Shown here in pieces: positions 1 to 64,000 of a stretch of DNA of 64,000 nt. Where the stretch lies: positions 16,665,807-16,729,806 of the forward strand of contig NC_134031.1 in the NCBI RefSeq assembly GCF_964204645.1, written 5' to 3'. This DNA is from Tubulanus polymorphus (Eukaryota; Animalia; Nemertea). The notes below the pieces were generated by a model. That model did not search any database. It had not been told where the DNA came from and saw only the letters and a list, made by a program, of their open reading frames with translations. A program made the translations under genes and the position numbers. Positions within the stretch are counted from its first letter, which is position 1, and the number at the start of each line of letters is the position of its first letter.

Positions 1-3000
1 TTTATATTGGAGCCTTCGAACACGAGTGTTTTTGCTGGACAGCCCGTGTCGTTACAGTGCTCTCCTCCGTACAGCGTTCCAGCCGCTCAAGTCGTCTGGT
101 ATAAATCGAATAATCCGTTCGCTCAGCGACCGGGAGAGTTTGCCGTCACCGTATTGAATACCGGTGATCTGTATTTCTCGAACGTTCAACAGTCCGACGA
201 AGGGATGTATTCGTGCGTCGCGTTTAATGATAAAGCAGCCCCAACCACTCGCATGTCTAGATCAGCCTGGCTTACTGTTTCTGGTAAAGATGATAGTTTG
301 CATTAATAACCATTGATGAAACACTCTGTCCATGTTGTGATGATGATGATATGAAATAGAAGAATGAAAAAATAGAGTCTGAAAAGTTTCATTGAGCTAG
401 TAGGTTATTCAATGTTTCGACTACATATTGATAGTCATCTTCAAGAATGCTGATATTATAACAAATTATGAGATATTCAATCCAGAACAAATATACTACT
501 CAAGGAAACTCTATTTTCTCAGTGTGGCATTTTATATTTTAAGTTTGCATCGAATTTGGATAGATCACCTATTTTTTATCGCCATTGATTTTATACTCGT
601 CACGTTATAGGAGGGCCGAAGATTCTGGAGCCACCGGTTCCCGTGTCGGTTATCAAAGGCAGGTTATTACGACTGAAATGTAAAGTTGACGGTGAACCAT
701 TCCCTACAGTTACATGGTTCAAGGATAGCCAAAAACTCAATCCCGATTTTCGTATAAATTTAAGGTAATTTCATCACTATCACTCGATATTTTCACCAGA
801 ACTTAAAAAATGAATTATCATGTTGATTCCTGCTGTTTCTCATTGTAGCATGCGAAATCAAGAATTACTAATCAACGTTGTCGATAAAGTTGACGAGGGA
901 ATTTACGTCTGCCAAGCGACAAATAAGTTCGGTACAAGTAAAAGTCAACCGGCGAAAGTGAATGTGATTGGTAAAATAGTCATTACGTGTATCATACTTT
1001 GAGTTGTATCAGTTTCTACTGAACGGTATTCTAAATTGATGATATGATCCCATTTCAGTACCGGTCGCTATCCTCCAGTCTGTCGCGAGTGTTACCGTCA
1101 ATGAAAGCCAACCGGCTGTTTTAAAGTGTATCGCGTATTCTGATCCGGGACCGGTCATCACCTGGTTGAAAGGTATCATTTCATACATTACTCGTATTCT
1201 GATGGTATATCCATCGATTTATTCGCATATCTTTTAATATTTCTAGATGGTCAAGTTATTACGTATACTGAACACATACAGAAAGTAGCGGAAGGCTTGT
1301 ATATAAAGAAAGCTGTCGCAGGAGATGCTGGAACGTATACCTGTCAGGTTTCCAACCCGGCTGGCATGAAAAGTTCGCATGCAGTTCTCACTGTGTACAG
1401 TAAGTTCGAAAAACGTTACGTTATATCTTGATGGCTTCCATCAACTTCATCTTGTTTAAATTGTATGAATATGTCCTTGTATTCTTTACAGCTAAACCGC
1501 AGTTTACGGAGACTTCATTGGAAAATGTTGTCAATGTTTCTGATACCGTTGTTTTATTGTGTAAAGCTAAAGGTGTTCCTGTACCTTCTATTCAGTGGTT
1601 TTATAATGTAAGTATATTGTCCTATCGTTTTAAAGATTCGTTCATTTATCTGCATTTTGTCCGCATAAAGAATACATTCTTTCTTTACAGGGCTCTAGAC
1701 TGATATTGAAAGATATGAAATTCTCGAGTAATAACTCTGTGGTAACGATCAACTCAATAAATATCCATCAAACTGGAGTTTACAAATGTATTGCCAATAA
1801 CTCATTAGGACGTGCTGAAAAATCTGGATTTCTTAAAGTTCAAGGTTAGTACATTCTTTAAATACTCTACCGATTACAGAATGTTCTTCTGGCGCCTTTG
1901 TTACGCTCTACCTATTCGGGAATAGCATAATCTGTAAACCTACTGGAAGGCCGGTAGAGATTTTGTAATCCTGTATTGCTATTCCTAGATCGGAATACGG
2001 CCTAAATTACAGAGTAGACTCATATATTCTGTTTCGAGTCCTTTTAGACACAGTTATCGTTATTCATTTTACAGTGGCTCCTGTTTTAAGATCGTTAGGT
2101 CGGCCTGGATCATTAGTCGTTAGTCGCGGTCGTAGTATAGAATTGAAGTGTCGAGGTGCCGGTATTCCAGACCCTGTTTATAGGTGGTTTCATAACGACA
2201 CCGAGATAAAACCATCGCTCGATAAGCGTGTTTCATTCCCGACGTTTAATCAGTTACTCGTGCAATTCGCTACAGAAAATGACGCTGGTAATTACAAAAA
2301 TCTTTCCGATTCACGGTTTTTATAACTGATAATTCAAATTTCTAATAAGTTTTTTCGATGTTCTATATATAAAGGTATTTACAAATGCGAAGTCACTAAT
2401 ATACTTGGTCGACAGGAACTTACAAAGATAGTTTATGTCAGAGGTAAGGCATGGTTTGATGTAATAAACATTTGGTAAAGACTTGCTTTTTGCTCAGCAA
2501 ATGTTCGAGTGAATTGATGTCTGGTTGTGGCATATATTTTTTTCCTACAGGTTTGCCGCGTCCGCCAAAACTTGAAATACCGACCCCCTTGTCGCAAAGT
2601 TCTATCAGATTAAACTGGATTCCGGCAACTCAAGCTCCACAGAATTCCGTTTTGAATTATGTGATTCAGTATTCTCCGAAGTAAGTGTTCGTGAATTGAA
2701 CGTCTTTCTGATTGAATTTATCCGTATTAAACGAGGAGTTTTGCTTTTACTTTGAAATAGAATTGGTGGAAATCCAGTGAAAATGATCGTTCCTAGTTCT
2801 GTCGTGTCGCTCAGTGTAGATAGTCTAAACACTGCAACTGAATATCTGTTCTGGATCGCTGCTCAGAATGAAGTTGGAACCGGTCAATTCACTGGCAAAC
2901 TTAAAGCGAAAACATTTGAATCCGGTAAGAATTAATAAACCTGGGCCCAGTTCCATAGTCCAAACTTATGTCCCAAATTGGTTTCTTAAGACTTGTCTTG

Positions 3001-6000
3001 TTAGATTGGCCATAAAACTAACTTGGTCTTTAGGCTTGTCTTAAGTCTAAGCCATGACTATGGAACCGGCCCTCTGGTAGTTAACCCAGTAGTTGTATTC
3101 TTGTATTACCAAAAGATTTTGTTTCAAAAGCTAACGTTCTATGGATATTGAAAGAAAAGAATGCTCCATTCCAGCTCCTACTGCACCGAGGAATTTGAAA
3201 GTGATTAAAAAGACTAAGTCTAGTTTGATGTTGGCGTGGGAAGAACCTGAATTTAAGAACGGTGATATAACCGATTATGAAGTTCAATACAGACAGCAAG
3301 GTTATACTGGTCAGTTCTACTCAACCATCAAACTGATTTATGTTTCTACTGAAATAGTTATTTAAGAATTGAAATCATCGTGCCATTATCGATTGCAGAA
3401 TTCAAACTCATCAAGATATCCAATCCAAAACTTCCATATCAGGAGCTAACAGTCGTAGAATTGAAGGCATATACGCCGTATGAATTTAAAGTTCGAGCAG
3501 CTACAATAGAACGCCAGGTTCCGATATTTGGTTCATATACACCTTTGATAAGTGATATAACTAGTATGGATGGTAAGAACCAGTAACGTAAAAATGGCTG
3601 CATTCTATGATTAAGATTATGATTATTATTACTATTATTATTATTTCTTTTTTTTAGCACCCACAGCAAGTCCTCGAAATATAAATGTAACGGTTTTAAC
3701 GAACACGTCCGTGTTTGTCTCCTGGGAGGTAAGATCTTCTGGTGATGTTGCATGATGAATTCATTTCATCACTTTTCATTTACTTTTTGATTTTGATTTA
3801 CAGCCGATCTTGTCGCAGTATCAACACGGTGCAGTGAATCTGTATAGAATCTCAGTTGAACAGATGAATCTGCCATCGACTCGCGTTGTGAAAACTGTTA
3901 AATCGACCTCGTTGAGTACGACTTTAACCGGCTTGTTGCCGTGGAGGTACTATTCGCTAACAGTCACAGGTGTCAACACGATAGGACCGAGTCCACCGAG
4001 TCCAGCCGAGATTTTCCAGACTCTTCCAGGAGGTAGGTGATTTATACCATCTCTACTTACCTGGAAATCAGGGAAAAGTCGGGGAATTTTCCTTTCTTTG
4101 TAAAAGTCCGGGAATAGTCAGCATTGTAAAAAAGCTAAAAAATTAGGGAAAAGTCATGGAAATTTGTTGAGACCGCGTGTTAAGATAAATAGTTTCCGTC
4201 TATCGAGTCAGGGCAAACACTGTGCGTATCAGGGAATAGTCAGGGAAAAGCAAGTCAGACAAAAGTGGCCACCCTGTTTCATCTGAAATTGTCAAGTTCA
4301 GTTTGTATTTTCTAATGTATGTGTGTTTATTTTTAGTACCCAGTGGGCCTCCGCAGGATATAAAACTGGGTGTCAATAAATCGTCTATTTTCGTTACTTG
4401 GAAGGTAATCTTTAAAAATCCAACAACTGAGTTGCATGATCTGATTGGTAATGGGGTTCTGCTTAATGGCTTGTTTGTTTTTGTGTAGAGATATAATAGA
4501 TTCATGAAAGGTTTTTGTGCATTTAAAAGGAAAAAGGCATCTAATACATTGCTTCTGCTTCTAACTTCGATAGATATACTGTAGTACCCCAGCAAACTTG
4601 CCCTTGTATAAGATTTATCCAGATGATTTTGAGTTTTAGAACTTTTCTGTAGTCATACAATTTTGCTACATATATCTAGTCTTAACTAGCAATGGAATCA
4701 TTACCGGTAGTTATATAGTAACCATTATAACTGGTGTTGAGTAATTCCATATTGAACTGAAATCACGAAATTGAAAAAATAACAAATTCTGAATGGATTA
4801 AAGATGATTATTGTTCTCATATAATCTCGAAAGCCTTGTATATGTATAAGCGAATGAGAATATTTCGAGAGAAAAGCATTTATCAATTGCATGTTTTTGT
4901 CGTCTGCTGATGCGAAGGAAGTATGTTTGTTATTGTGTGTTAATACATCCTACTGTAGGAAGTAGCTGATGATCAATGTAACAGTATCATTCATGGATAT
5001 ATTTTACGTTACGGTGCTGCTTGTTGTAACTGGTCTCGTCAAGTGCAAATTAACCTGACTAATCAGCTTAACTATACTATAAGGTAATCAGTTTCTTTCA
5101 ATTGTGTTGTTGATGTTGTGCGTATTAAACCCACTAAAAGTGCAGCGGAAAAATTCTAAAATATTCTTAAAGATTTTGATGAAATTTGTGGTGCCATTTG
5201 CCCCTAATTATGACAGATGCGAATGCTGCTCTTTAGGGCGTTATATGAATGTTATCGCTGTGCTTCTTGTGTTAGAACATCTTATAAGTATGTCGCATTG
5301 ATTTGATGAGCCTCTTCAATCAAGAGCGATATTCCATTATTCTGATTGTTTCATATAAGTTTCATATCGAATTACAGTGAACTGAAACCATGGACAATGT
5401 ATTGGATTGAAATACGAGCTTTCACACGGCAAATACCGGGCGGCTTCGGTCCATTCTCGCAACGTTATGAGATCCGTACTTCACAACACGGTATGTAATA
5501 AGTGCTATTAATTCATGACTGGTAGCTACTAACTTATTTGGTTATTATCTTCAGATTTGCGAAGACTCTCAGTTTAATGTACATTTCATTATGATATTTT
5601 AGTTCCCGGTCCCGTTAAGAACGTGAAGGCTACTGCGATGTCGTATTCTGCTCTAATAAGTTGGGATACCCCGGATGAAAAGAATGGTGTCATAATACAT
5701 TATATCGTCACATACGTCACTATTGGCTCCGTAGAAACAACTACTGATCGCAGTTCTACCGTCGGTAATCAAAAACAAACTTCGTCTACTCGAACTTCAG
5801 TTTCTAACTCATCTAGAAGTACCGCTATCGCGAGTAGAACAACAGGTAAGATGCAAGTTATATTGAAATTTCTTTTCTAACTGCGATCATTTGAACAAGG
5901 AATGCAGTAAACCTCGCACAAACTGGGACTGGCAAAAATTGGTCAGAAGTAAGCGAAGTCTTGAGTTAAGGACAGGAAAATATGTTAGGAAGTTAGAAAA

Positions 6001-9000
6001 AGTTTGTTTTGAGTTAGTCGAGAGTCTGAGTTGACCGTGTATGTCCCAAGTAAGGCGAGGTTTACTGTATTTTTATTTCTCAAGTTTTTCGGTAACTCAG
6101 ACCGTGCTCGAATATCATTTGGGGACTTTACTCATTTTTAGCGATTCCATCAAAATCGAGGAAACGTCGACGAGAACCGTCGCATAACTCGACGCTTCGC
6201 ACTGTCACTACAAATGACACCGATGTTAGATTGGATTCTCTGCTGCCAAGCACGTTGTACAGCGTCAGTGTTAAAGCTGCCACCAAGGTCGGGCCGAGCG
6301 TTACACCTGTTACAATCACATTTACAACTTGTAAGTTTATCAGTCAGAAGGTTGTTCAGTCTTACCTATGGAAAGGTTATATTATCAGCATCTTGGAAAT
6401 GATTTCTTTTTAGTGCTTATGAATGTTGATTTTAACCCTGATAATACGATGTCTATTTCAGTATTCCCTCCAACCATTCCCTCTACCAAAGTCTCCCAAC
6501 CTATGACCTCTAGTACCTTGAAGTTAACTAGTAATGAAGGTTAGAGTATAATCTTAAAAAGCACCATCTCACAGAACATCTCACCGTGCACAATTGCTTG
6601 AACCATCTAGAATATTAAGGTTTTACTGGGGTTTTTTGCACATTGGATATTTCCATTTTAAGCAATCAATTCCTCTCGCACTAGTGAATTTTTCTACATT
6701 TTAACGAAGTATTTTTTTCATTCCTGGCAGTACAAGCTACAACTTCAACATCCGCGCCCTCAGGAGGTGGAAGGCAGTTGTCGGTGCTCGGGATTCCTGA
6801 ACATCACATGCCGTATTTCATCGGAGGATGTACCGCTGCTCTTCTGTTCATATTGATTGTTTTGATTATCGTAATCATTTGTTGTTGTCGAAAGAAGCGC
6901 AAGTCGCACGCGAAACCGATGAAGTTTTGTAAGTAATAAAACGCTGAAGTTAGGAAGGTCTATTTAGTAATATTTGTACCGTATTACATTTTATACTTCA
7001 TAATGTCATTTTCAGTCATTCCTCCTCCGAACATGCATGCGGATATCACAGACACGACAGACGATTTTAGTCTGACTGATAATCAGAGGTCTTTCGATGA
7101 CACTTTATCTTCATCGTCACCATCGATTGCCTCAACTGCTGCCGGAGACGTCAGAAAATCTGTAAAACCTAAATATTCCCAAAATTCTCAGCCTTCAATG
7201 GTGAGTCTTTATCTGAACTTATGACACTGATATATTATGATTATAAATCTAAAGGGGCTCCTTTCATCTTTGTGCAGGCAACACCATCTTCAGAAAATAC
7301 TGGACCATCGTCTTTGTCTTATGTGGGCTTGTCCACAAATTTGTCTTCAACTTCAACGCAACAGTTCTCAGGTAATGAAGTCATATCACATGGCACAGCG
7401 GCCGAGTGTTTTAAGCCACAGTTCACTGGTCTCGTCAATCTAAGGTTCGTGGGATTAAACTCTGGTAGCAACAGAGTTTCTTGGCCGAAGGTTCTTCCCT
7501 GGTCTCTCCCCTTAATTGGCAAAAAAGAAACATCAAACCTGCCAAAAATGCTCTGTGTGTTGAGGGAAAAAAATTAGTCATGAACTTTCAGTCAACTCAT
7601 TTTAATTTGCTGTGTATCAAATTCTCTGCCATTTTAGGAATCCCGAATCCCGGTTATAATTTACCGACTGATAGAGATTCGGAGCCATCTTTAACGACAT
7701 TATCATCTACGCACGCTTCTCCACCGGTCGCTACGTCTACTCCCGATTCAAAGGTTTCTAAGGTATGTCCGTAATTCAACCGTAGATAATGTATGAGTAG
7801 TTATGAAGATAATGATGACACAGACTGTGGGATTAATTTTATAGGTTTTCACTGATTACTATGACTCTAGTAGTACCCGGTACCTATTATCTGTAATGTA
7901 GGACTTTTGGTATGTGTATAAATATTGTAGTTAGTGCCAATTTTCTATGAATTTATTCTTTTTAATCGCGATCTTCTTCAGTAGCCTGTTAGCAATTTTT
8001 CAATGAATCGACGACCAGCAGTAGAAATTGTGTCTTTATAAAAGTTTTCTTAAATATTTCATACAAATATTTCATATATTCATCTTTCACATTATCTTAG
8101 ATAGATTTATCTAACACCATGCGTCGTTAATGAACTTTTCGCTTTGTGGAAGTTATCTTTTCAAGCTTCAATTGGCCGTGTCTACATTGCCATCTGATAA
8201 TGATAATGATAATGATAATGCTATATTGTGATATGTGCGATTCTTTTTTTATGCTTTCAGTATCATCGCAGGTAAACCTGAGTGATTGTATATGCTTGTG
8301 TGATGTTGTGCTTAACAAAATTTATATCAAATTTAAAGAAAAAATGCACCATTTCTTTGGAAGATAAAGGAATGTGGTTCACAAATATGTGTGTACATTA
8401 TCGAAACAAACATTGTTTGAAATGTGGTTGGTTTTGGTGAATTGTTGTCGTGAGGTGTGCTTAAACATTCTGTTACTCTGTACTAGAAGAAAAGTGGTTT
8501 AGATTCCATATTTTATCAAAATATATACCTGGCATAAGGAAAGTTACTGTAGTCCCAGGTTGCCTTTAGACTATAAATAGTGAATTTATTGAAACGTAGT
8601 AATTCCGACGAACAAAGGGTCCTAAATCTGAGTATCCTTCATGGATAAATGAGTTATGTTGATTTTTGCTACCACAAATATGGTTGAAGTGTATACGAGT
8701 GGCTGCAATTTTTTTCTGGGGTTATCCTCAGGGTTACCATGCTCTTGAATGTGGCAAGGAGAGTTCAGCACCAAAAATTGAGTATACCCGTGAACAAATA
8801 TGTCGAGTGCTATACTTGAAGGGGTACTCTGAATTGAGTATGTCTTGATAAATTCACCTTATATAAATAGGTCTTGGCTATAGACCTTTATCATTATTAT
8901 AGGGCCAGTAGATAGGTGGATTCGAGGTATTGACGTCAATATCACATTGTAATGATACTAAAATCCACTCTTTATGTTGTTTGTTTCAGAAGAGATCCAT

Positions 9001-9151
9001 TACCAAGAAGCATAATTTAAGAATGCGCAATAAAAACGCGGCGGCAATAGCTCGGGACCGCGAACGAAAATCGAGTTTCAATTGCGATGATATGGATATT
9101 CTGATCGACAATGAAGCGATCATCGTATTTGAGGAGAGAACAGTTCTATAA
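1..9151 (+). CDS. Ig-superfamily/FN3 single-pass cell-adhesion or guidance receptor (Robo/DSCAM/neogenin-like architecture), 5'-truncated by the window edge
   Basis: GT-AG exons, approximately: <1-283, 611-764, 850-970, 1059-1171, 1246-1399, 1491-1607, 1691-1843, 2075-2287, 2375-2443, 2551-2680, 2761-2923, 3174-3309, 3399-3572, 3658-3728, 3804-4033, 4337-4404, 4958-5082, 5378-5491, 5603-5845, 6142-6331, 6462-6539, 6731-6928, 7016-7200, 7278-7371, 7638-7762, 8990-9151. They encode at least 5 I-set Ig domains (C..W..DxGxYxC), 5 FN3 domains (L.P.T.Y...V.A....G), an S/T stalk, a TM helix (YFIGGCTAALLFILIVLIIVIICCC-RKKRK) and a tail ending ERTVL. Exact orthology not recognised. Confidence 0.88.
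2943..3072. mobile_element. PIF/Harbinger-type MITE (family A)
   Basis: TIRs GGGCCCAGTTCCATAGTC / GACTATGGAACCGGCCC. The interior resembles the copies at 9283 and 25004. Confidence 0.75.
4052..4276. mobile_element. hAT-like MITE (CAGGGTGGCCAC family)
   Basis: CTTACCTGGAAATCAGGGAA...AGTCAGGGAA repeats, ending AAGTGGCCACCCTG. Homologous to the copies at 23034, 24205 and 61983. Confidence 0.7.
5905..6067. mobile_element. pogo/Tigger-like MITE
   Basis: TIRs CAGTAAACCTCGC / GCGAGGTTTACTG, with TA on the right flank. Confidence 0.7.
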
Positions 9152-9282
9152 AGTGTTCATTCATACTGCTGCAGTTACAACTCAATTTACGGAGCAAAAA
9201 CTTTAAAATCAGAGTTGCTCGCTTAAAAATAGAACAAATAGGCTGGGGATATTTTTACGGGTGTTGAATATCGCAATTTCTG

Positions 9283-9398
9283 GGGCCGGTTGCATAGTCA
9301 TGGCTTAGACTTAAGACCAACTTTGGTCTATAGTCAATTTAACAGTCTTAGGATTTGAGACCACTTTTGGACTTAAGTCACGACTGTGCAACTGGCCA
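9283..9398. mobile_element. PIF/Harbinger-type MITE (family A)
   Basis: TIRs GGGCCGGTTGCATAGTC / GACTGTGCAACTGGCCA, flanked by a CTG...CTG 3-bp TSD. Lies 3' of the Ig/FN3 gene stop codon. Confidence 0.75.
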
Positions 9399-9803
9399 CT
9401 GTATCCTTTCTAAACAACCATAACCCCTTAAGCCTAAAGAAAGGGAAAGGAGTTATCCAACTGCTGATATTATTTTGTGGTGTTTTTTAAGTCACTAAGA
9501 GATTTATGTCTGTATGCAGACACTATGCATTATATATTCAACAAATGTTTGTTATTTTGTAAATTTTGTATTCAAATTTCTCGAGTGCTGTGGATTTTAA
9601 CGATATTCATATATTGATGTATTAATAATGTATTGTGTACATTATCTTTGTTATAAAAACCGTCCTTGATCTGCTGATTATGTTAATGTATTATTATGCA
9701 TGTATCACTTGTATTTACAATAAATGTGAGGATTAATTAACCGTAACTGAACTTTACTACCTTACGTTGACAGTACTAACCAGTACCAGTAGTCATGCAT
9801 CTG

Positions 9804-9875
9804 GATCCAGTTCCACAGTTCTCAGTTAGAGTTAACTCTGAGTCAAATCTTAACTCACAACTGTGGAACTGGGTC
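9804..9875. mobile_element. PIF/Harbinger-type MITE (family B)
   Basis: TIRs GATCCAGTTCCACAGTT / AACTGTGGAACTGGGTC with a CTG TSD. Confidence 0.75.
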
Positions 9876-11374
9876 CTGGGCATCTTCCAAAGTTGATTTA
9901 AGTTCCTCTAAGCGTTGATCGGGTTACCACAGTTCAGAATTTGTGTTAAAAGGACCTGTGGAGTTGTTCCTCGAGCAGGTAATAAACAATGCAAAAATGT
10001 GCAGGAATTGTCAGGACAGGACTTGATTAGAGCCAAGGATGATGATGACAGTAACATTGTTCAGCCAGGACAATCAAAAGCACTCCCAAAGCTCTCCTCG
10101 TCTCCCTCTAATGAGTCGGGACTGGTAGAATTCCACAGAGCCAAATTACAGCAATACCGTTCATTATAGACTTAAATATATTTATGTATATAAATTACTC
10201 ATAATATTTCCTCAACGATACAAAAAGATACATGTAGATTTTCAACTTGTTTTACAGCAAAAATGCAAAAATCATCATCTATGATATTATATGACATGCC
10301 GAATAGTACGTAGTAAAAGTTTGAAATTTGTTTTTGCGGAGATTTTTTTTGGATTGATATTTTCGATATTTTGCGATATATCGTACGGGACACACATGCA
10401 CAAAACATACAATGTATAGACTCGATCACAACACTGAAATGACAATACGTAGCTACAGGCTTACAGCCACCTCAATGCACTATTACAATTACCCTTCCCT
10501 AGTTTGATACCGGTCATAGGAGCCTGTTCCACAGTTGCGACCTATGATTATCAGACCAGGCTATGCCTATTTTGTTCTATCCAACCCTTGGAAACGGGTC
10601 ATATATCTATGATTTAAGTCGAATAAGTGTTGAGCATGGCAGACGTCAATACATCATGGCTGACGATGATTCAATGAATTTATTTCATCATAAACCCTAA
10701 ATCTCGCGTCTTATTGAACATTCCAGGAGCAGAATATCGAGTAAAATTTAACTACATAATTCGGTTTAAAAATTCTCTCTAAAACATAATAATACGTCCT
10801 CGTGTATACACTCGAAGTAAAACACTCGTAAAAATTTACCTTCGAAGCTTGATTTTTGGATAAAATCTCAGAGAACAAAATCAAAATACAGATATGCAGA
10901 CTTAGTTCCTTAAATATCGTACCCCCTCCCCCATCCCCTCCCCTGTATATGTGCATGTTTAAGCATTACGTATATAGGGAAAAAATTACCGGGTACGAAT
11001 ACTAATTAAATAGATCACCCCCCCTTTTCCCCAGCCCCCAATTTTAGCAAAAGCAGATCTTTAATACCAAATAAACATCGACTTGACTCCATCTAATGAC
11101 TTATCCCTCTTTCTATATACAATATACATGTCACAAATAAATAGCTATTCATTATGCCATTAAGATCGTAGCATTCCTAGATCTCGCCGTCAATTTTGAT
11201 TATGGTTAAGCTGTCATGATAATTATTCGATTTGATTTTCAGTTGATGTATCAGTTCAGGTGGGTTTTGTCGATATCCGATTCATAATCTTCTATCGATG
11301 CATTTCATTCGGACCTTTCATCGGTTTTGTACATAGTTCAACGATCGATTTTGTCAAAGCACATATAAATAGTA

Positions 11375-11575
11375 CAGTAGAGAGCCCGCTCAAAATCCGG
11401 ATTTGATCATTTTATGACCGATGAAATTCATCTGGTTTACAGAGTAATCCGGATCAAAAAAAATCTTATTTTACTTCTACTCGTGAATAGATGGACTATA
11501 AATAATAACCGGATTAGATCGAAATACTGATTCGACTTCGATCAGAATTAATCCGTGTTTGAGCGGGCTCCACCG
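11375..11575. mobile_element. Tc1/mariner-pogo-like MITE in the MEGF8 3'UTR
   Basis: TA-CAGTAGAGAGCCCGCTCAAA...TTTGAGCGGGCTCCACCG-TA: imperfect TIRs with a TA TSD. Confidence 0.7.
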
Positions 11576-11582
11576 TATTTCA

Positions 11583-14500
11583 TTAAGTATTTATCATCCG
11601 ACGTCTCAACTGTTGTTTCGACGACGAGCCGCTCGGATACATAACTCGCGTCGTAATCAACGCCGATCCGAGCGCCGTGCGCACGGGAACGTTCGAACCG
11701 CCGGGTAACTGTAACATGACCGTGCCGACGGCGGCGATCCCGTCGTCGGTCGGCTCTAACGCGATCGGCGTCACGTGGAACGGCGATCGTTGCCGATTGG
11801 TCGGATCGGTGTGTTCCGTTTGGGAATGATAGTGGTATAGACTATGCGAGTAGCGGCTGCCGTTCGGAATTTTCGGCAGGCAAATCTTGCGCGGCAACGT
11901 CGGCGAGCTCTGCGGCGTTGGCATGTCGTCCATGAGCACGAGTATTCGCGCGAACGGCCGCGAGGCCATGTTCTCCATTTCCTGCTCGCGGCGTTGACGA
12001 TTGCGGCGTTCGTCGAAGCCCTGTTTGATTTTCCAGAACAACACGCACAGATCGAGAAACAGGAAGAAACAACTGAAGAACACCGAGAAAAACACGAACA
12101 AGTCGATATGCGGCTGATCCTGGCGAAAGAACAAATTGCCGTAGCTTTCGGAACTCGGCGTCATCAACGACTGATCGTCGCCGAGAAATACCTCGAATTC
12201 CTGATTGGGCATCGATTGTTTCGCGAACAAAACGATATAAAAACGCGACTGACGCAAATTATGCACCTTCAGCGGTAAAGTTATAACCAAACGAAATTGC
12301 ACGTCGTTCACGATGAGCAACGAGTTCGCGTCTTCGACGGTGATGAATGTCGTCAAACCCTGCGCTTTATTAATGTTTAATATCGGTCGCGAACTGTTGT
12401 TGAGCGCCGCGCGCTTCGAGCGACGTTTCTTGACGACTTTCATTTTGTGTCGCGCGCACGTCAAACGACAGCTGCTGCTGCTCGGCGCCCAATCGACGAT
12501 GTACATCGGGTCGATGCAGACGCAATGGCCGCCGGATTGTTCGTCGACCAGTACGACGAACGTGTCCTCGTGCGGAGAGAAGAACACGTCGACGGCTGAA
12601 ATATCGATAAATCATTTGACTTATTATCATTTATTTATTAGAATTAATTAATTATTCGATACCTTGGAAAAAATGAAGAATATTTTAGGATAAGCTTGTG
12701 GCAATTGATTTCAGCATATACAGGGCTGCCAACCTCTGAAAAGTGCTATCAGTAACTAATTGAATTTTTTTGGTAAAATTTCGTTGAAATATGAAAGAAA
12801 ATGTTCAAATTAATCAGTAATCAACAGTAAGACCCTCAATTACATCTTTCAAATTTTTCTAAGCATCTAAAAAAACCAATCAGTATTTTTCATTATAGAA
12901 AAGTAACTTATACTGAAAATCCAGAACAGTTGGCAGCTTTGCATATACCGGGTTTGTATACACTTCAAAAGAGTTGAAATAATCAATTTCAAACAGTGGA
13001 GTCTGAAATAGAGCCAACTTCAGAGCCTTATCGAAACAAGAAGATTTATAAGTTGATCAATGATAATAATTTTACCTCCTTTAGAAACGTCGATCGTGAT
13101 TCGAATATCAACGTTTAGATATTTGGGCTGCACGACGAAGAAGACCGTACGATGTAACGACAGAGGAGACGGTTCACGCCCGCAGTCCCGCTGCGTTAAC
13201 GGGTCGAAACAATAGTCTCTATCTACGTTCACTTGTCGGTAACACTGGTGACCGTCGGTCGGCTTGCCGAAAAAGTATTCCTTACAATCCGAGCACTAAA
13301 ACGAAACAGCGAGCAATTCTTACAGTTAGACATTCAACTGGGGCAAAATCCAAGATAAGTCGTAGTTTGTAAACTGTGTAGGAAATACCAGCAATATTTG
13401 AAGTTTATTAACAAAAATTTGTTAAATCAACGTTTTGGGTGGAATGCTTCTACTAATCTTCATTTCGATCTCCAGTTTCACGAAAAACTTAAATTTTTGC
13501 TTTTAATTGGTTACTTCACATTTTCAATGCCAGCATAAATTCAAACGTAACCATTTTAAGCTTAAAATATGTAGAGAATCCCACAATAATATAATATGAA
13601 GTCCGAAAATGTTTCCTGAATATTAGATTCAAGGAAACATATTCAGAATTTTATCTTTTCGTTATTATTGTAGATTCTGTACATCATCATCACAACACGG
13701 ACATCATAGCGTTTTATCAATGGTTATTCATGAAACCCAAGTCTGGATGGGAAGATGGGTAGAAGCATTCTTCTTGAAATTATTCGTGATCAATCTTCAA
13801 TATTGTGTGAATGTTTTATACGTTTATATTCAACTGGGGAAGTTTTATGTGAAGCCGACGAACCTGTTGTTTCTGACAGGGAATACTGCTATCTTTACCA
13901 GTTCCGCATCTTGTTTCGGTGTTGTTCTTACAGCGACAATCCAAACCGTCCTTTTCGTTGCATTCGTTACTGTGACCATTGCACTCACATCTGAAAAACA
14001 TGTAGACTTTAGAATATGCCTTTTCAAAAAGGGTTCTGACATACGGATGAACTTTTTTCAATTCATCAAATCACAGGTCCCCAGAAAATCTTGCTTCATT
14101 TTCCTGAAATTCGGCCTCGAATCAAGTTAGTTAACTTGAGTGAAGCTTAAAGGCATATTTTGAACGAGAACTAACGAAAAGTACCGATGAGAGAATTTGT
14201 CAAATCTACGAACATAGTTTCCTCCAGAACCCCCTAAAAACCGGCATGAATGTTGAACAAAACTTACTTTCTACAAGCATCTGCAGTTTTAGAGTCGGAA
14301 GGCCTAAAATGTCCCCTTTCACAACTCTGACATCGATCTCCGATCGTATTATCTTTACAATTGACGCAAACGACTGAGTCTTCAGTGGCGCCATCTTTCA
14401 CCCATCTAGTCACCTAAAACGATATCGATATTCAAACAGGAGATCGTTAACGGCTTCGGCGAGGATTCGTATTCGACTCTAAATCAGTCGATTTACTTAC

Positions 14501-17500
14501 GCCTTCCAGCGTGAGTGGCAGACTGAGCGTCTGTGAGTCGTTGTAATGCTTCAGAGATATACACACATCCGCGTGTTCGAAACAGTGCGCTTTACACGGC
14601 AAACAATGACCCTTCGCCGGGTTTCCTACGTACAGCGGTTTACATATTCCACATTTAGTACCCTAAAAAGATAAGCCGATAACGTTAACAACTATTCAGT
14701 ACAAACATGTACGAGCAAGCGGTTTGGGCGAGTGGTTAGAGCATTCGACTTAGGGAAGCCAGGTCTTGAGTTCGAATCCCGTATATTACAGTAGTGTCCT
14801 CGGGCAAGACACTTATCCTCATAGCCTCTCTCCACCCAGGAGTAAATGGGTACCTGGCCTGATAGTTGACTCCTGAGTGCCTAGTAGCTGCTCGGATGTT
14901 ACTTCTCCCCAGGGAGAGATGACTGATACATGGAATAGAGTTACAAGCTGTGGGTAATAAAACAAAATTTGGAGCGCATCGGAACTCACTCGCGAGAAAA
15001 GGAAACTGCTTTAATTTTTCCAGATTTCCAGGTAAAGGCCTACCGCCCTGTTCTCGTCGGTTTTACTCACTTTAGTATTGTTTTTACATTCTAAACAAAC
15101 ATCTCTTCGCTGGACGCTTTCACAGTCGCTGTGACCATTGCAGTCGCAAGCCGTCGAACAATTGTGTCCGACGTAACCGAAATTACATTTACAAACGTCC
15201 GGCTCTACGCAAATACCGTTAGGAGCGCAGCCCTGCGAGCACTTAGGTTCGCAGTCCTTATTTCTGAAAAACGAAATAAATCGTGATACCGTGGTGAATG
15301 GAAGTTTTCTGGACAAGGCCCCCCCCCCGATATTGTTTAGTCTTTGTAAGACCGTTGAAGTCTGGGCCAGAGATCAGTCATAAATCTAGAGCGCACGAAT
15401 ACAGACCTATCAGAACGTTTATATCCTCTTTTACATTCGCATCTAAAACCGTTCAGTTTATCTCGGCATTGTTCTTCTTTACGACACGTGTGGTGCCCGT
15501 TCAAACACTCGTTCTCCGCGGGACACGTCGCGAACGACCACGTCGGCGGGCTAACGGCTTCGTTGATCCATTGCTGAACCGATGCTGCGCAAAGTAAAAG
15601 TAACCTATCAGATTTCCTATCTCATCTCTTTATAAAAACTACGAGAAAGTCTCATTCATTCTTTTTTAATATCGATATAGTAGATTGGTGCGGGTAAGTA
15701 GTTCGAGTGTTCCTCTTAGGGATGTCAGGTAATGGGTTCAAAACCTAGGATCCTCAGGCAAATTTCCTCCCTCTACCCAGGAACAAATATCTGGATGATA
15801 TCTGGATGATATCAAATATCTAGATGACTGCCAAGAAATAGGATGTTACATCTCCCTAAAGAGGGAGGACTGGTACAAAGTCAGTGGTATAGGCTATAGA
15901 GGTAACAATACCAATGTTTGCAGTTTGCAGTGAAACAGGCACTTTTAATTTTTAAATGTTCTGAAGCTATCAACATCGTATTATATGATCTTTCATTACA
16001 CAGTACCTGGAAGCGGTTCAGAGCCGAGAGTAATCCAGTTAAATTCGCATTTTCCGACCTTCGGTTGATCGAAGCCACCTTCCATGCACACGCCGATTCC
16101 GTCCAAAGCCTTTAGTTTGCCCAGCGTGCACCAACCGCAGCCCGGCGTGCTGATACAATGCGAACATTGCGTGTGCACGCTGCATTTCGTAGGACACTGC
16201 TTAGAGTCGCTGACTATGATGTGATAGCATTTTCCGTGAGTGCAGTGAAGAGGCAAGAATGCCGGCGGTATACACTGAAATATAAACGCGCCATTATCTA
16301 AACAAGCGCATCAATCACCGTTCACAAGCATATTATTCAGATTTCAAGATCAACTGAATCTTAAAACAGTAAATGTAAAGATGGATAGTACTTTGTATGT
16401 TAACTGGATTCTTTCAGTACTTATGCGTAGGAGCTTCATCAGGTGCATCATGCATTCCTATTTTTGATAAATTCAAGTTAACCTACAATGAACTACCAGT
16501 CTTCACATTTTGACATCAGTTTAACACACATGAAGATGACTATTAGAATATAGTGGAAACGTTGAATGAATTACTAGCTCAAGGAATCATTTCGGATATT
16601 ACTTTTTCATAATTGTTTTGGGATTCTCTATAGATTCATAACACGCATATAGCGTTGTATCAATGGTTACCAGTTTAACGCACGGTTTCTCCGAAACTTA
16701 AACCGATAGCGGAATTTAATCAGAATCTATACCTACCTGTTTCAGAGTCTGACTCCACACGCAACGCTGCCAACCACCTTCACCTCCCAGCGAGTCGAGA
16801 CAAGTCGTGCAATCTTTGTATAAATGACAGCGTTTCGGACAGCGATCGGGCGGCATCGATTGAAACGTCGGGTTTATCTCGATGGTTATATCGCGGAAGT
16901 GTAAACGATCGCAGTACCAATCGTAAATCGGACGACTCGAAAACGTACGATTCACTTCACCTGATACGGGAGAAAATCATTTCCAATCAATACATGGTTC
17001 CCACAGTTGCATAAATTAAAAATTCCCAGGTTTTTCCCAAGTATTTCATGGGTACTTTTTCAATTTTTCCAAATGGAAATGAACAGAGACTATCATGCTA
17101 CAGTCAACATTTTAGTGGTGACTGGTAGATAAAGGTGATTCTCAAGGGAAATTGCTGGAAAAAATTGAATGTTAATATTAATGAATTTCCCAAATATTTC
17201 CCTGATGTCAATACGATCAGCATTTTAACTTTAAATCATCGCTTATTAATCTACCGGTATATCATTGGACGTATCTTGGTGAATTTTTGCACCTCGATAT
17301 GCATCTGCATGAACTGGTGCAATGGTTGGTACCCTAGTTGAAAGAGACCGAATAATCACTATTCACTTACCGGACCATTTAAACTGACGCAGCCACATAC
17401 ACGTTTTGTTTTTGCATTTCTCACAATCCGAGGCTTGACACTTCTGTTCGTAGCACTGTTCCGAGTTGTGAAACTCTTGTTGTTTCTTCGAACATTTATT

Positions 17501-20500
17501 CGCCTCGGCGCAGCTACGATTGTACGCGATGCATTTACCTCCGCAATTACTGCACCATTTACAAACCTACAACGAGTATTTTGAGTTCGATTAAAAAAAA
17601 AAAAAATTTATGATAAGTAGGCGCTACTGGGACTGGTTTTATATACTAGTCAAGCCACGGGTTAACTCAATAACAGATAGACATTGACTTGTCTATGAAA
17701 CCAATAAAGCTCTGCTGTATTGCATAACTCACATTCTTAACAGAAGGATAAATAGGGTAACGCGCTGTACACTCCATGCAGCTCGTGTGCTGCGAACAGT
17801 CTCGAGGCTCAATACGTTCTTTATCACACTTGAACCCTTCGAATATCGAATTGTGACAATTCCTGCGAAAAAAATTACATTCCAATAAGTTTTTGTAACT
17901 TATAAAGACGGGGTATAAATAATTTTAGCAGAAATACTCACAGATCTGTCGGCTTGAACTGATCATCGGTATTGCTGTAACAATAAGTGTGAGCTTTGTT
18001 TTTCAATTTGACGTAACACGACGAACACCCGTTTATGAGGTAACACATGTAATCATTCATCAAAGAACAGAAATCAATCGGCAATGTAAGCTCGACGAGT
18101 CCGCCGTGCGACCGGCCGTCGTATCCTCCGGAAATCAAAATCTTGCCGTTCGCCGTTTTAACCGCTGCGTGCCCGATTCTGGGAGTGAATTTTTCGTGAT
18201 TCTTCACTGAAATAGAGCGAAAAGACAAAACATCGTAAACCGCGACGGTTCACCGTATTTCGGTTCGAATTGTATTCACTCATACCTAGTGTCGTGACGT
18301 CCAGATACACATTGCACGCATAAACGTAGATTTGAATATCAGCCGTGAAATCTTCGTTAACCGGAAAATGAGTGTTCAAATTAGCTTTCGATCGGCCGCC
18401 TAATATCACCATGTACTCGTCAGTGGTAACAGCAGCGTGGAAATATCGCGGTGACTGAAAATATATTACGCAATATGAGATATAAATCACTGCGAACAGA
18501 CCAAATCCCTCTCTCTCCCTAACACCTCTCTCCTGGTCACTCTCTCCTACTTCTTATCTGTCCCTCTATCTTTTACCTCTCCCTCTCCTACTCCTCTCAC
18601 CTTCTATCTCCTATTTCTCCCTCCCTAACTCTCTCTCCTACTTTTCCCTTCATATCTCTATCTCTCTCTTTTAGTTCTCTCTCCCTCTCTCTCCTACTTC
18701 TACCTCCGTATCTCTCCCTCCCTGCCGGTTTCGCGAAAAACCCGATCCGCTTACGCACCTTTTGTTTAAAATTGAAGTGATTGTCTTTCGGAGGGGGCGG
18801 CGACAGTATACTCCATCGGTTATTGCCGAGATCGAGCGCGTACAAACGATCCGACGGTATCGTTTTATCGATTTGGTATTCGTAGCCGCCGTACATGTAG
18901 ATGGCGTTACTAGGTTCGTGATACACCGCAGTATGTCCGTAAACGCCTGAAAACATTCAAATCCACTAGTATCAGATACATGTATATCGTAACCTGCCAT
19001 AAGAATTTTACACAAGGATTTTTTTCTTGAAGGCTGGTAATATTTACCGGTACCCACTTATCTAGCAGCTGGTTACATAAATGTTTAAATGAAGTCTAGC
19101 TCACCCGGCTGCCATTTATGAACTGATCAATTTGTTATCATTTGAACAGCATTTGCGGTGTTGAGAAACTACTGTAAATTTCCTGGGGTAGCCTCTCAAC
19201 CCTGCTTGTAACTGTTTACATGGTTCCCACCAAAGCACCAATTCAAAATTCCCAAGTTTTTACAAGTATTTCATGGGTGATTTTTTTCAATTTTCCCAAA
19301 TGGAAATGGAGCCTTCTTAAAAATTGACTTAAACGTTTTTCCAGTAATCTTGGTACTGTGGGAACCGTGCACTTAAACAATATATCTAAAATGGTAACTG
19401 GGTAACTGGCAGCAGTAGGGTGAATAGTCACTTCCGTTCGAGCATTTCGTAATCGAAAATCTTACCAGTTGGCTGAGCGCCGGTCGTTTCTAATACCCGC
19501 CACGAGTTCGTGCTCGCGTCGTAAACTTGGATTTTGTCGTTGTAGTAATTCTCGGTCGAGAATCCGCCGATTATGATCATTTTCGTGTCGGAAATGAGAG
19601 TCATCGTGTGGCCGGCGCGTGGCTGATGAACTCCGGTCGACTGAAAAATCATCGAATCATAGATTAACCCCTTAACATTCTAATCATTTTTTTTTCGATT
19701 CAATTATCGCAGGGCTTCGTTCAATTGCACAAAATCAATGATTTTCACTAGTTAACCTTCCATGTTCATTTTGAATGAATAGCAGCCACATCTATCGGAT
19801 GTCAGATATACAAAATAACAGCGATATATAATTATGACCAAAATGATTGGGTGGATAGGTTAGACCTCCTTAACCCAATATTCCAACATAAATACACTCT
19901 CAGAACATTTAAGGGGTTAAACGATTGTTATTTACGCATAAGGTTATCACGTACCAATTTCTTTTTCCAGTGATTATTATCAATACTGTACATCCACATG
20001 ACTGCCGAGTTGATAGACTCAGTCGTGTGTCCTCCATAAACAAACATCGACTTCAGAGCTGGAACACAGGCAGCCGCATGGAAATATCTGCAAAATTGAA
20101 ACAGAACTAAAATTTTCATGTATTTTTTTTTAATGAGCAGCAATGAGACTAATGAGACTGCCTAAGTAGTGCCTTTTAGTACCTTAGTAGTTCCTTTTAA
20201 TGAGACTACCTTAATAAGCTCTCTTTATAGCACTTTTCAGCACACAATGACAGTTATTCGTCATCAAAATAATAGTTTAGTTGAAACTGAACTAGAAACC
20301 ATTCCAATATTGAGAGTATTTTGTTGATTTTGGTAGTAATTGAGCTCTCGAAAGAGTAATAACTATTCCCATATTGTATTATTCGTTATCAGGTCTGTAC
20401 AGGTAAAACTTTGCTGAGTAACTAGGACACACCTGGCATGAGGAGCGCCGACCGATCGTAGTTCATTCCACGACCGCGTGAGACTATCAAACTGCCACAG

Positions 20501-23500
20501 GTCTTGTAGTATACCTCGCTGCACCGATATTCCGCCGAACATGTAGAATACCTCGCCGTTGCAGGATATCATTGTGTGCCCCATTCGAGCGAGAGGCGTA
20601 CCGAGATTATCCGGCCAGGCCATACGCCACGGGTCGTAATACGGCTCGACAAACGCCGGCCCGGTTTCGCTACACGCCGGACCGCGGTAATTTCCATTGC
20701 AGACGCACAATCCCAGCGTCTGAAAACGACCGAAATTATCGATGAAAACTAAGGATAATGGTGATAACAATAATATCTATCAGAATCATGATAATAATAT
20801 CTATATAATATCATCAATTGAATCTCGGTAAACAGAAATACGAGATAGACAGGATATTGATGATGATAGAGCTATAAATGCTGTACAATCACTAAGTTCA
20901 GGCCCCTTGGGAAAAATGGTTTAAGTAATAGTGATGAATTGAATACATGATGAATGATGATAAATTATGATAATTGATTTAACGAATAATAATAAAGCAA
21001 TAATAGCAAATAAAGCAATAATGCTCTTCTCATCTCGAATATGAGTTACCTTGTTACAATAGCCGTGACCAGCAGCGTTGAAACAGTTATCGGGACAGAG
21101 TTGTTCGCCGCAGTCGACGCCGCCGTATCCGTTCTTACAGACGCACGACCTTCCCGAGCAGACGCGATTCTTAGCGCAACCGATCGAACAATGGTTCACG
21201 CGATACGACGCATTAAAACCCTGTGTCCAGTTTCCTACAAGCAATTCAACTCTTTACAATGAACTCTTCATACAGATTTAACAGCATCGATTGTTTAGGA
21301 GACTTGAGTCGACTGACGCTTCTAATGCGACAGATAGCACCAAAATAAAGCTTAATTTTCTATGTTTTTTTGAAGATGACCAAAAGCTTGGTACCGGTAC
21401 TTTAGCAAATGGATGAATGAATGAATTTTTTCCAATATGAACATGAGTATGAATACAAAAATTTAATTACATGTTGATTGAAAATTTACATATTTGAGGA
21501 CACCCCGAGCCCTAAGAGCTGTACCTGAAGGGGGATACCCTCCCAGTAGCCACTTAACTATGTTATATATGGACGAATGAATGCAGTATTACAATCAATC
21601 AAAGAAACTGCCAAAATCATCATGCCCAGCATCACTCACATGGAATATTCCACTAACAGTTTTTGAGCAGTGGACGATGATGCCATATTGAATTAAGCGA
21701 ACCAAGGAGCTAGTTCACCCAGTAACATGACTGGAATAACTGGGTCACGAAACAAACGACAGGCATTAATTCAACTTTTTACAACTCTTCATGTTATTTA
21801 TCACTGAATTCTCACCTTGAGAAATATTAGCCTCGAAATAGACCGTGAGCAAGCCGGATTTAGCTTCGACGGAAATCGGTTTCAACAATCCTTGTCCGCA
21901 GAACGCTCCTATTTGAACGGCGTTATTTGCTTTTCCACCGGCGATGAAGTCGGGCAGACCGTCGTACACGTGTACATAATCCTTTAAAACAATAAACCAC
22001 ACAATTCAGCTAACACGTTGAAAATCGATAACAGAAGTTTCGGTTTCATTTCTATATCATACGGTGTATTAAATAATTCTGTCAAATATTTTTGGATTAA
22101 CGTGTACATGTATACCGCATCTAAAAACAAATCTAAATTGATATAAAACTTATGATCCTAAATAGGGATCATAAGTTTTCAGAGCAGAACCATGATAGTG
22201 ATCAAAATAGCAATCTGGGTTATGTTCTTTTACACATATCGAACTATTTAATCTCCTTGCAAAGAATTATTAAACAAGCTTCCAGAAAGTGTCCGATTCT
22301 ATAGGGTTCCTACTTACTGTAGAACATTTGACTTTGATGTCGGTTTCTATTGTGAACGTAATCGAGCTGTTCTCCCTCGCCGACAGTACCCACAGACAAT
22401 AGGCGTGACCCGGATTAACGACGCCAGCTCCTTCGTACGTTCCTAAAGCACCGTTCGTAGAAACGTCCTTCAATAGAGTCCGACCTTCACATTTCAAATA
22501 ACATTTTCCGCCATTCCTAGAAAAAAAAATTCCGGTAAATCAGATATACCGGGTATTGGGAGATTTCAAAGGGAGTGGCTAATATGTAGAAATGAGAATA
22601 CTATAGACTTTCGTCAACGATCCATGGGTATGAATGCTGAAGAGGCAAAATAGTTTAGGGGCCTCTCTGCCGGAATATTTTGAAAAGTTGATAGAAGAAG
22701 AAGTGATATCCCAGCTTTTAGTCATCATAATTTATTCCCTGGGTCATTTTTGTAAGAAATATGAAAATGATCGAAAATAGGAAAATTTAGGAATGTTGGT
22801 GAAATTTTTTGGGGGATTGCTAGTCACCCAAGTCTCTCCATTGTATAACAAACCTGGGATTTCCGTAGTAACCCGGCTGACATCGCTCGCAATGATCGCC
22901 CTCCGTATTGTCTTTACAAAAGCATTTTCCGGTAGCTTGATTGCAGAAACCTTTCTCTTCGACGCCGTGTCCATGACAGTCGCATCTTTTACAGCCTAAT
23001 ACAAAAATAACATGACTTATAAAAGGGCGTATACAGAGTGGCTACATTATTCCTGACAATTCCCTGACATAAAAGCTGTTTTCCCTGATTTGATCTGCTA
23101 AGAAGCTAATCAATTAACGTAGTCAAATACGTAAGACATAGACGGAACCTGTTTGATTTTACACACAATCTAGCAATCTCATCAAATTTTCAAATTTCCC
23201 TGACTTTTAGCTCCATTTTTTAAAAACAAAATTCCCTGACAGAAAAGAAAACTCCCTGATTTTTTCCCTGATTTCCAGGTAAGGGTTATATATGTATTGG
23301 TGAACCCTAAATAATCCCGGTAAGATCAACAGATCACACTGATCTGAATCAAGCAAATCCTACCCGTCGGTATTGTAGCATTGCCGTAGCTTCCGATTTG
23401 GCACAGTTCGCAATGATTTCCGGTCGTCCAGTGTTCGCATCGGTCGCAGATTCCGGTGCCGTTGGTGCACGTACTGTGATTATAACAGCCGCAGTTTACG

Positions 23501-26500
23501 CTACAATTCTCGCCGGTCCAGCCGATTTCACAATTACACATGTAATCCGGTGCGCCCGAACAATTGCCGTTGATACACTCGTAATAGCAACTGAAAATAT
23601 ACCAACGTTACATTGATGAACTGTTCAGGGATGAGAGGCAAGATTCTGACATTTACAGTTTTTAGAACATTTATGAAATTTCACAATGAATCTCTCATTA
23701 TATAACTTATGTGATTTATTGAGAAACTTCATATTTCATCAAAAGGAAGGACTTAAGACGAAAGACCATCGCTGGTCACACGTCTAAACTACTGATTAAG
23801 AGTCAAAAAGAAGGACAAAGACGATGTTTGTCCGAACTTTTTCCAAAAGAAGGACAATTAAGGACTTGGAAGGACCGCTGGAAACACTTATTAAGTGTTC
23901 AAAGAGTTCTAAAGGTATTGGATGATAATGTTGATTTAGACTCACGTTTTTTCGCAAGATTTTCGCCCGTCGCCGGTAAAACCTTGGTTACACGTGCACG
24001 TAAACGATTCGAATGTATTATTACACGTAGCGTTCGGGTGACAGTCGTGTAAATTCAATCGACATTCCTGCACGTCCGGACAGACGCCATACGACCAGGC
24101 AGCCGTCGGCTCCTGAAGGTATGCCGTACACGTTTGATTATTGTATGGACCTGAAAGTAAAATATAAACGAGCAAATCGTCAAGTATTTTTAAACAGACA
24201 TCGATCAGGGTGGTCACTTTTACCCGGACTCCCTGACTATTCCTTGACATGTACCGGTAAGTTATTTTCCCTGACTTGATCTGCTAAGAATCCAATCAAT
24301 TAACACAGTCAAATACCCAAGACATAGACGGAAACTGTTCGATCTAACACACGGCAGAGCAATCTCAACAAATTTCCAAGACTTTTCCCTGATTTTTAGC
24401 TTTTCTAAAAAATTCACCGACTTTCTTAAAGAAAATAAAATTCCTCGACTATTCTCTGATTTCCAGGTACGTAAGTGGCCTCCCCGTCCATTTTTAACAA
24501 ATCACCCGATTTCAAGACCTATCTTGACGACTTCGACGAACCCAACTTTCCCGGAGTATTTGTCTAAAAACATGAACGAACACGCTTACCGGTAAAATCG
24601 CCGCCTATGCACGCTCCGATCGTCGGATTATTAGTGTCGCCGCACCAGCCGCATTGATAATCCGACAAACACGTTTTGCAATTCAAGTGTTGCGAACAAT
24701 CGCGACATTTAATCGTGCTCTCGTAGTCGACCCATTCGGCGCATTCGCCGTGAATATAACGAGGAATGTATTCGGCGAACGGAAAACACGTCTGCAGTTT
24801 ATCGCACCACGTACATTCAGTATTACCCGCTAGGCAAGCCGAACAATTCTTGCGCCTGTGAAAGAAAAAAATTTCGAATTATCGTTCGAACTTCGCCGAT
24901 TTTTTATTTCACAGTTTAAAACGAAGATAAAAGATTTGCGATATTAAGATTCGACAACGTTAATGTGTTACATTGACATTTCGGATGGCTTACTTCAATC
25001 TCCGGGCCGGTTGCATTGTCATGGCTTAAACTTAAGACCAATCTAAGACCAACTTAGTTCTATAGCCAGTCGAACAACTTAAGACCAGTCTTAAGATTTA
25101 AGACCACTTTTGAACTGAAGTCATGACTGTGCAACTGTCCCCTGAGAATCAAGAGATTTTTTCTCAATAAATCTTTGCAAGTGGATAAGATCTATTTTAA
25201 ATATCAGTGTAACAGATTTCACTTGTTAAATCTTTGTACTACGGGCATTTATATAAATTTCGACCGAAATACTGCGTTCTTACATTATACACGAAGCGTT
25301 ACATCGAGCCGGTTCTCTGATCGACGAATCAAATCTACCACGTCTCGTACAGCGAGGATCGTTCGCTAACCATTCACACCTCGGGTTCTGTAAATAAAGT
25401 ATCAAATATGATAAGTAACAAACAACGAACAATAAACCGACGAAAGTTCAGAAATCAACAAGAAACAGATTGTGGTGATCATGAAAGGGTAGATGAATAA
25501 TCATATATACCATTGTATTCACAAAATTTGGAGGGTTCAATAAAGGGATTATTCATTTAAAATAGGTACAGACAAGATCTGAATCTACCAAAACCTCTGC
25601 CCCATGTGCAAAATTGGCCAATTTTTACCGCACTTGAATAAAACTATTGTTACTACGAAAATATCATGCCTACCTCGGTACAAGACTGACAACTGATCAA
25701 CTCGGAACAATCGGGGCATTCACCGGCGTCGAGAATTAAAAACTTGGACGACTTCATCGTTCCGCATTCGCCTTCGGTAAGCGCCGTGCTCTTACGTATG
25801 ACGCACGTGTCGGTAGCTAAACACCAGCCGCACGACGTATCGGTCATACACTTCAAACAGTTTCTGTACCGCGAACAGTTATTAGAGTTGTACGGCTCGA
25901 GAAATTCGGCGCTTATCATCTGCAAATAATCATACGAACATTGAGAATGAGGCGTGTTTAATCGACCAAACTGAGTCCATGTCTCCAGGCGTGGATCTAC
26001 GGCCCCCACCCCCTGCAACGCGGAGAAAATTTTTCTGGACCCTTTGTCTCACACGATTGTGGATGATGACAGTTGACGGTATATCGTTATTGCAACCTCT
26101 GATTCACGTGTGCTCCTCTCAGTACACGCAGATAAGAGCTCCATGAGCCACTTTCGGTATGGGTACACGTGCGTCAGTAACACGCAGGGTCCAGTTTCAC
26201 AGTCCCGAATTAAGATTTAACTCTGAGTTACTTCATCGAAAATGAACTAACTTTTACTCAGAGTAAACTCTAACTCTAACTAACATCTGTGGAACTGGGT
26301 CCAGGTCTCTATAGTAAGAACATGACCAAGATTCGGGGATCGATTATTTTTAAATCTCTTGAAACAAGGATTTATGTGCTTGAAATAATTCATTATGATA
26401 AGTGTCTATATGAACTCGTAGTGAAGCGAATGAAGAAAGCTACAAATCAATTTGTTGAAACCACTGGGAGAACGGGCTTCAATTCCACAGTTGTGAGTTA

Positions 26501-29500
26501 ACTCCGTTAAGAGTTAACTCCCGAGGGTATATAATTAGCTCGTTTTCAAAGAGTTTACTTAACTCACAACTGTGTGGAACCGGCCCCAACACAAAACAGG
26601 TCGAGTAGTTATTTAATGTTAAGGAAGTACATACATGTCTTGTGTAACCAGTCCATGAAACGCCCATAGTTGACTGAACCGGTTGGTCAGCTTTAGGCGG
26701 CATCGGTTGGTAGAACAATAGTTCCATGAAATATTTTCGTTGTCTCGACGTATCGGGAAATATTGGAGAACCCGGCGTCTGCCGAGATGCCGGCAGCTCC
26801 ACGTAGGTTTTACTGGTTTTTGCACTGCTACTCGCTACTTCTTCCTGAATGAGCAATACATAAACTGATCAGCGAAATCCTTGAAATATGTGCCTTTGAA
26901 ATTTAGATATTCCCCATTATTCAAATACTTCAGATAAGACTACTGGTACCTGATATCTCTAATTGTAGCAATTTTCAAGAAAATTAGAGTTATCTGATGC
27001 CAAAAATGGTAGTTTACTTGAAAATGAATGAGTAATTATTCTGATTTTGAGAGCATTTTGACATTAGTTAGAATGGCTGAGCTTGTTTTAGCAACTGCTC
27101 TCGAATATAGTAGTCAAAGTCAGGTCTGATGCTTCCAAGAGCGAAATATTTCGCAGGATTTCAAATCGAGCGAATCATACTGACCTTATTAGCCTCAGAG
27201 GCGTCAGTGCTGATATATAGTCGACCACGACCCATACGAATACCCATATAGACCTGGAGAAACGCCCCTTCAGCGCTCGGAGCGTCCATCGGATGAATAA
27301 ACCCTTTATAAACCAGCAGAATATTCTTATCCATCTCTTCAGCGATCTTCGGATGCGTCGTATATTCACTTTTCGTTTCGCGGATGATCGAAACCTAAAT
27401 AAAACCAACCGCAAACGTAATAACAAGTTCGGTGGCGCTCGTCCGTCCGTTCTAATTTTAGGCAAGTACTTCGAATTGACCCAATTTAGAATGGACCAAA
27501 TCAATGAACATTTTTAAATCTGCTGTTATCACTGGTCCAGCTAGACGCATCACTGTGATTGACAGGAAATTTCAAACGGACCTGGATCGGTCTTTTTGGT
27601 CGGTTCAAATTGATTCGTTCTAAAATGAAACAGACTTTTTAGCTAGCGCGAACGCTCGGTCTGTTCTTAATCAAAACTGACTAAATTCTCAACGGACGTT
27701 CTAGATAATGTAGCGCGACCTATAGCGTAGTCAAGCGAAACTTAACAAAATCTAAAATGCCAAGTCTCAGGTTTTACCTCATCCGGATAATCGAGGTTAA
27801 TCGGCGGGCGATGTTTAATCCACAGTAGACCGGCAGGAGGTCCTACTTTACGACATTGTTCTTGCTCCATCACTCGCGGACTCGGTTTACCCCACCAACT
27901 CGGTATATTCGACTTTCCACTAAACGACTCGGTCATATTACAAGCTCCGCCGCAGGTCGGTTCTGTAATTTGTCAAAAATACACGTCTACTTGTTTGGGT
28001 TTTATAAATAAACTTCATATAATCATTCAGGGGTCCAGTTCCACAGTTCTGAGTTAAGATTTACCGTAACTCTTTTGAGTTAACTCATTGAAAATGAACT
28101 AACTTTGGTCAACTCTTAACTCGCAACTGATGAACTGGGTCCAGAGCACTAACTGCCTACAGTGAAAACCTTTGGTTCCGGGCAATACGTTTGCTATGGA
28201 AAGGCATTTGTTATGGAGAGGTATTTGCTTTTGAGAGGTTAGAACTTGTGGCATCACACCACCTCGTTACTCAAGCCATTTATTTCCTATTTGCTACCAC
28301 ATACATCGACTGTTCACCGAAAGGTTTTCATTGTAGAGAGGCTGTTTTACTTAGAAATGATCAAGAATATTTTGGTTCCAAAGAAAACGTGTTCGTTATG
28401 GTTGGCGTTCATTATGGGAGATTTCAATGCATATTTTTTTACTGATTTACCGTGACACGGGCGACATACGGCTTCCATCACACACCAAGCACACTTCTGA
28501 CCGTAGTAAACGCCTGATAACGAATCAGGGTAGATCTTCGGACCCTGACCCTGAACGGTGCATGCTGTACACGTCATCAATGAGGCACATATTCCCGGAC
28601 ACGATGATTTCTTCGGTTTACTATCCAGACATTCCTAAACGATAAATTACAAATTGTTTCTTCAAGTGATATAGATATAACAGATATAGACGTATCGTTA
28701 CAATGTTTTTTCCACATGACACAAATAAATGATTTTGAAGACAGGGTCTCAACAAATCAATCATTCCTGGATATGACGCGTTTTTAAGGAGTTTTTAGAG
28801 GAGAAAATTTCAAATTTCGCTTTCATATCCGAATTATTGTAGACTCATCTTTAATCGGTACTATTCATCTCGGTTAACCATTAATTCGGTGGTTTTGTAA
28901 GCTAATTCCTATCCCTTCAGATTAGGAAACTACCACCAACATATCCTGGTCCTTATTGTACCAATTTAGACTATAGACTATCTGTAATTTCTAATTGCCT
29001 ATTTCTCAAAAAGAGTTTAAAGGGGTTTCTGGCATTTAACTCAAAGGAGTTTCAAGCACCTTTAAAAGCATTTTCCGTAAGAAGGAGTTTTTAAGGAATC
29101 AAGGAGTCGTAGGGACCCTGCTCGAAGATACGATATCTTTTGTTGTTATGCACGACCAAGTCAGCAGCACGGGTTGCTAAACAAACTTTGACGTCACAAG
29201 CTCAACCTCTATAACGCTAAAAACACTGATTATGAATCAGGTCGGCACTTACATTGATTCGTGTATGGTGTAAGCACCCGGACCGGTCGGGCTCGCGTTT
29301 ATCCAACTTCCTGATTTTATCGCACCACATGCATTCCGGATCGTTCAAACACACTCCCGCATAATACTGACTGCATTGGTTAACCGGTTCACCGACTCTG
29401 ATGTCATTCTGAATGAAAAACGTATGTCATTCACAAACGGCAAGTTCATTGAAGATTCCTTAAAGACATTTATTTTCTATATGGAACATATAGTTTATTA

Positions 29501-32500
29501 TTATTTTTTGTTCAAGGAAGTTCAGGGGCGGGACATTATCTAGTCTCTCATTGGTTTGGTAGGTCTAATCTATAAGGCTCACATAGGCGTGGTTGTGAAC
29601 CGTTATGGAGGATAATTTGAGAAAGGCTATTTTATCAGTTTTTAAAGATATTGTGTCATTAAAATGAAACTTTTCTCTTTTTTACCTGATGTAGAGCTAT
29701 AGACGGAGGAACGGTAAACGACACTAGATCGCCAAAAACGTTCCCCCGATATCCGCCGGTTATCAACAATGTATTGCCGTAAGCAACGACTGCCGAATGA
29801 CCGAACCGTCCGCCGTCGGGCTTCGATCCATAGGCTGAAAATGGTATGAAATAGATAAGTAGCAATATAATAAAAGAACTTGAAATTAGTTTATCTTTGT
29901 AGATAATCCGAATAAAGTTAAAATCTAAATGTTGAAAATACACTATTTCCCGTCCTAGCTTAAACAGGATACTAGGACAATTGCCCCCTGAATAGAATCC
30001 TTTTTAATCTGAAATAAAACCACCAAAATACCAAGATGGGGCAAATATACCAACTCCCTATGTTACAGACAACTACGTATAAGATCGATTAAGATCCATT
30101 TATTCGGAGTTTTCTATGAAATTGTTGAACGCTTTTTCAACGCTTAAAATCGAAATTCATTTGGATTAACACGTACAAAATAGTAGCACACGTAACAATG
30201 AAAGCTATAACTCTAAATACCTGTGAAATTCATCTGTAAGTAGGTTATGTCGACCCATTTGTGACAGCCGAGATGGTACAGGTAGATACCGTTATCATAG
30301 CAGATCTCTTCATTACTGTGTATGTGGCAATTACCGCCGTAGATGACCATGTAATTTCCCATTACGTTCGCCGAGTGGAAAGTGCGAACTTTCGGCTCCA
30401 CCCCTTTCATATCGTATCGAATTTCCGACCAGTAATTGAAGTCGACGTGGTACGAATAAATCGATTTCACGCGTTTGCTGAAACGCGAATAGTTCGGCGT
30501 CAATCCGCCGAAAACGACGATCGAACGCGACTCGCGATGAAACACGGCCGAGTGCCCGATCAAATTACGCCCGGAGCTCTTGCGACCTTTCGGCACGATG
30601 TAATCCCAATGCCTGGCGTCGGGAACGCGAATGCGATACATCTCGGCCGAGAACGAACCGTTTTGCAAACGCCCGCCGTAAACGTACAGCCACATGTTGT
30701 CGACGAACGTCATCGTGTGTCCGCCAACTCCGAGCGGTTGGATGAAACTCGACGTCGCCAGCCGTTTCCAAACGTAGATCATCGTATCGAACACCCAAAG
30801 CTCGTTCGTGTGACGTCCGTCTGCTAGGACGCCGCCGTACATATAGAATACCGTACCGAAACCGACGATCGTGTGCTCGTGTCGTGCCGTCGGCCAGAGC
30901 GACCGCGACGCGTTCACGCTGCCCCATACGTTCCGCTCGAAATCGAAATACTGCAAATCGTTGTGGTACGAATTCAAATCGTAACCGCCGAAGATCCACA
31001 AAATGTTCGTGCTCTCGATGAAAGCGCTCGCGTGGCCCGTGCGCGGTTTCATCCCTAGTCCGTCGGGGTACAGCGTATTCCAGGCGTTCGCGTGACGATC
31101 CTTACCGAACAACGACAATCCGCAATCGATTCCGGCGTAGCCGCGCTCGCAGACGCATGCCTCTTCGATGAAGCTGTACTTGCCGAAATGATTGTGGCAA
31201 TCGATGTTGCGTTTGAATTGACACGATTCCCCGAAATAACCGGCGTGACAATCGCATCGGTGTTTCTTGCACTCCCCGCGTCCGCTACAGTCTAACGGAC
31301 AGTCGGTGACCTTGAACATCGCCTGGAATCCGTTGAGCATGTAGTTACGATCGCTGTAGAAGAAAATCAACATCTGAAAAGAAAACATCATAAGTAACAT
31401 TAGTAATTCAATTAGTTAGTTTAAATTCAGTTTTCAAAATTTCTTTATTCGTTCTTTGTTCTTAATGCGATATCATCCGCATCTTGTTTACATCCTTTAC
31501 TCTTGACATACCATTTTATTATCATCACTATTGAATTTTCATTGTAGTTTTCATGGTAAACTTTGTGCAAACTTTAGTATAATGAAAATAAATATCATAA
31601 AAAATTGAGAACTGTGACCGTGTTCTATAGATGTGAATTAACAGGGTTTAGATTAGTTCATTTTCCATATTATTCTGACTTCACAGTCAAATTCAACCCA
31701 GAACAGTTGAGAACCAGGTTCTATACACTGGCGGATATGAATTCAAGAACAATTCTTTCCATTTTCTATCACCACACAGGAATATATGCTCATTTTTGGA
31801 CAGAAAAGGTGTTGTATTTGAGATTCAAGAAAAACTGTCTCCAGTGATCAACAACTGGGGGGTGGGGGACCATTGTTGAAACACTCTTTACATGCTGTAA
31901 CCACAATGTAAAATCCGACAATATGAAAACTTTAGTATTCCTGAAGATGATTATTGTTGAGATGTTAAACTAGGCCGTCTAGCTCGAGGAAACCTTTCTG
32001 ACTCAATTATTTTCATTGTGGGATTTATGTTGTACCCGGTGCAAAACAGCAGTCGGAAAAAGCAACCAACCATGAAAATAACATGATTTTATTGGCACTT
32101 ACGTAGCCTGAAGATGCGGATAGCGTGTCCGGTTGGCGATTTCCACTGAATGTCCCCAATAAGCGACTTTTATACGAGTTACCGTCATAAACGAACAGGA
32201 AATCAAACGAACATTCCGTGCTGAAACTCGTGAATTCCAAAGTGATAAACTGGTCCTTGAAAGGTGCTGGAAACGAAATAAATATATGATAAATGCTTAA
32301 TCTAATGAAATGCTGCACGTGAAACTAATCCATAATTTGGGGCGGGCCAGTTGCTCAAATCGCTAGATAGTCCGTTTTAATTTGGTCACATTTCTAGATC
32401 CGCTGTTATCACTGGTCCAGCTAGAACACTGATTGACAGACAATGAAAGCTAAGTTACTTTTCATATAGGCCTACGGGTAGCCTACGCTCATTCGGTTTA

Positions 32501-32985
32501 AATTGGTCTGCTTTGAAATAGAGTGGACCGTTTTAATTTGGTCACATTTCTAAATCCGCTGTTATCACTGGTCCAGCTAGAACACTCATCGACAGACAAT
32601 CGAAGCTAAGTTTCTTTTCATATACTTTCATTTGGTTTAAATTTGTCTGCTTTGAAATAGAGTGGACCTATTAACAATGGACTTTTCATTAAATGTGAAT
32701 ACCTGGGGTCATTCTAAATTGGACTAAATTTAGAATATTCTGAACAACATAGCGTAGTGACAATCAAATCGCACAATATTTAATGAAATGGCAAATTTTA
32801 ATTTCATTCGCTTCAGGCTTCAACCTACCTTCAATTAACCATTCACAATGAGAAGATTCCGGATATTTATTCGGTCCATCGCTGATGATGCCCTCGGTAG
32901 AACCCTTGATGACCGTTCTTCCATTGCAACCAAACGCTACGACTGGCAACAATGAAACCAACAGAAACTGCTGTAATCGATGCAT
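11583..32985 (-). CDS. MEGF8: Multiple epidermal growth factor-like domains protein 8
   Basis: About 33 GT-AG coding exons from ATG 32985 (signal peptide MHRLQQFLLVSLLPVVAFG) to the stop at 11583. Exon examples: 32829-32985, 32103-32267, 30221-31354, 29686-29834, 25673-25920, 23946-24150, 23364-23590, 20432-20719, 16737-16960, 13076-13294, 11583-12595. Domain order is CUB, EGF, Kelch repeats (RFGHSAV, RYFHAA), PSI, cbEGF, laminin-EGF, a second CUB/Kelch/PSI set, then TM FFRQDQPHIDLFVFFSVFFSCFFLFL. The cytoplasmic MASRPFA motif is at 11949-11969. Confidence 0.96.
12721..12941. mobile_element. hAT-like MITE
   Basis: TIRs CAGGGCTGCCAAC / GTTGGCAGCTTTG, with CATATA on both flanks. Confidence 0.65.
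14713..14993 (+). mobile_element. tRNA-derived SINE
   Basis: A box TGGGCGAGTGG and B box GAGTTCGAATCCC, then GTGTCCTCGGGCAAGACACTT...CTCTCTCCACCCAGGAGTAAATGGGTACC, a conserved central-domain-type motif of metazoan SINEs. A decayed copy lies at ~15690-15880. Confidence 0.75.
15688..15878 (+). mobile_element. degenerate copy of the same SINE family
   Basis: GGGTTCAAAACC B-box-like motif. CCTCTACCCAGGA and GGATGTTACATCTCCC match the 14713 copy. Confidence 0.5.
16405..16567. ncRNA. two back-to-back degenerate Penelope-type hammerhead ribozyme motifs
   Basis: Minus strand 16405-16445: CTGATGA-AGCT..AGTACT-GAAA. Plus strand 16530-16567: (A)TGAAGA-T-GACTAT-tagaat-ATAGTG-GAAA-CGTT-GAAT, the same family as 45521. 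Confidence 0.45.
18507..18722. repeat. degenerate (CT)n polypyrimidine tract
   Basis: About 215 bp, almost entirely C/T on the + strand, in a MEGF8 intron. Confidence 0.85.
19219..19369. mobile_element. hAT-like MITE
   Basis: TIRs CATGGTTCCCAC / GTGGGAACCGTG. A related copy starts at ~16993. Confidence 0.6.
23034..23285. mobile_element. hAT-like MITE (CAGGGTGGCCAC family)
   Basis: CAGAGTGGCTAC...TTCCCTGAC repeats...CCCTGATTTCCAGGTAAG. Aligns with 24205-24486. Confidence 0.7.
24205..24486. mobile_element. hAT-like MITE (CAGGGTGGCCAC family)
   Basis: CAGGGTGGTCAC...GTGGCCTCCCCG. Shares AAGACATAGACGGAA and GATCTGCTAAGAA with the 23034 and 61983 copies. Confidence 0.7.
25004..25141. mobile_element. 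PIF/Harbinger-type MITE (family A)
   Basis: GGGCCGGTTGCATTGTCATG...CATGACTGTGCAACTGTCCC, closely similar to the 9283 copy. Confidence 0.75.
26188..26301. mobile_element. PIF/Harbinger-type MITE (family B)
   Basis: GGTCCAGTTTCACAG...CTGTGGAACTGGGTC with a CAG TSD. Another relative lies at 26474-26587. Confidence 0.75.
27437..27731. repeat. dispersed repeat, probable MITE, shared with 32343-32760
   Basis: Shared CTGTTATCACTGGTCCAGCTAGA...GATTGACAG core and ATAGCGTAGT end. Confidence 0.55.
28031..28141. mobile_element. PIF/Harbinger-type MITE (family B)
   Basis: GGGTCCAGTTCCACAGTT...GAACTGGGTC with a CAG TSD. Confidence 0.75.
28742..29120. mobile_element. hAT-like MITE
   Basis: CAGGGTCTC...GGGACCCTG ends, AAGGAGTTTT subterminal repeats, and a degenerate 8-bp TSD (TTTGAAGA/CTCGAAGA). 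Confidence 0.6.
32343..32760. repeat. dispersed repeat with an internal ~150-bp tandem duplication
   Basis: CCGTTTTAATTTGGTCACATTTCTA..TCTGCTTTGAAATAGAGTGGACC occurs twice (~32371-32529 and ~32528-32668). Confidence 0.65.
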
Positions 32986-34050
32986 ATCTATTTTGCAAAG
33001 ATAGCTTCACAACAGGTGAAACCTATTTCGCATCTATGAACATATCTGAAAAAAATGATAAATCATTCGATATTTTGTTCATCATTCAAAGGCAGTGCCT
33101 CATCGATTAAAAGACATTACAACTAAATATAATTTCTGAAAATCAAATGGTTTCGCAAGTTCGCTTCAATGCAATTGAAATACTTTGATAAATTCCTCCA
33201 GTTTTAATGAGTTTTGGTCGAAGTTTGAAGATGGGCTAAATCTTCACTGAAAACCATGTACCCAGTGGGAATGGTATATCGCTATGTTGCTGCAGGCCCA
33301 GTACAAGGTGCGGGTGATCCATTGAATGGATAGGACCAACCACTTTGTTTTGGTCTTTAAGAACTCAACTGGGCTGGGTGAAGACATCATGGCCTTCTGG
33401 TTTCGTATACATAATGCAGATTGATGAATTGTAAGAATCATATTGTAGAACTTAGTATTCAGGACCAAAAGAAAGCAAAGAAATAGAGGCCTTCGAATCT
33501 TCTTCAATTTCAAGCAATTTTTCATTTTCTTCAAAATCAAACCAAAAAAGTCGATCAATTGAATTAATAATTGAGAGATTGATGGAGACATTTTCAGATT
33601 TACCATGTCGTCGTCGATACTGCAATTCAAGGAGTCAGTCAGTTTAAATTCGACGTCGATAAGCGTCGGGTTAAATTCGCTTTTCTTCTTCGTTTCATTC
33701 CTGTCTCACAAAAAAATTGGAAAATGGATAAAATGTCAAAGAGAATCTCAATACAGAAGACAACAGTCCATCGAAGGTTTAGAGCCGTGTCGCATCATCG
33801 GTCGTACTATATACCGCCGGGTGGCCGATCTTTAGCATATCTGGTTTAAAAATTATCCGGAAGATGTCAGTACCGTCCGTGCTATTCAAATCTTTTTTCG
33901 CATCTTATAGAGTTTTATAACGACCCATTTACATGCTTACTCCTATGTTAGTGTAATGAAATAATTGTGCATATCAACAGAAATAATAGATCTATTATTC
34001 CGATATAGTATAGATTCATATTTGGTTTTGAATGCATTGCCGATATCTGC

Positions 34051-34123
34051 GGCTCTGTGGCTAAGCGGTTAAAGCGCCTGTCTAGTAAACAGGAGATCCT
34101 GGGTTCAAATCCCAGCAGGGCCT
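34051..34123 (+). tRNA. tRNA-Thr (anticodon AGT)
   Basis: Full cloverleaf: acceptor GGCTCTG/CAGGGCC, anticodon arm CCTGT-CT AGT AA-ACAGG, T arm CTGGG-TTCAAAT-CCCAG. A TTTT Pol III terminator follows. Confidence 0.96.
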
Positions 34124-34873
34124 ATTTTACTGAGGGCTGATTTTAACGCTTTTTGACAAAGCATCTCAGCAGACACATTTACCAAGATTGATACGCATTG
34201 TGCCTATCTATATCATGAAATGAAAATGAAAATATTATGGAATAGAAATTTACCAACCAGCTCACCACCTGTTGGTTGGGATTATTCTGAGGATGACATT
34301 TCGATTATTGTTCGGCTTAGATCGATGGTATCGTATTCATTCATATTTCGAACTTCTCCCTTTGATATCAATAACGCCCCCATATGTTAAAATCCTGTTA
34401 GTATCACAACAGCAACAACGCAAACACCGTACTTTCAGCCGTTATATACGTAGGTAACCAACAGAAATTTAGTGTTAAGTTAGAAAGAACATCAAGATGA
34501 GTGATGTTTCAAAAAATTGATACAAATGAAAAATGTGTGATCCCTGCTTTCGGCAACAGGGTCGGCCTTCTTTTCAGTATCAGATCTGATGACAATCAAA
34601 GACATGTCCGGTGAGCAACTTGTCGTCGAATATTTGATTCCTTTATGAATCATACACGGGAACGCGTGACTAGTCACATTCTCTCAGCCTGTCTCTCTCC
34701 CTGACCCTTCTGGTAGTGAAAGGTATTAGCAGTGGACACGTCATTAGTCAGTTTAGTCACTGAATTATTAAGATGTCAGAAAATAAGAATTCGAATAAAA
34801 CACTCTAATCCGTGTTAACTGTAGACGAATGAAGTCCCTCAATGGAATTGTATACGTAAGAAATTACTAAAAT

Positions 34874-34918
34874 GAAACTCGTTTTTCGGCTGTTGACTAT
34901 ATCAGCCATCATCAGGTG
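34874..34918 (-). ncRNA. hammerhead-ribozyme-like motif (Penelope-like relic)
   Basis: Minus strand: CTGATGA-T-GGCTG-atatagtcaa-CAGCC-GAA-AAAC-GA-GTTT-C. Core, stem II and stem III are intact; stem I pairing is not evident. Confidence 0.5.
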
Positions 34919-35631
34919 GAATGACCAGAAACAGATACTGTCAAAGCATACTCGATCATAGGACGATACGTAAGTGATGTGTCAGAATGAACAAAACTAG
35001 CAATAACGTCAGAGTACGGCCTGAAAAATTTTTTCAGAACTTTAGAATGAATCTGTCAGTTTTGTGAATGACCTTCGTTCACAGAAAGTCATTTCGAGAA
35101 GTGCGAATACGAATGTGCAATTGTTCAGGTTTTTTCCTATCATAAAAAACCGCCAGGAGCATAGAAATATATAGATTCTGTGTATCATAATTTCGGAGTG
35201 TCTTTTTTGCTCTGATAACGTGACCGACATATTTGATTTAGGCGACACCGACATCGAAATTGACTCCAATGTCACAGCTGGTTCCTGCCAACTGGCAATA
35301 TTCCAGATCAATCGTGAAGGTATCCGCATGTGACTGCTTCGTGCAAGATTTTACTGAACCGATTAAATGTAAACAAACTTTATGTGCTACTAAAAATAGA
35401 AGAAAGTTCCCATTTCAAAATCGTTTACGTCCTGTTCATATATTTATTTTTTGACGCTATATGGAATTTTTTTCGTCTGGATATGGATAACGTATTACAG
35501 TTACGAATACCAACAATACGATTTACAGTCAAACTCGATTAAGCCGTCATTACATCTTTTGAGTCCGAATTTGTATTCCTAATTCAATTTACTAAGACGT
35601 GTAAATCGATATAAAGTCAACAAAATGCGCC

Positions 35632-36079
35632 GACTATGAATTTACCCTTATAGGAGTTTTTTGGGACAACAACGCGTCATGACGACTAATGAATTTACCC
35701 TTAAGCCCAACGCACACGGCAAAACATTTGTTTCGCCGAAACAGATAACACGTTTTTCAGAAATCGTTTTTTGCTCGTGAAAAGCGTTCTTCAGGTCGGC
35801 TTTTTTGTTTTGCCTCCCCGCAAACGGCATAACAAAAAACATCGAAAACGTTTTTTCTCGAGGAAAAAACGTTTTTTTTTCGGTGCCGTGTGCGTCGGGC
35901 TTAATAGGAGTTTTTTGGGCAACAACGTGTCTTGACATTGTGAACGGTAACCCCCAACAGAGTGTCGTTTGGTGGTTTCTACCACCGGACGGCTTTCCGT
36001 GTGTAGAATATAGTCACGAATTGAACACGCTGACGTCAATCAATTCGTATCAGAGTCCGTTAGTTATATCACTTCCCTG
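35632..36079. mobile_element. orphan terminus of a DNA transposon related to the 43804-46024 element
   Basis: The end reads CAGGGAAGTG-ATATAACTA-ACGGACTCT on the - strand, versus TIR CAGGGAAGTG-TGATGAGATGGAAT-ACGGACGCT. Subterminal direct repeats: GAATTTACCCTTA twice and ATAGGAGTTTTTTGGG..CAACAACG twice. Confidence 0.5.
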
Positions 36080-37015
36080 GTTATATTGAGGGAAAAGTCC
36101 ACTCACTAGGGCACATGGCACACCACACCAGCTGACACCGCAAACACAGATGCGAAATATAGCTGTGTTCTGAACCAGATCATATAAAAATCCCAATACA
36201 AGAAGACATCGATCAGATTTACGCATTTACAATATGCGCGCGGACTGGTAGAATGAATAAATCCTAACCATTTTCAATAACCAACACATTCGATTGTTCT
36301 AATTTTATAGTACTTAAAATGCACATATGTCATTTGTTTAGTATACAATATGTACCCTACTTGAGTACACTTTTTACTATACGTACATTCAAATCAACAA
36401 GATTATCCATTTTGTAAAAAATACATAATCTTTTTTTATGTATTTTTGATTTTGTCGACTATTTTTCACTGCAGTTCGTTAAGTATGCTAAGTACAAAAA
36501 TTTCCCATGATACCGAACTTGTCTCATACATAACATTTGTGTTTTATCAGTAAACATGGTCATTAATATGACTGTCATAGATATGTACGCAATAACCATC
36601 GATAATAGAGAGAAGTGTGAACTAAAATCTGCATTTTATTGTTTACCCGATTATAACGCTTCCTAAAGACAACAGATATCGAATATACGGTATACGCGCG
36701 TTCTATATAGTCGATACACATTCCAAGATTATCGAATTGGGTTTGAATTTATGTTTGCTCAATTAACGTTTGTCAGGCTTCTTAGAATAAATGGAAAGTT
36801 GTGTCATCTTATTCTTATAACTAAAGACAATGGGAAGATTTGAATTACAAATTTAGATACTATTTTCTTATCGTCACATAGAAAGGATCTTTTTTGATAA
36901 TATTCAGAAAAGAAGATCGGTCTTCAATTTTATTTTCCATCAGAAAAAAAATCCGTCAAATCAAATATAATTCAAAATATATACCAGATGACCACGAAGA
37001 AACTCACACATTGCC

Positions 37016-37148
37016 TATTTAAGTGCTTTGTACCCGATTGTCCTCATTGACGCGTTTTAAAGTCTCGATCTCGGCGCGTTTTGTACTCCAAAAGCGGAGT
37101 CCAGGGAGTCCACAGTTCGGACACGATAAGTCACACAAGCACCTGCAG
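37016..37148 (+). promoter_or_regulatory. candidate TATA/Inr promoter and non-coding first exon of the profilin-like gene
   Basis: TATTTAA at 37016 and TCATT Inr at 37044-37048 (A at +30 from the TATA start). Donor CAG|GTAAAG at 37149. Confidence 0.4.
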
Positions 37149-37571
37149 GTAAAGCTAATGCGGGAGATGGTAACGTGATAATGCCTGGATGCTCTAGCTT
37201 TCGTTTTGAAAGACTATAAATTACTGTATATTATGTAGTTGTTGCCATATTGTATAATAATGACATTTTTTGTATATACTTCCTGTTGTTTTGTTTCTAC
37301 GGCCGGCTGCGCAAATAACTCATTCAAGGATGTTTACCTCCACCAGTAAAACATAAACAATAATTCATTTCGGCCTAGTTTTTTACCGCACTAACGCTTA
37401 TAAACCATTCGTTTCTAGTCCAAATGTTACAATGTACCAATTATATACAAATTCCATCATGATATGATCTTTTATTGTTCACGGCGTGTTGAAAATGATA
37501 CCGAAGGCATTAGTATGGAGATGCGTGGTTTGAACTTGAACAAGAGGTCGTGGTTCGGTACCGATGATGAT

Positions 37572-37817
37572 GGTTAATGAGAAGAACGAAGCCCACTATG
37601 TACAAATTTTGAAATCGAGAATTTAACAGGGGTATATATACAAAGGAGAACAGGTTAATTATACCCCTGTGTTTAGTCAATATCCCACACCTGCCGATGA
37701 TCTCTAGGGTGAGATCGAAACGTCGTGAATTTTATATGTTAGATTGTTTGAATAAATGAATTCTCGATTTTAAAATTCTTTTAATTTGTACATAGTGGGT
37801 TTCTATCTTATTATCCG
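37572..37817 (+). mobile_element. Penelope-like inverted pLTR relic containing a hammerhead motif
   Basis: Inverted arms CCCACTATGTACAAATT..AAATCGAGAATT / AATTCTCGATTT..AATTTGTACATAGTGGG surround CAC-CTGCCGA-T-GATCTC-tagggt-GAGATC-GAAA-CGTC-GTG (37688-37727). Confidence 0.6.
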
Positions 37818-39703
37818 TTTATCACGTTTGAGTTTGGTTATCCTACTAGCAGAAATGACGACCACCCATATAATCTAGATCAATAAAGAAATCTAACTTC
37901 CTGGATTTCCTGAATTTGTTTTTCATAAGAACTGGCTAAGTAAGCCCGCGCAGTGTACGGTGAACAAGGAAAATTTGAACGTTTTCTACATGATAACAAA
38001 GATCTGAATGTATACTTGGAAAAAACGCCGCGGGAAAACCGTAATATTTCATACCAAGTTCGGAACAGGATGTATCCGTGACACGAGTCTGGCGACTTTC
38101 CGATTAAGTGGTGGTGTGCGTTATATTCATCATCTTCATAGGCGGATACAGACTAAAACAGGATGAAAATACAATTCATTTGGCTGTGGGTTTAATTCCA
38201 TATTTCAAAAAATAAATTAGTCAAAATGAATTAAGGATGATGAAATTCTTAAACTGTAATTACAAATAGTCACACGACCTACTAAAACCACCATGAGATC
38301 GTAGGTAGAATTTGAAAGATGTGAGCGTTGCATGACACATCACATGTTAATGAATGAATCTTGGCAACGGCTCAACGCAAATACTGTTTGGCGGGTTGCC
38401 ATTCGCTCGTTGATTGGTCGATAGTGAACCGTTTGAATGAAATACGTAAATTCCCGCTGCGCACGCACACGAAAACCCACCACAGTCAATGAAATTACCC
38501 ACGATCCATTGCGGTAGGGTATATAACCGACGTAAACAGAGTCAAAGATAAACATATGCACGTTCGCAATAGAATACGCTCAGAATTATTTCATCGGGAA
38601 TTTACTTACGGATTTGCCTTTTTAATTCGATAATTTTAAGAAAGGTTAGTGAAATATAGATTCAACTAGTTTTCGATTACATATTTATTCAATTATCAAA
38701 CTGTAAATGGTTTTAAGGCGTGTTTTTTGCAACCAGACGGTTTGGTAGTATGTAGTACGTGGGTGCGCCATCTTCTCTCGAATTCTATAACGATAAGTTA
38801 GCAAGTTTAAATGTATTTCAATCTAATCTTACGACTGTTTCAAACTTGAAATTAGCTTGTATGTATTCTTTACTGTATTCATTTATCGGAAATCAAGTGT
38901 AGGACCTGAGAAATATATGTTTAGTGGCAACCTATTCAAAAACATTCATACCCTAGTAACCCAGTATTTTGTCATTTACATAATTTTATCTTTTAAAAAC
39001 TATAAATTTCGCCCGGATTTTATCGAAGAAAATTTATTTATGATCTCCAGCTTAATGGAGAGGCGTTATTCATGAAGATAGAAACGGAAATTTACCGATC
39101 ACAGTACAAACCAGATCAGGAACATATCGATTTAATGATAATAAGATTGGCACTGTGCCAATTGTGTCTGGCTTTCAGTACTCGGTTGTAGCGCGGTAAT
39201 AATAGCAACAGCAGTGATCGTGACGTCGATATACGGCGCGCGGGAAATAATAATAGCTAGACGACGTCAGGGCGAGGTGAATTATACGCAAATAGAGCCG
39301 TACGGATTGATCGAATGCCAAGCATTTTTTTGACGAGTTGATATTTACCCGACGACTAGACGCATATTTTTTCCAAGAGAAATTGGAAAAATCTATCCCT
39401 GAACTATATGGAAGCTGAGCCAACAATGAAGTTGCCCTCCTACATATAACAGAAACAACATTACTATGGCCTCGAAAGAGCCCGTGACATTCACGATATA
39501 TGACGGTCCCAATCAATTGAGCTATTGTTATACATCAAGGTTTCCGTTGGCGCATTAGCCCACGGGCTTCATATTTCCTCTATTCACGTTTTTGAAAAAT
39601 GCGCAACCACTTTCTAGGTTAGGCTAGGAAATGATACGTTATCGTTTTCTCTCTATTCCCGTCGTAATATTTCGTCTTCTCATTGTATTTTGCAGATTTC
39701 GAG

Positions 39704-40619
39704 ATGTGGGGTTTGATGGCACCGACTTCTGTGAACGCTCCTTCACAAGCCTGGAAGAAATGGCTCGAATACATACTGAAAGAGAAAAGTATGTTTTTCA
39801 AGTCGGCCGCTCTGGTTTATGAGAATGGCGTTACGGCGGCAGCTTCGAATGGTTTCCACGTATCCAGTTCGGAATTAGAGGTAAATATAATATTTATAGG
39901 TCACCAATTAGAACGGTTTCAAAGTACGTTGTACTACAACTACAAAGAAAACTTCATTCAATAGAATTTGATATTAAAATAAGTTGACTCATCATTTCGT
40001 CGCTTCTGGTCAACCGCAGTGATTTTCCACGATACTAGCATTATATATGAAGTCTTACTGGAATCTTACTCGCTCTCTTATCAGTCACTTATGATTTCAA
40101 ATTATTTGGACTTGATAAGTTTAGATAAGATTGAAACGTATAGAGTCCTAATGGGTGATTTGGGGCGCGCATAATTGAAAAACACTTGAAATCTATATAA
40201 CTGCACAGCTTGAACCTAAATCACATGAAATAAGCTTTTGAATTTGTTACGACGCATAATTCTGCTATACAACCTAAATAAATGACAAGTTTTGAAAAAC
40301 CGGGCAGATCTATTTAATTTATGTACATGTATTATGTATCAAGTTCATATTGTATAATCATTTTGTTTCGTTTGTGTAGATTGTGAAGAGAATTTTCCAT
40401 GGCGCTAAACCGGAAAGAATTATCGTCAATGACGTAACCTACTGTGTGAAAAGTATCGAAAACAATCACGTGATCGCCTTTAACGGTTCGAAATATTTGG
40501 TCATCAGCAAAAGTCAACAGATGTTCGTCTTCGGACTATGTACGTCGCGGATGCGTAGCACCGACGCATCCCACTTCATAGGACGGGTAGCTAATAGTCT
40601 ATCGGAGAAAGCTTACTAA
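39704..40619 (+). CDS. profilin-like protein (138 aa, 2 coding exons)
   Basis: Exons 39704-39880 and 40380-40619 splice in frame. Recalled profilin-fold motifs: W..W/Y N-terminal helix, SAALV..NG...AAS.GF.V...E, IIVNDVTY, SKS....VFG, and C-terminal VANSLSEKAY. Confidence 0.8.
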
Positions 40620-43600
40620 TCGGTTGGAACCCTTTTAGGAAATTTTATCTCATTTCATAGAATCTTCTTGCACCAACAATGCAGTTATCTCTCCGAGAGA
40701 CGACGTCTGTTTTTGCTTGTCAAGGTCACGGTTGCGGCGGATGAGAGCTGGTGGTAATCAACTGACTAGACGGCATATAGAAACAATGATGCAGCGGCAT
40801 CTCGCAAACAAAATTCCGCGCGTGTCAACCGGTCGTGTTTGTGAACCAGACAGTTATTTACGCAGACGGCTGGAGTGACGAGAGACTTCATTATTTTATT
40901 GGCCGCGTTGTAGCGGTCAAATCAGTATTAGTTGCTGTTTGTTTCGCCATGTGTGACGTATGACAATTGACTTTCAGTAACGTTTGGACATTTGCCAAAT
41001 AACTCGGTCGTTTCCTGTGCTGCCGTAGAACATAGATTTATTGATGCGTTTCGAAATTAAACACCTCTGAAAAATCGAAATGCGTAGTTCATGGCGTGTG
41101 AAAGTCACACTGCCTTATTTGGCTATGATACAAAATTATTCTCTTTTCGAATTGGACGTTATCACGTCTGGGTTTTACAAGCCTCATTTTTCAACAATGT
41201 GGACTCATTTTTCCCACTGCTATCGTAAAGTATACAAAATTTCGGTTAATGCTTTTTTGTGTTTCTAATGAAAATTCTGTTATTGCTGTCTAAACATGCT
41301 GAACATTTTTAAGACAATCATTGAAAAATATTGCATCACGGTACCACGGTAAGCGTGGCTGGTATCAAATCTCTTCATTTCAACGTCTCTAAGGCCATAT
41401 GAAAATAAATTGTTCTTGATTCTCATCAGCTCCCTCTCCGAATTTAGCCGCCATCAGGTTTTTTTTCATCTTATTTTGAAATAAAATGTAAAACTACCAG
41501 TTTAAGAATTAGACTAACAATATTATTCACAGAAGTCATCTATTTGCTGCCAAGCATGTAGCTAAACACTTGAAGCATCTGATAGTCTAAATCTTCGCAA
41601 ACGTAGCCAGGGTTCAATAAGTTTAAATTGATTATTAAAAGCTAGTTCCATCACCCGTTTCCTGCACAAGTCTTCATTAGAGCTTTTGCAGTATTTTGTA
41701 TACAGAATATAAAATATAAACCTCCCTCTTTAATGATTTTTCACAACTTCTGATGAGAAAAATCAAGTAATTTATTTCGTATGGCCTTACTATGAATTTG
41801 CAGAGGTTCGCCACCGAAAAATTGTTCCCGAGGAGCGGCATATTTTCGCAGCGATATCCCATAAATTGTTGCTTAATCAGTTTTAGAAATAGTGGTTTTG
41901 AAATCGGTCGTCAATTAGTTTGAAAATGTCAAACGAAATATAAAATAGAAGAAATTATAAACTGTAGGATTTTCAGATGCAGTCAAAGAAATATCAACGA
42001 GCATTGTGAACAATAATTCCAAACGTAAACATGACAACATGATTTAGAAACTAGTCAATCCTTATTGTGTCTTCGAATCCCTTTTTCCAAAGGGATGCGG
42101 ACGAGTGATTAGTGCTCGATTAACATATCAATCAATGCAATATATTCAATACAAACGCGTTGTTTTTACTGAAAAAAAATGAACGTCTTGTAAATTGTAC
42201 ATATAAAAGGTATTTATTAGCTTTGTAAATAACTTGTATTTTATGAACGTACGTTCTGTGTGTGAGTGTGTATGATAACTTTGCTGGCGAACTCTGTGTT
42301 CTGGTATTCGAATTTTCTTGCGGGTGCTTTTGACCGTTTTATATACGTACTGCCTGGAAAAACCTAGCACTTCACCGATTTATTTGAAACCGCAATATTT
42401 CCCGCAGTGTTGTCCTATCGATGAATCAGGTGATTTGAGCGTTCAGAAATCGTAAGATAGATAAATCCAAAAATAGAATTAAACTTTGCACACAAAATTC
42501 TAGACCATCGATGTCAAAAGCTTTTTGTTGATACATTTGATAAAATTTGAACTTTTAAGTGAAAATTCATTGAAATTCTTGTGTATGTGTGTGTATGAAG
42601 TAAGCGAGTGCCTCGATATTCTTTTTCTATGTGTAATTGTGATCGTTTACCATAAAATCTAAATGGCGATTATATTGTGCTGGTGGTGTATCAAACACAG
42701 ATACAGTTTCTATCGTCATATGCAACGTGTTCAATGCAAGTATTTTAACATGTCTCGATTATAGATATACTGTCTCAACTCAGTATGTGTGGCGTGCACC
42801 TATAGTTTGATAGTTTACAACGAGTTATATAGCAACACATCGAAACCTAATTGAGAAAAATCATCAAATATACTGCTTTGAATATTGAATGCGAAATAAT
42901 ATCCACTGTCGAGACATATCGTAAAGATTTTTTGACATCCGACACTGTATTTGATTGTTTATGACTTATTTTCATATACCCACAATTTTGTCGAATGTCT
43001 TCTGTTAGTTACGCAAGGTTATTTCAAGAGAGAACAAACTGCGTGTCGTTATTGGCGACTGCAGTAAACGCAAACTGAAAAAAATTATCGCGATTTACTT
43101 CTGAAAATAGTAGACACCGGCAATTCTTTTTTCGACAGGATTTTAACGTGAGAAACGGGTCTAATTAAAGAAACAAGTAATTCTTGTTTTTTTATGACCA
43201 AAAGTAAGATTTTTGATCGACCTTATAATCTGAAGAAAAAACTGAAAACAAGGACTTCGTTATTCTCGATAAGAATGCTGTTGCTTTTTGAAGAATTCGT
43301 TTGGTTTGAAAGTGCTACTCGTGTGTGTGATTGTGATAATAACTGAAAATTGATGTACCTTTTTGTGCTTTGAATAAGTGTTTAATGTCTTTTTTTGTAA
43401 CATTTTGTACACGGAGAAAAGTATATTTTAAGACCTTCCTGTATCTAATATACATGTATATCAATCATTATTGAAAGAAAGATTTTACAAATCGATTTTA
43501 ATTCGTTTGATATTTTAATGAGAAGATGAAATAATTATCCGTACCTTGATCAGAAATTAAATCGGCAACTTATTCGAGATGCTGTTGATTTTCGATGTTA

Positions 43601-44476
43601 AAGATTAGAATGTATTGTTTGTTAATGACAGTCAAATTTAAGTTATTGTTTTTAGAAAAATAAACTAAAATTCGCTGTATTTAAAACTGCTGATTTTGAA
43701 TTTACTGAGATTTATTTTCTACTGGGAAGCTGCATGAAACCTCGGTCAACTCGGACAAAATCTTCAGGACAGTTTCTATACGCACGACGTTTCTTGGTCC
43801 GACCAGGGAAGTGTGATGAGATGGAATACGGACGCTTTTAATTGCCGGATGTAGGCTATTCAATTCAGCCCGTACATCAAAGGTTACCGCAACAGCAGTA
43901 AGCTACGCTTATCGAGTGTGTGTTACCAGCTGAACACCAGTCAACATCAACTTTGATTCGGTCGCAGAACAACCCGCAATAGTTTTAGCCCGATAAATGT
44001 TCTGCGATCGATACTACGCATGCGCACTGCAGTTCATTGAACCACGTGGAAGTGGCTGTGTATAAACATATTTTTCTTTAGAAAATCGGTTGAAATTCAA
44101 CAATTTCTCGTAAAATTTGTCCAAAAAGGTATGTATTTTTATTCTTCTATATCTCCGAAACCCGGAATCGGAACATTAAGTGTTTATATTGTGATTAAAG
44201 TCTGTTTTTATGTGTTAAACATATGTTTTTGCCAGTTCGTTCCGATTCCGGGTTTAGCGTTATTTGGGCATTGAAGATGTCAAATATTTCGGCCCAGACT
44301 CGCGCAGCTTTCGTTTCTGACGTCATGTTGCTATGTTACGACACAGACATATACATGAAGTATGATCTTTAAAATGTGTATTTACTACATAATAATGTTA
44401 CTTAATAACGCTTACATTAGGCCTACAAATTATTGTCCCCCATATAAACCAAGTTGCCTAAATAGCATCAGCAATC

Positions 44477-45406
44477 TCATTTAATTAACCTTTTCTTGTT
44501 TTTAGTCATGGATCTTTGTCGATTGTGTGGAAAAAATGCGAAACCTCCGGATCGTCGTCCTATCGATAAAAATAATTTCAAAAGCCATGTGAAGGAGTTG
44601 TTCAACATTGATTTTGATGATGATACTGAACAGTACCCGATATATATCTGTAATATGTGTCGTGTCAAATTACAAAAATGGCGTAAGAACAAAAACGTTA
44701 AAAAAACTGTCCCTGTGACTATCACAACATGAAACTTTGCCCACATTTTATCCAAATCTTTCGCAGTGCTTATGTGAATGGCGGAACATAATGTATCTTG
44801 AATTTTTGTAAACCACTGGTTAATTCCAAGTCTGGACGGCGACGTATTTGTAGTCAAAATTTTATCGATCGATTTTCCATTATGTACTGCTGCCATTCCA
44901 TTTGAACTGAATTTAAATACTCGATGGTTAATCACTTCAGTCATAGCCTTTTCCAAATATATAGTGTTCCTGCGAAAATAATAATAATGATTATTATTTT
45001 AACATGTACTTATCTGGATTTTTTATATTATGTTTATATATTATTTTCTGTATTCGTTTATTATTTTATAACCTAAAAGGATTGTATTGATTATAAAAAT
45101 AAATGTAAAAAATACCTGTATGTGTGTTTTCTCGTGTTCAGATCGCAGTCTCTGGTCAGCTGAGCCTGAGAAGTACCTATATGAAAAAGAAAAGGAAAGA
45201 ATAAAGTGCCTGCAATTAGGTGGAAACTATTCCGATATTACATTGATTCAAAAGGAATAACACTCACTAGAATCGGCCGAATTAGTTGATCCTGATCCAG
45301 AGGATTCCCGTAATATTTCCGTATCGATCTGAACCAATTCGTCACTATCAAAGAATAGTTCGTCAAAATCGTCATCATTTATAATTTCGTTGACAACCGT
45401 TGCCAT
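44477..45406 (-). pseudogene. second, convergent transposon-borne spliced ORF of unknown function
   Basis: Exons 45406-45268, 45176-45116 and 44969-44477 have GT-AG borders and join in frame (phases 1 and 2): MATVVNEIINDDDFDELFFDSDEL...RKHTYR NTIYLEKAMTEVINHRVF...DKMWAKFH. Confidence 0.55.
44508..44732 (+). pseudogene. truncated transposon protein with an N-terminal C2C2 zinc finger (RAG1-N/Chapaev-like or zf-AD-like)
   Basis: MDLCRLCG..x17..VKELFNIDFDDDTEQYPIYICNMCRVKL. Preceded by a polypyrimidine-TAG acceptor (44504-44505), with an upstream donor AAG|GTATGT at 44129. Confidence 0.6.
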
Positions 45407-45520
45407 TTTAATACAGCGGAAAGAACCGATATCACGATTGATAAAACACTATATCCGTCTGAAGCGATGTAGAGAGAATCGCACAATGATAACGAAAAAG
45501 TCCAAAAATGTTAGTAGTTT

Positions 45521-45558
45521 ATTCAACGTTTCGTCTATGTCCTAATAGTCATCTTCAG
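45521..45558 (-). ncRNA. minimal type-I hammerhead motif in a Penelope-like fragment nested in the transposon
   Basis: Minus strand: CTGAAGA-T-GACTAT-taggac-ATAGAC-GAAA-CGTT-GAAT, with palindromic AACGTT stem III. Confidence 0.55.
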
Positions 45559-46116
45559 AAATAATGAATACTACAGAAATTATGAGAGATATATACAATC
45601 CAGAGACAAAGAGACTAATTCAAGTAATCAGAGATGATACAAACTAAAGGAAAATTAACGTAGAAACAGTTACACGCTAAAACAGATTAAAGAGAAGCAG
45701 TTAAGAGACAGACTAGGGGGCACTTAAATTTAAGACAATTGTGAATACAAGTTGATCGACTAAAATTGATGAGGGGAAATCAGGTGTTGAGTTTAACCAG
45801 TTTACAGAGGAATTTTTATATAAGTTTATTATGGGATGAAAAACCGATATTCGGAAACAACTGAATTATTACGGAGATTCCCGATCTCGCTGGTTATCGC
45901 TTATCGGCGCGTTACGTAACAAAGCGCTCGCCGACGAACCGTTATCGGCTTTAGGGCAATTACAACGCACATTCGACAAGAGCTGCACAATAGCGTCCGT
46001 ATTCCATCTCATCACACTTCCCTGGTCCGACTAAGTCCGAGTTGGCCGAGGTTTTCTGTATGGTATAAATTCCTTCTAAAGAAACAACAGGTATTTGAGG
46101 TCGGAGGAACTATCTA

Positions 46117-46291
46117 AAGAGGAACCTCGTTATAACTGGCTCGGATACAACGATTCATCGGATATAACAAATATAGAATTTCGTCCAAAGTAAGAAAATT
46201 TAGATTATTTCATATTGGATAACGAACTATCGGTTGTAACGAACATATTTTCTGGTCCCGTGAAGTTTGCTGTAACGAGGTTGTATTTTGG
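46117..46291. mobile_element. Tigger-like MITE (degenerate)
   Basis: GAACCTCGTTATAAC...GTAACGAGGTT ends, with internal CGGATATAAC/GTTGTAACG repeats. Confidence 0.55.
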
Positions 46292-46381
46292 TACAGTCCC
46301 GAACCACCATCCTGAAAAACTAGACGATCTTGCAAAAATGGAGAACTCGCCATGATTGCCACGGAAATTGATTAGAAGGAT

Positions 46382-46416
46382 CAGGGAAGTGTGATGTGAC
46401 TCATCACACTTCCCTG
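46382..46416. mobile_element. 35-bp TIR-only remnant (probable excision footprint) of the 43804 element family
   Basis: CAGGGAAGTGTGATGTG-A-CTCATCACACTTCCCTG, flanked by the direct 7-bp repeat GAAGGAT (46375-46381 and 46417-46423). Confidence 0.85.
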
Positions 46417-47119
46417 GAAGGATAAACTTGACAATCCGGACACATTTGCCCTCAGTGTTTGTTTGAATCACATTCCACGCATAACATTAATGAGGACACC
46501 TTGGCGAGCTCTAGTAAATGACATTTGCGGCAAATGACTAGGTTTTTAGAATTGCAGTCTGGTTCTTCTTTTCATGCAAGATTATCAAAGCGGAAAGACG
46601 CGAACGAACAACACTCGGAAACTTTAAGTGCCATATTTCCATTCAAGAGAGACGTCTGAAAAAAAATATACCGCTTTAAATAGCGCTAAAAGCACGACCT
46701 TTTATAAAATAAACACTATATAAGCTGGCTTTTGATCGTTTCCTAGACAGTACCTCGATTTTAATTCGCCGAAAGTTCATAGTGTTCAAACGGATTTTCT
46801 ATTCCAAAGAACAGCACCATAACGCCTATGAATCCCTCATTTCTTCCTCAATTTCCGCAAATTGTCATTATATAACTAGCATTCTTTAATGAGGTCATGT
46901 CTGACCGTCTACCGGTCAGCCACGCCAAACATTTATCGGAACAAGAACATCTTAAAGTAAGGACAACCTAACGTTATTGGCACGGATAACACGAATGAAA
47001 ATATTATCAGAACTTACACGTATATTCACGTTTATTCAACAACTATAAAATAACAGGTAGTTAGTTTTGAACTTAGTTTTGATAAATATATAAACAAATG
47101 TAGATGCGCAAATATAAAT

Positions 47120-49605
47120 TTAATGTTTTCGTTTAGTCTTATAGCCATGAAAACGAACTTGTTTCTTGGGCTGTCCTAATTTTCCAGACGGCGTCGGACA
47201 AATCGAGGTATCGAGCGTTATTTCGTCGCTCTCATTTTGATATATCTCGATGTTTTCGCTGATATCGCTGTCACTGTGGTGATTCTCTTCGTGTGGAGTA
47301 GTAAGAGCGATCTCGTCTGCTGTTGGAGTTGTAAGCGGCTCGGGGACGGTAAACTTCTTCGCCGGTGTTTCTCCCGTTGTTTTGTTGAATAAACCTGGAA
47401 ATATTTCGTACGCGTTGCTACTAAGTTCGAGACAAGTTGGAACTGAATCATCGAGAGCCAGTAACAGTTCTTCAGCATTAGCTACTATTTTCTGTGATTT
47501 TAGATGCGCTTCGTTGGACTGAACGTCTGCATCAGTAGAGATATCGTTGATGTCCGAAGACAGTACTTCGTGTGGACTCAACTCTTCACTGGAGTTCCCG
47601 ACCACGGCTTCCTTATTTTCAACTTCCGATGATTCCGCCATTGCCTCAATACAGTCCATCGTTTTCATAGAATGGCCAGCTGGTATTTTGTCATCTTCCG
47701 TGTTTTCCTGCACGTTTTCGCACGACGACACATTTGACGTCTGGTGGTCGTCGTTGTTAAGTTGCGAAAGGTCGAGAGAAGGAATTTCATCCAGCACTTT
47801 ATTAACAGATTTCTCAATCATGTTGTCCACGAATATTTCTACCGAAGGCGAGGATGTCGGTTTTACTTCAGTCGTTTTTGCGTCTTCGTCGCTGAAAGTC
47901 ACGAATTCGAAATCATCGAGATCTGGTACACGTGGTATTTGAACCACGTGATGAGTCTTCTCGTCTGTCTCGTGGCTTTCTACCTTCCCTGTACGGTCAG
48001 TGACGATGATCGACGCTGTTAATTCAACTTCTTCTGTACTTTCTATTTTCTCGTTTTCTAGAATGTTAGGTTTCCTTTTCAGTGAAAAATCCATGTTCTG
48101 TGTACAAGAGTCACTAACTGTAATGATAGCGTTGGTTTGATGAGAATTTCTACGCGGTTCGGATGAATGCGAGAATTGTTCGGTAACAATCGCCGAGGTT
48201 TTTCCGTGAAACATCGTCGTTGTCATCTGTCCTCCACGTTCGTGACTTCGATTGCGAGATGCTTTACGCATCGCTTGCAAAATCTCCTGACGATCTTTGT
48301 CTTTGAAGGCTATTTCCAAACTATTCGACTTTTGAAAAAACGCATTTTCGCTAGTTCGCCTCAGGTGCTCCAGCCAGAAGTCGTGTGGATTGTCGGTTGA
48401 TGAATACGTTCCGCGCGATGGACGCCTATTTGGATCTTGTTGGGTATACATACAATACGGAGTGGTAAGATTTTGAGCTTTCACTTTTCTAGAGCTGTAT
48501 TGATCGTAGTGATTTTTGAAATCCGAATGAAAATCAGGCGCGTGGACAAGGAATTTTTTCTCAAGCGGAGGAAGCCGAGGTGATGCGTTTAGTTGCGAGA
48601 AATCATTCGTGTTGTCCGTTGTTCGTTTGACAAAATTAGAATTTTCTGGCGACGAAGGCGGCGTCAAACCTGAAACGAAGATTACTTTTCATGAAATATT
48701 GGAATGAAAATTGTTCGCATAGGTTTAATGAGCTTTTAAGTTCTATAAATGACATTATATTGATCACCGGCAACTAAAAGATTTCCTATTGATCTGCAAT
48801 GCATATCGTCTGTAGTGCCTTAGTAGCATTTCAACAACGCTTTCTTCGATGCATACGTTTTTAGGTATACTGCCATACCACGTACCAGTAAGACTAGCGG
48901 CATTATCTTCAAGAAATTCTTCCATTAAGATAACTTACTTTCTGGTCGACCCCTTATCACAATCGGGGTTTTTCGATCGGTTGTGACATCGCGATCCGAT
49001 TGCGTTGTTTTGCGTTTCTTCTTTCGTTTCATTCGTTTTTTGCTCTTTTGTTGTCTCCTTTGCTTGCCGCAGTCGGAGTCGGAAACGTCGGCCTCGTCCG
49101 AGCAAGTGGCAGGGGTGACACTACCGCGCCGAGGTTTTCTCGAATCGCGCTGCGATGAATCCAGACGTAGCCCGGGTTGATTTTGGTACCTGCTGGTTAG
49201 CTCAGGACTTGATCTGCTAGTTGACGCATCGCGACTGCTGCTCTGGATCGAAGATTCCTCCGTTTCCGTATAACTCATATCTTTGTTAGTTACACTCTTA
49301 TCTGGCATTTTTTCTCCCGAAGGAGCGGCAACTCGTGGACGCCGCTTACTCCTTCGTTTCTGTTTGCGACCGGCGCTTTGTAATCCGGTTCTCGATTTCA
49401 GACGACCTCTCGTTTCTTTGGAACGTTTCGTTGTTTTCACCACAGGATGTCCGCCAGATAATCCCAATTCATCCGCGGACGGGGAACGATATCCTTCCAA
49501 AAACGCGTTCTCTTTCGTTTCCGGTCGAAGTCCAGTCGACTGTAAACAGGTATCTTGTTTCGTTTCGACACGGTGTCTTCGTTGTCTGTGGTTTGTCCGC
49601 GTCAT
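47120..49605 (-). CDS. uncharacterised low-complexity protein (~738 aa): basic N-terminal half, acidic C-terminal half, C-terminal RVxF
   Basis: Exons 49605-48939 and 48669-47120 join in frame (phase 1; GTAAGT donor, TTCAG acceptor). The 515-codon and 226-codon open frames are too long for chance in AT-rich DNA. An upstream exon probably ends at 50096 (TAG|GTAAG). Confidence 0.72.
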
Positions 49606-50776
49606 TACTGTCCAAACATCGAAAATATATTTGCGTCAAACAAATGATCAAAATAACAAGGGTTCTGATATGCTCTTTACTCTGTAATTATGCCAACCCA
49701 TTAGCTTGGGTTGGATTAAACTACACGCGTACGTCTTATTAATGGTAACACTAAGCCAATGGTTATATTAGCATTTACGTATATATACTGAGGCTGTTGC
49801 CAATGTCTGCAATAATGATTAAAATCCGACAATAGATCGGGCTGCAGTCTCTCATTATGATCAGAGGAAAATATATACATCGATATATTGGCATTGCGTT
49901 GATGATCTCGGAAGTTAGACTCAGCTCTGTCGTACGTGGTATCTATATGATCCGATACATGTATCATATCTCATCATATTACGTAATTAGTTCGTAGCTA
50001 GGTCTCATTCAAAATTGACCAGCTTCTATAACAGTTCACTTAAACTATGAGAAATTAGGTCCAGTACACTAATCAAATTATAAAATACTTCTTACCTAAT
50101 GAGTGGTATTTCTTCGTTCGCCCATGTTAGTCTCTGGTGACAATCCACAGCAACGCGTTACCAACGATACTGTACTCAGCCGCCACTAGATCCGCCGTTG
50201 CTATGCTATTTTATAGTTTCTGATTTTCACCGTCTCGGGAAACTAATCAGGGGCCAGGTGTTTTTATTTTATAAAGGCCAGGGTTCGCAAAATTATTCAC
50301 ATTCTATTGGCGAATGATCTGTCGGATGTGAATTTTGAGTCAGGACGATTAGAACTACGTATTTTACCACCGAGTGCCAACCCGACAGTATTTTCATTAC
50401 GCCGTATTGGCGTGTTTAGTGCAGTCTTCGTGTCGAGGGGTAAACCCGGGACTCTAAAACGAACTGAGTTCTTCGTTTTCTACACCGAGAGCAAACCAGA
50501 ATTTTCCGTTCTTTGTTGGCTTCGAAAAATTAACTTAGATTTATTTTTGCATTGTCAATAATAAGTTACCGGGGGAAAAGATATAATGTTTTGCACACTA
50601 TGGTCCGATGTCCCTCACCTATTTATGGACAATAAAGTACTTGAATTTGAATTTATCCTAATCCGCGTTTTACTTTTACGCAATAAAAAGATGGTTGCCC
50701 CTTGAAAAATATTTAGTCGAAGACAATAATCGCCTAATTTGTTCTTGATTGGTGAACATCAAAAGCAACTCCAACT

Positions 50777-51226
50777 ATGGAATATATAGGTGAAATCGTA
50801 TATCTGACTCTGGCCGCATTTTTATGGGGTTTTACGAATCCGATGTTAAAACAAGGCGGAGAAGGGATCGAAAGGGTGAAGAAGTCGAATCGAGTCTTCC
50901 AGTTTTTAGCAGAACTGAATTTTCTCGTGTCAACCGGACGCTTCATGATTCCGTTCCTCATGAATCAAGCCGGATCGATTGTGTTTTTCCTGACGTTACG
51001 AACGGCTGATTTAGCGCTGGCTGTGCCGATTACGAACGCGTTGACGTTCGTTTTCACGATCATTTCCGGATACGTGATCCTCGACGAGAAAGTCAGCAAA
51101 CAGACGTTCATCGGAATGTTGATGGTCGTTACTGGTGTATTTTGCTGCGTTATTGGTTCGCGTGCATTCGCGGGTCGAGTCGACGGCCCCGACCATCCTT
51201 GTCCCAACAGTGGTGGACATTCATAG
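50777..51226 (+). CDS. TMEM234: Transmembrane protein 234 (DMT/EamA-like)
   Basis: Signatures LWGFTNP.LK, PFLMNQ.GS..FF and LALAVPITNALTFVFT. Single coding exon, 149 aa. Confidence 0.92.
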   Translation: MEYIGEIVYLTLAAFLWGFTNPMLKQGGEGIERVKKSNRVFQFLAELNFLVSTGRFMIPFLMNQAGSIVFFLTLRTADLALAVPITNALTFVFTIISGYVILDEKVSKQTFIGMLMVVTGVFCCVIGSRAFAGRVDGPDHPCPNSGGHS

Positions 51227-52051
51227 AATCAACTTTACTGCTATTAAATCCTTCATAATTTTGTATAGAAATATTTAGAAAATATACGTATGACGTCTAT
51301 ATTATAAGAAATAGTTTTATTTCATGTCTGTTGTCCGGCAGGTGACAGTTCAATTGTAACAGTGAAATTCTGAGGACACCAGGATATGTCAGCATAAAAC
51401 TCGATAAATTATCTTAATAATGGTACAAAATTTAAAGTTTGTTTAAACTGATTAATCGATGTCCAAATTTCTTGTAAGGAAGCCCCACTGTACTATGAAC
51501 AACTAGCCTGATCTGAAGATTTTGATCCAATTATATTCACACTGGGAGTTATCTATAATTATGAAGGTACTCTAGTCCCGGAAGTTTGTTATCAGCCAGG
51601 TGACTGGATAACCTCAGGATGAACCAAATATTTACATGCGGGATATGAATTATCTTCTAATATCATGAACAGATATTTTGGTCTCAGATGTTTGTCGCGA
51701 GTAGGTTCACGTCGTCCTTTGAGTCAAACCACTAGACCATCTTCTGTTATCGGACTTAGTGGAACTAAGTGAAATTGAATGTCAGTTAGAAGGAACCACA
51801 GCCTGGAAATGGTCAACAGGGGATTGAGCACTGACGCTGTATTTAGAACCTATTTCTAACATGGAAGACACTGTGAAATGCGTTATGACTGAACTAAGTG
51901 TTAGGGTTATAAGTTTTGACCACTAGTCGACTAGTTATGAAAACTGAAGTTCGCCCTGACTTGCTGGAAGATCTGTTTGTATTAAACAACTCATGTTTCC
52001 TCGTGAATTGATGTAAGAACAAGGAGAAAGATTCGAGAATACAATATTTCG

Positions 52052-54928
52052 TCATAGGGTTTTATTATCGTTTTTCGTAAATGCTACGATGATAACAGAA
52101 ACATTGTCACCGCTGAGACGTCTGACCGATTCTAATGCAATCTGTGAACACGCTGTACTGTACAGTAGAGATTCATCATCTTCACCCTGAAATAATCGAT
52201 AACGTCTACATCTAGATTACACTAGAGTAAGTGTAATGCAGTAAACTTTTAGACTAGAATGATTTGTAATACAGTAGATTCTGCTTTAATCGGTAGCAGG
52301 TATGGATTGCCAAACAAGAGTAAGGTAGAGTCTACTGTGATACATCAATTTGTGCCAGTCAAACATAGTTGAGACAATAGTTATGTTGGCTAATTTGATC
52401 CATACCTTCTCAAATATTTTGTCGATAAATTGAATCGCTTCCTGTGGTTTGAAACTTTTCCAAAGTCCATCGCAAGCAATGATCAGATACCTATGGATAG
52501 ACAGAACGAACATTATCCATTATGATATAGAAACATCTTTTTCACCTTGATGTGCCTGGAAAACAGTTAGCAATAAAGGCTTACCTGTCTCCATCTGTGA
52601 GTTGACAGCGTCTGATATCTGGGACAGAGGAAACCCCGAAACGTTTATAGGGACCATCACCAAATGAACGAGAAACTTCTAATATTCCATTCACGCGACC
52701 TTCCCTGGTTATGTATGAGAATTGGGTAAAATTATCTAGAGATTTTCAAACCCAAAACTTTCAGCCAATGGACGTGTATAAAATCCGAAAGCTTACTTAA
52801 CAGTGCCTCCAGCTTTCTGTATTCGTTGTCTTTCTTCGTACGCTATCGGACTATGATCTTTAGTAAGTGTTATAGGTATCGTTTCTTTAACATCATTTTG
52901 TCGACATAAAACAGCCTTGACAATAGAAATAAGCCATTCTAGATCTACCGAGTACAGGATTCTTCAAACATTTATCGCGATCCACCTATCGATTACTTAC
53001 CGTACTGTCACCAATGTTAGCTATATACAGCGTATCGTTTACTAGTAATACTGTCGTGGCAGTTGAACCATCTTTCCATTGAGGTTTTCTACAAATACAT
53101 ATAGTATACAAGTTACGATTGTCTATCATAGAATCAATTTAATAAGAACATCATTAGTCCTACAACTGACTGTTTGGCAGCTTCTTTGAGAAATTCTTCA
53201 TCCGTTTTTTTGTACACTTCTAACATACATTTCTTCATATCTTTCTCCAATTGCGTTAAATCGCCTGCAATAAATCAGATTGTAAGATGATACGGTTAAT
53301 ATTATTTTCTATGAACACTATTTGTTCGATTTTAGATTTTGAAATTTACTCCATTACCCTTTGGGAATTTCTCAGTCAGGTTGATATGCAAATGTTTAGC
53401 AGCGTAGTTTGAGGCTCGTTTTCCACCATGTCCGTCATACACAGCATAAAAACTCAGGCGACTCCTAGTAACAAGAAAAACATTGAAATTTGTAACAAAT
53501 CATTTTTGCTGTATTAAAAGAGGAATCAGAGCACTAGAAATTTTGTAATATATATAATTTTTATATTTGTTACTCAGAGGCGGATTGGATCTTGATTCTT
53601 ACTTATAAATCCTTGAATGGTCAGGCCCCACAATATTTGAAATCATAAGTGCAATACAAGGCATCCTCTAGAGTGTTAAGATCAAACAGTCAATCACTTC
53701 TAGTCATCCCTCGTGTCAATCTAGTCTCTGCGGGTCACAGGACCTTTTCTTACTCCGCCCCACTACTATGGAACTCCTTACCAGATGCAATTAAATCTAG
53801 TCCTTCTACTGACGTTTTTAAATTGCAACTTAAAACCCATTTGTTCACTAAAGCTTTTAACTAATGATGTAAATTGTTTTTTCTATCTTAATGTTTAAAT
53901 TGTATTTTTATATTGTAAAGCCAATGAGCATATTTTATATGGATTTTAGGCTCAATAAATTATTATTATTATTATAATTATTATTATCTAGGGTCTGATT
54001 CAGGAAGGTGCACCCTCAAAATAGGGCATATTCAATTAAAAGGGCACCCCATAAGAAATCTCATCAGAAAACTGGTATTTTGGAAATACAGAGAAGCTTA
54101 TGAATTTAAAATTTTTAGGTATCAATTTAGTATTTTTTTGTTAAACTTCAGGGCAACTTGATATTTCTAGGAGGGGGGTAGGCACCCCCTGCGCCCTCCC
54201 CTTGGATCTACCCCTGCTGTGATGAGTAAAACTTACACATCATGATTTGATCGAATGACCTGCGGTTTGAAATCATCAATAATAACATGGCTATCTTGCA
54301 TTTCATCGCGTTCACCTTGTAAACTCGCGCAAAAACTTTTCACTCTGTAACAAACTACCAAATGAGAATACATCCAGTGAAAAAGTGTTTTCACAATATA
54401 TTTCATCCCAACATAATAACATGTATATACGAAAGCAATTTATATAAAGTTTTTCTGTTTTTACCATTGACTCTGAATCGTTTTTCTTTGTTACTGATCT
54501 CGTGATTATCATCAGTAGATTTTCGTTTCGACTCATTTCTGTCGTTGGCACCATCGATATTAGCTGCAATTTTTTCTTCTCGTGCCACCGCGGATTCTGG
54601 TGGCAAATCATCAAATATTGACCCTTCATTGTTTGGGACCTGTAGTGTCTGAATTGGTGGGTATTTATCCGGCAATTTCTTAGCACCTATAAATATACAT
54701 AAATCAACAAATATCAGTCAGAATCAGAACCAAAAACTAGGGACAGTCATTAAATCAGACAGACAGACAGTGAAGCGCGAAAATTCTTTGACTTCTTTGA
54801 CCATTCACATTCTTATTAACAAAGTTGCTAGCAACTGATGGGGAATGTCCTAAAATCAGTAATTTTTATTTCTCGGTTTTGTACATCTATTTACCATTTG
54901 GTTCAGGTAGGTCGTCAAATAGGTCCAT
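52052..54928 (-). CDS. ILKAP: Integrin-linked kinase-associated Ser/Thr phosphatase 2C
   Basis: N-terminus MDLFDDLPEP. PP2C motifs GERDEMQD, FYAVYDGHGG, WKDGSTA, NIGDS, KDHSP..YEERQRIQKAGG, LEVSRSFGDG, IIACDGLWK and GDNVSV, spread over ~10 GT-AG exons. Confidence 0.93.
53576..53987 (+). mobile_element. 5'-truncated LINE (L2/CR1-clade) 3' end
   Basis: ORF2 C-terminal motif TYKSLNGQAPQYL...LRS...G.RTFSYSAP.LWNSLP......S...FK..LKTHLF, with an in-frame stop. Followed by AATAAA and an (ATT)n tail. Antisense in an ILKAP intron. Confidence 0.85.
53989..54216. mobile_element. hAT-like MITE (GGGGCGGATCCAGG-type ends)
   Basis: TAGGGTCTGATTCAGG...CTTGGATCTACCCCTG. Relatives at ~25986 and 59449-59732. 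Confidence 0.55.
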
Positions 54929-55348
54929 TAAAATGGCAATATATATATAAGCAGATTTCGCTAAAATAATGTAATTCAAGTATTCAATGGACCGTCCACC
55001 ATTTTGAATTTTTTGCGATGGTCACATGACTGAATGTGAACCGGTTCCGCTTCGATGGCGTATCCCAGTACCCGATAGTGGTGATCAGGCTCGAATCCTA
55101 GGTTTTCTATAAGTCCCTGAAATAACTTTTGTGGGATATTCATTTTCTTAGGATGAATATAATCACCATAAGGTGATATAATGAAGTTCCTAGTTTATAG
55201 TTACTGAATATGATGCACATGATTAACCTAGACATGTACTTCCGCGTTCGTCCCTGGCACGCGAGGATGAATCCGGCGTCCCGATTGGCTCAAACGCCCG
55301 TCTCTGCCATATTGTTACTTCCTTGTTGGGACAGCACTTCAAATAATC
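54929..55348. promoter_or_regulatory. candidate bidirectional promoter between ILKAP and CAPZB
   Basis: Only 420 bp separate the divergent ATGs. Contains the near-palindromic E-box GTCACATGAC (55021), YY1-like CCATTTT/GCCAT motifs, and CCAAT on the reverse strand (GATTGG, 55283). Confidence 0.55.
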
Positions 55349-58441
<3,093 letters not shown>

Positions 58442-61309
58442 CGACCTCGACGACGTCGGTGCTATTTATTATTATATTTAGTAAAACGATAGTAATCAAT
58501 TAGAAACAGAAGAACGACGTCACGCACGTTTAATGATCTACGACAGATAACGAATTTGACCGGGGCCTATCGTTTTGAATCAGTTTATATCGTGGAAATG
58601 GGTTTCAGTTTATATTTTGCCATGACAACCTATTCTAACTGCACCTGTGCTGCTAACAAGTTACCCTAGTCTGCGTCTAGAGACAGCGTTTATTATCCAT
58701 TGTGAAGTAACGGCGTAAGTCAGAAAGTTGTCCGTATTTAATAATCTCTGCTGATGAATCGTTTTATGTTTCGTGATTTTCACATTTCGGCTTTGAATGC
58801 GTCAAGTTCATTAATTTACCCTATTTCTGCTTAATCAACTCGGTCCCATTTTAGTTGATATAGATATATGAATTATTTTTTTAACCAAACCCATGATCAA
58901 CAGTCAGAGTAGGAGTTGGCTGTTTTTACGATAGTTACATTGATGGTGTTGAATTTCGATTATATTTTATTAAATTATAAAGGTCAACTCTCGTATTCAG
59001 TTTGTTATTTGTATGAACTAACAGGCTAGCCAAATATTAATTACTTATAACATGGAAATAATTTGAGCCTTACTGATTTGCAGTGACTTGATTTCCATAG
59101 TAACGATATGGGGATATCGATTTTCTGGGGGATTTTCATCTGCCATAAGTTTGCGAAGATTCTCAGAATTTTAGCCAGGCCAAATTTTTTTTTAGCCAAG
59201 TAGGTTAACCTTTTTTTTAGCACGAACATCATTTCGTAAACTTCTTATTGTATTCCAACGACACGGTACGAACATTCATTAAGACTAGTCTAGACTTTTG
59301 TTAATTCCCACTCGTGGTATTATCAAATCATAAACCTGCCTAATCGTACGCAATCAAAAGTAAACTTATGAAAAATTGTACATTCACTTAGAATTGATAC
59401 CCGATATACAATTCCTTAATGGTGAACTAAATGTGTAAAGTAAAGCCTCAGATGCGGATCCAGGCGTAGACTTTGACAGGAGCATTACGAAATGAAAAGG
59501 GCATATACACTGGAGAAGGACAAGTTAGTATCCAGGCAGCCAAAAGCAGCCAAGTGTCTTGAAAATTTTCTAAGTTCAGTGCAACAATTTCTAAACGCTT
59601 GAGGGACATTTGATAGAATATAAGCTAAATCTTGTGCTGCAGACTGCTGTCTTATTGTCTGGAAAAAGTGCCCTGAAATATTGCTATTGTATTCTCAACA
59701 CGGCCTTGAGCTCCCATCTGGATCCGCCATCGAGCATTCTGTAGTACTTTTCATTCGCTGTTCGTATTGTTTCTTGCTTACGCAGGGATGACTGTATTTT
59801 ATATTATTATCATTATTATTATTATTATATGATTATTTGCTATTTCACTATTGATTACTCTGCATGTGCGTTGTACAGATAATTATTGTTTGTACTGAAT
59901 AAAAAACAAGAAGCAAACAAACCAAAAATACTTGGAAAGAGAAACTAATTAATTTTCCGTTAGCCTAGATTTATCTCTCTGCCTATATAGATATATACAT
60001 ATATATGCGATGAAGTATTCCTGAATTTAGCGAGCTACGTACGTGCGGCGTCCAGTTTCAGACAACTGTGCTATGAATGATTTATGTTTTGGTGCCATTC
60101 CAGTTGGAACATTCCGGAATAGTGCGATGATCTCTTTCACTCCTTTTGTTATACTCCGTTCTTGAATAAGAATGATGTTCCGCTTCTATTTAATTTGCAG
60201 AAATTTCAGAATATTTTCCTTTGAGAATTTTCTTATCAGAACAATGAACCTCAGAAAACGAAATCAATTGTTTGCTTAGAAAATTCCCCTGTCTTACTAA
60301 GTATTACTTAAATGTTTTTCGATTAGATCTTGATTTAATGCGATCAAAACGTAATTTGCAAGTCTGTTTGTATCCTTTTATAGAGCACTGTCTTGAAATG
60401 TTTTCACCTTGCAAAAGCCATTTATCTGGAAGAAAATGCTGATGTATTTTTTGGGGTCCAATGATTATTTCTATAGTACATGTACTTATAATGATGGATG
60501 AAGAATTTTGTATGTAACGCATCCATAGTAAAAATGTCTATGTAAAAAAATTAAAGTCATTATCATAGTCTAACTAAATAAATAATACATATGTACAGTT
60601 AATTGATTTAGTTTATGATTTGAATTGTTTTGTTTGCTGAGCAACTGCCTGGTGGAGAAAAGCTGGCTATGAAATACTATGAGGATGGACTTCAAAGATT
60701 CCCAATTAACTTTGATACACAAGAATTAACAATATTGTCTATGGATTGATAAACACAAGTCTCAATAAATCTGTAGGCTGGATAATAATGCAAGCAAGAA
60801 ATGGTCACTGATTAATTAGTTGATAAATCTTTATTTTTGAAATGAGGGTAGGTGAGGGTAGAACGCCGGATGATAGATTAGACGCAATTTTTTCTTAAGA
60901 CCGTATACTGCTGCCACCCAACGGCTCCACCCTAAACTATGTATAAAAACAAATGAAGAGATAAATTTAGACTTCACGTCAGCTGTTCCACAGAATAATA
61001 TTCTTTGAACATGAAAACAAAGGATCGAGATCAAAAATATGGTGGATAGTATTTTAAGGTTTCCAACTAATGATTTCCTAATAATTGAATAGACGAAATT
61101 TCGGAGTAGGGTAGGCCTAGTATTTATATTTTGTTGATTGATTGATAGGCCTAGATTAATTAAACCTTCACCGACCAAGCAGCAACAAGCTGTGATTTTT
61201 GTTCTCCCGATTTGATAATATTTTTCTGAATTCTTCCTTCAAGGAGACGGAGTGAGAAGACGTTGAGGAAACCTACCGTCATTCGCGTCGGATCTCTAAC
61301 GTGAGAAGA

Positions 61310-63805
61310 ATGCCGTTTAGATTAAATCGACACGGCCACAGCGCTGCTGGTCCCCTGAACATCGATGCTACGATCGGATCGGATTCAGACCTCGAGGATG
61401 AACATGAAGAACTAATGATGAATGGCGAAGTTAATAGTCGGCCACCTGGTGTCCGTTTCGTCAATCATTCAGTCGTCCCTCCGAATCGACCGTGTGCGAA
61501 CTTCTGTCGAAAAGCGGCCATTTTCGCTTTGACGAACACGTTCGTGTCTATATTTCTGTTGTTGTTCGGGGTCGGGCTATCGCTGGGACCCGGATTATGG
61601 AGTCTGATCTCGTTGGAGCCCAAAATGACGATCGACAAATCTCTGAAAGCGTTTACGATACCGAATCATAAAGTGATGAAACACGCGGACGCGTTAATCG
61701 TCGCCGTTCAACATTCGAGTCGATTTCGCAAACGAAGGAACGTTCGCAGCGTTGCCGATAGCGACGACAGCCCGAGCGACGTACCGGTTGGTCATCCCGC
61801 TGCGAGTTCCGCGCTGAAATTTAGAAATCGACCGTCGGTTTTGAAGAACAGGCAAATCGAAGAAGGAATCGATTTATCCGTACGGAATCACCCGGATAAT
61901 GAATTTCCTTTCGCAAGAACTTTTAGGTAGGCCTAAATCTGAATGTTATTAGCTGTTGAAATTATTTTCAAAAGTCAATAATCAGGGTGGTGGTCTACCT
62001 GGAAATCAGGGAATTTTTTTTTTTTTCGTTAAAAATGTCAGGGATTTTTGTAAAAAACCTTAACACCTTAAAGTCTTAGTAAATTGATGAGATTGCTAGA
62101 TTGTGTGTAAAATCAAACAGTTTCCGTCTATGTCTTATGTATTTGTGTTAGTTGATTGAATTCTTAACAGATCAAGTCAGGGAAAACAATGTGCCTGTCA
62201 GGGAACAGTCAGGGGAAAAGAAAAACAAGTAGAAAAAAGCGGCTACCCTTTGTCAGATCGACCAACGAAATATTTATTTGTCATTTATTTCAGATTTACT
62301 CAAAGGCAGTTGAGATGGCGATTACAGCTAGCTTACGTCGCACGCGACGAAAATCAAAATATATTCACGGCCGAACACCTGGCGGCGATTCACAAAATCG
62401 AACGCGCCATCATCGAACACAAACAATTTCCCGATTTCTGTTTAAAACTGGGAACTACGGTTAAAAACGACGACCCCGTTTTGCGGCACTATAAAGGCTG
62501 CTCGCCGCCGAATTCGTTACTGTCGTATTTCTATCCGTCGAAAGATAAAAACGGCGTGTTGCACTACGACGGTCTCGGCAGTCAACTGATCAACGTCGAG
62601 AGCGCGTTACGATTCGCGATGACTCACGATTCGTTTTATTATTTCGTCGGCGACCAGTTCAATTCCACTGAGCGTAAAGGCAATCTTATTCATACGGAGA
62701 TCGTGTTCGGCGCTCCTTTGAGAGGTAAGTTTGAGACGTTGTTCCGACTCTTCTCACAGTGCCAGATAGGAAAACTTGGCGTAATTTCGCAATGATATTT
62801 TCCTGTTCGGAAATGTGATAGACTTTCCTCTGATCCAGGACCACCCTTTTGAAAATCAGCCACTACCTGAGTGGATGTCAATATACTTTCAATACTGATA
62901 ATAAATTGCTGTGAAATATATTGAGCTAATGTGAAAATAGAAGATTACACCAAAGTCAAACGAAAATGTTCGTTTTTTGGGGGGGATTGAAAGCCTTGCT
63001 ACTTCAGCTGCCCCGATGTCATACGCTTAACAATGAATGAAGCCCCTTTAAAAGAATTCCAGCATATGGAGAACACTGGCGTTTGCTATGAATTGATTAA
63101 AAACATCTTTTCTCTAGGTTATCTTGGTATTAGTGATCGAAGAGAGGAACAAGACTCAAGATTCAGGGATTTCATTATAAGTTATATCGATTTATTCAAG
63201 AAAGCTTCAACCGAGTAGGTCCAACTCTTACTGTCTAACGCTATCGAAAACCATATCTACCCAGACCTGACCTACAACTATTCGAGAGTAGTTTCTACCC
63301 TTTCTAAGAGCTCTACTCTCAAAAATATCAAAATACTCTCATAATCAGAATAATTTTTAGTTCAATTAGAATTTAACTATTATTTAGACATTAAAAATAA
63401 CTCTGATTCGTAGTTAAAACTAGTAGAATTAGAAATATCAGGTGTTCTGGTCTGAATCTATACTTCAATTTAAATATTCCAGTCTGCCGAATTTTCGAAT
63501 GTAAATTTTTCATTGTCGTTTGAAATGTTTCAGTAAAGTATTGGTATTGTACGGAGGCGGTGAGATATTTGACTACGAGGTCGATCACACGTTCTGGAAC
63601 GACATGCACCTCGCCGAGTTCAGTTTCGCGTCGATAGTCATCATCATGTTGGCGTTGACGTCGTTTTCGCTGTGGCTCACGTGGTGGGGAATCGTGTCGA
63701 TCGTGCTCAGTTTCCCGATGTCGATATTCTTCTATCGAGTCGTGTTCGGTATTACGTCGTTGGGGATATTGAACGGAGCCGCCGCGTTCGTCATTATAGG
63801 CATCG
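61310..63805 (+). CDS. DISP3: Dispatched homolog 3 (patched domain-containing 2), 3'-truncated by the window edge
   Basis: Exons 61310-61926, 62294-62724, 63118-63213 and 63533-63805. Motifs NIFTAEHLAAIHKIE, CSPPNSLLSYFYPS, EIVFGAPL and VLYGGGEIFDYEVDHTFWNDM...LGILNGAAAFVIIGI (start of the sterol-sensing domain) match recalled DISP3 sequence. Confidence 0.92.
61983..62250. mobile_element. hAT-like MITE (CAGGGTGGCCAC family)
   Basis: CAGGGTGG..CTACCTGGAAATCAGGGAA...GCGGCTACCCTT. Reverse-complement homolog of the 23034 and 24205 copies. Confidence 0.7.
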
Positions 63806-64000
63806 GTAAGTTCGTAAGCGCTTGTCGGACAAAGGAATCAATTAACATAAATCATACTACGATCATCCTTGAAATAATGGGGCACCGGCATAAACCAGAT
63901 GGCACGACAATACATTCAGTCATATGTAGTGAAAATCAGTTCATTTTCGATGAACTTTCAATTGGACTTTTAGGCTCCGAATGGAAATGTTGTCAAACAT

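What the first reader, a model, noticed from the sequence alone, without database searches (positions are those of the whole stretch)
43797..46031. Two-gene TIR transposon with P-element-type ends and convergent gene layout
Seen: a 2221-bp unit with perfect 33-bp TIRs and a perfect 7-bp TSD (GTCCGAC), inserted in a Tigger-like MITE. It contains two spliced genes running inward from opposite ends and meeting near 44.7 kb. Known: P-superfamily elements have ~31-bp CA...TG TIRs and 7-8-bp TSDs; the Drosophila P target consensus is GTCCGGAC and Galileo makes 7-bp TSDs. They normally encode one THAP-led transposase, whereas a convergent two-gene layout is typical of RAG transposons. Inference: this is a young internal-deletion derivative of a possibly undescribed two-gene P-like family whose lead domain is not THAP.
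Basis: partly seen in the sequence, partly recalled or inferred. Interest (0 to 1): 0.85.

Follow-up and report, generated by a model that had tools for sequence, protein, structure and literature searches.

The report
Deleted copy of split P-element transposon
This is a recently mobile, internally deleted copy of a P-element-type jumping gene whose full-length form splits its cutting enzyme between two facing genes and starts with the zinc domain that also begins the immune recombinase RAG1; I found no paper describing this design.

Summary
Window 43804-46024 is a 2221-bp element with perfect 33-bp TIRs and a 7-bp TSD (GTCCGAC). It carries two inward-facing spliced gene stubs.

It is a non-autonomous deletion derivative, equal to bases 1-908 plus 4513-5910 of a 5.9-kb element. 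That element has three full-length copies in this genome.

Gene A of the full element is a P/THAP9-type transposase:
- It has the HTH domain and an RNase H fold with the GTP-binding insertion.
- Its catalytic D, D and E align with those of the Drosophila enzyme.
- It has no THAP domain. It starts with a RAG1-NZD/ZAD-type zinc finger.
- It has no C-terminal domain (CTD).

Gene B converges on gene A and encodes a structural homologue of the Drosophila P transposase CTD (Z 12.2, 118 of 118 residues, 2.3 Å). The same gene pair recurs in at least eight diverged loci of this genome, and in echinoderms, a mussel and metagenomes.

Other support: 28 of 30 copies have perfect 7-bp TSDs, and 88 excision scars keep 13-19 nt of each end, which indicates a P-type long staggered cut.

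That the two proteins assemble is inferred, not shown. The "inserted in a Tigger-like MITE" detail is not confirmed.

This scan had already noted the same family on other DNA of this genome (s1-500292, s1-514038). I found no paper on it.

The parts
43797..43803 (.). Left copy of the 7-bp target-site duplication, GTCCGAC
   Evidence: Read directly. 28 of 30 family copies have perfect 7-bp TSDs.
43804..43836 (+). Left 33-bp terminal inverted repeat (CAGGGAAGTGTGATG...)
   Evidence: Perfect match to the right TIR; 0.00 matches expected by chance.
44050..44128 (+). Gene A 5' exon (start approximate), ending at the donor AAAAAG|GTATGT. In this copy the upstream ATG seen in full-length copies is mutated.
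   Evidence: The exon 1-exon 2 joint is seen in X4 contigs (L055 626>992). Sequence read.
44129..44505 (+). Gene A intron 1 (GT...AG, 377 nt)
44508..44732 (+). Gene A stub: 74-codon ORF for the N-terminal zinc finger (the ZFa/ZAD-like module of a RAG1-NZD-type domain). Cut off by the internal deletion after about codon 72.
   Evidence: Pfam zf-AD, 31.9 bits. Family profile hits the RAG1 NZD at E 7.9e-12. Model matches ZAD structures at Z 7.0-4.8.
44722..44724 (.). Internal deletion junction. Full-length element bases 909-4512 (3.6 kb) are missing: most of gene A and the CTD-coding part of gene B.
   Evidence: blastn of the window element against L054. The same junction appears in X4 contigs (L055 1209>4816).
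44725..44969 (-). Gene B exon 3 stub. The ATG used by homologues lies at 44944-44942. Only about the first 73-78 codons remain. The frame then runs on through antisense gene A sequence to a stop at 44477-44479.
45116..45176 (-). Gene B exon 2 (61 nt)
   Evidence: Splice sites read. It is in frame with exons 1 and 3 in this copy.
45268..45406 (-). Gene B exon 1: ATG at 45406, acidic N-terminal extension. It is in frame in this copy but frameshifted by a 4-nt difference in the three full-length copies.
   Evidence: The intron joint L055 5264>5356 (CT..AC) is seen in X4.
45992..46024 (-). Right 33-bp terminal inverted repeat
46025..46031 (.). Right copy of the 7-bp target-site duplication, GTCCGAC
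46382..46416 (.). Excision scar of the same family: 15 nt of the left end, then TGA, then 17 nt of the right end. It is flanked by a 7-bp duplication, GAAGGAT (46375-46381 and 46417-46423).
   Evidence: It is one of 88 such scars in the genome; the reversed-pattern control gave 0.

Best explanation
**What it is.** The window holds a non-autonomous, internally deleted copy of a 5.9-kb cut-and-paste DNA transposon of the P superfamily. It retains the parts needed in cis: the 33-bp TIRs, the subterminal DNA and both promoter-proximal gene stubs. It is mobilised in trans by the few full-length copies.

**The autonomous element has two convergent genes.**
- Gene A is about 870-880 aa, in five coding exons plus a 5' exon. 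It is a P/THAP9-type transposase with this order of domains: an N-terminal RAG1-NZD/ZAD-type zinc finger in place of THAP, a coiled region, the P-type HTH, and an RNase H fold split by the GTP-binding insertion. It ends about 50 residues after the RNase H domain and has no C-terminal domain.
- Gene B has a core of about 327 aa in one exon. It is all-helical, and its residues 136-305 are a homologue of the P transposase C-terminal domain. It ends in a conserved basic tail.

**Inferred mechanism.**
[quoted passage not shown] The active enzyme would therefore be a two-protein assembly.
- The enzyme cuts the non-transferred strand about 17-19 nt inside each TIR. This leaves long 3' overhangs on the donor, which are joined through microhomology into 26-37-bp palindromic scars.
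- It inserts with a 7-bp stagger into a palindromic target, TTnnTnnnAnnAA.

**Shown:** the anatomy, the homologies, the copy structure, the TSDs, the scars, the target motif and the conserved gene pairing.
**Inferred:** physical assembly of A and B, the exact cut position, and GTP dependence.
For: **Family copies and ends.**
- The genome holds at least 11 copies of the 2221-bp form at 99-100% identity and at least 30 of a roughly 2156-bp form.
- It holds three full-length copies of 5910, 5910 and 5511 bp.
- 28 of 30 bounded copies have a perfect 7-bp TSD.

**Gene A is a P-type transposase.**
- Pfam: TNP-like_RNaseH_N at E 2.4e-26, Tnp_P_element HTH, TNP-like_GBD and RNaseH_C.
- phmmer hits 6p5a_A at E 1.8e-7, and the catalytic residues align with D230 and D303. 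Exon 6 aligns with E531.
- No CTD is present in gene A or in its 865-aa relative P0172, whose alignment to the Drosophila enzyme ends at residue 835.

**Gene B is a CTD homologue.**
- The AF2 model has pLDDT 85.8.
- The best of 48,161 PDB chains is 6p5a_B, which is residues 617-734 of the Drosophila P transposase CTD: Z 12.2, rmsd 2.3 Å, 118 of 118 residues aligned, 21% identity. The next hit has Z 7.0. Foldseek gives probability 0.97 for the same chain.
- hhalign of the gene B family against a canonical THAP-bearing P transposase aligns gene B 143-324 with residues 694-872 of 879 (probability 79%, E 1.6e-5).
- Several members give faint Tnp_P_element_C or THAP9_C hits.

**The pairing is conserved.** The convergent A/B arrangement is seen in:
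- L057/L058, a metagenome contig with 33% identity;
- Anneissia;
- L062;
- Apostichopus;
- Mytilus, by tblastn;
- at least 8 diverged loci of this genome, at 29-64% identity.

**Excision scars.** The genome has 88 scars against 0 for the control. Every scar I parsed keeps 13-19 nt of each end (one keeps 20), although up to about 28 nt per end would have been detectable. The Drosophila P element is known for a 17-nt staggered cut (PMC7776569).

**Target.** The insertion sites show a palindromic preference.

**Transcripts.** Contigs in run X4 carry spliced joints from both genes.
Against: - No direct evidence shows that A and B bind. The one complex prediction gave no verdict.
- The sequence-level link of gene B to the CTD is modest (hhalign 79%; Pfam hits below threshold). 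The case rests mainly on a predicted structure.
- The type of run X4 is not on record, so calling its joints 'RNA' is an inference from the splice-like ends.
- Of the three full-length copies, one has a gene A frameshift (C8) and one a deletion in gene B (C4). The C6 copy has open ORFs but no TSD. Its splice model was not fully verified and its exons were never joined into one protein.
- The GBD match of this element's own exon is weak (E about 1e-3), though it is strong in relatives.
- The cut position comes from repaired scars, not from cleavage products.
Confidence: 0.8

Rival explanations
1. Gene B is a regulator (repressor or host-interaction factor), not a catalytic subunit. It would derive from a duplicated CTD. 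Gene A would transpose alone, and gene B would tune or restrain it, as the truncated 66-kDa and KP proteins do for the Drosophila P element.
For: - Some gene B homologues carry PHD or C2H2 fingers, which suggests chromatin reading.
- Gene B has an extra helical N-terminal half of about 135 aa with no counterpart in the P CTD.
- No binding was demonstrated.
Against: - Gene A and its relatives uniformly lack a CTD of their own.
- In Drosophila the CTD contacts transposon and target DNA inside the transpososome (PMC7776569).
- The pairing persists down to 29-33% identity, across phyla and across many families within one genome. That fits an essential part better than an optional regulator.
Confidence: 0.12
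2. The second gene is passenger or captured host DNA, or the two-gene appearance is an artefact of nested insertion of two unrelated elements.
For: DNA transposons often capture host fragments. The window copy itself carries only stubs of both genes.
Against: - Both genes lie inside one pair of TIRs with a single TSD in independent full-length copies.
- The pair recurs in distant animals.
- Gene B is homologous to a transposase domain, not to a host gene.
- No internal TIRs or TSDs of a second element were found.
Confidence: 0.03
3. The element belongs to hAT or to the Transib/RAG/Chapaev group rather than to P. The reasons would be its CAG-type ends, its RAG1-like N-terminal domain and its convergent gene layout.
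For: - The TIRs start with CAGGG, as in Ac-like hAT elements.
- The N-terminal domain matches the RAG1 NZD.
- The convergent layout recalls RAG1L/RAG2L.
Against: - The catalytic region matches only P/THAP9 families and the Drosophila P transposase.
- The TSD is 7 bp, not 8 (hAT) or 5 (Transib/RAG).
- The scars retain transposon ends. Hairpin-on-flank mechanisms (hAT, Transib, RAG) do not leave such scars (this mechanistic contrast is from general knowledge).
- No hAT dimerisation, RAG1-core or kelch hits were found.
Confidence: 0.02

Closest known systems
Drosophila P element / THAP9 (P superfamily; structures 6P5A and 6PE2)
   Same: - HTH domain, and an RNase H fold split by the GTP-binding insertion.
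- Catalytic D, D and E.
- TIRs of about 31-33 bp and TSDs of 7-8 bp.
- A palindromic target preference centred on the TSD.
- Excision scars that keep up to about 17-19 nt of each end, in line with the 17-nt staggered cut (PMC7776569).
- Amplified internal-deletion derivatives.
   Different: - No THAP domain; the N-terminus is an NZD/ZAD-type zinc finger.
- The CTD is not part of the transposase. It is encoded by a separate, convergent gene that also has an extra N-terminal helical half.
- The TSD is 7 bp, as in Galileo and 1360, rather than 8 bp.
[quoted passage not shown]
   Same: - The gene A clade's N-terminal profile hits the RAG1 NZD at E 7.9e-12, and RAG1 residues 101-225 at E 4.5e-7.
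- All ligand positions line up: H, CxxC, CxxC, H-x3-4-CxxC.
- 10 of 14 members pass or approach Pfam RAG1_imp_bd.
   Different: - The catalytic core is P-type, not Transib, RAG1 or Chapaev.
- The published literature states that this domain is found only in RAG1/RAG1L and Chapaev (PMC4411706; bioRxiv 10.64898/2026.01.24.700457).
- In this particular element only the ZFa module is clearly intact; the ZFb ligands are altered.
- I could not read Panchin & Moroz 2008, so I could not test whether N-RAG-TP is a member of this family.
ZAD (zinc-finger-associated domain, Pfam PF07776)
   Same: - Pfam zf-AD scores 27-32 bits.
- The model of residues 1-67 matches six ZAD crystal structures first (Z 7.0-4.8, about 63 residues, 2.4-3.0 Å) before dropping to Z 3.4.
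   Different: - It sits on a transposase, not on a C2H2 array.
- Relatives add a second zinc site (ZFb) that ZADs lack.
- The family profile scores RAG1 NZD far better than any ZAD.
Two-gene DNA transposons: RAG-like (RAG1L/RAG2L), PIF/Harbinger (transposase plus Myb-like protein), MuDR (mudrA/mudrB)
   Same: Two genes lie inside one pair of TIRs. As in RAGL and MuDR, they are convergent.
   Different: Here the second gene is a detached domain of the transposase itself, the P CTD. It is not an unrelated accessory protein such as a kelch/PHD protein, a Myb-like protein or MURB.

Membership tests
P superfamily (P element / THAP9) | [quoted passage not shown] | tested here: met
   Pfam, exon by exon on L054: TNP-like_RNaseH_N 93 bits, Tnp_P_element HTH 20.7 bits, TNP-like_GBD 20 bits, RNaseH_C 22 bits. 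The relative P0172 scores 96.5, 53.7 and 32.9 bits. phmmer to 6p5a_A gives E 1.8e-7, and 1.5e-16 for P0172.
P superfamily (P element / THAP9) | Catalytic acidic triad equivalent to Drosophila D230, D303 and E531 | tested here: met
   The FDEM and VSDG motifs align with D230 and D303. LEEHF aligns with E531.
P superfamily (P element / THAP9) | TIRs of about 31 bp and 7-8-bp TSDs | tested here: met
   Perfect 33-bp TIRs. A 7-bp TSD in 28 of 30 copies.
P superfamily (P element / THAP9) | Long (17-nt) staggered donor cleavage that leaves TIR-derived scars | tested here: met
   Indirect. 88 genomic scars against 0 for the control retain 13-19 nt (one 20) of each end, with microhomology junctions. 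The cleavage itself was not assayed.
P superfamily (P element / THAP9) | [quoted passage not shown] | tested here: not met
   No THAP hit in gene A or its close relatives; the N-terminus is an NZD/ZAD-type zinc finger. THAP is typical of the superfamily but is not its catalytic definition.
P superfamily (P element / THAP9) | C-terminal domain (Tnp_P_element_C / THAP9_C) fused to the transposase | tested here: not met
   Gene A stops about 50 aa after RNaseH_C. A CTD homologue is encoded by the separate gene B.
RAG-like / Transib transposons | Transib/RAG1 core transposase, RAG2-like kelch partner, 5-bp TSD | tested here: not met
   No RAG1-core or kelch hits. The TSD is 7 bp. Only the N-terminal zinc domain and the convergent layout resemble RAG.
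Chapaev (CMC) transposons | Chapaev-type catalytic core following a Chapa/NZD domain | tested here: not met
   An NZD-like domain is present, but the core is P-type.
hAT superfamily | 8-bp TSD, hAT transposase with the C-terminal hAT dimerisation domain | tested here: not met
   The TSD is 7 bp and never 8. There are no hAT family hits.
RAG1 NZD / Chapa zinc-finger domain | Two interleaved zinc sites: ZFa (CxxC...CxxC) and ZFb (an N-terminal His plus H...CxxC) | tested here: inconclusive
   Met in relatives by sequence: all ligands align to RAG1 101-225. In this element ZFa is intact and ZAD-like in the model. The C-terminal H-CxxC is replaced by CC-x7-C and is modelled at pLDDT about 56. A candidate N-terminal His lies in the 5' exon. 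Zinc stoichiometry cannot be tested with these tools.

The most novel reading that the evidence does not exclude
This lineage would be an obligate two-subunit P transposase, with the catalytic core encoded by one gene and the DNA-holding CTD by the other. Its N-terminal zinc domain would be orthologous to the RAG1 NZD. In that case the enigmatic molluscan 'N-RAG-TP' is a member of this family, and a P-type element rather than a Chapaev element donated, or shares the source of, the N-terminus of RAG1.
Probability: 0.2. Interest if true: 0.9.

Novelty: new variant of a known kind. Interest (0 to 1): 0.75.

Why it matters
1. P-element transposition is a textbook single-protein system. A widespread natural lineage that encodes the CTD separately would be a ready-made dissection of what that domain does in the transpososome. 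It would also be a new example of a heteromeric eukaryotic transposase.

2. The RAG1 N-terminal zinc domain has been reported only from RAG1/RAG1L and Chapaev transposases, and its origin is an open question. Finding it at the head of P-type transposases, in forms that range from ZAD-like single-zinc to the full two-zinc ligand set, gives a third lineage. These forms are candidates for the intermediates that the 2026 NZD structure paper postulated.

3. The family in this genome is young: some copies are 100% identical, there are 88 scars, and one full-length copy has both genes open. It is therefore a practical source of material for transposition assays.

Tried and rejected
- **Complex prediction.** I submitted P0172 residues 330-865 with P0003 residues 200-460, a near-cognate sea-cucumber pair. 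The result was no verdict: score 0.00, folded without alignments, and the partner's own fold was uncertain. This is evidence neither for nor against binding.
- **Sequence profile of gene B against PDB sequences.** It returned only designed helical repeats at E above 0.09. The CTD link appears only through structure and hhalign.
- **Pfam on gene B.** No family passed threshold.
- **RNA evidence.** No run is on record as RNA. I had only Logan contigs, so starts, ends, strand and expression level cannot be given.
- **Panchin & Moroz 2008 (N-RAG-TP).** The paper is not held, by DOI or by PMC id.
- **Literature searches.** Searches for a two-gene or split P element, or for a Chapa/NZD domain on P transposases, found nothing.
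- **Naive positional identity among the 2221-bp copies.** The figure was meaningless because of indels and orientation. I use the BLAST identities instead.
- **Fetching scar loci.** The TSD around a scar is verified only for the window's own scar.
- **TTATCG/CGATAA subterminal motifs as binding sites.** Counts were low and asymmetric, so I did not pursue them.
- **Joined protein.** Gene A's exons were searched one by one by reference.
Full report
**1. The observation**

The TIRs start CAGGGAAGTGTGATG... and are perfect over 33 bp (43804-43836 and 45992-46024). The heptamer GTCCGAC flanks both ends. The 32-mer occurs exactly twice in the window, against 0.00 expected.

The own genome, G000, has 268 Mb in 77 contigs. 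Earlier notes of this scan call it the ribbon worm Tubulanus polymorphus; I did not test that. The genome holds:
- at least 11 copies of this 2221-bp form at 99-100% identity, three of them at about 100%;
- at least 30 copies of a sister form of about 2156 bp, in which 82 bp are replaced by 17 bp.

Of 30 bounded copies, 28 have a perfect 7-bp TSD and none has 8 bp.

One detail is not confirmed: the claimed host 'Tigger-like MITE'.
- The 104 bp to the left of the insertion are single-copy.
- The only high-copy repeat nearby (about 170 bp, at least 984 candidates) lies at 46114-46282, outside the insertion site.
- A 20-nt inverted repeat does bracket the site.

**2. The full-length element**

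A protein search with the minus-strand stub found three longer copies.

| Copy | Locus and position | Length | TSD | State |
|---|---|---|---|---|
| C6 | L054, 304-6213 | 5910 bp | none; flanks differ | both genes open |
| C8 | L055, 302-6211 | 5910 bp | CTCGAAT | 1-nt frameshift in gene A |
| C4 | L056, 3726-9236 | 5511 bp | GTTCTAG | 399-bp deletion in gene B |

The window copy equals bases 1-908 plus 4513-5910 of the full element. Identity to the full-length copies is 92.7-99.3%, depending on the segment. It is therefore a deletion derivative that has since amplified as its own lineage. The junction lies at about window 44722-44724. The same junction appears in public contigs.

**3. Gene A**

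I searched gene A exon by exon by reference.
- The 613-aa first coding exon of L054 carries a zinc finger at residues 3-60, the P-type HTH at 344-390 and TNP-like_RNaseH_N at 400-544 (E 2.4e-26).
- Later exons carry the GBD and RNaseH_C.
- phmmer hits the Drosophila P transposase directly (6p5a_A, E 1.8e-7). FDEM aligns with D230 and VSDG with D303. The last exon aligns LEEHF with E531.
- The protein ends about 50 residues after RNaseH_C, with an NLS-like PRKRKR motif. There is no C-terminal domain.
- The same is true of annotated relatives of about 865 aa in echinoderms and amphioxus.

**4. Gene B**

The 331-aa main exon has no Pfam family. It nevertheless belongs to a large uncharacterised family: 1129 representative clusters at E ≤ 1e-3. 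Members occur in sea cucumber, feather star, acorn worm, mussel and many metagenomes.

An AF2 model built on 40 homologues (pLDDT 85.8, all-helical) was aligned to 48,161 PDB chains.
- The top hit is 6p5a_B, which is residues 617-734 of the Drosophila P transposase, that is, its CTD. The scores are Z 12.2, rmsd 2.3 Å and 118 of 118 residues aligned. The next hit has Z 7.0.
- Foldseek gives probability 0.97 for the same chain.
- hhalign of the family against a canonical THAP-bearing P transposase aligns gene B residues 143-324 with residues 694-872 of 879 (probability 79%, E 1.6e-5).
- Faint Tnp_P_element_C and THAP9_C hits fall on the same stretch.
- The family ends in a conserved basic tail (consensus SKKGEKxLRKxL). 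This recalls the basic C-terminal tail that points at target DNA in the Drosophila complex (PMC7776569).

In the window copy three exons are in frame (45406-45268, 45176-45116, 44969 onwards). In the three full-length copies a 4-nt difference takes exon 1 out of frame. There the protein probably starts at the ATG in exon 3, where most homologues start.

**5. The pairing is conserved**

Gene B followed by a convergent CTD-less P transposase is seen in the following places:
- a metagenome contig at 33% identity (L057/L058);
- Anneissia japonica;
- contig L062;
- Apostichopus japonicus;
- Mytilus coruscus, where the transposase is unannotated but found by tblastn;
- at least eight further loci of this genome, at 29-64% identity.

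This co-inheritance, together with the absence of a CTD in gene A, is the main argument that gene B supplies the CTD in trans. Physical binding is not shown. The single complex prediction gave no verdict.

**6. Mechanistic traces in the genome**

*Excision scars.* The pattern 'left 13 nt, N0-30, right 13 nt' occurs at 88 sites. The reversed control occurs at 0.
- One site is in the window (46382-46416), flanked by the 7-bp duplication GAAGGAT.
- In the roughly 50 listed sites each end keeps 13-19 nt, once 20 nt. Up to about 28 nt per end would have been detectable.
- The recurrent 36-nt form is 19 + 19 nt overlapping by the palindromic AT. Many other forms overlap by 1-2 nt.
- This is what end-joining of two long TIR-derived 3' overhangs produces. 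It fits the unusual 17-nt staggered cut of the Drosophila P element (PMC7776569).
- Hairpin-forming transposases (hAT, Transib/RAG) do not leave transposon ends behind. This contrast is from general knowledge.

*Target preference.* The 28 insertion sites show a palindromic preference, TTnnTnnnAnnAA, centred on the TSD. Position -2 is T in 24 of 28 sites and position +10 is A in 26 of 28.

**7. The N-terminal domain**

- This element's first 60 residues pass Pfam zf-AD.
- Its model matches six ZAD crystal structures first (Z 7.0-4.8) and nothing else above Z 3.4.
[quoted passage not shown] The best ZAD scores only 1.4e-3.
- The RAG1 ligand set aligns: His, CxxC, CxxC, His-x3-4-CxxC.
- 10 of 14 members hit Pfam RAG1_imp_bd.
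- In this element the second zinc site looks altered. A candidate N-terminal His sits in the spliced 5' exon.

The literature states that this domain occurs in no transposable elements other than RAG-like and Chapaev ones (PMC4411706). It also states that Chapaev is the only other lineage retaining it, and postulates a ZAD-like single-zinc ancestor (bioRxiv 10.64898/2026.01.24.700457).

**8. Comparison and novelty**

By its catalytic core, TIRs, TSDs and scars the element is a member of the P superfamily. It departs from every described P element in two defining accessory features: it has no THAP domain, and its CTD is on a separate gene. It is not a RAG/Transib, Chapaev or hAT element.

Five literature searches found no description of a split P transposase or of an NZD-bearing P transposase. 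I could not read the N-RAG-TP paper.

After I had reached this reading, the scan's own notes showed that other agents had described the same family and the same idea on other DNA of this genome (s1-500292, s1-514038, s1-513930, s1-526822, s1-526884). My results agree with them. My searches of the scan's notes for excision scars found nothing; this report gives the scar census, the target motif, the TSD statistics, the exact deletion map and the count of autonomous copies.

**9. Verdict**

- I rate the finding a new variant of a known kind.
- The two-subunit mechanism is likely but untested.

Noticed in passing
window 46375-46423: A 35-bp palindromic excision scar of the same transposon family (15 nt of the left end, TGA, 17 nt of the right end). 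It sits between two copies of GAAGGAT, 351 bp from the element. This shows that a second copy once sat here and left.
   Followed up: yes
window 46114-46282: A repeat of about 170 bp with at least 984 candidate copies in the genome at 83-89% identity. It ends in ...CGAGGTTGTATTTTGGTACAG, which looks like a Tc1/mariner- or pogo-type MITE end.
   Followed up: partly
window 43737-43756 and 46035-46054: A 20-nt inverted repeat (95% complementary) brackets the insertion site. The left flank is single-copy in the genome, so its origin is unexplained; it could be an old degraded element or a local hairpin.
   Followed up: partly
L054 304-6213 (G000 C6:18193703-18199612): The only full-length copy with both genes open has no TSD; its flanks are CTTGGAT and TTTAAAC. 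That would fit recombination between two copies or a transposon-mediated rearrangement.
   Followed up: no
L054/L055 element coordinates 5358-5507 and 5501-5651: A tandem duplication of about 150 bp (96.7% identical) lies in the gene B promoter-proximal region of the full-length copies. The region aligns differently in the 2.2-kb derivatives.
   Followed up: no
window 45268-45406 versus L054 5361-5495: Gene B's acidic first exon is in frame with exons 2 and 3 in the non-autonomous window copy. All three full-length copies are out of frame there because of a 4-nt difference. It is unclear whether this exon acts as an N-terminal extension or as a uORF.
   Followed up: partly
window 44508-44732 (and the same ORF in sister copies): The amplified deletion derivatives keep an open 74-codon ORF for the zinc finger alone, behind an intact 5' exon and intron. 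This recalls the Drosophila KP and type II repressor elements, which encode only the DNA-binding N-terminus. It may simply reflect the youth of the copies.
   Followed up: no
G000 C5:14178912-14181287, C7:12765759-12768136, C1:18512013-18514344, C2:10540491-10546220, C3:14261223-14263481, C3:13543277-13545253, C12:11201546-11203828, C9:8279146-8280717: At least eight further, diverged split-P loci (29-64% protein identity to this family), each with gene A-like and gene B-like matches on opposite strands pointing inward. The genome therefore hosts several families of this design.
   Followed up: partly
P0008 (Anneissia japonica), plus 3 other members of alignment A1: Some gene B homologues carry a PHD finger in front of the CTD-like domain, and one carries C2H2 fingers. 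This echoes the PHD finger of RAG2, but no homology is implied.
   Followed up: no
window 43909, 43991, 45894, 45901, 45942: TTATCG/CGATAA hexamers cluster in both subterminal regions of the element (three within 50 bp near the right end). They may be transposase-binding sites, but the counts are too low to judge.
   Followed up: partly

Follow-up and report, generated by a model that had tools for sequence, protein, structure and literature searches.

A probable P-type excision footprint beside a polymorphic P-superfamily transposon of Tubulanus polymorphus, and its counterparts across the genome

INTRODUCTION

How does a short palindrome come to lie inside a target-site duplication (TSD) of its own, close to a transposon with the same ends? 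The question is raised by 35 bp at positions 46382-46416 of a 64,000-nucleotide stretch of the Tubulanus polymorphus genome, referred to here as the window. Read directly in the window, the palindrome is flanked on both sides by a perfect 7-bp TSD, GAAGGAT. The original prediction for this locus was that two 17-nt arms separated by a single nucleotide are what remained of a terminal inverted repeat (TIR) when a P-type transposase excised the transposon, and that the site may have been the donor of a local jump.

What sets P-element transposition apart is a staggered cut of 17 nt. Made by the P transposase, this unusually long stagger generates two non-complementary 3′ overhangs (PMC7776569; bioRxiv 10.1101/2022.05.24.493293). 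The Drosophila P element has 31-bp inverted repeats and 8-bp TSDs, and it undergoes local hopping (PMC7776569). Here we analyze the remnant in the window, the transposon family to which its arms belong, and the remnants of the same kind elsewhere in the genome.

RESULTS

Structure of the remnant at 46382

Comparison with the ends of the transposon resolves the palindrome into three parts, all read on the forward strand. The left arm (46382-46396) is exactly the first 15 nt of the TIR, the right arm (46400-46416) is exactly the last 17 nt of the transposon, and between them lie three nucleotides of filler, TGA (46397-46399). The two copies of GAAGGAT, at 46375-46381 and 46417-46423, are identical. 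The earlier reading of the same letters as 17+1+17 with one mismatch, at position 16, is equivalent to the data, but the mismatch is better read as the TGA filler. This filler appears to duplicate the TGA located just upstream in GTGATG, in the manner of templated end joining. The distance to the element at 43804-46024 is 357-358 bp, so that both the predicted spacing of about 360 bp and the placement of the remnant within its own TSD were confirmed.

The 15-nt end word occurs four times in the window, where 0.08 occurrences would be expected by chance. When the entire window was scanned for a palindrome between direct repeats of 7-8 bp, the remnant was the sole match, and the same scan found no such structure in shuffled window sequence. 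A chance palindrome was rejected as the origin of the remnant on these two grounds. The junction of a circle with abutted ends was also considered and rejected, because the outer tips of the repeats point outwards, beside the TSDs.

Our allele data come from two public runs of a single study, X1 and X2, both in the form of contigs; the source sample may be one of them. A contig of 7,380 bp in run X1 spans 46253-47300 with zero differences, and the remnant is thus not an artefact of assembly. At 46382 run X1 carries the remnant, the sole allele among the alignments listed, and run X2 barely covers the site. The exact 35-mer is present in a single copy in the genome.

The neighbouring element and its family

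The element at 43804-46024 is an internally deleted copy of 2221 bp on the forward strand, bounded by perfect 33-bp TIRs (43804-43836 and 45992-46024) and, from sequence comparison, by the TSD GTCCGAC (43797-43803 and 46025-46031). A contig of run X1 joins position 43794 to 46023, skipping exactly the element and one copy of the TSD. This is a clean empty allele, and the element is therefore polymorphic and hence recent. About nine copies of exactly 2221 bp exist in the genome. Counting family ends gives 51 exact left and 45 exact right, corresponding to about 50 elements, most of which are deletion derivatives of 2152-2221 bp from a 5.9-kb element. The first 327 bp are 98-100% identical between copies.

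Full-length copies are about 5.9 kb long, an example being that of 5910 bp at G000:C6:18193703-18199612. That copy is without a matching TSD (CTTGGAT on the left and TTTAAAC on the right), and may be recombinant or chimeric. The exon that remains in the window copy (44508-44729, forward strand) encodes a zf-AD-like zinc finger, and corresponds to the start of a 613-aa ORF in the full-length copies. In a full-length copy with the same ends this ORF matches the TNP-like RNase H N domain (PF21787, E 2.4e-26). It gives a weak match to RNaseH_C (E 1.7e-4, under the curated cut-off) and another to the P-element HTH. In an alignment with 6P5A, the structure of the Drosophila P transposase (E 1.8e-7), it conserves the FDEMKV and VSD motifs, and its Atlas neighbours are without exception P/THAP9-like clusters. 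For the zf-AD domain (PF07776, residues 3-60), where the cut-off is 28 bits, the window copy scores 31.9 and the full copy 26.9. No Pfam match to a THAP domain, at the N terminus or elsewhere, was found in the window or full copies. The GTP-binding insertion domain (PF21788) gave no match in ORF1 or in a convergent 322-aa ORF piece, and neither Pfam nor PDB has a match for the convergent ORF of 345 aa in the full-length copy. By these similarities the full-length copies encode a transposase of the P-element/THAP9 type, in line with the P-type chemistry proposed for the family; that its mechanism is in every respect that of Drosophila P is an assumption.

Some further features surround the element. 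Outside the TSD it is flanked by a 20-nt inverted repeat (43737-43756 and 46035-46054) that is 95% complementary, and it seems to have inserted into a palindrome or into another inverted-repeat element. Two segments stand out in the summed contig depth of run X1. One is within the element (45444-45711, depth 72,000-165,000) and the other lies between it and the remnant (46114-46381, depth 6,000-17,000), compared with about 1,500 over the remainder of the element and about 31 in unique flanks. Both segments belong to far more abundant repeat families. Numerous loose contig ends in X1 mark boundaries near 46140 and 46282.

A genome-wide census of remnants

How general are such remnants? The 268-Mb genome from which the window is taken was searched with exact-match patterns, which mutated remnants and asymmetric ones (with one arm <10 nt) escape. 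Exact 15-nt arms with 0-30 nt between them gave 64 matches, with zero matches for a separation of 31-60 nt and zero for 61-90 nt. Relaxing the arms to an exact 10 nt, with 0-9 nt between, gave 60 further matches. A sister subfamily that has A instead of G at position 12 of the repeat gave four matches with 15-nt arms and 0-30 nt between. The reversed-pattern controls gave zero matches in every search. After dropping one nested match, one counted inside a longer remnant, and copies in duplicated segments, about 123 independent remnants are left. Since nothing is found with 31-90 nt between the arms, the remnants are a discrete class.

The following analysis refers to 108 independent remnants extracted with short flanks (150 bp), with 10 of the 60 short-arm remnants lying outside this set. 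A perfect 7-bp TSD is present in 89, and 100 have a TSD with at most one mismatch; an 8-bp TSD was found in none of the 108. Together with the GTCCGAC of the element in the window, this places the family within the 7-8 bp typical of the P superfamily. The remnants are 22-58 nt in total length, mainly 26-36 nt, and comprise 54 distinct sequences, the most frequent of which occurs seven times. Filler is absent from 71 of them, and amounts to 1-25 nt in the others.

A few remnants recur at distances of 1.6-25 kb with identical flanks as well as identical sequence, i.e. G000:C1:10910592 and 10912184, G000:C5:23256833 and 23274308, and G000:C11:13788963, 13814341 and 13827229. The shared flanks indicate that these scars were carried by segmental or tandem duplications that took place later. 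The sister subfamily contributes at least 22 remnants (e.g. G000:C5:17485448 and G000:C7:3641149). Its arms, like those of the main family, extend to 18 nt, with one 19-nt reading, by eye, among its four longer remnants. Perfect TSDs are few in this subfamily (7 of 18 analyzed remnants), which points to an older wave of excision. A compound remnant of 55 nt (G000:C3:19866189-19866243) has a 20-nt partial copy of the end preceding a normal 35-nt scar; the extra copy looks like templated re-synthesis in the course of repair.

The retained arms end at 18 nt

The lengths of the arms were counted in the 108 remnants wherever they could be assigned unambiguously, with a floor of 10 nt set by the search. 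Short arms of 10, 11, 12, 13 and 14 nt number 4, 5, 13, 3 and 2, respectively. There are 26 arms of 15 nt, 36 of 16 nt, 16 of 17 nt and 25 of 18 nt, followed by just one of 19 nt, one of 20 nt and none longer than 20 nt. The TIR is perfect up to 33 nt, so that retention of the repeat ends abruptly at position 18. The genome-wide test of the P-type model therefore came out as the original prediction had it, with a sharp stop and a discrete class of remnant; the arm lengths do not continue smoothly past the limit, as they would under random internal deletion. Its expectation that arms would be limited to 17 nt or less was right as to the existence of a limit, but the value is 18 nt.

Is position 18 really retained, and position 19 not? 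Arms of 18 nt are commoner than those of 17 nt (25 versus 16), and often precede unrelated filler, as in the arrangements 18+C+18, 18+7+18 and 18+9+18. Position 18 is thus truly kept, and the limit is not 17. All other calls of 19 nt are ambiguous, since an opposite arm of 16 or 18 nt begins with T, the same base as that at position 19. About 49 arms are at least 18 nt long, and none of them belongs to a join of the form 19+16, 19+18 or 19+19, which would need an overhang of 19 nt. Taken together with the retention of position 18, this leads us to infer from the repair products that the 5′ cut would lie 18 nt inside the end of the element. The long staggered donor cleavage that characterizes the P superfamily is in this way seen indirectly, through what repair has left behind.

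Junctions and fillers

The arms are joined in a blunt-like manner or with 1-2 nt of homology. The two overhangs would share one sequence, which makes annealing along their length impossible, and the observed types of join are consistent with this. AT is the sole self-complementary dinucleotide available in the overhangs. Sharing of AT between arms of 14+14 nt accounts for a recurrent 26-mer, and a recurrent 36-mer is accounted for either by sharing of AT or equally by a plain 18+18 join. The recurrent remnant sequences are thus plain or microhomology joins. Fillers often copy sequence of the repeat, examples being CA, CACTTC and CACACTTCACA, and one further filler comprises CACTTCCCTG plus the first three bases of its own flank, copied from the junction of end and flank. 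Fillers copied from the repeat mark repair synthesis, not transposition.

Target sites and a possible local hop

The 89 intact sites define a palindromic target motif, TTR-GTnnnAC-nAA. T occupies position -3 in 73 of the 89 and A position +3 in 76; within the TSD, 73 sites have T as the second base and 66 have A as the sixth. The target of the Drosophila P element is a 14-bp palindrome, ATRGTCCGGACWAT, i.e. ATR-GTCCGGAC-WAT; the motif of the present family resembles it and is one base shorter (PMC2577343). The GTCCGAC at the element in the window nearly equals the Drosophila core.

One target has been used twice. At G000:C8:4799037-4801313 the order is GTCAAAC, a 35-bp remnant, GTCAAAC, a 2221-bp element and GTCAAAC, and this is the sole site in the genome with two ends facing each other across 30 nt or less. 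Such double use of a 7-bp target could result from local re-insertion, or from the kind of target hotspot known for the P element (PMC2577343).

Could the remnant at 46382 be the donor site of the nearby element? For two of the 108 remnants the nearest element end is less than 500 bp away, where 0.038 would be expected (P about 0.001 from 20,000 permutations with 99 ends). These are the remnant at 46382 and that on contig 8, which is 42 bp from its element, start to start. Leaving out the index case there is one compared with 0.038 expected, and P is roughly 0.04. There is no excess of remnants near elements over the range 50-500 kb (3 versus 2.4, 6 versus 4.7 and 22 versus 20 expected). The short-range excess and the polymorphic neighbour are no more than suggestive of a local hop. 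That the scar at 46382 and the polymorphic 2.2-kb copy at 43804 record one cut-and-paste event, landing 2.6 kb away on the same chromosome, we regard as a tentative idea that is probably wrong. If it were true, a donor scar and the new insertion would have been captured on one haplotype.

DISCUSSION

The remnant at 46382 is very probably a P-type excision footprint, the product of a long staggered cut, read as 18 nt, followed by end joining. The reading draws on the structure of the remnant, the genome-wide limit on arm length, the TSDs and the P-type transposase, and it upholds the original interpretation of the locus. A copy of the P-superfamily transposon would formerly have occupied 46382, inserted at the target GAAGGAT. 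The transposase would have cut the 3′ strand at each junction of transposon and flank, with the cut in the 5′ strand falling about 18 nt into each 33-bp TIR. The flanks would thereby have retained two identical, non-complementary 3′ overhangs, each comprising 18 nt of transposon sequence. End joining by the host would then have trimmed these to 15 and 17 nt, added three nucleotides and sealed the break, with both copies of the 7-bp TSD left in place. The scar would be a dead end, since it has no subterminal sequences and, if it were cut 18 nt in from each of its ends, no duplex would remain.

Other origins for the remnants have to be weighed against this. Gap repair could have been aborted, such that copying from the sister chromatid halted after 10-18 nt at both ends and the short strands were joined. 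P-type families do yield many internal deletions, seen here as the 2152-2221-bp derivatives of the 5.9-kb element, and the templated fillers indicate that some synthesis took place. Yet aborted copying predicts a continuous distribution of arm lengths, and the arms of both sides in fact break off sharply at 18 nt, with zero remnants having 31-90 nt between 15-nt arms compared with 64 having 0-30 nt; we consider this origin very unlikely. It is slightly less probable still that the remnants are footprints whose 18-nt limit was set not by a staggered cut but by a host protein or the transposase, bound to the outer half of the repeat and blocking resection. Such a protection model had been put forward for Drosophila P at a time when the 17-nt cleavage was yet to be mapped, and the footprints taken alone fit a protected end and a pre-cut overhang equally well. 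Against it, the limit is near-equal to that of Drosophila P both in length and in relative position (18 of 33 nt here, and 17 of 31 nt there), and protection is the less economical explanation because biochemical mapping has demonstrated the staggered cut for an enzyme to which this transposase is homologous.

The least probable of the origins considered is that the remnants are mini-MITEs, i.e. a tiny non-autonomous element made of two repeat tips that is itself mobile and has reached some 120 sites by its own transposition. Every remnant does have its own 7-bp TSD, and certain sequences are found at several loci, in up to seven copies. But a high-copy family of identical units is not what the census returned. 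With 54 distinct sequences among 108 remnants, lengths of 22-58 nt and no subterminal sequence kept, these do not have the character of a MITE. Most of the forms with filler are rare (at most four copies) or unique, the recurrent forms are those expected of simple or microhomology joins, and the 35-mer in the window occurs once in the genome. Amplification would leave the arm limit at 18-19 nt unexplained. Moreover, cuts 18 nt from each end of a unit of at most 36 bp would leave no double-stranded element, and Drosophila P is mobile only with terminal stretches of at least 138 and 216 bp (PMC1562414).

The P-type footprint can be compared with those of well-studied systems. As with Drosophila P, the outer half of both repeats is kept between intact TSDs, the overhangs would be identical and not complementary, the arms meet in blunt-like joins or through 1-2 nt of homology, and some fillers are templated. 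The RNase H core of the family transposase is homologous to that of the Drosophila enzyme, and the target is palindromic, with GT and AC at the edges of the TSD and reuse of one target site in one case. The two differ in the limit (18 nt here and 17 in Drosophila), in the TSD (7 bp and 8 bp), in the inverted repeat (33 bp and 31 bp) and in the N-terminal DNA-binding domain, which is zf-AD-like here and THAP in Drosophila. They differ also in the way in which the cut is known, from natural genomic scars in this family and from biochemistry in Drosophila.

Excision by cut-and-paste followed by host repair is shared with the hAT, Transib/RAG, piggyBac and Tc1/mariner transposons. The hAT and Transib/RAG enzymes form hairpins on the flanking DNA and the repeats are removed entirely, and excision of Tc1/mariner elements leaves 2-3 nt. 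None of these four groups is known to leave 15-18 nt of each end. Excision by piggyBac is described as seamless (PMC7351741). Closer relatives are Galileo, the Anopheles element AgaP and zebrafish Pdre2/THAP9, which have the transposase family in common with the present element; Galileo also has a 7-bp TSD (PMC3573991). A term search in papers on Galileo, Anopheles P and zebrafish THAP9/Pdre2 returned neither an excision footprint nor a stagger length, and in those parts of the P-superfamily literature that were covered the 17-nt stagger is quoted from Drosophila only (PMC7776569).

With about 120 scars, compared with about 50 elements that survive, end-joined excision has been a major fate of this family. 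The roughly 120 repair junctions provide a natural record for a divergent relative of P, distinct in its DNA-binding domain and with a TSD of 7 bp, and they suggest that the long stagger has been conserved in this element, where we read it as 18 nt. That value is a concrete and testable prediction for the enzyme. In the same way genomic scars could give the cleavage stagger of other P/THAP9-type transposases at single-nucleotide resolution, from sequence alone.
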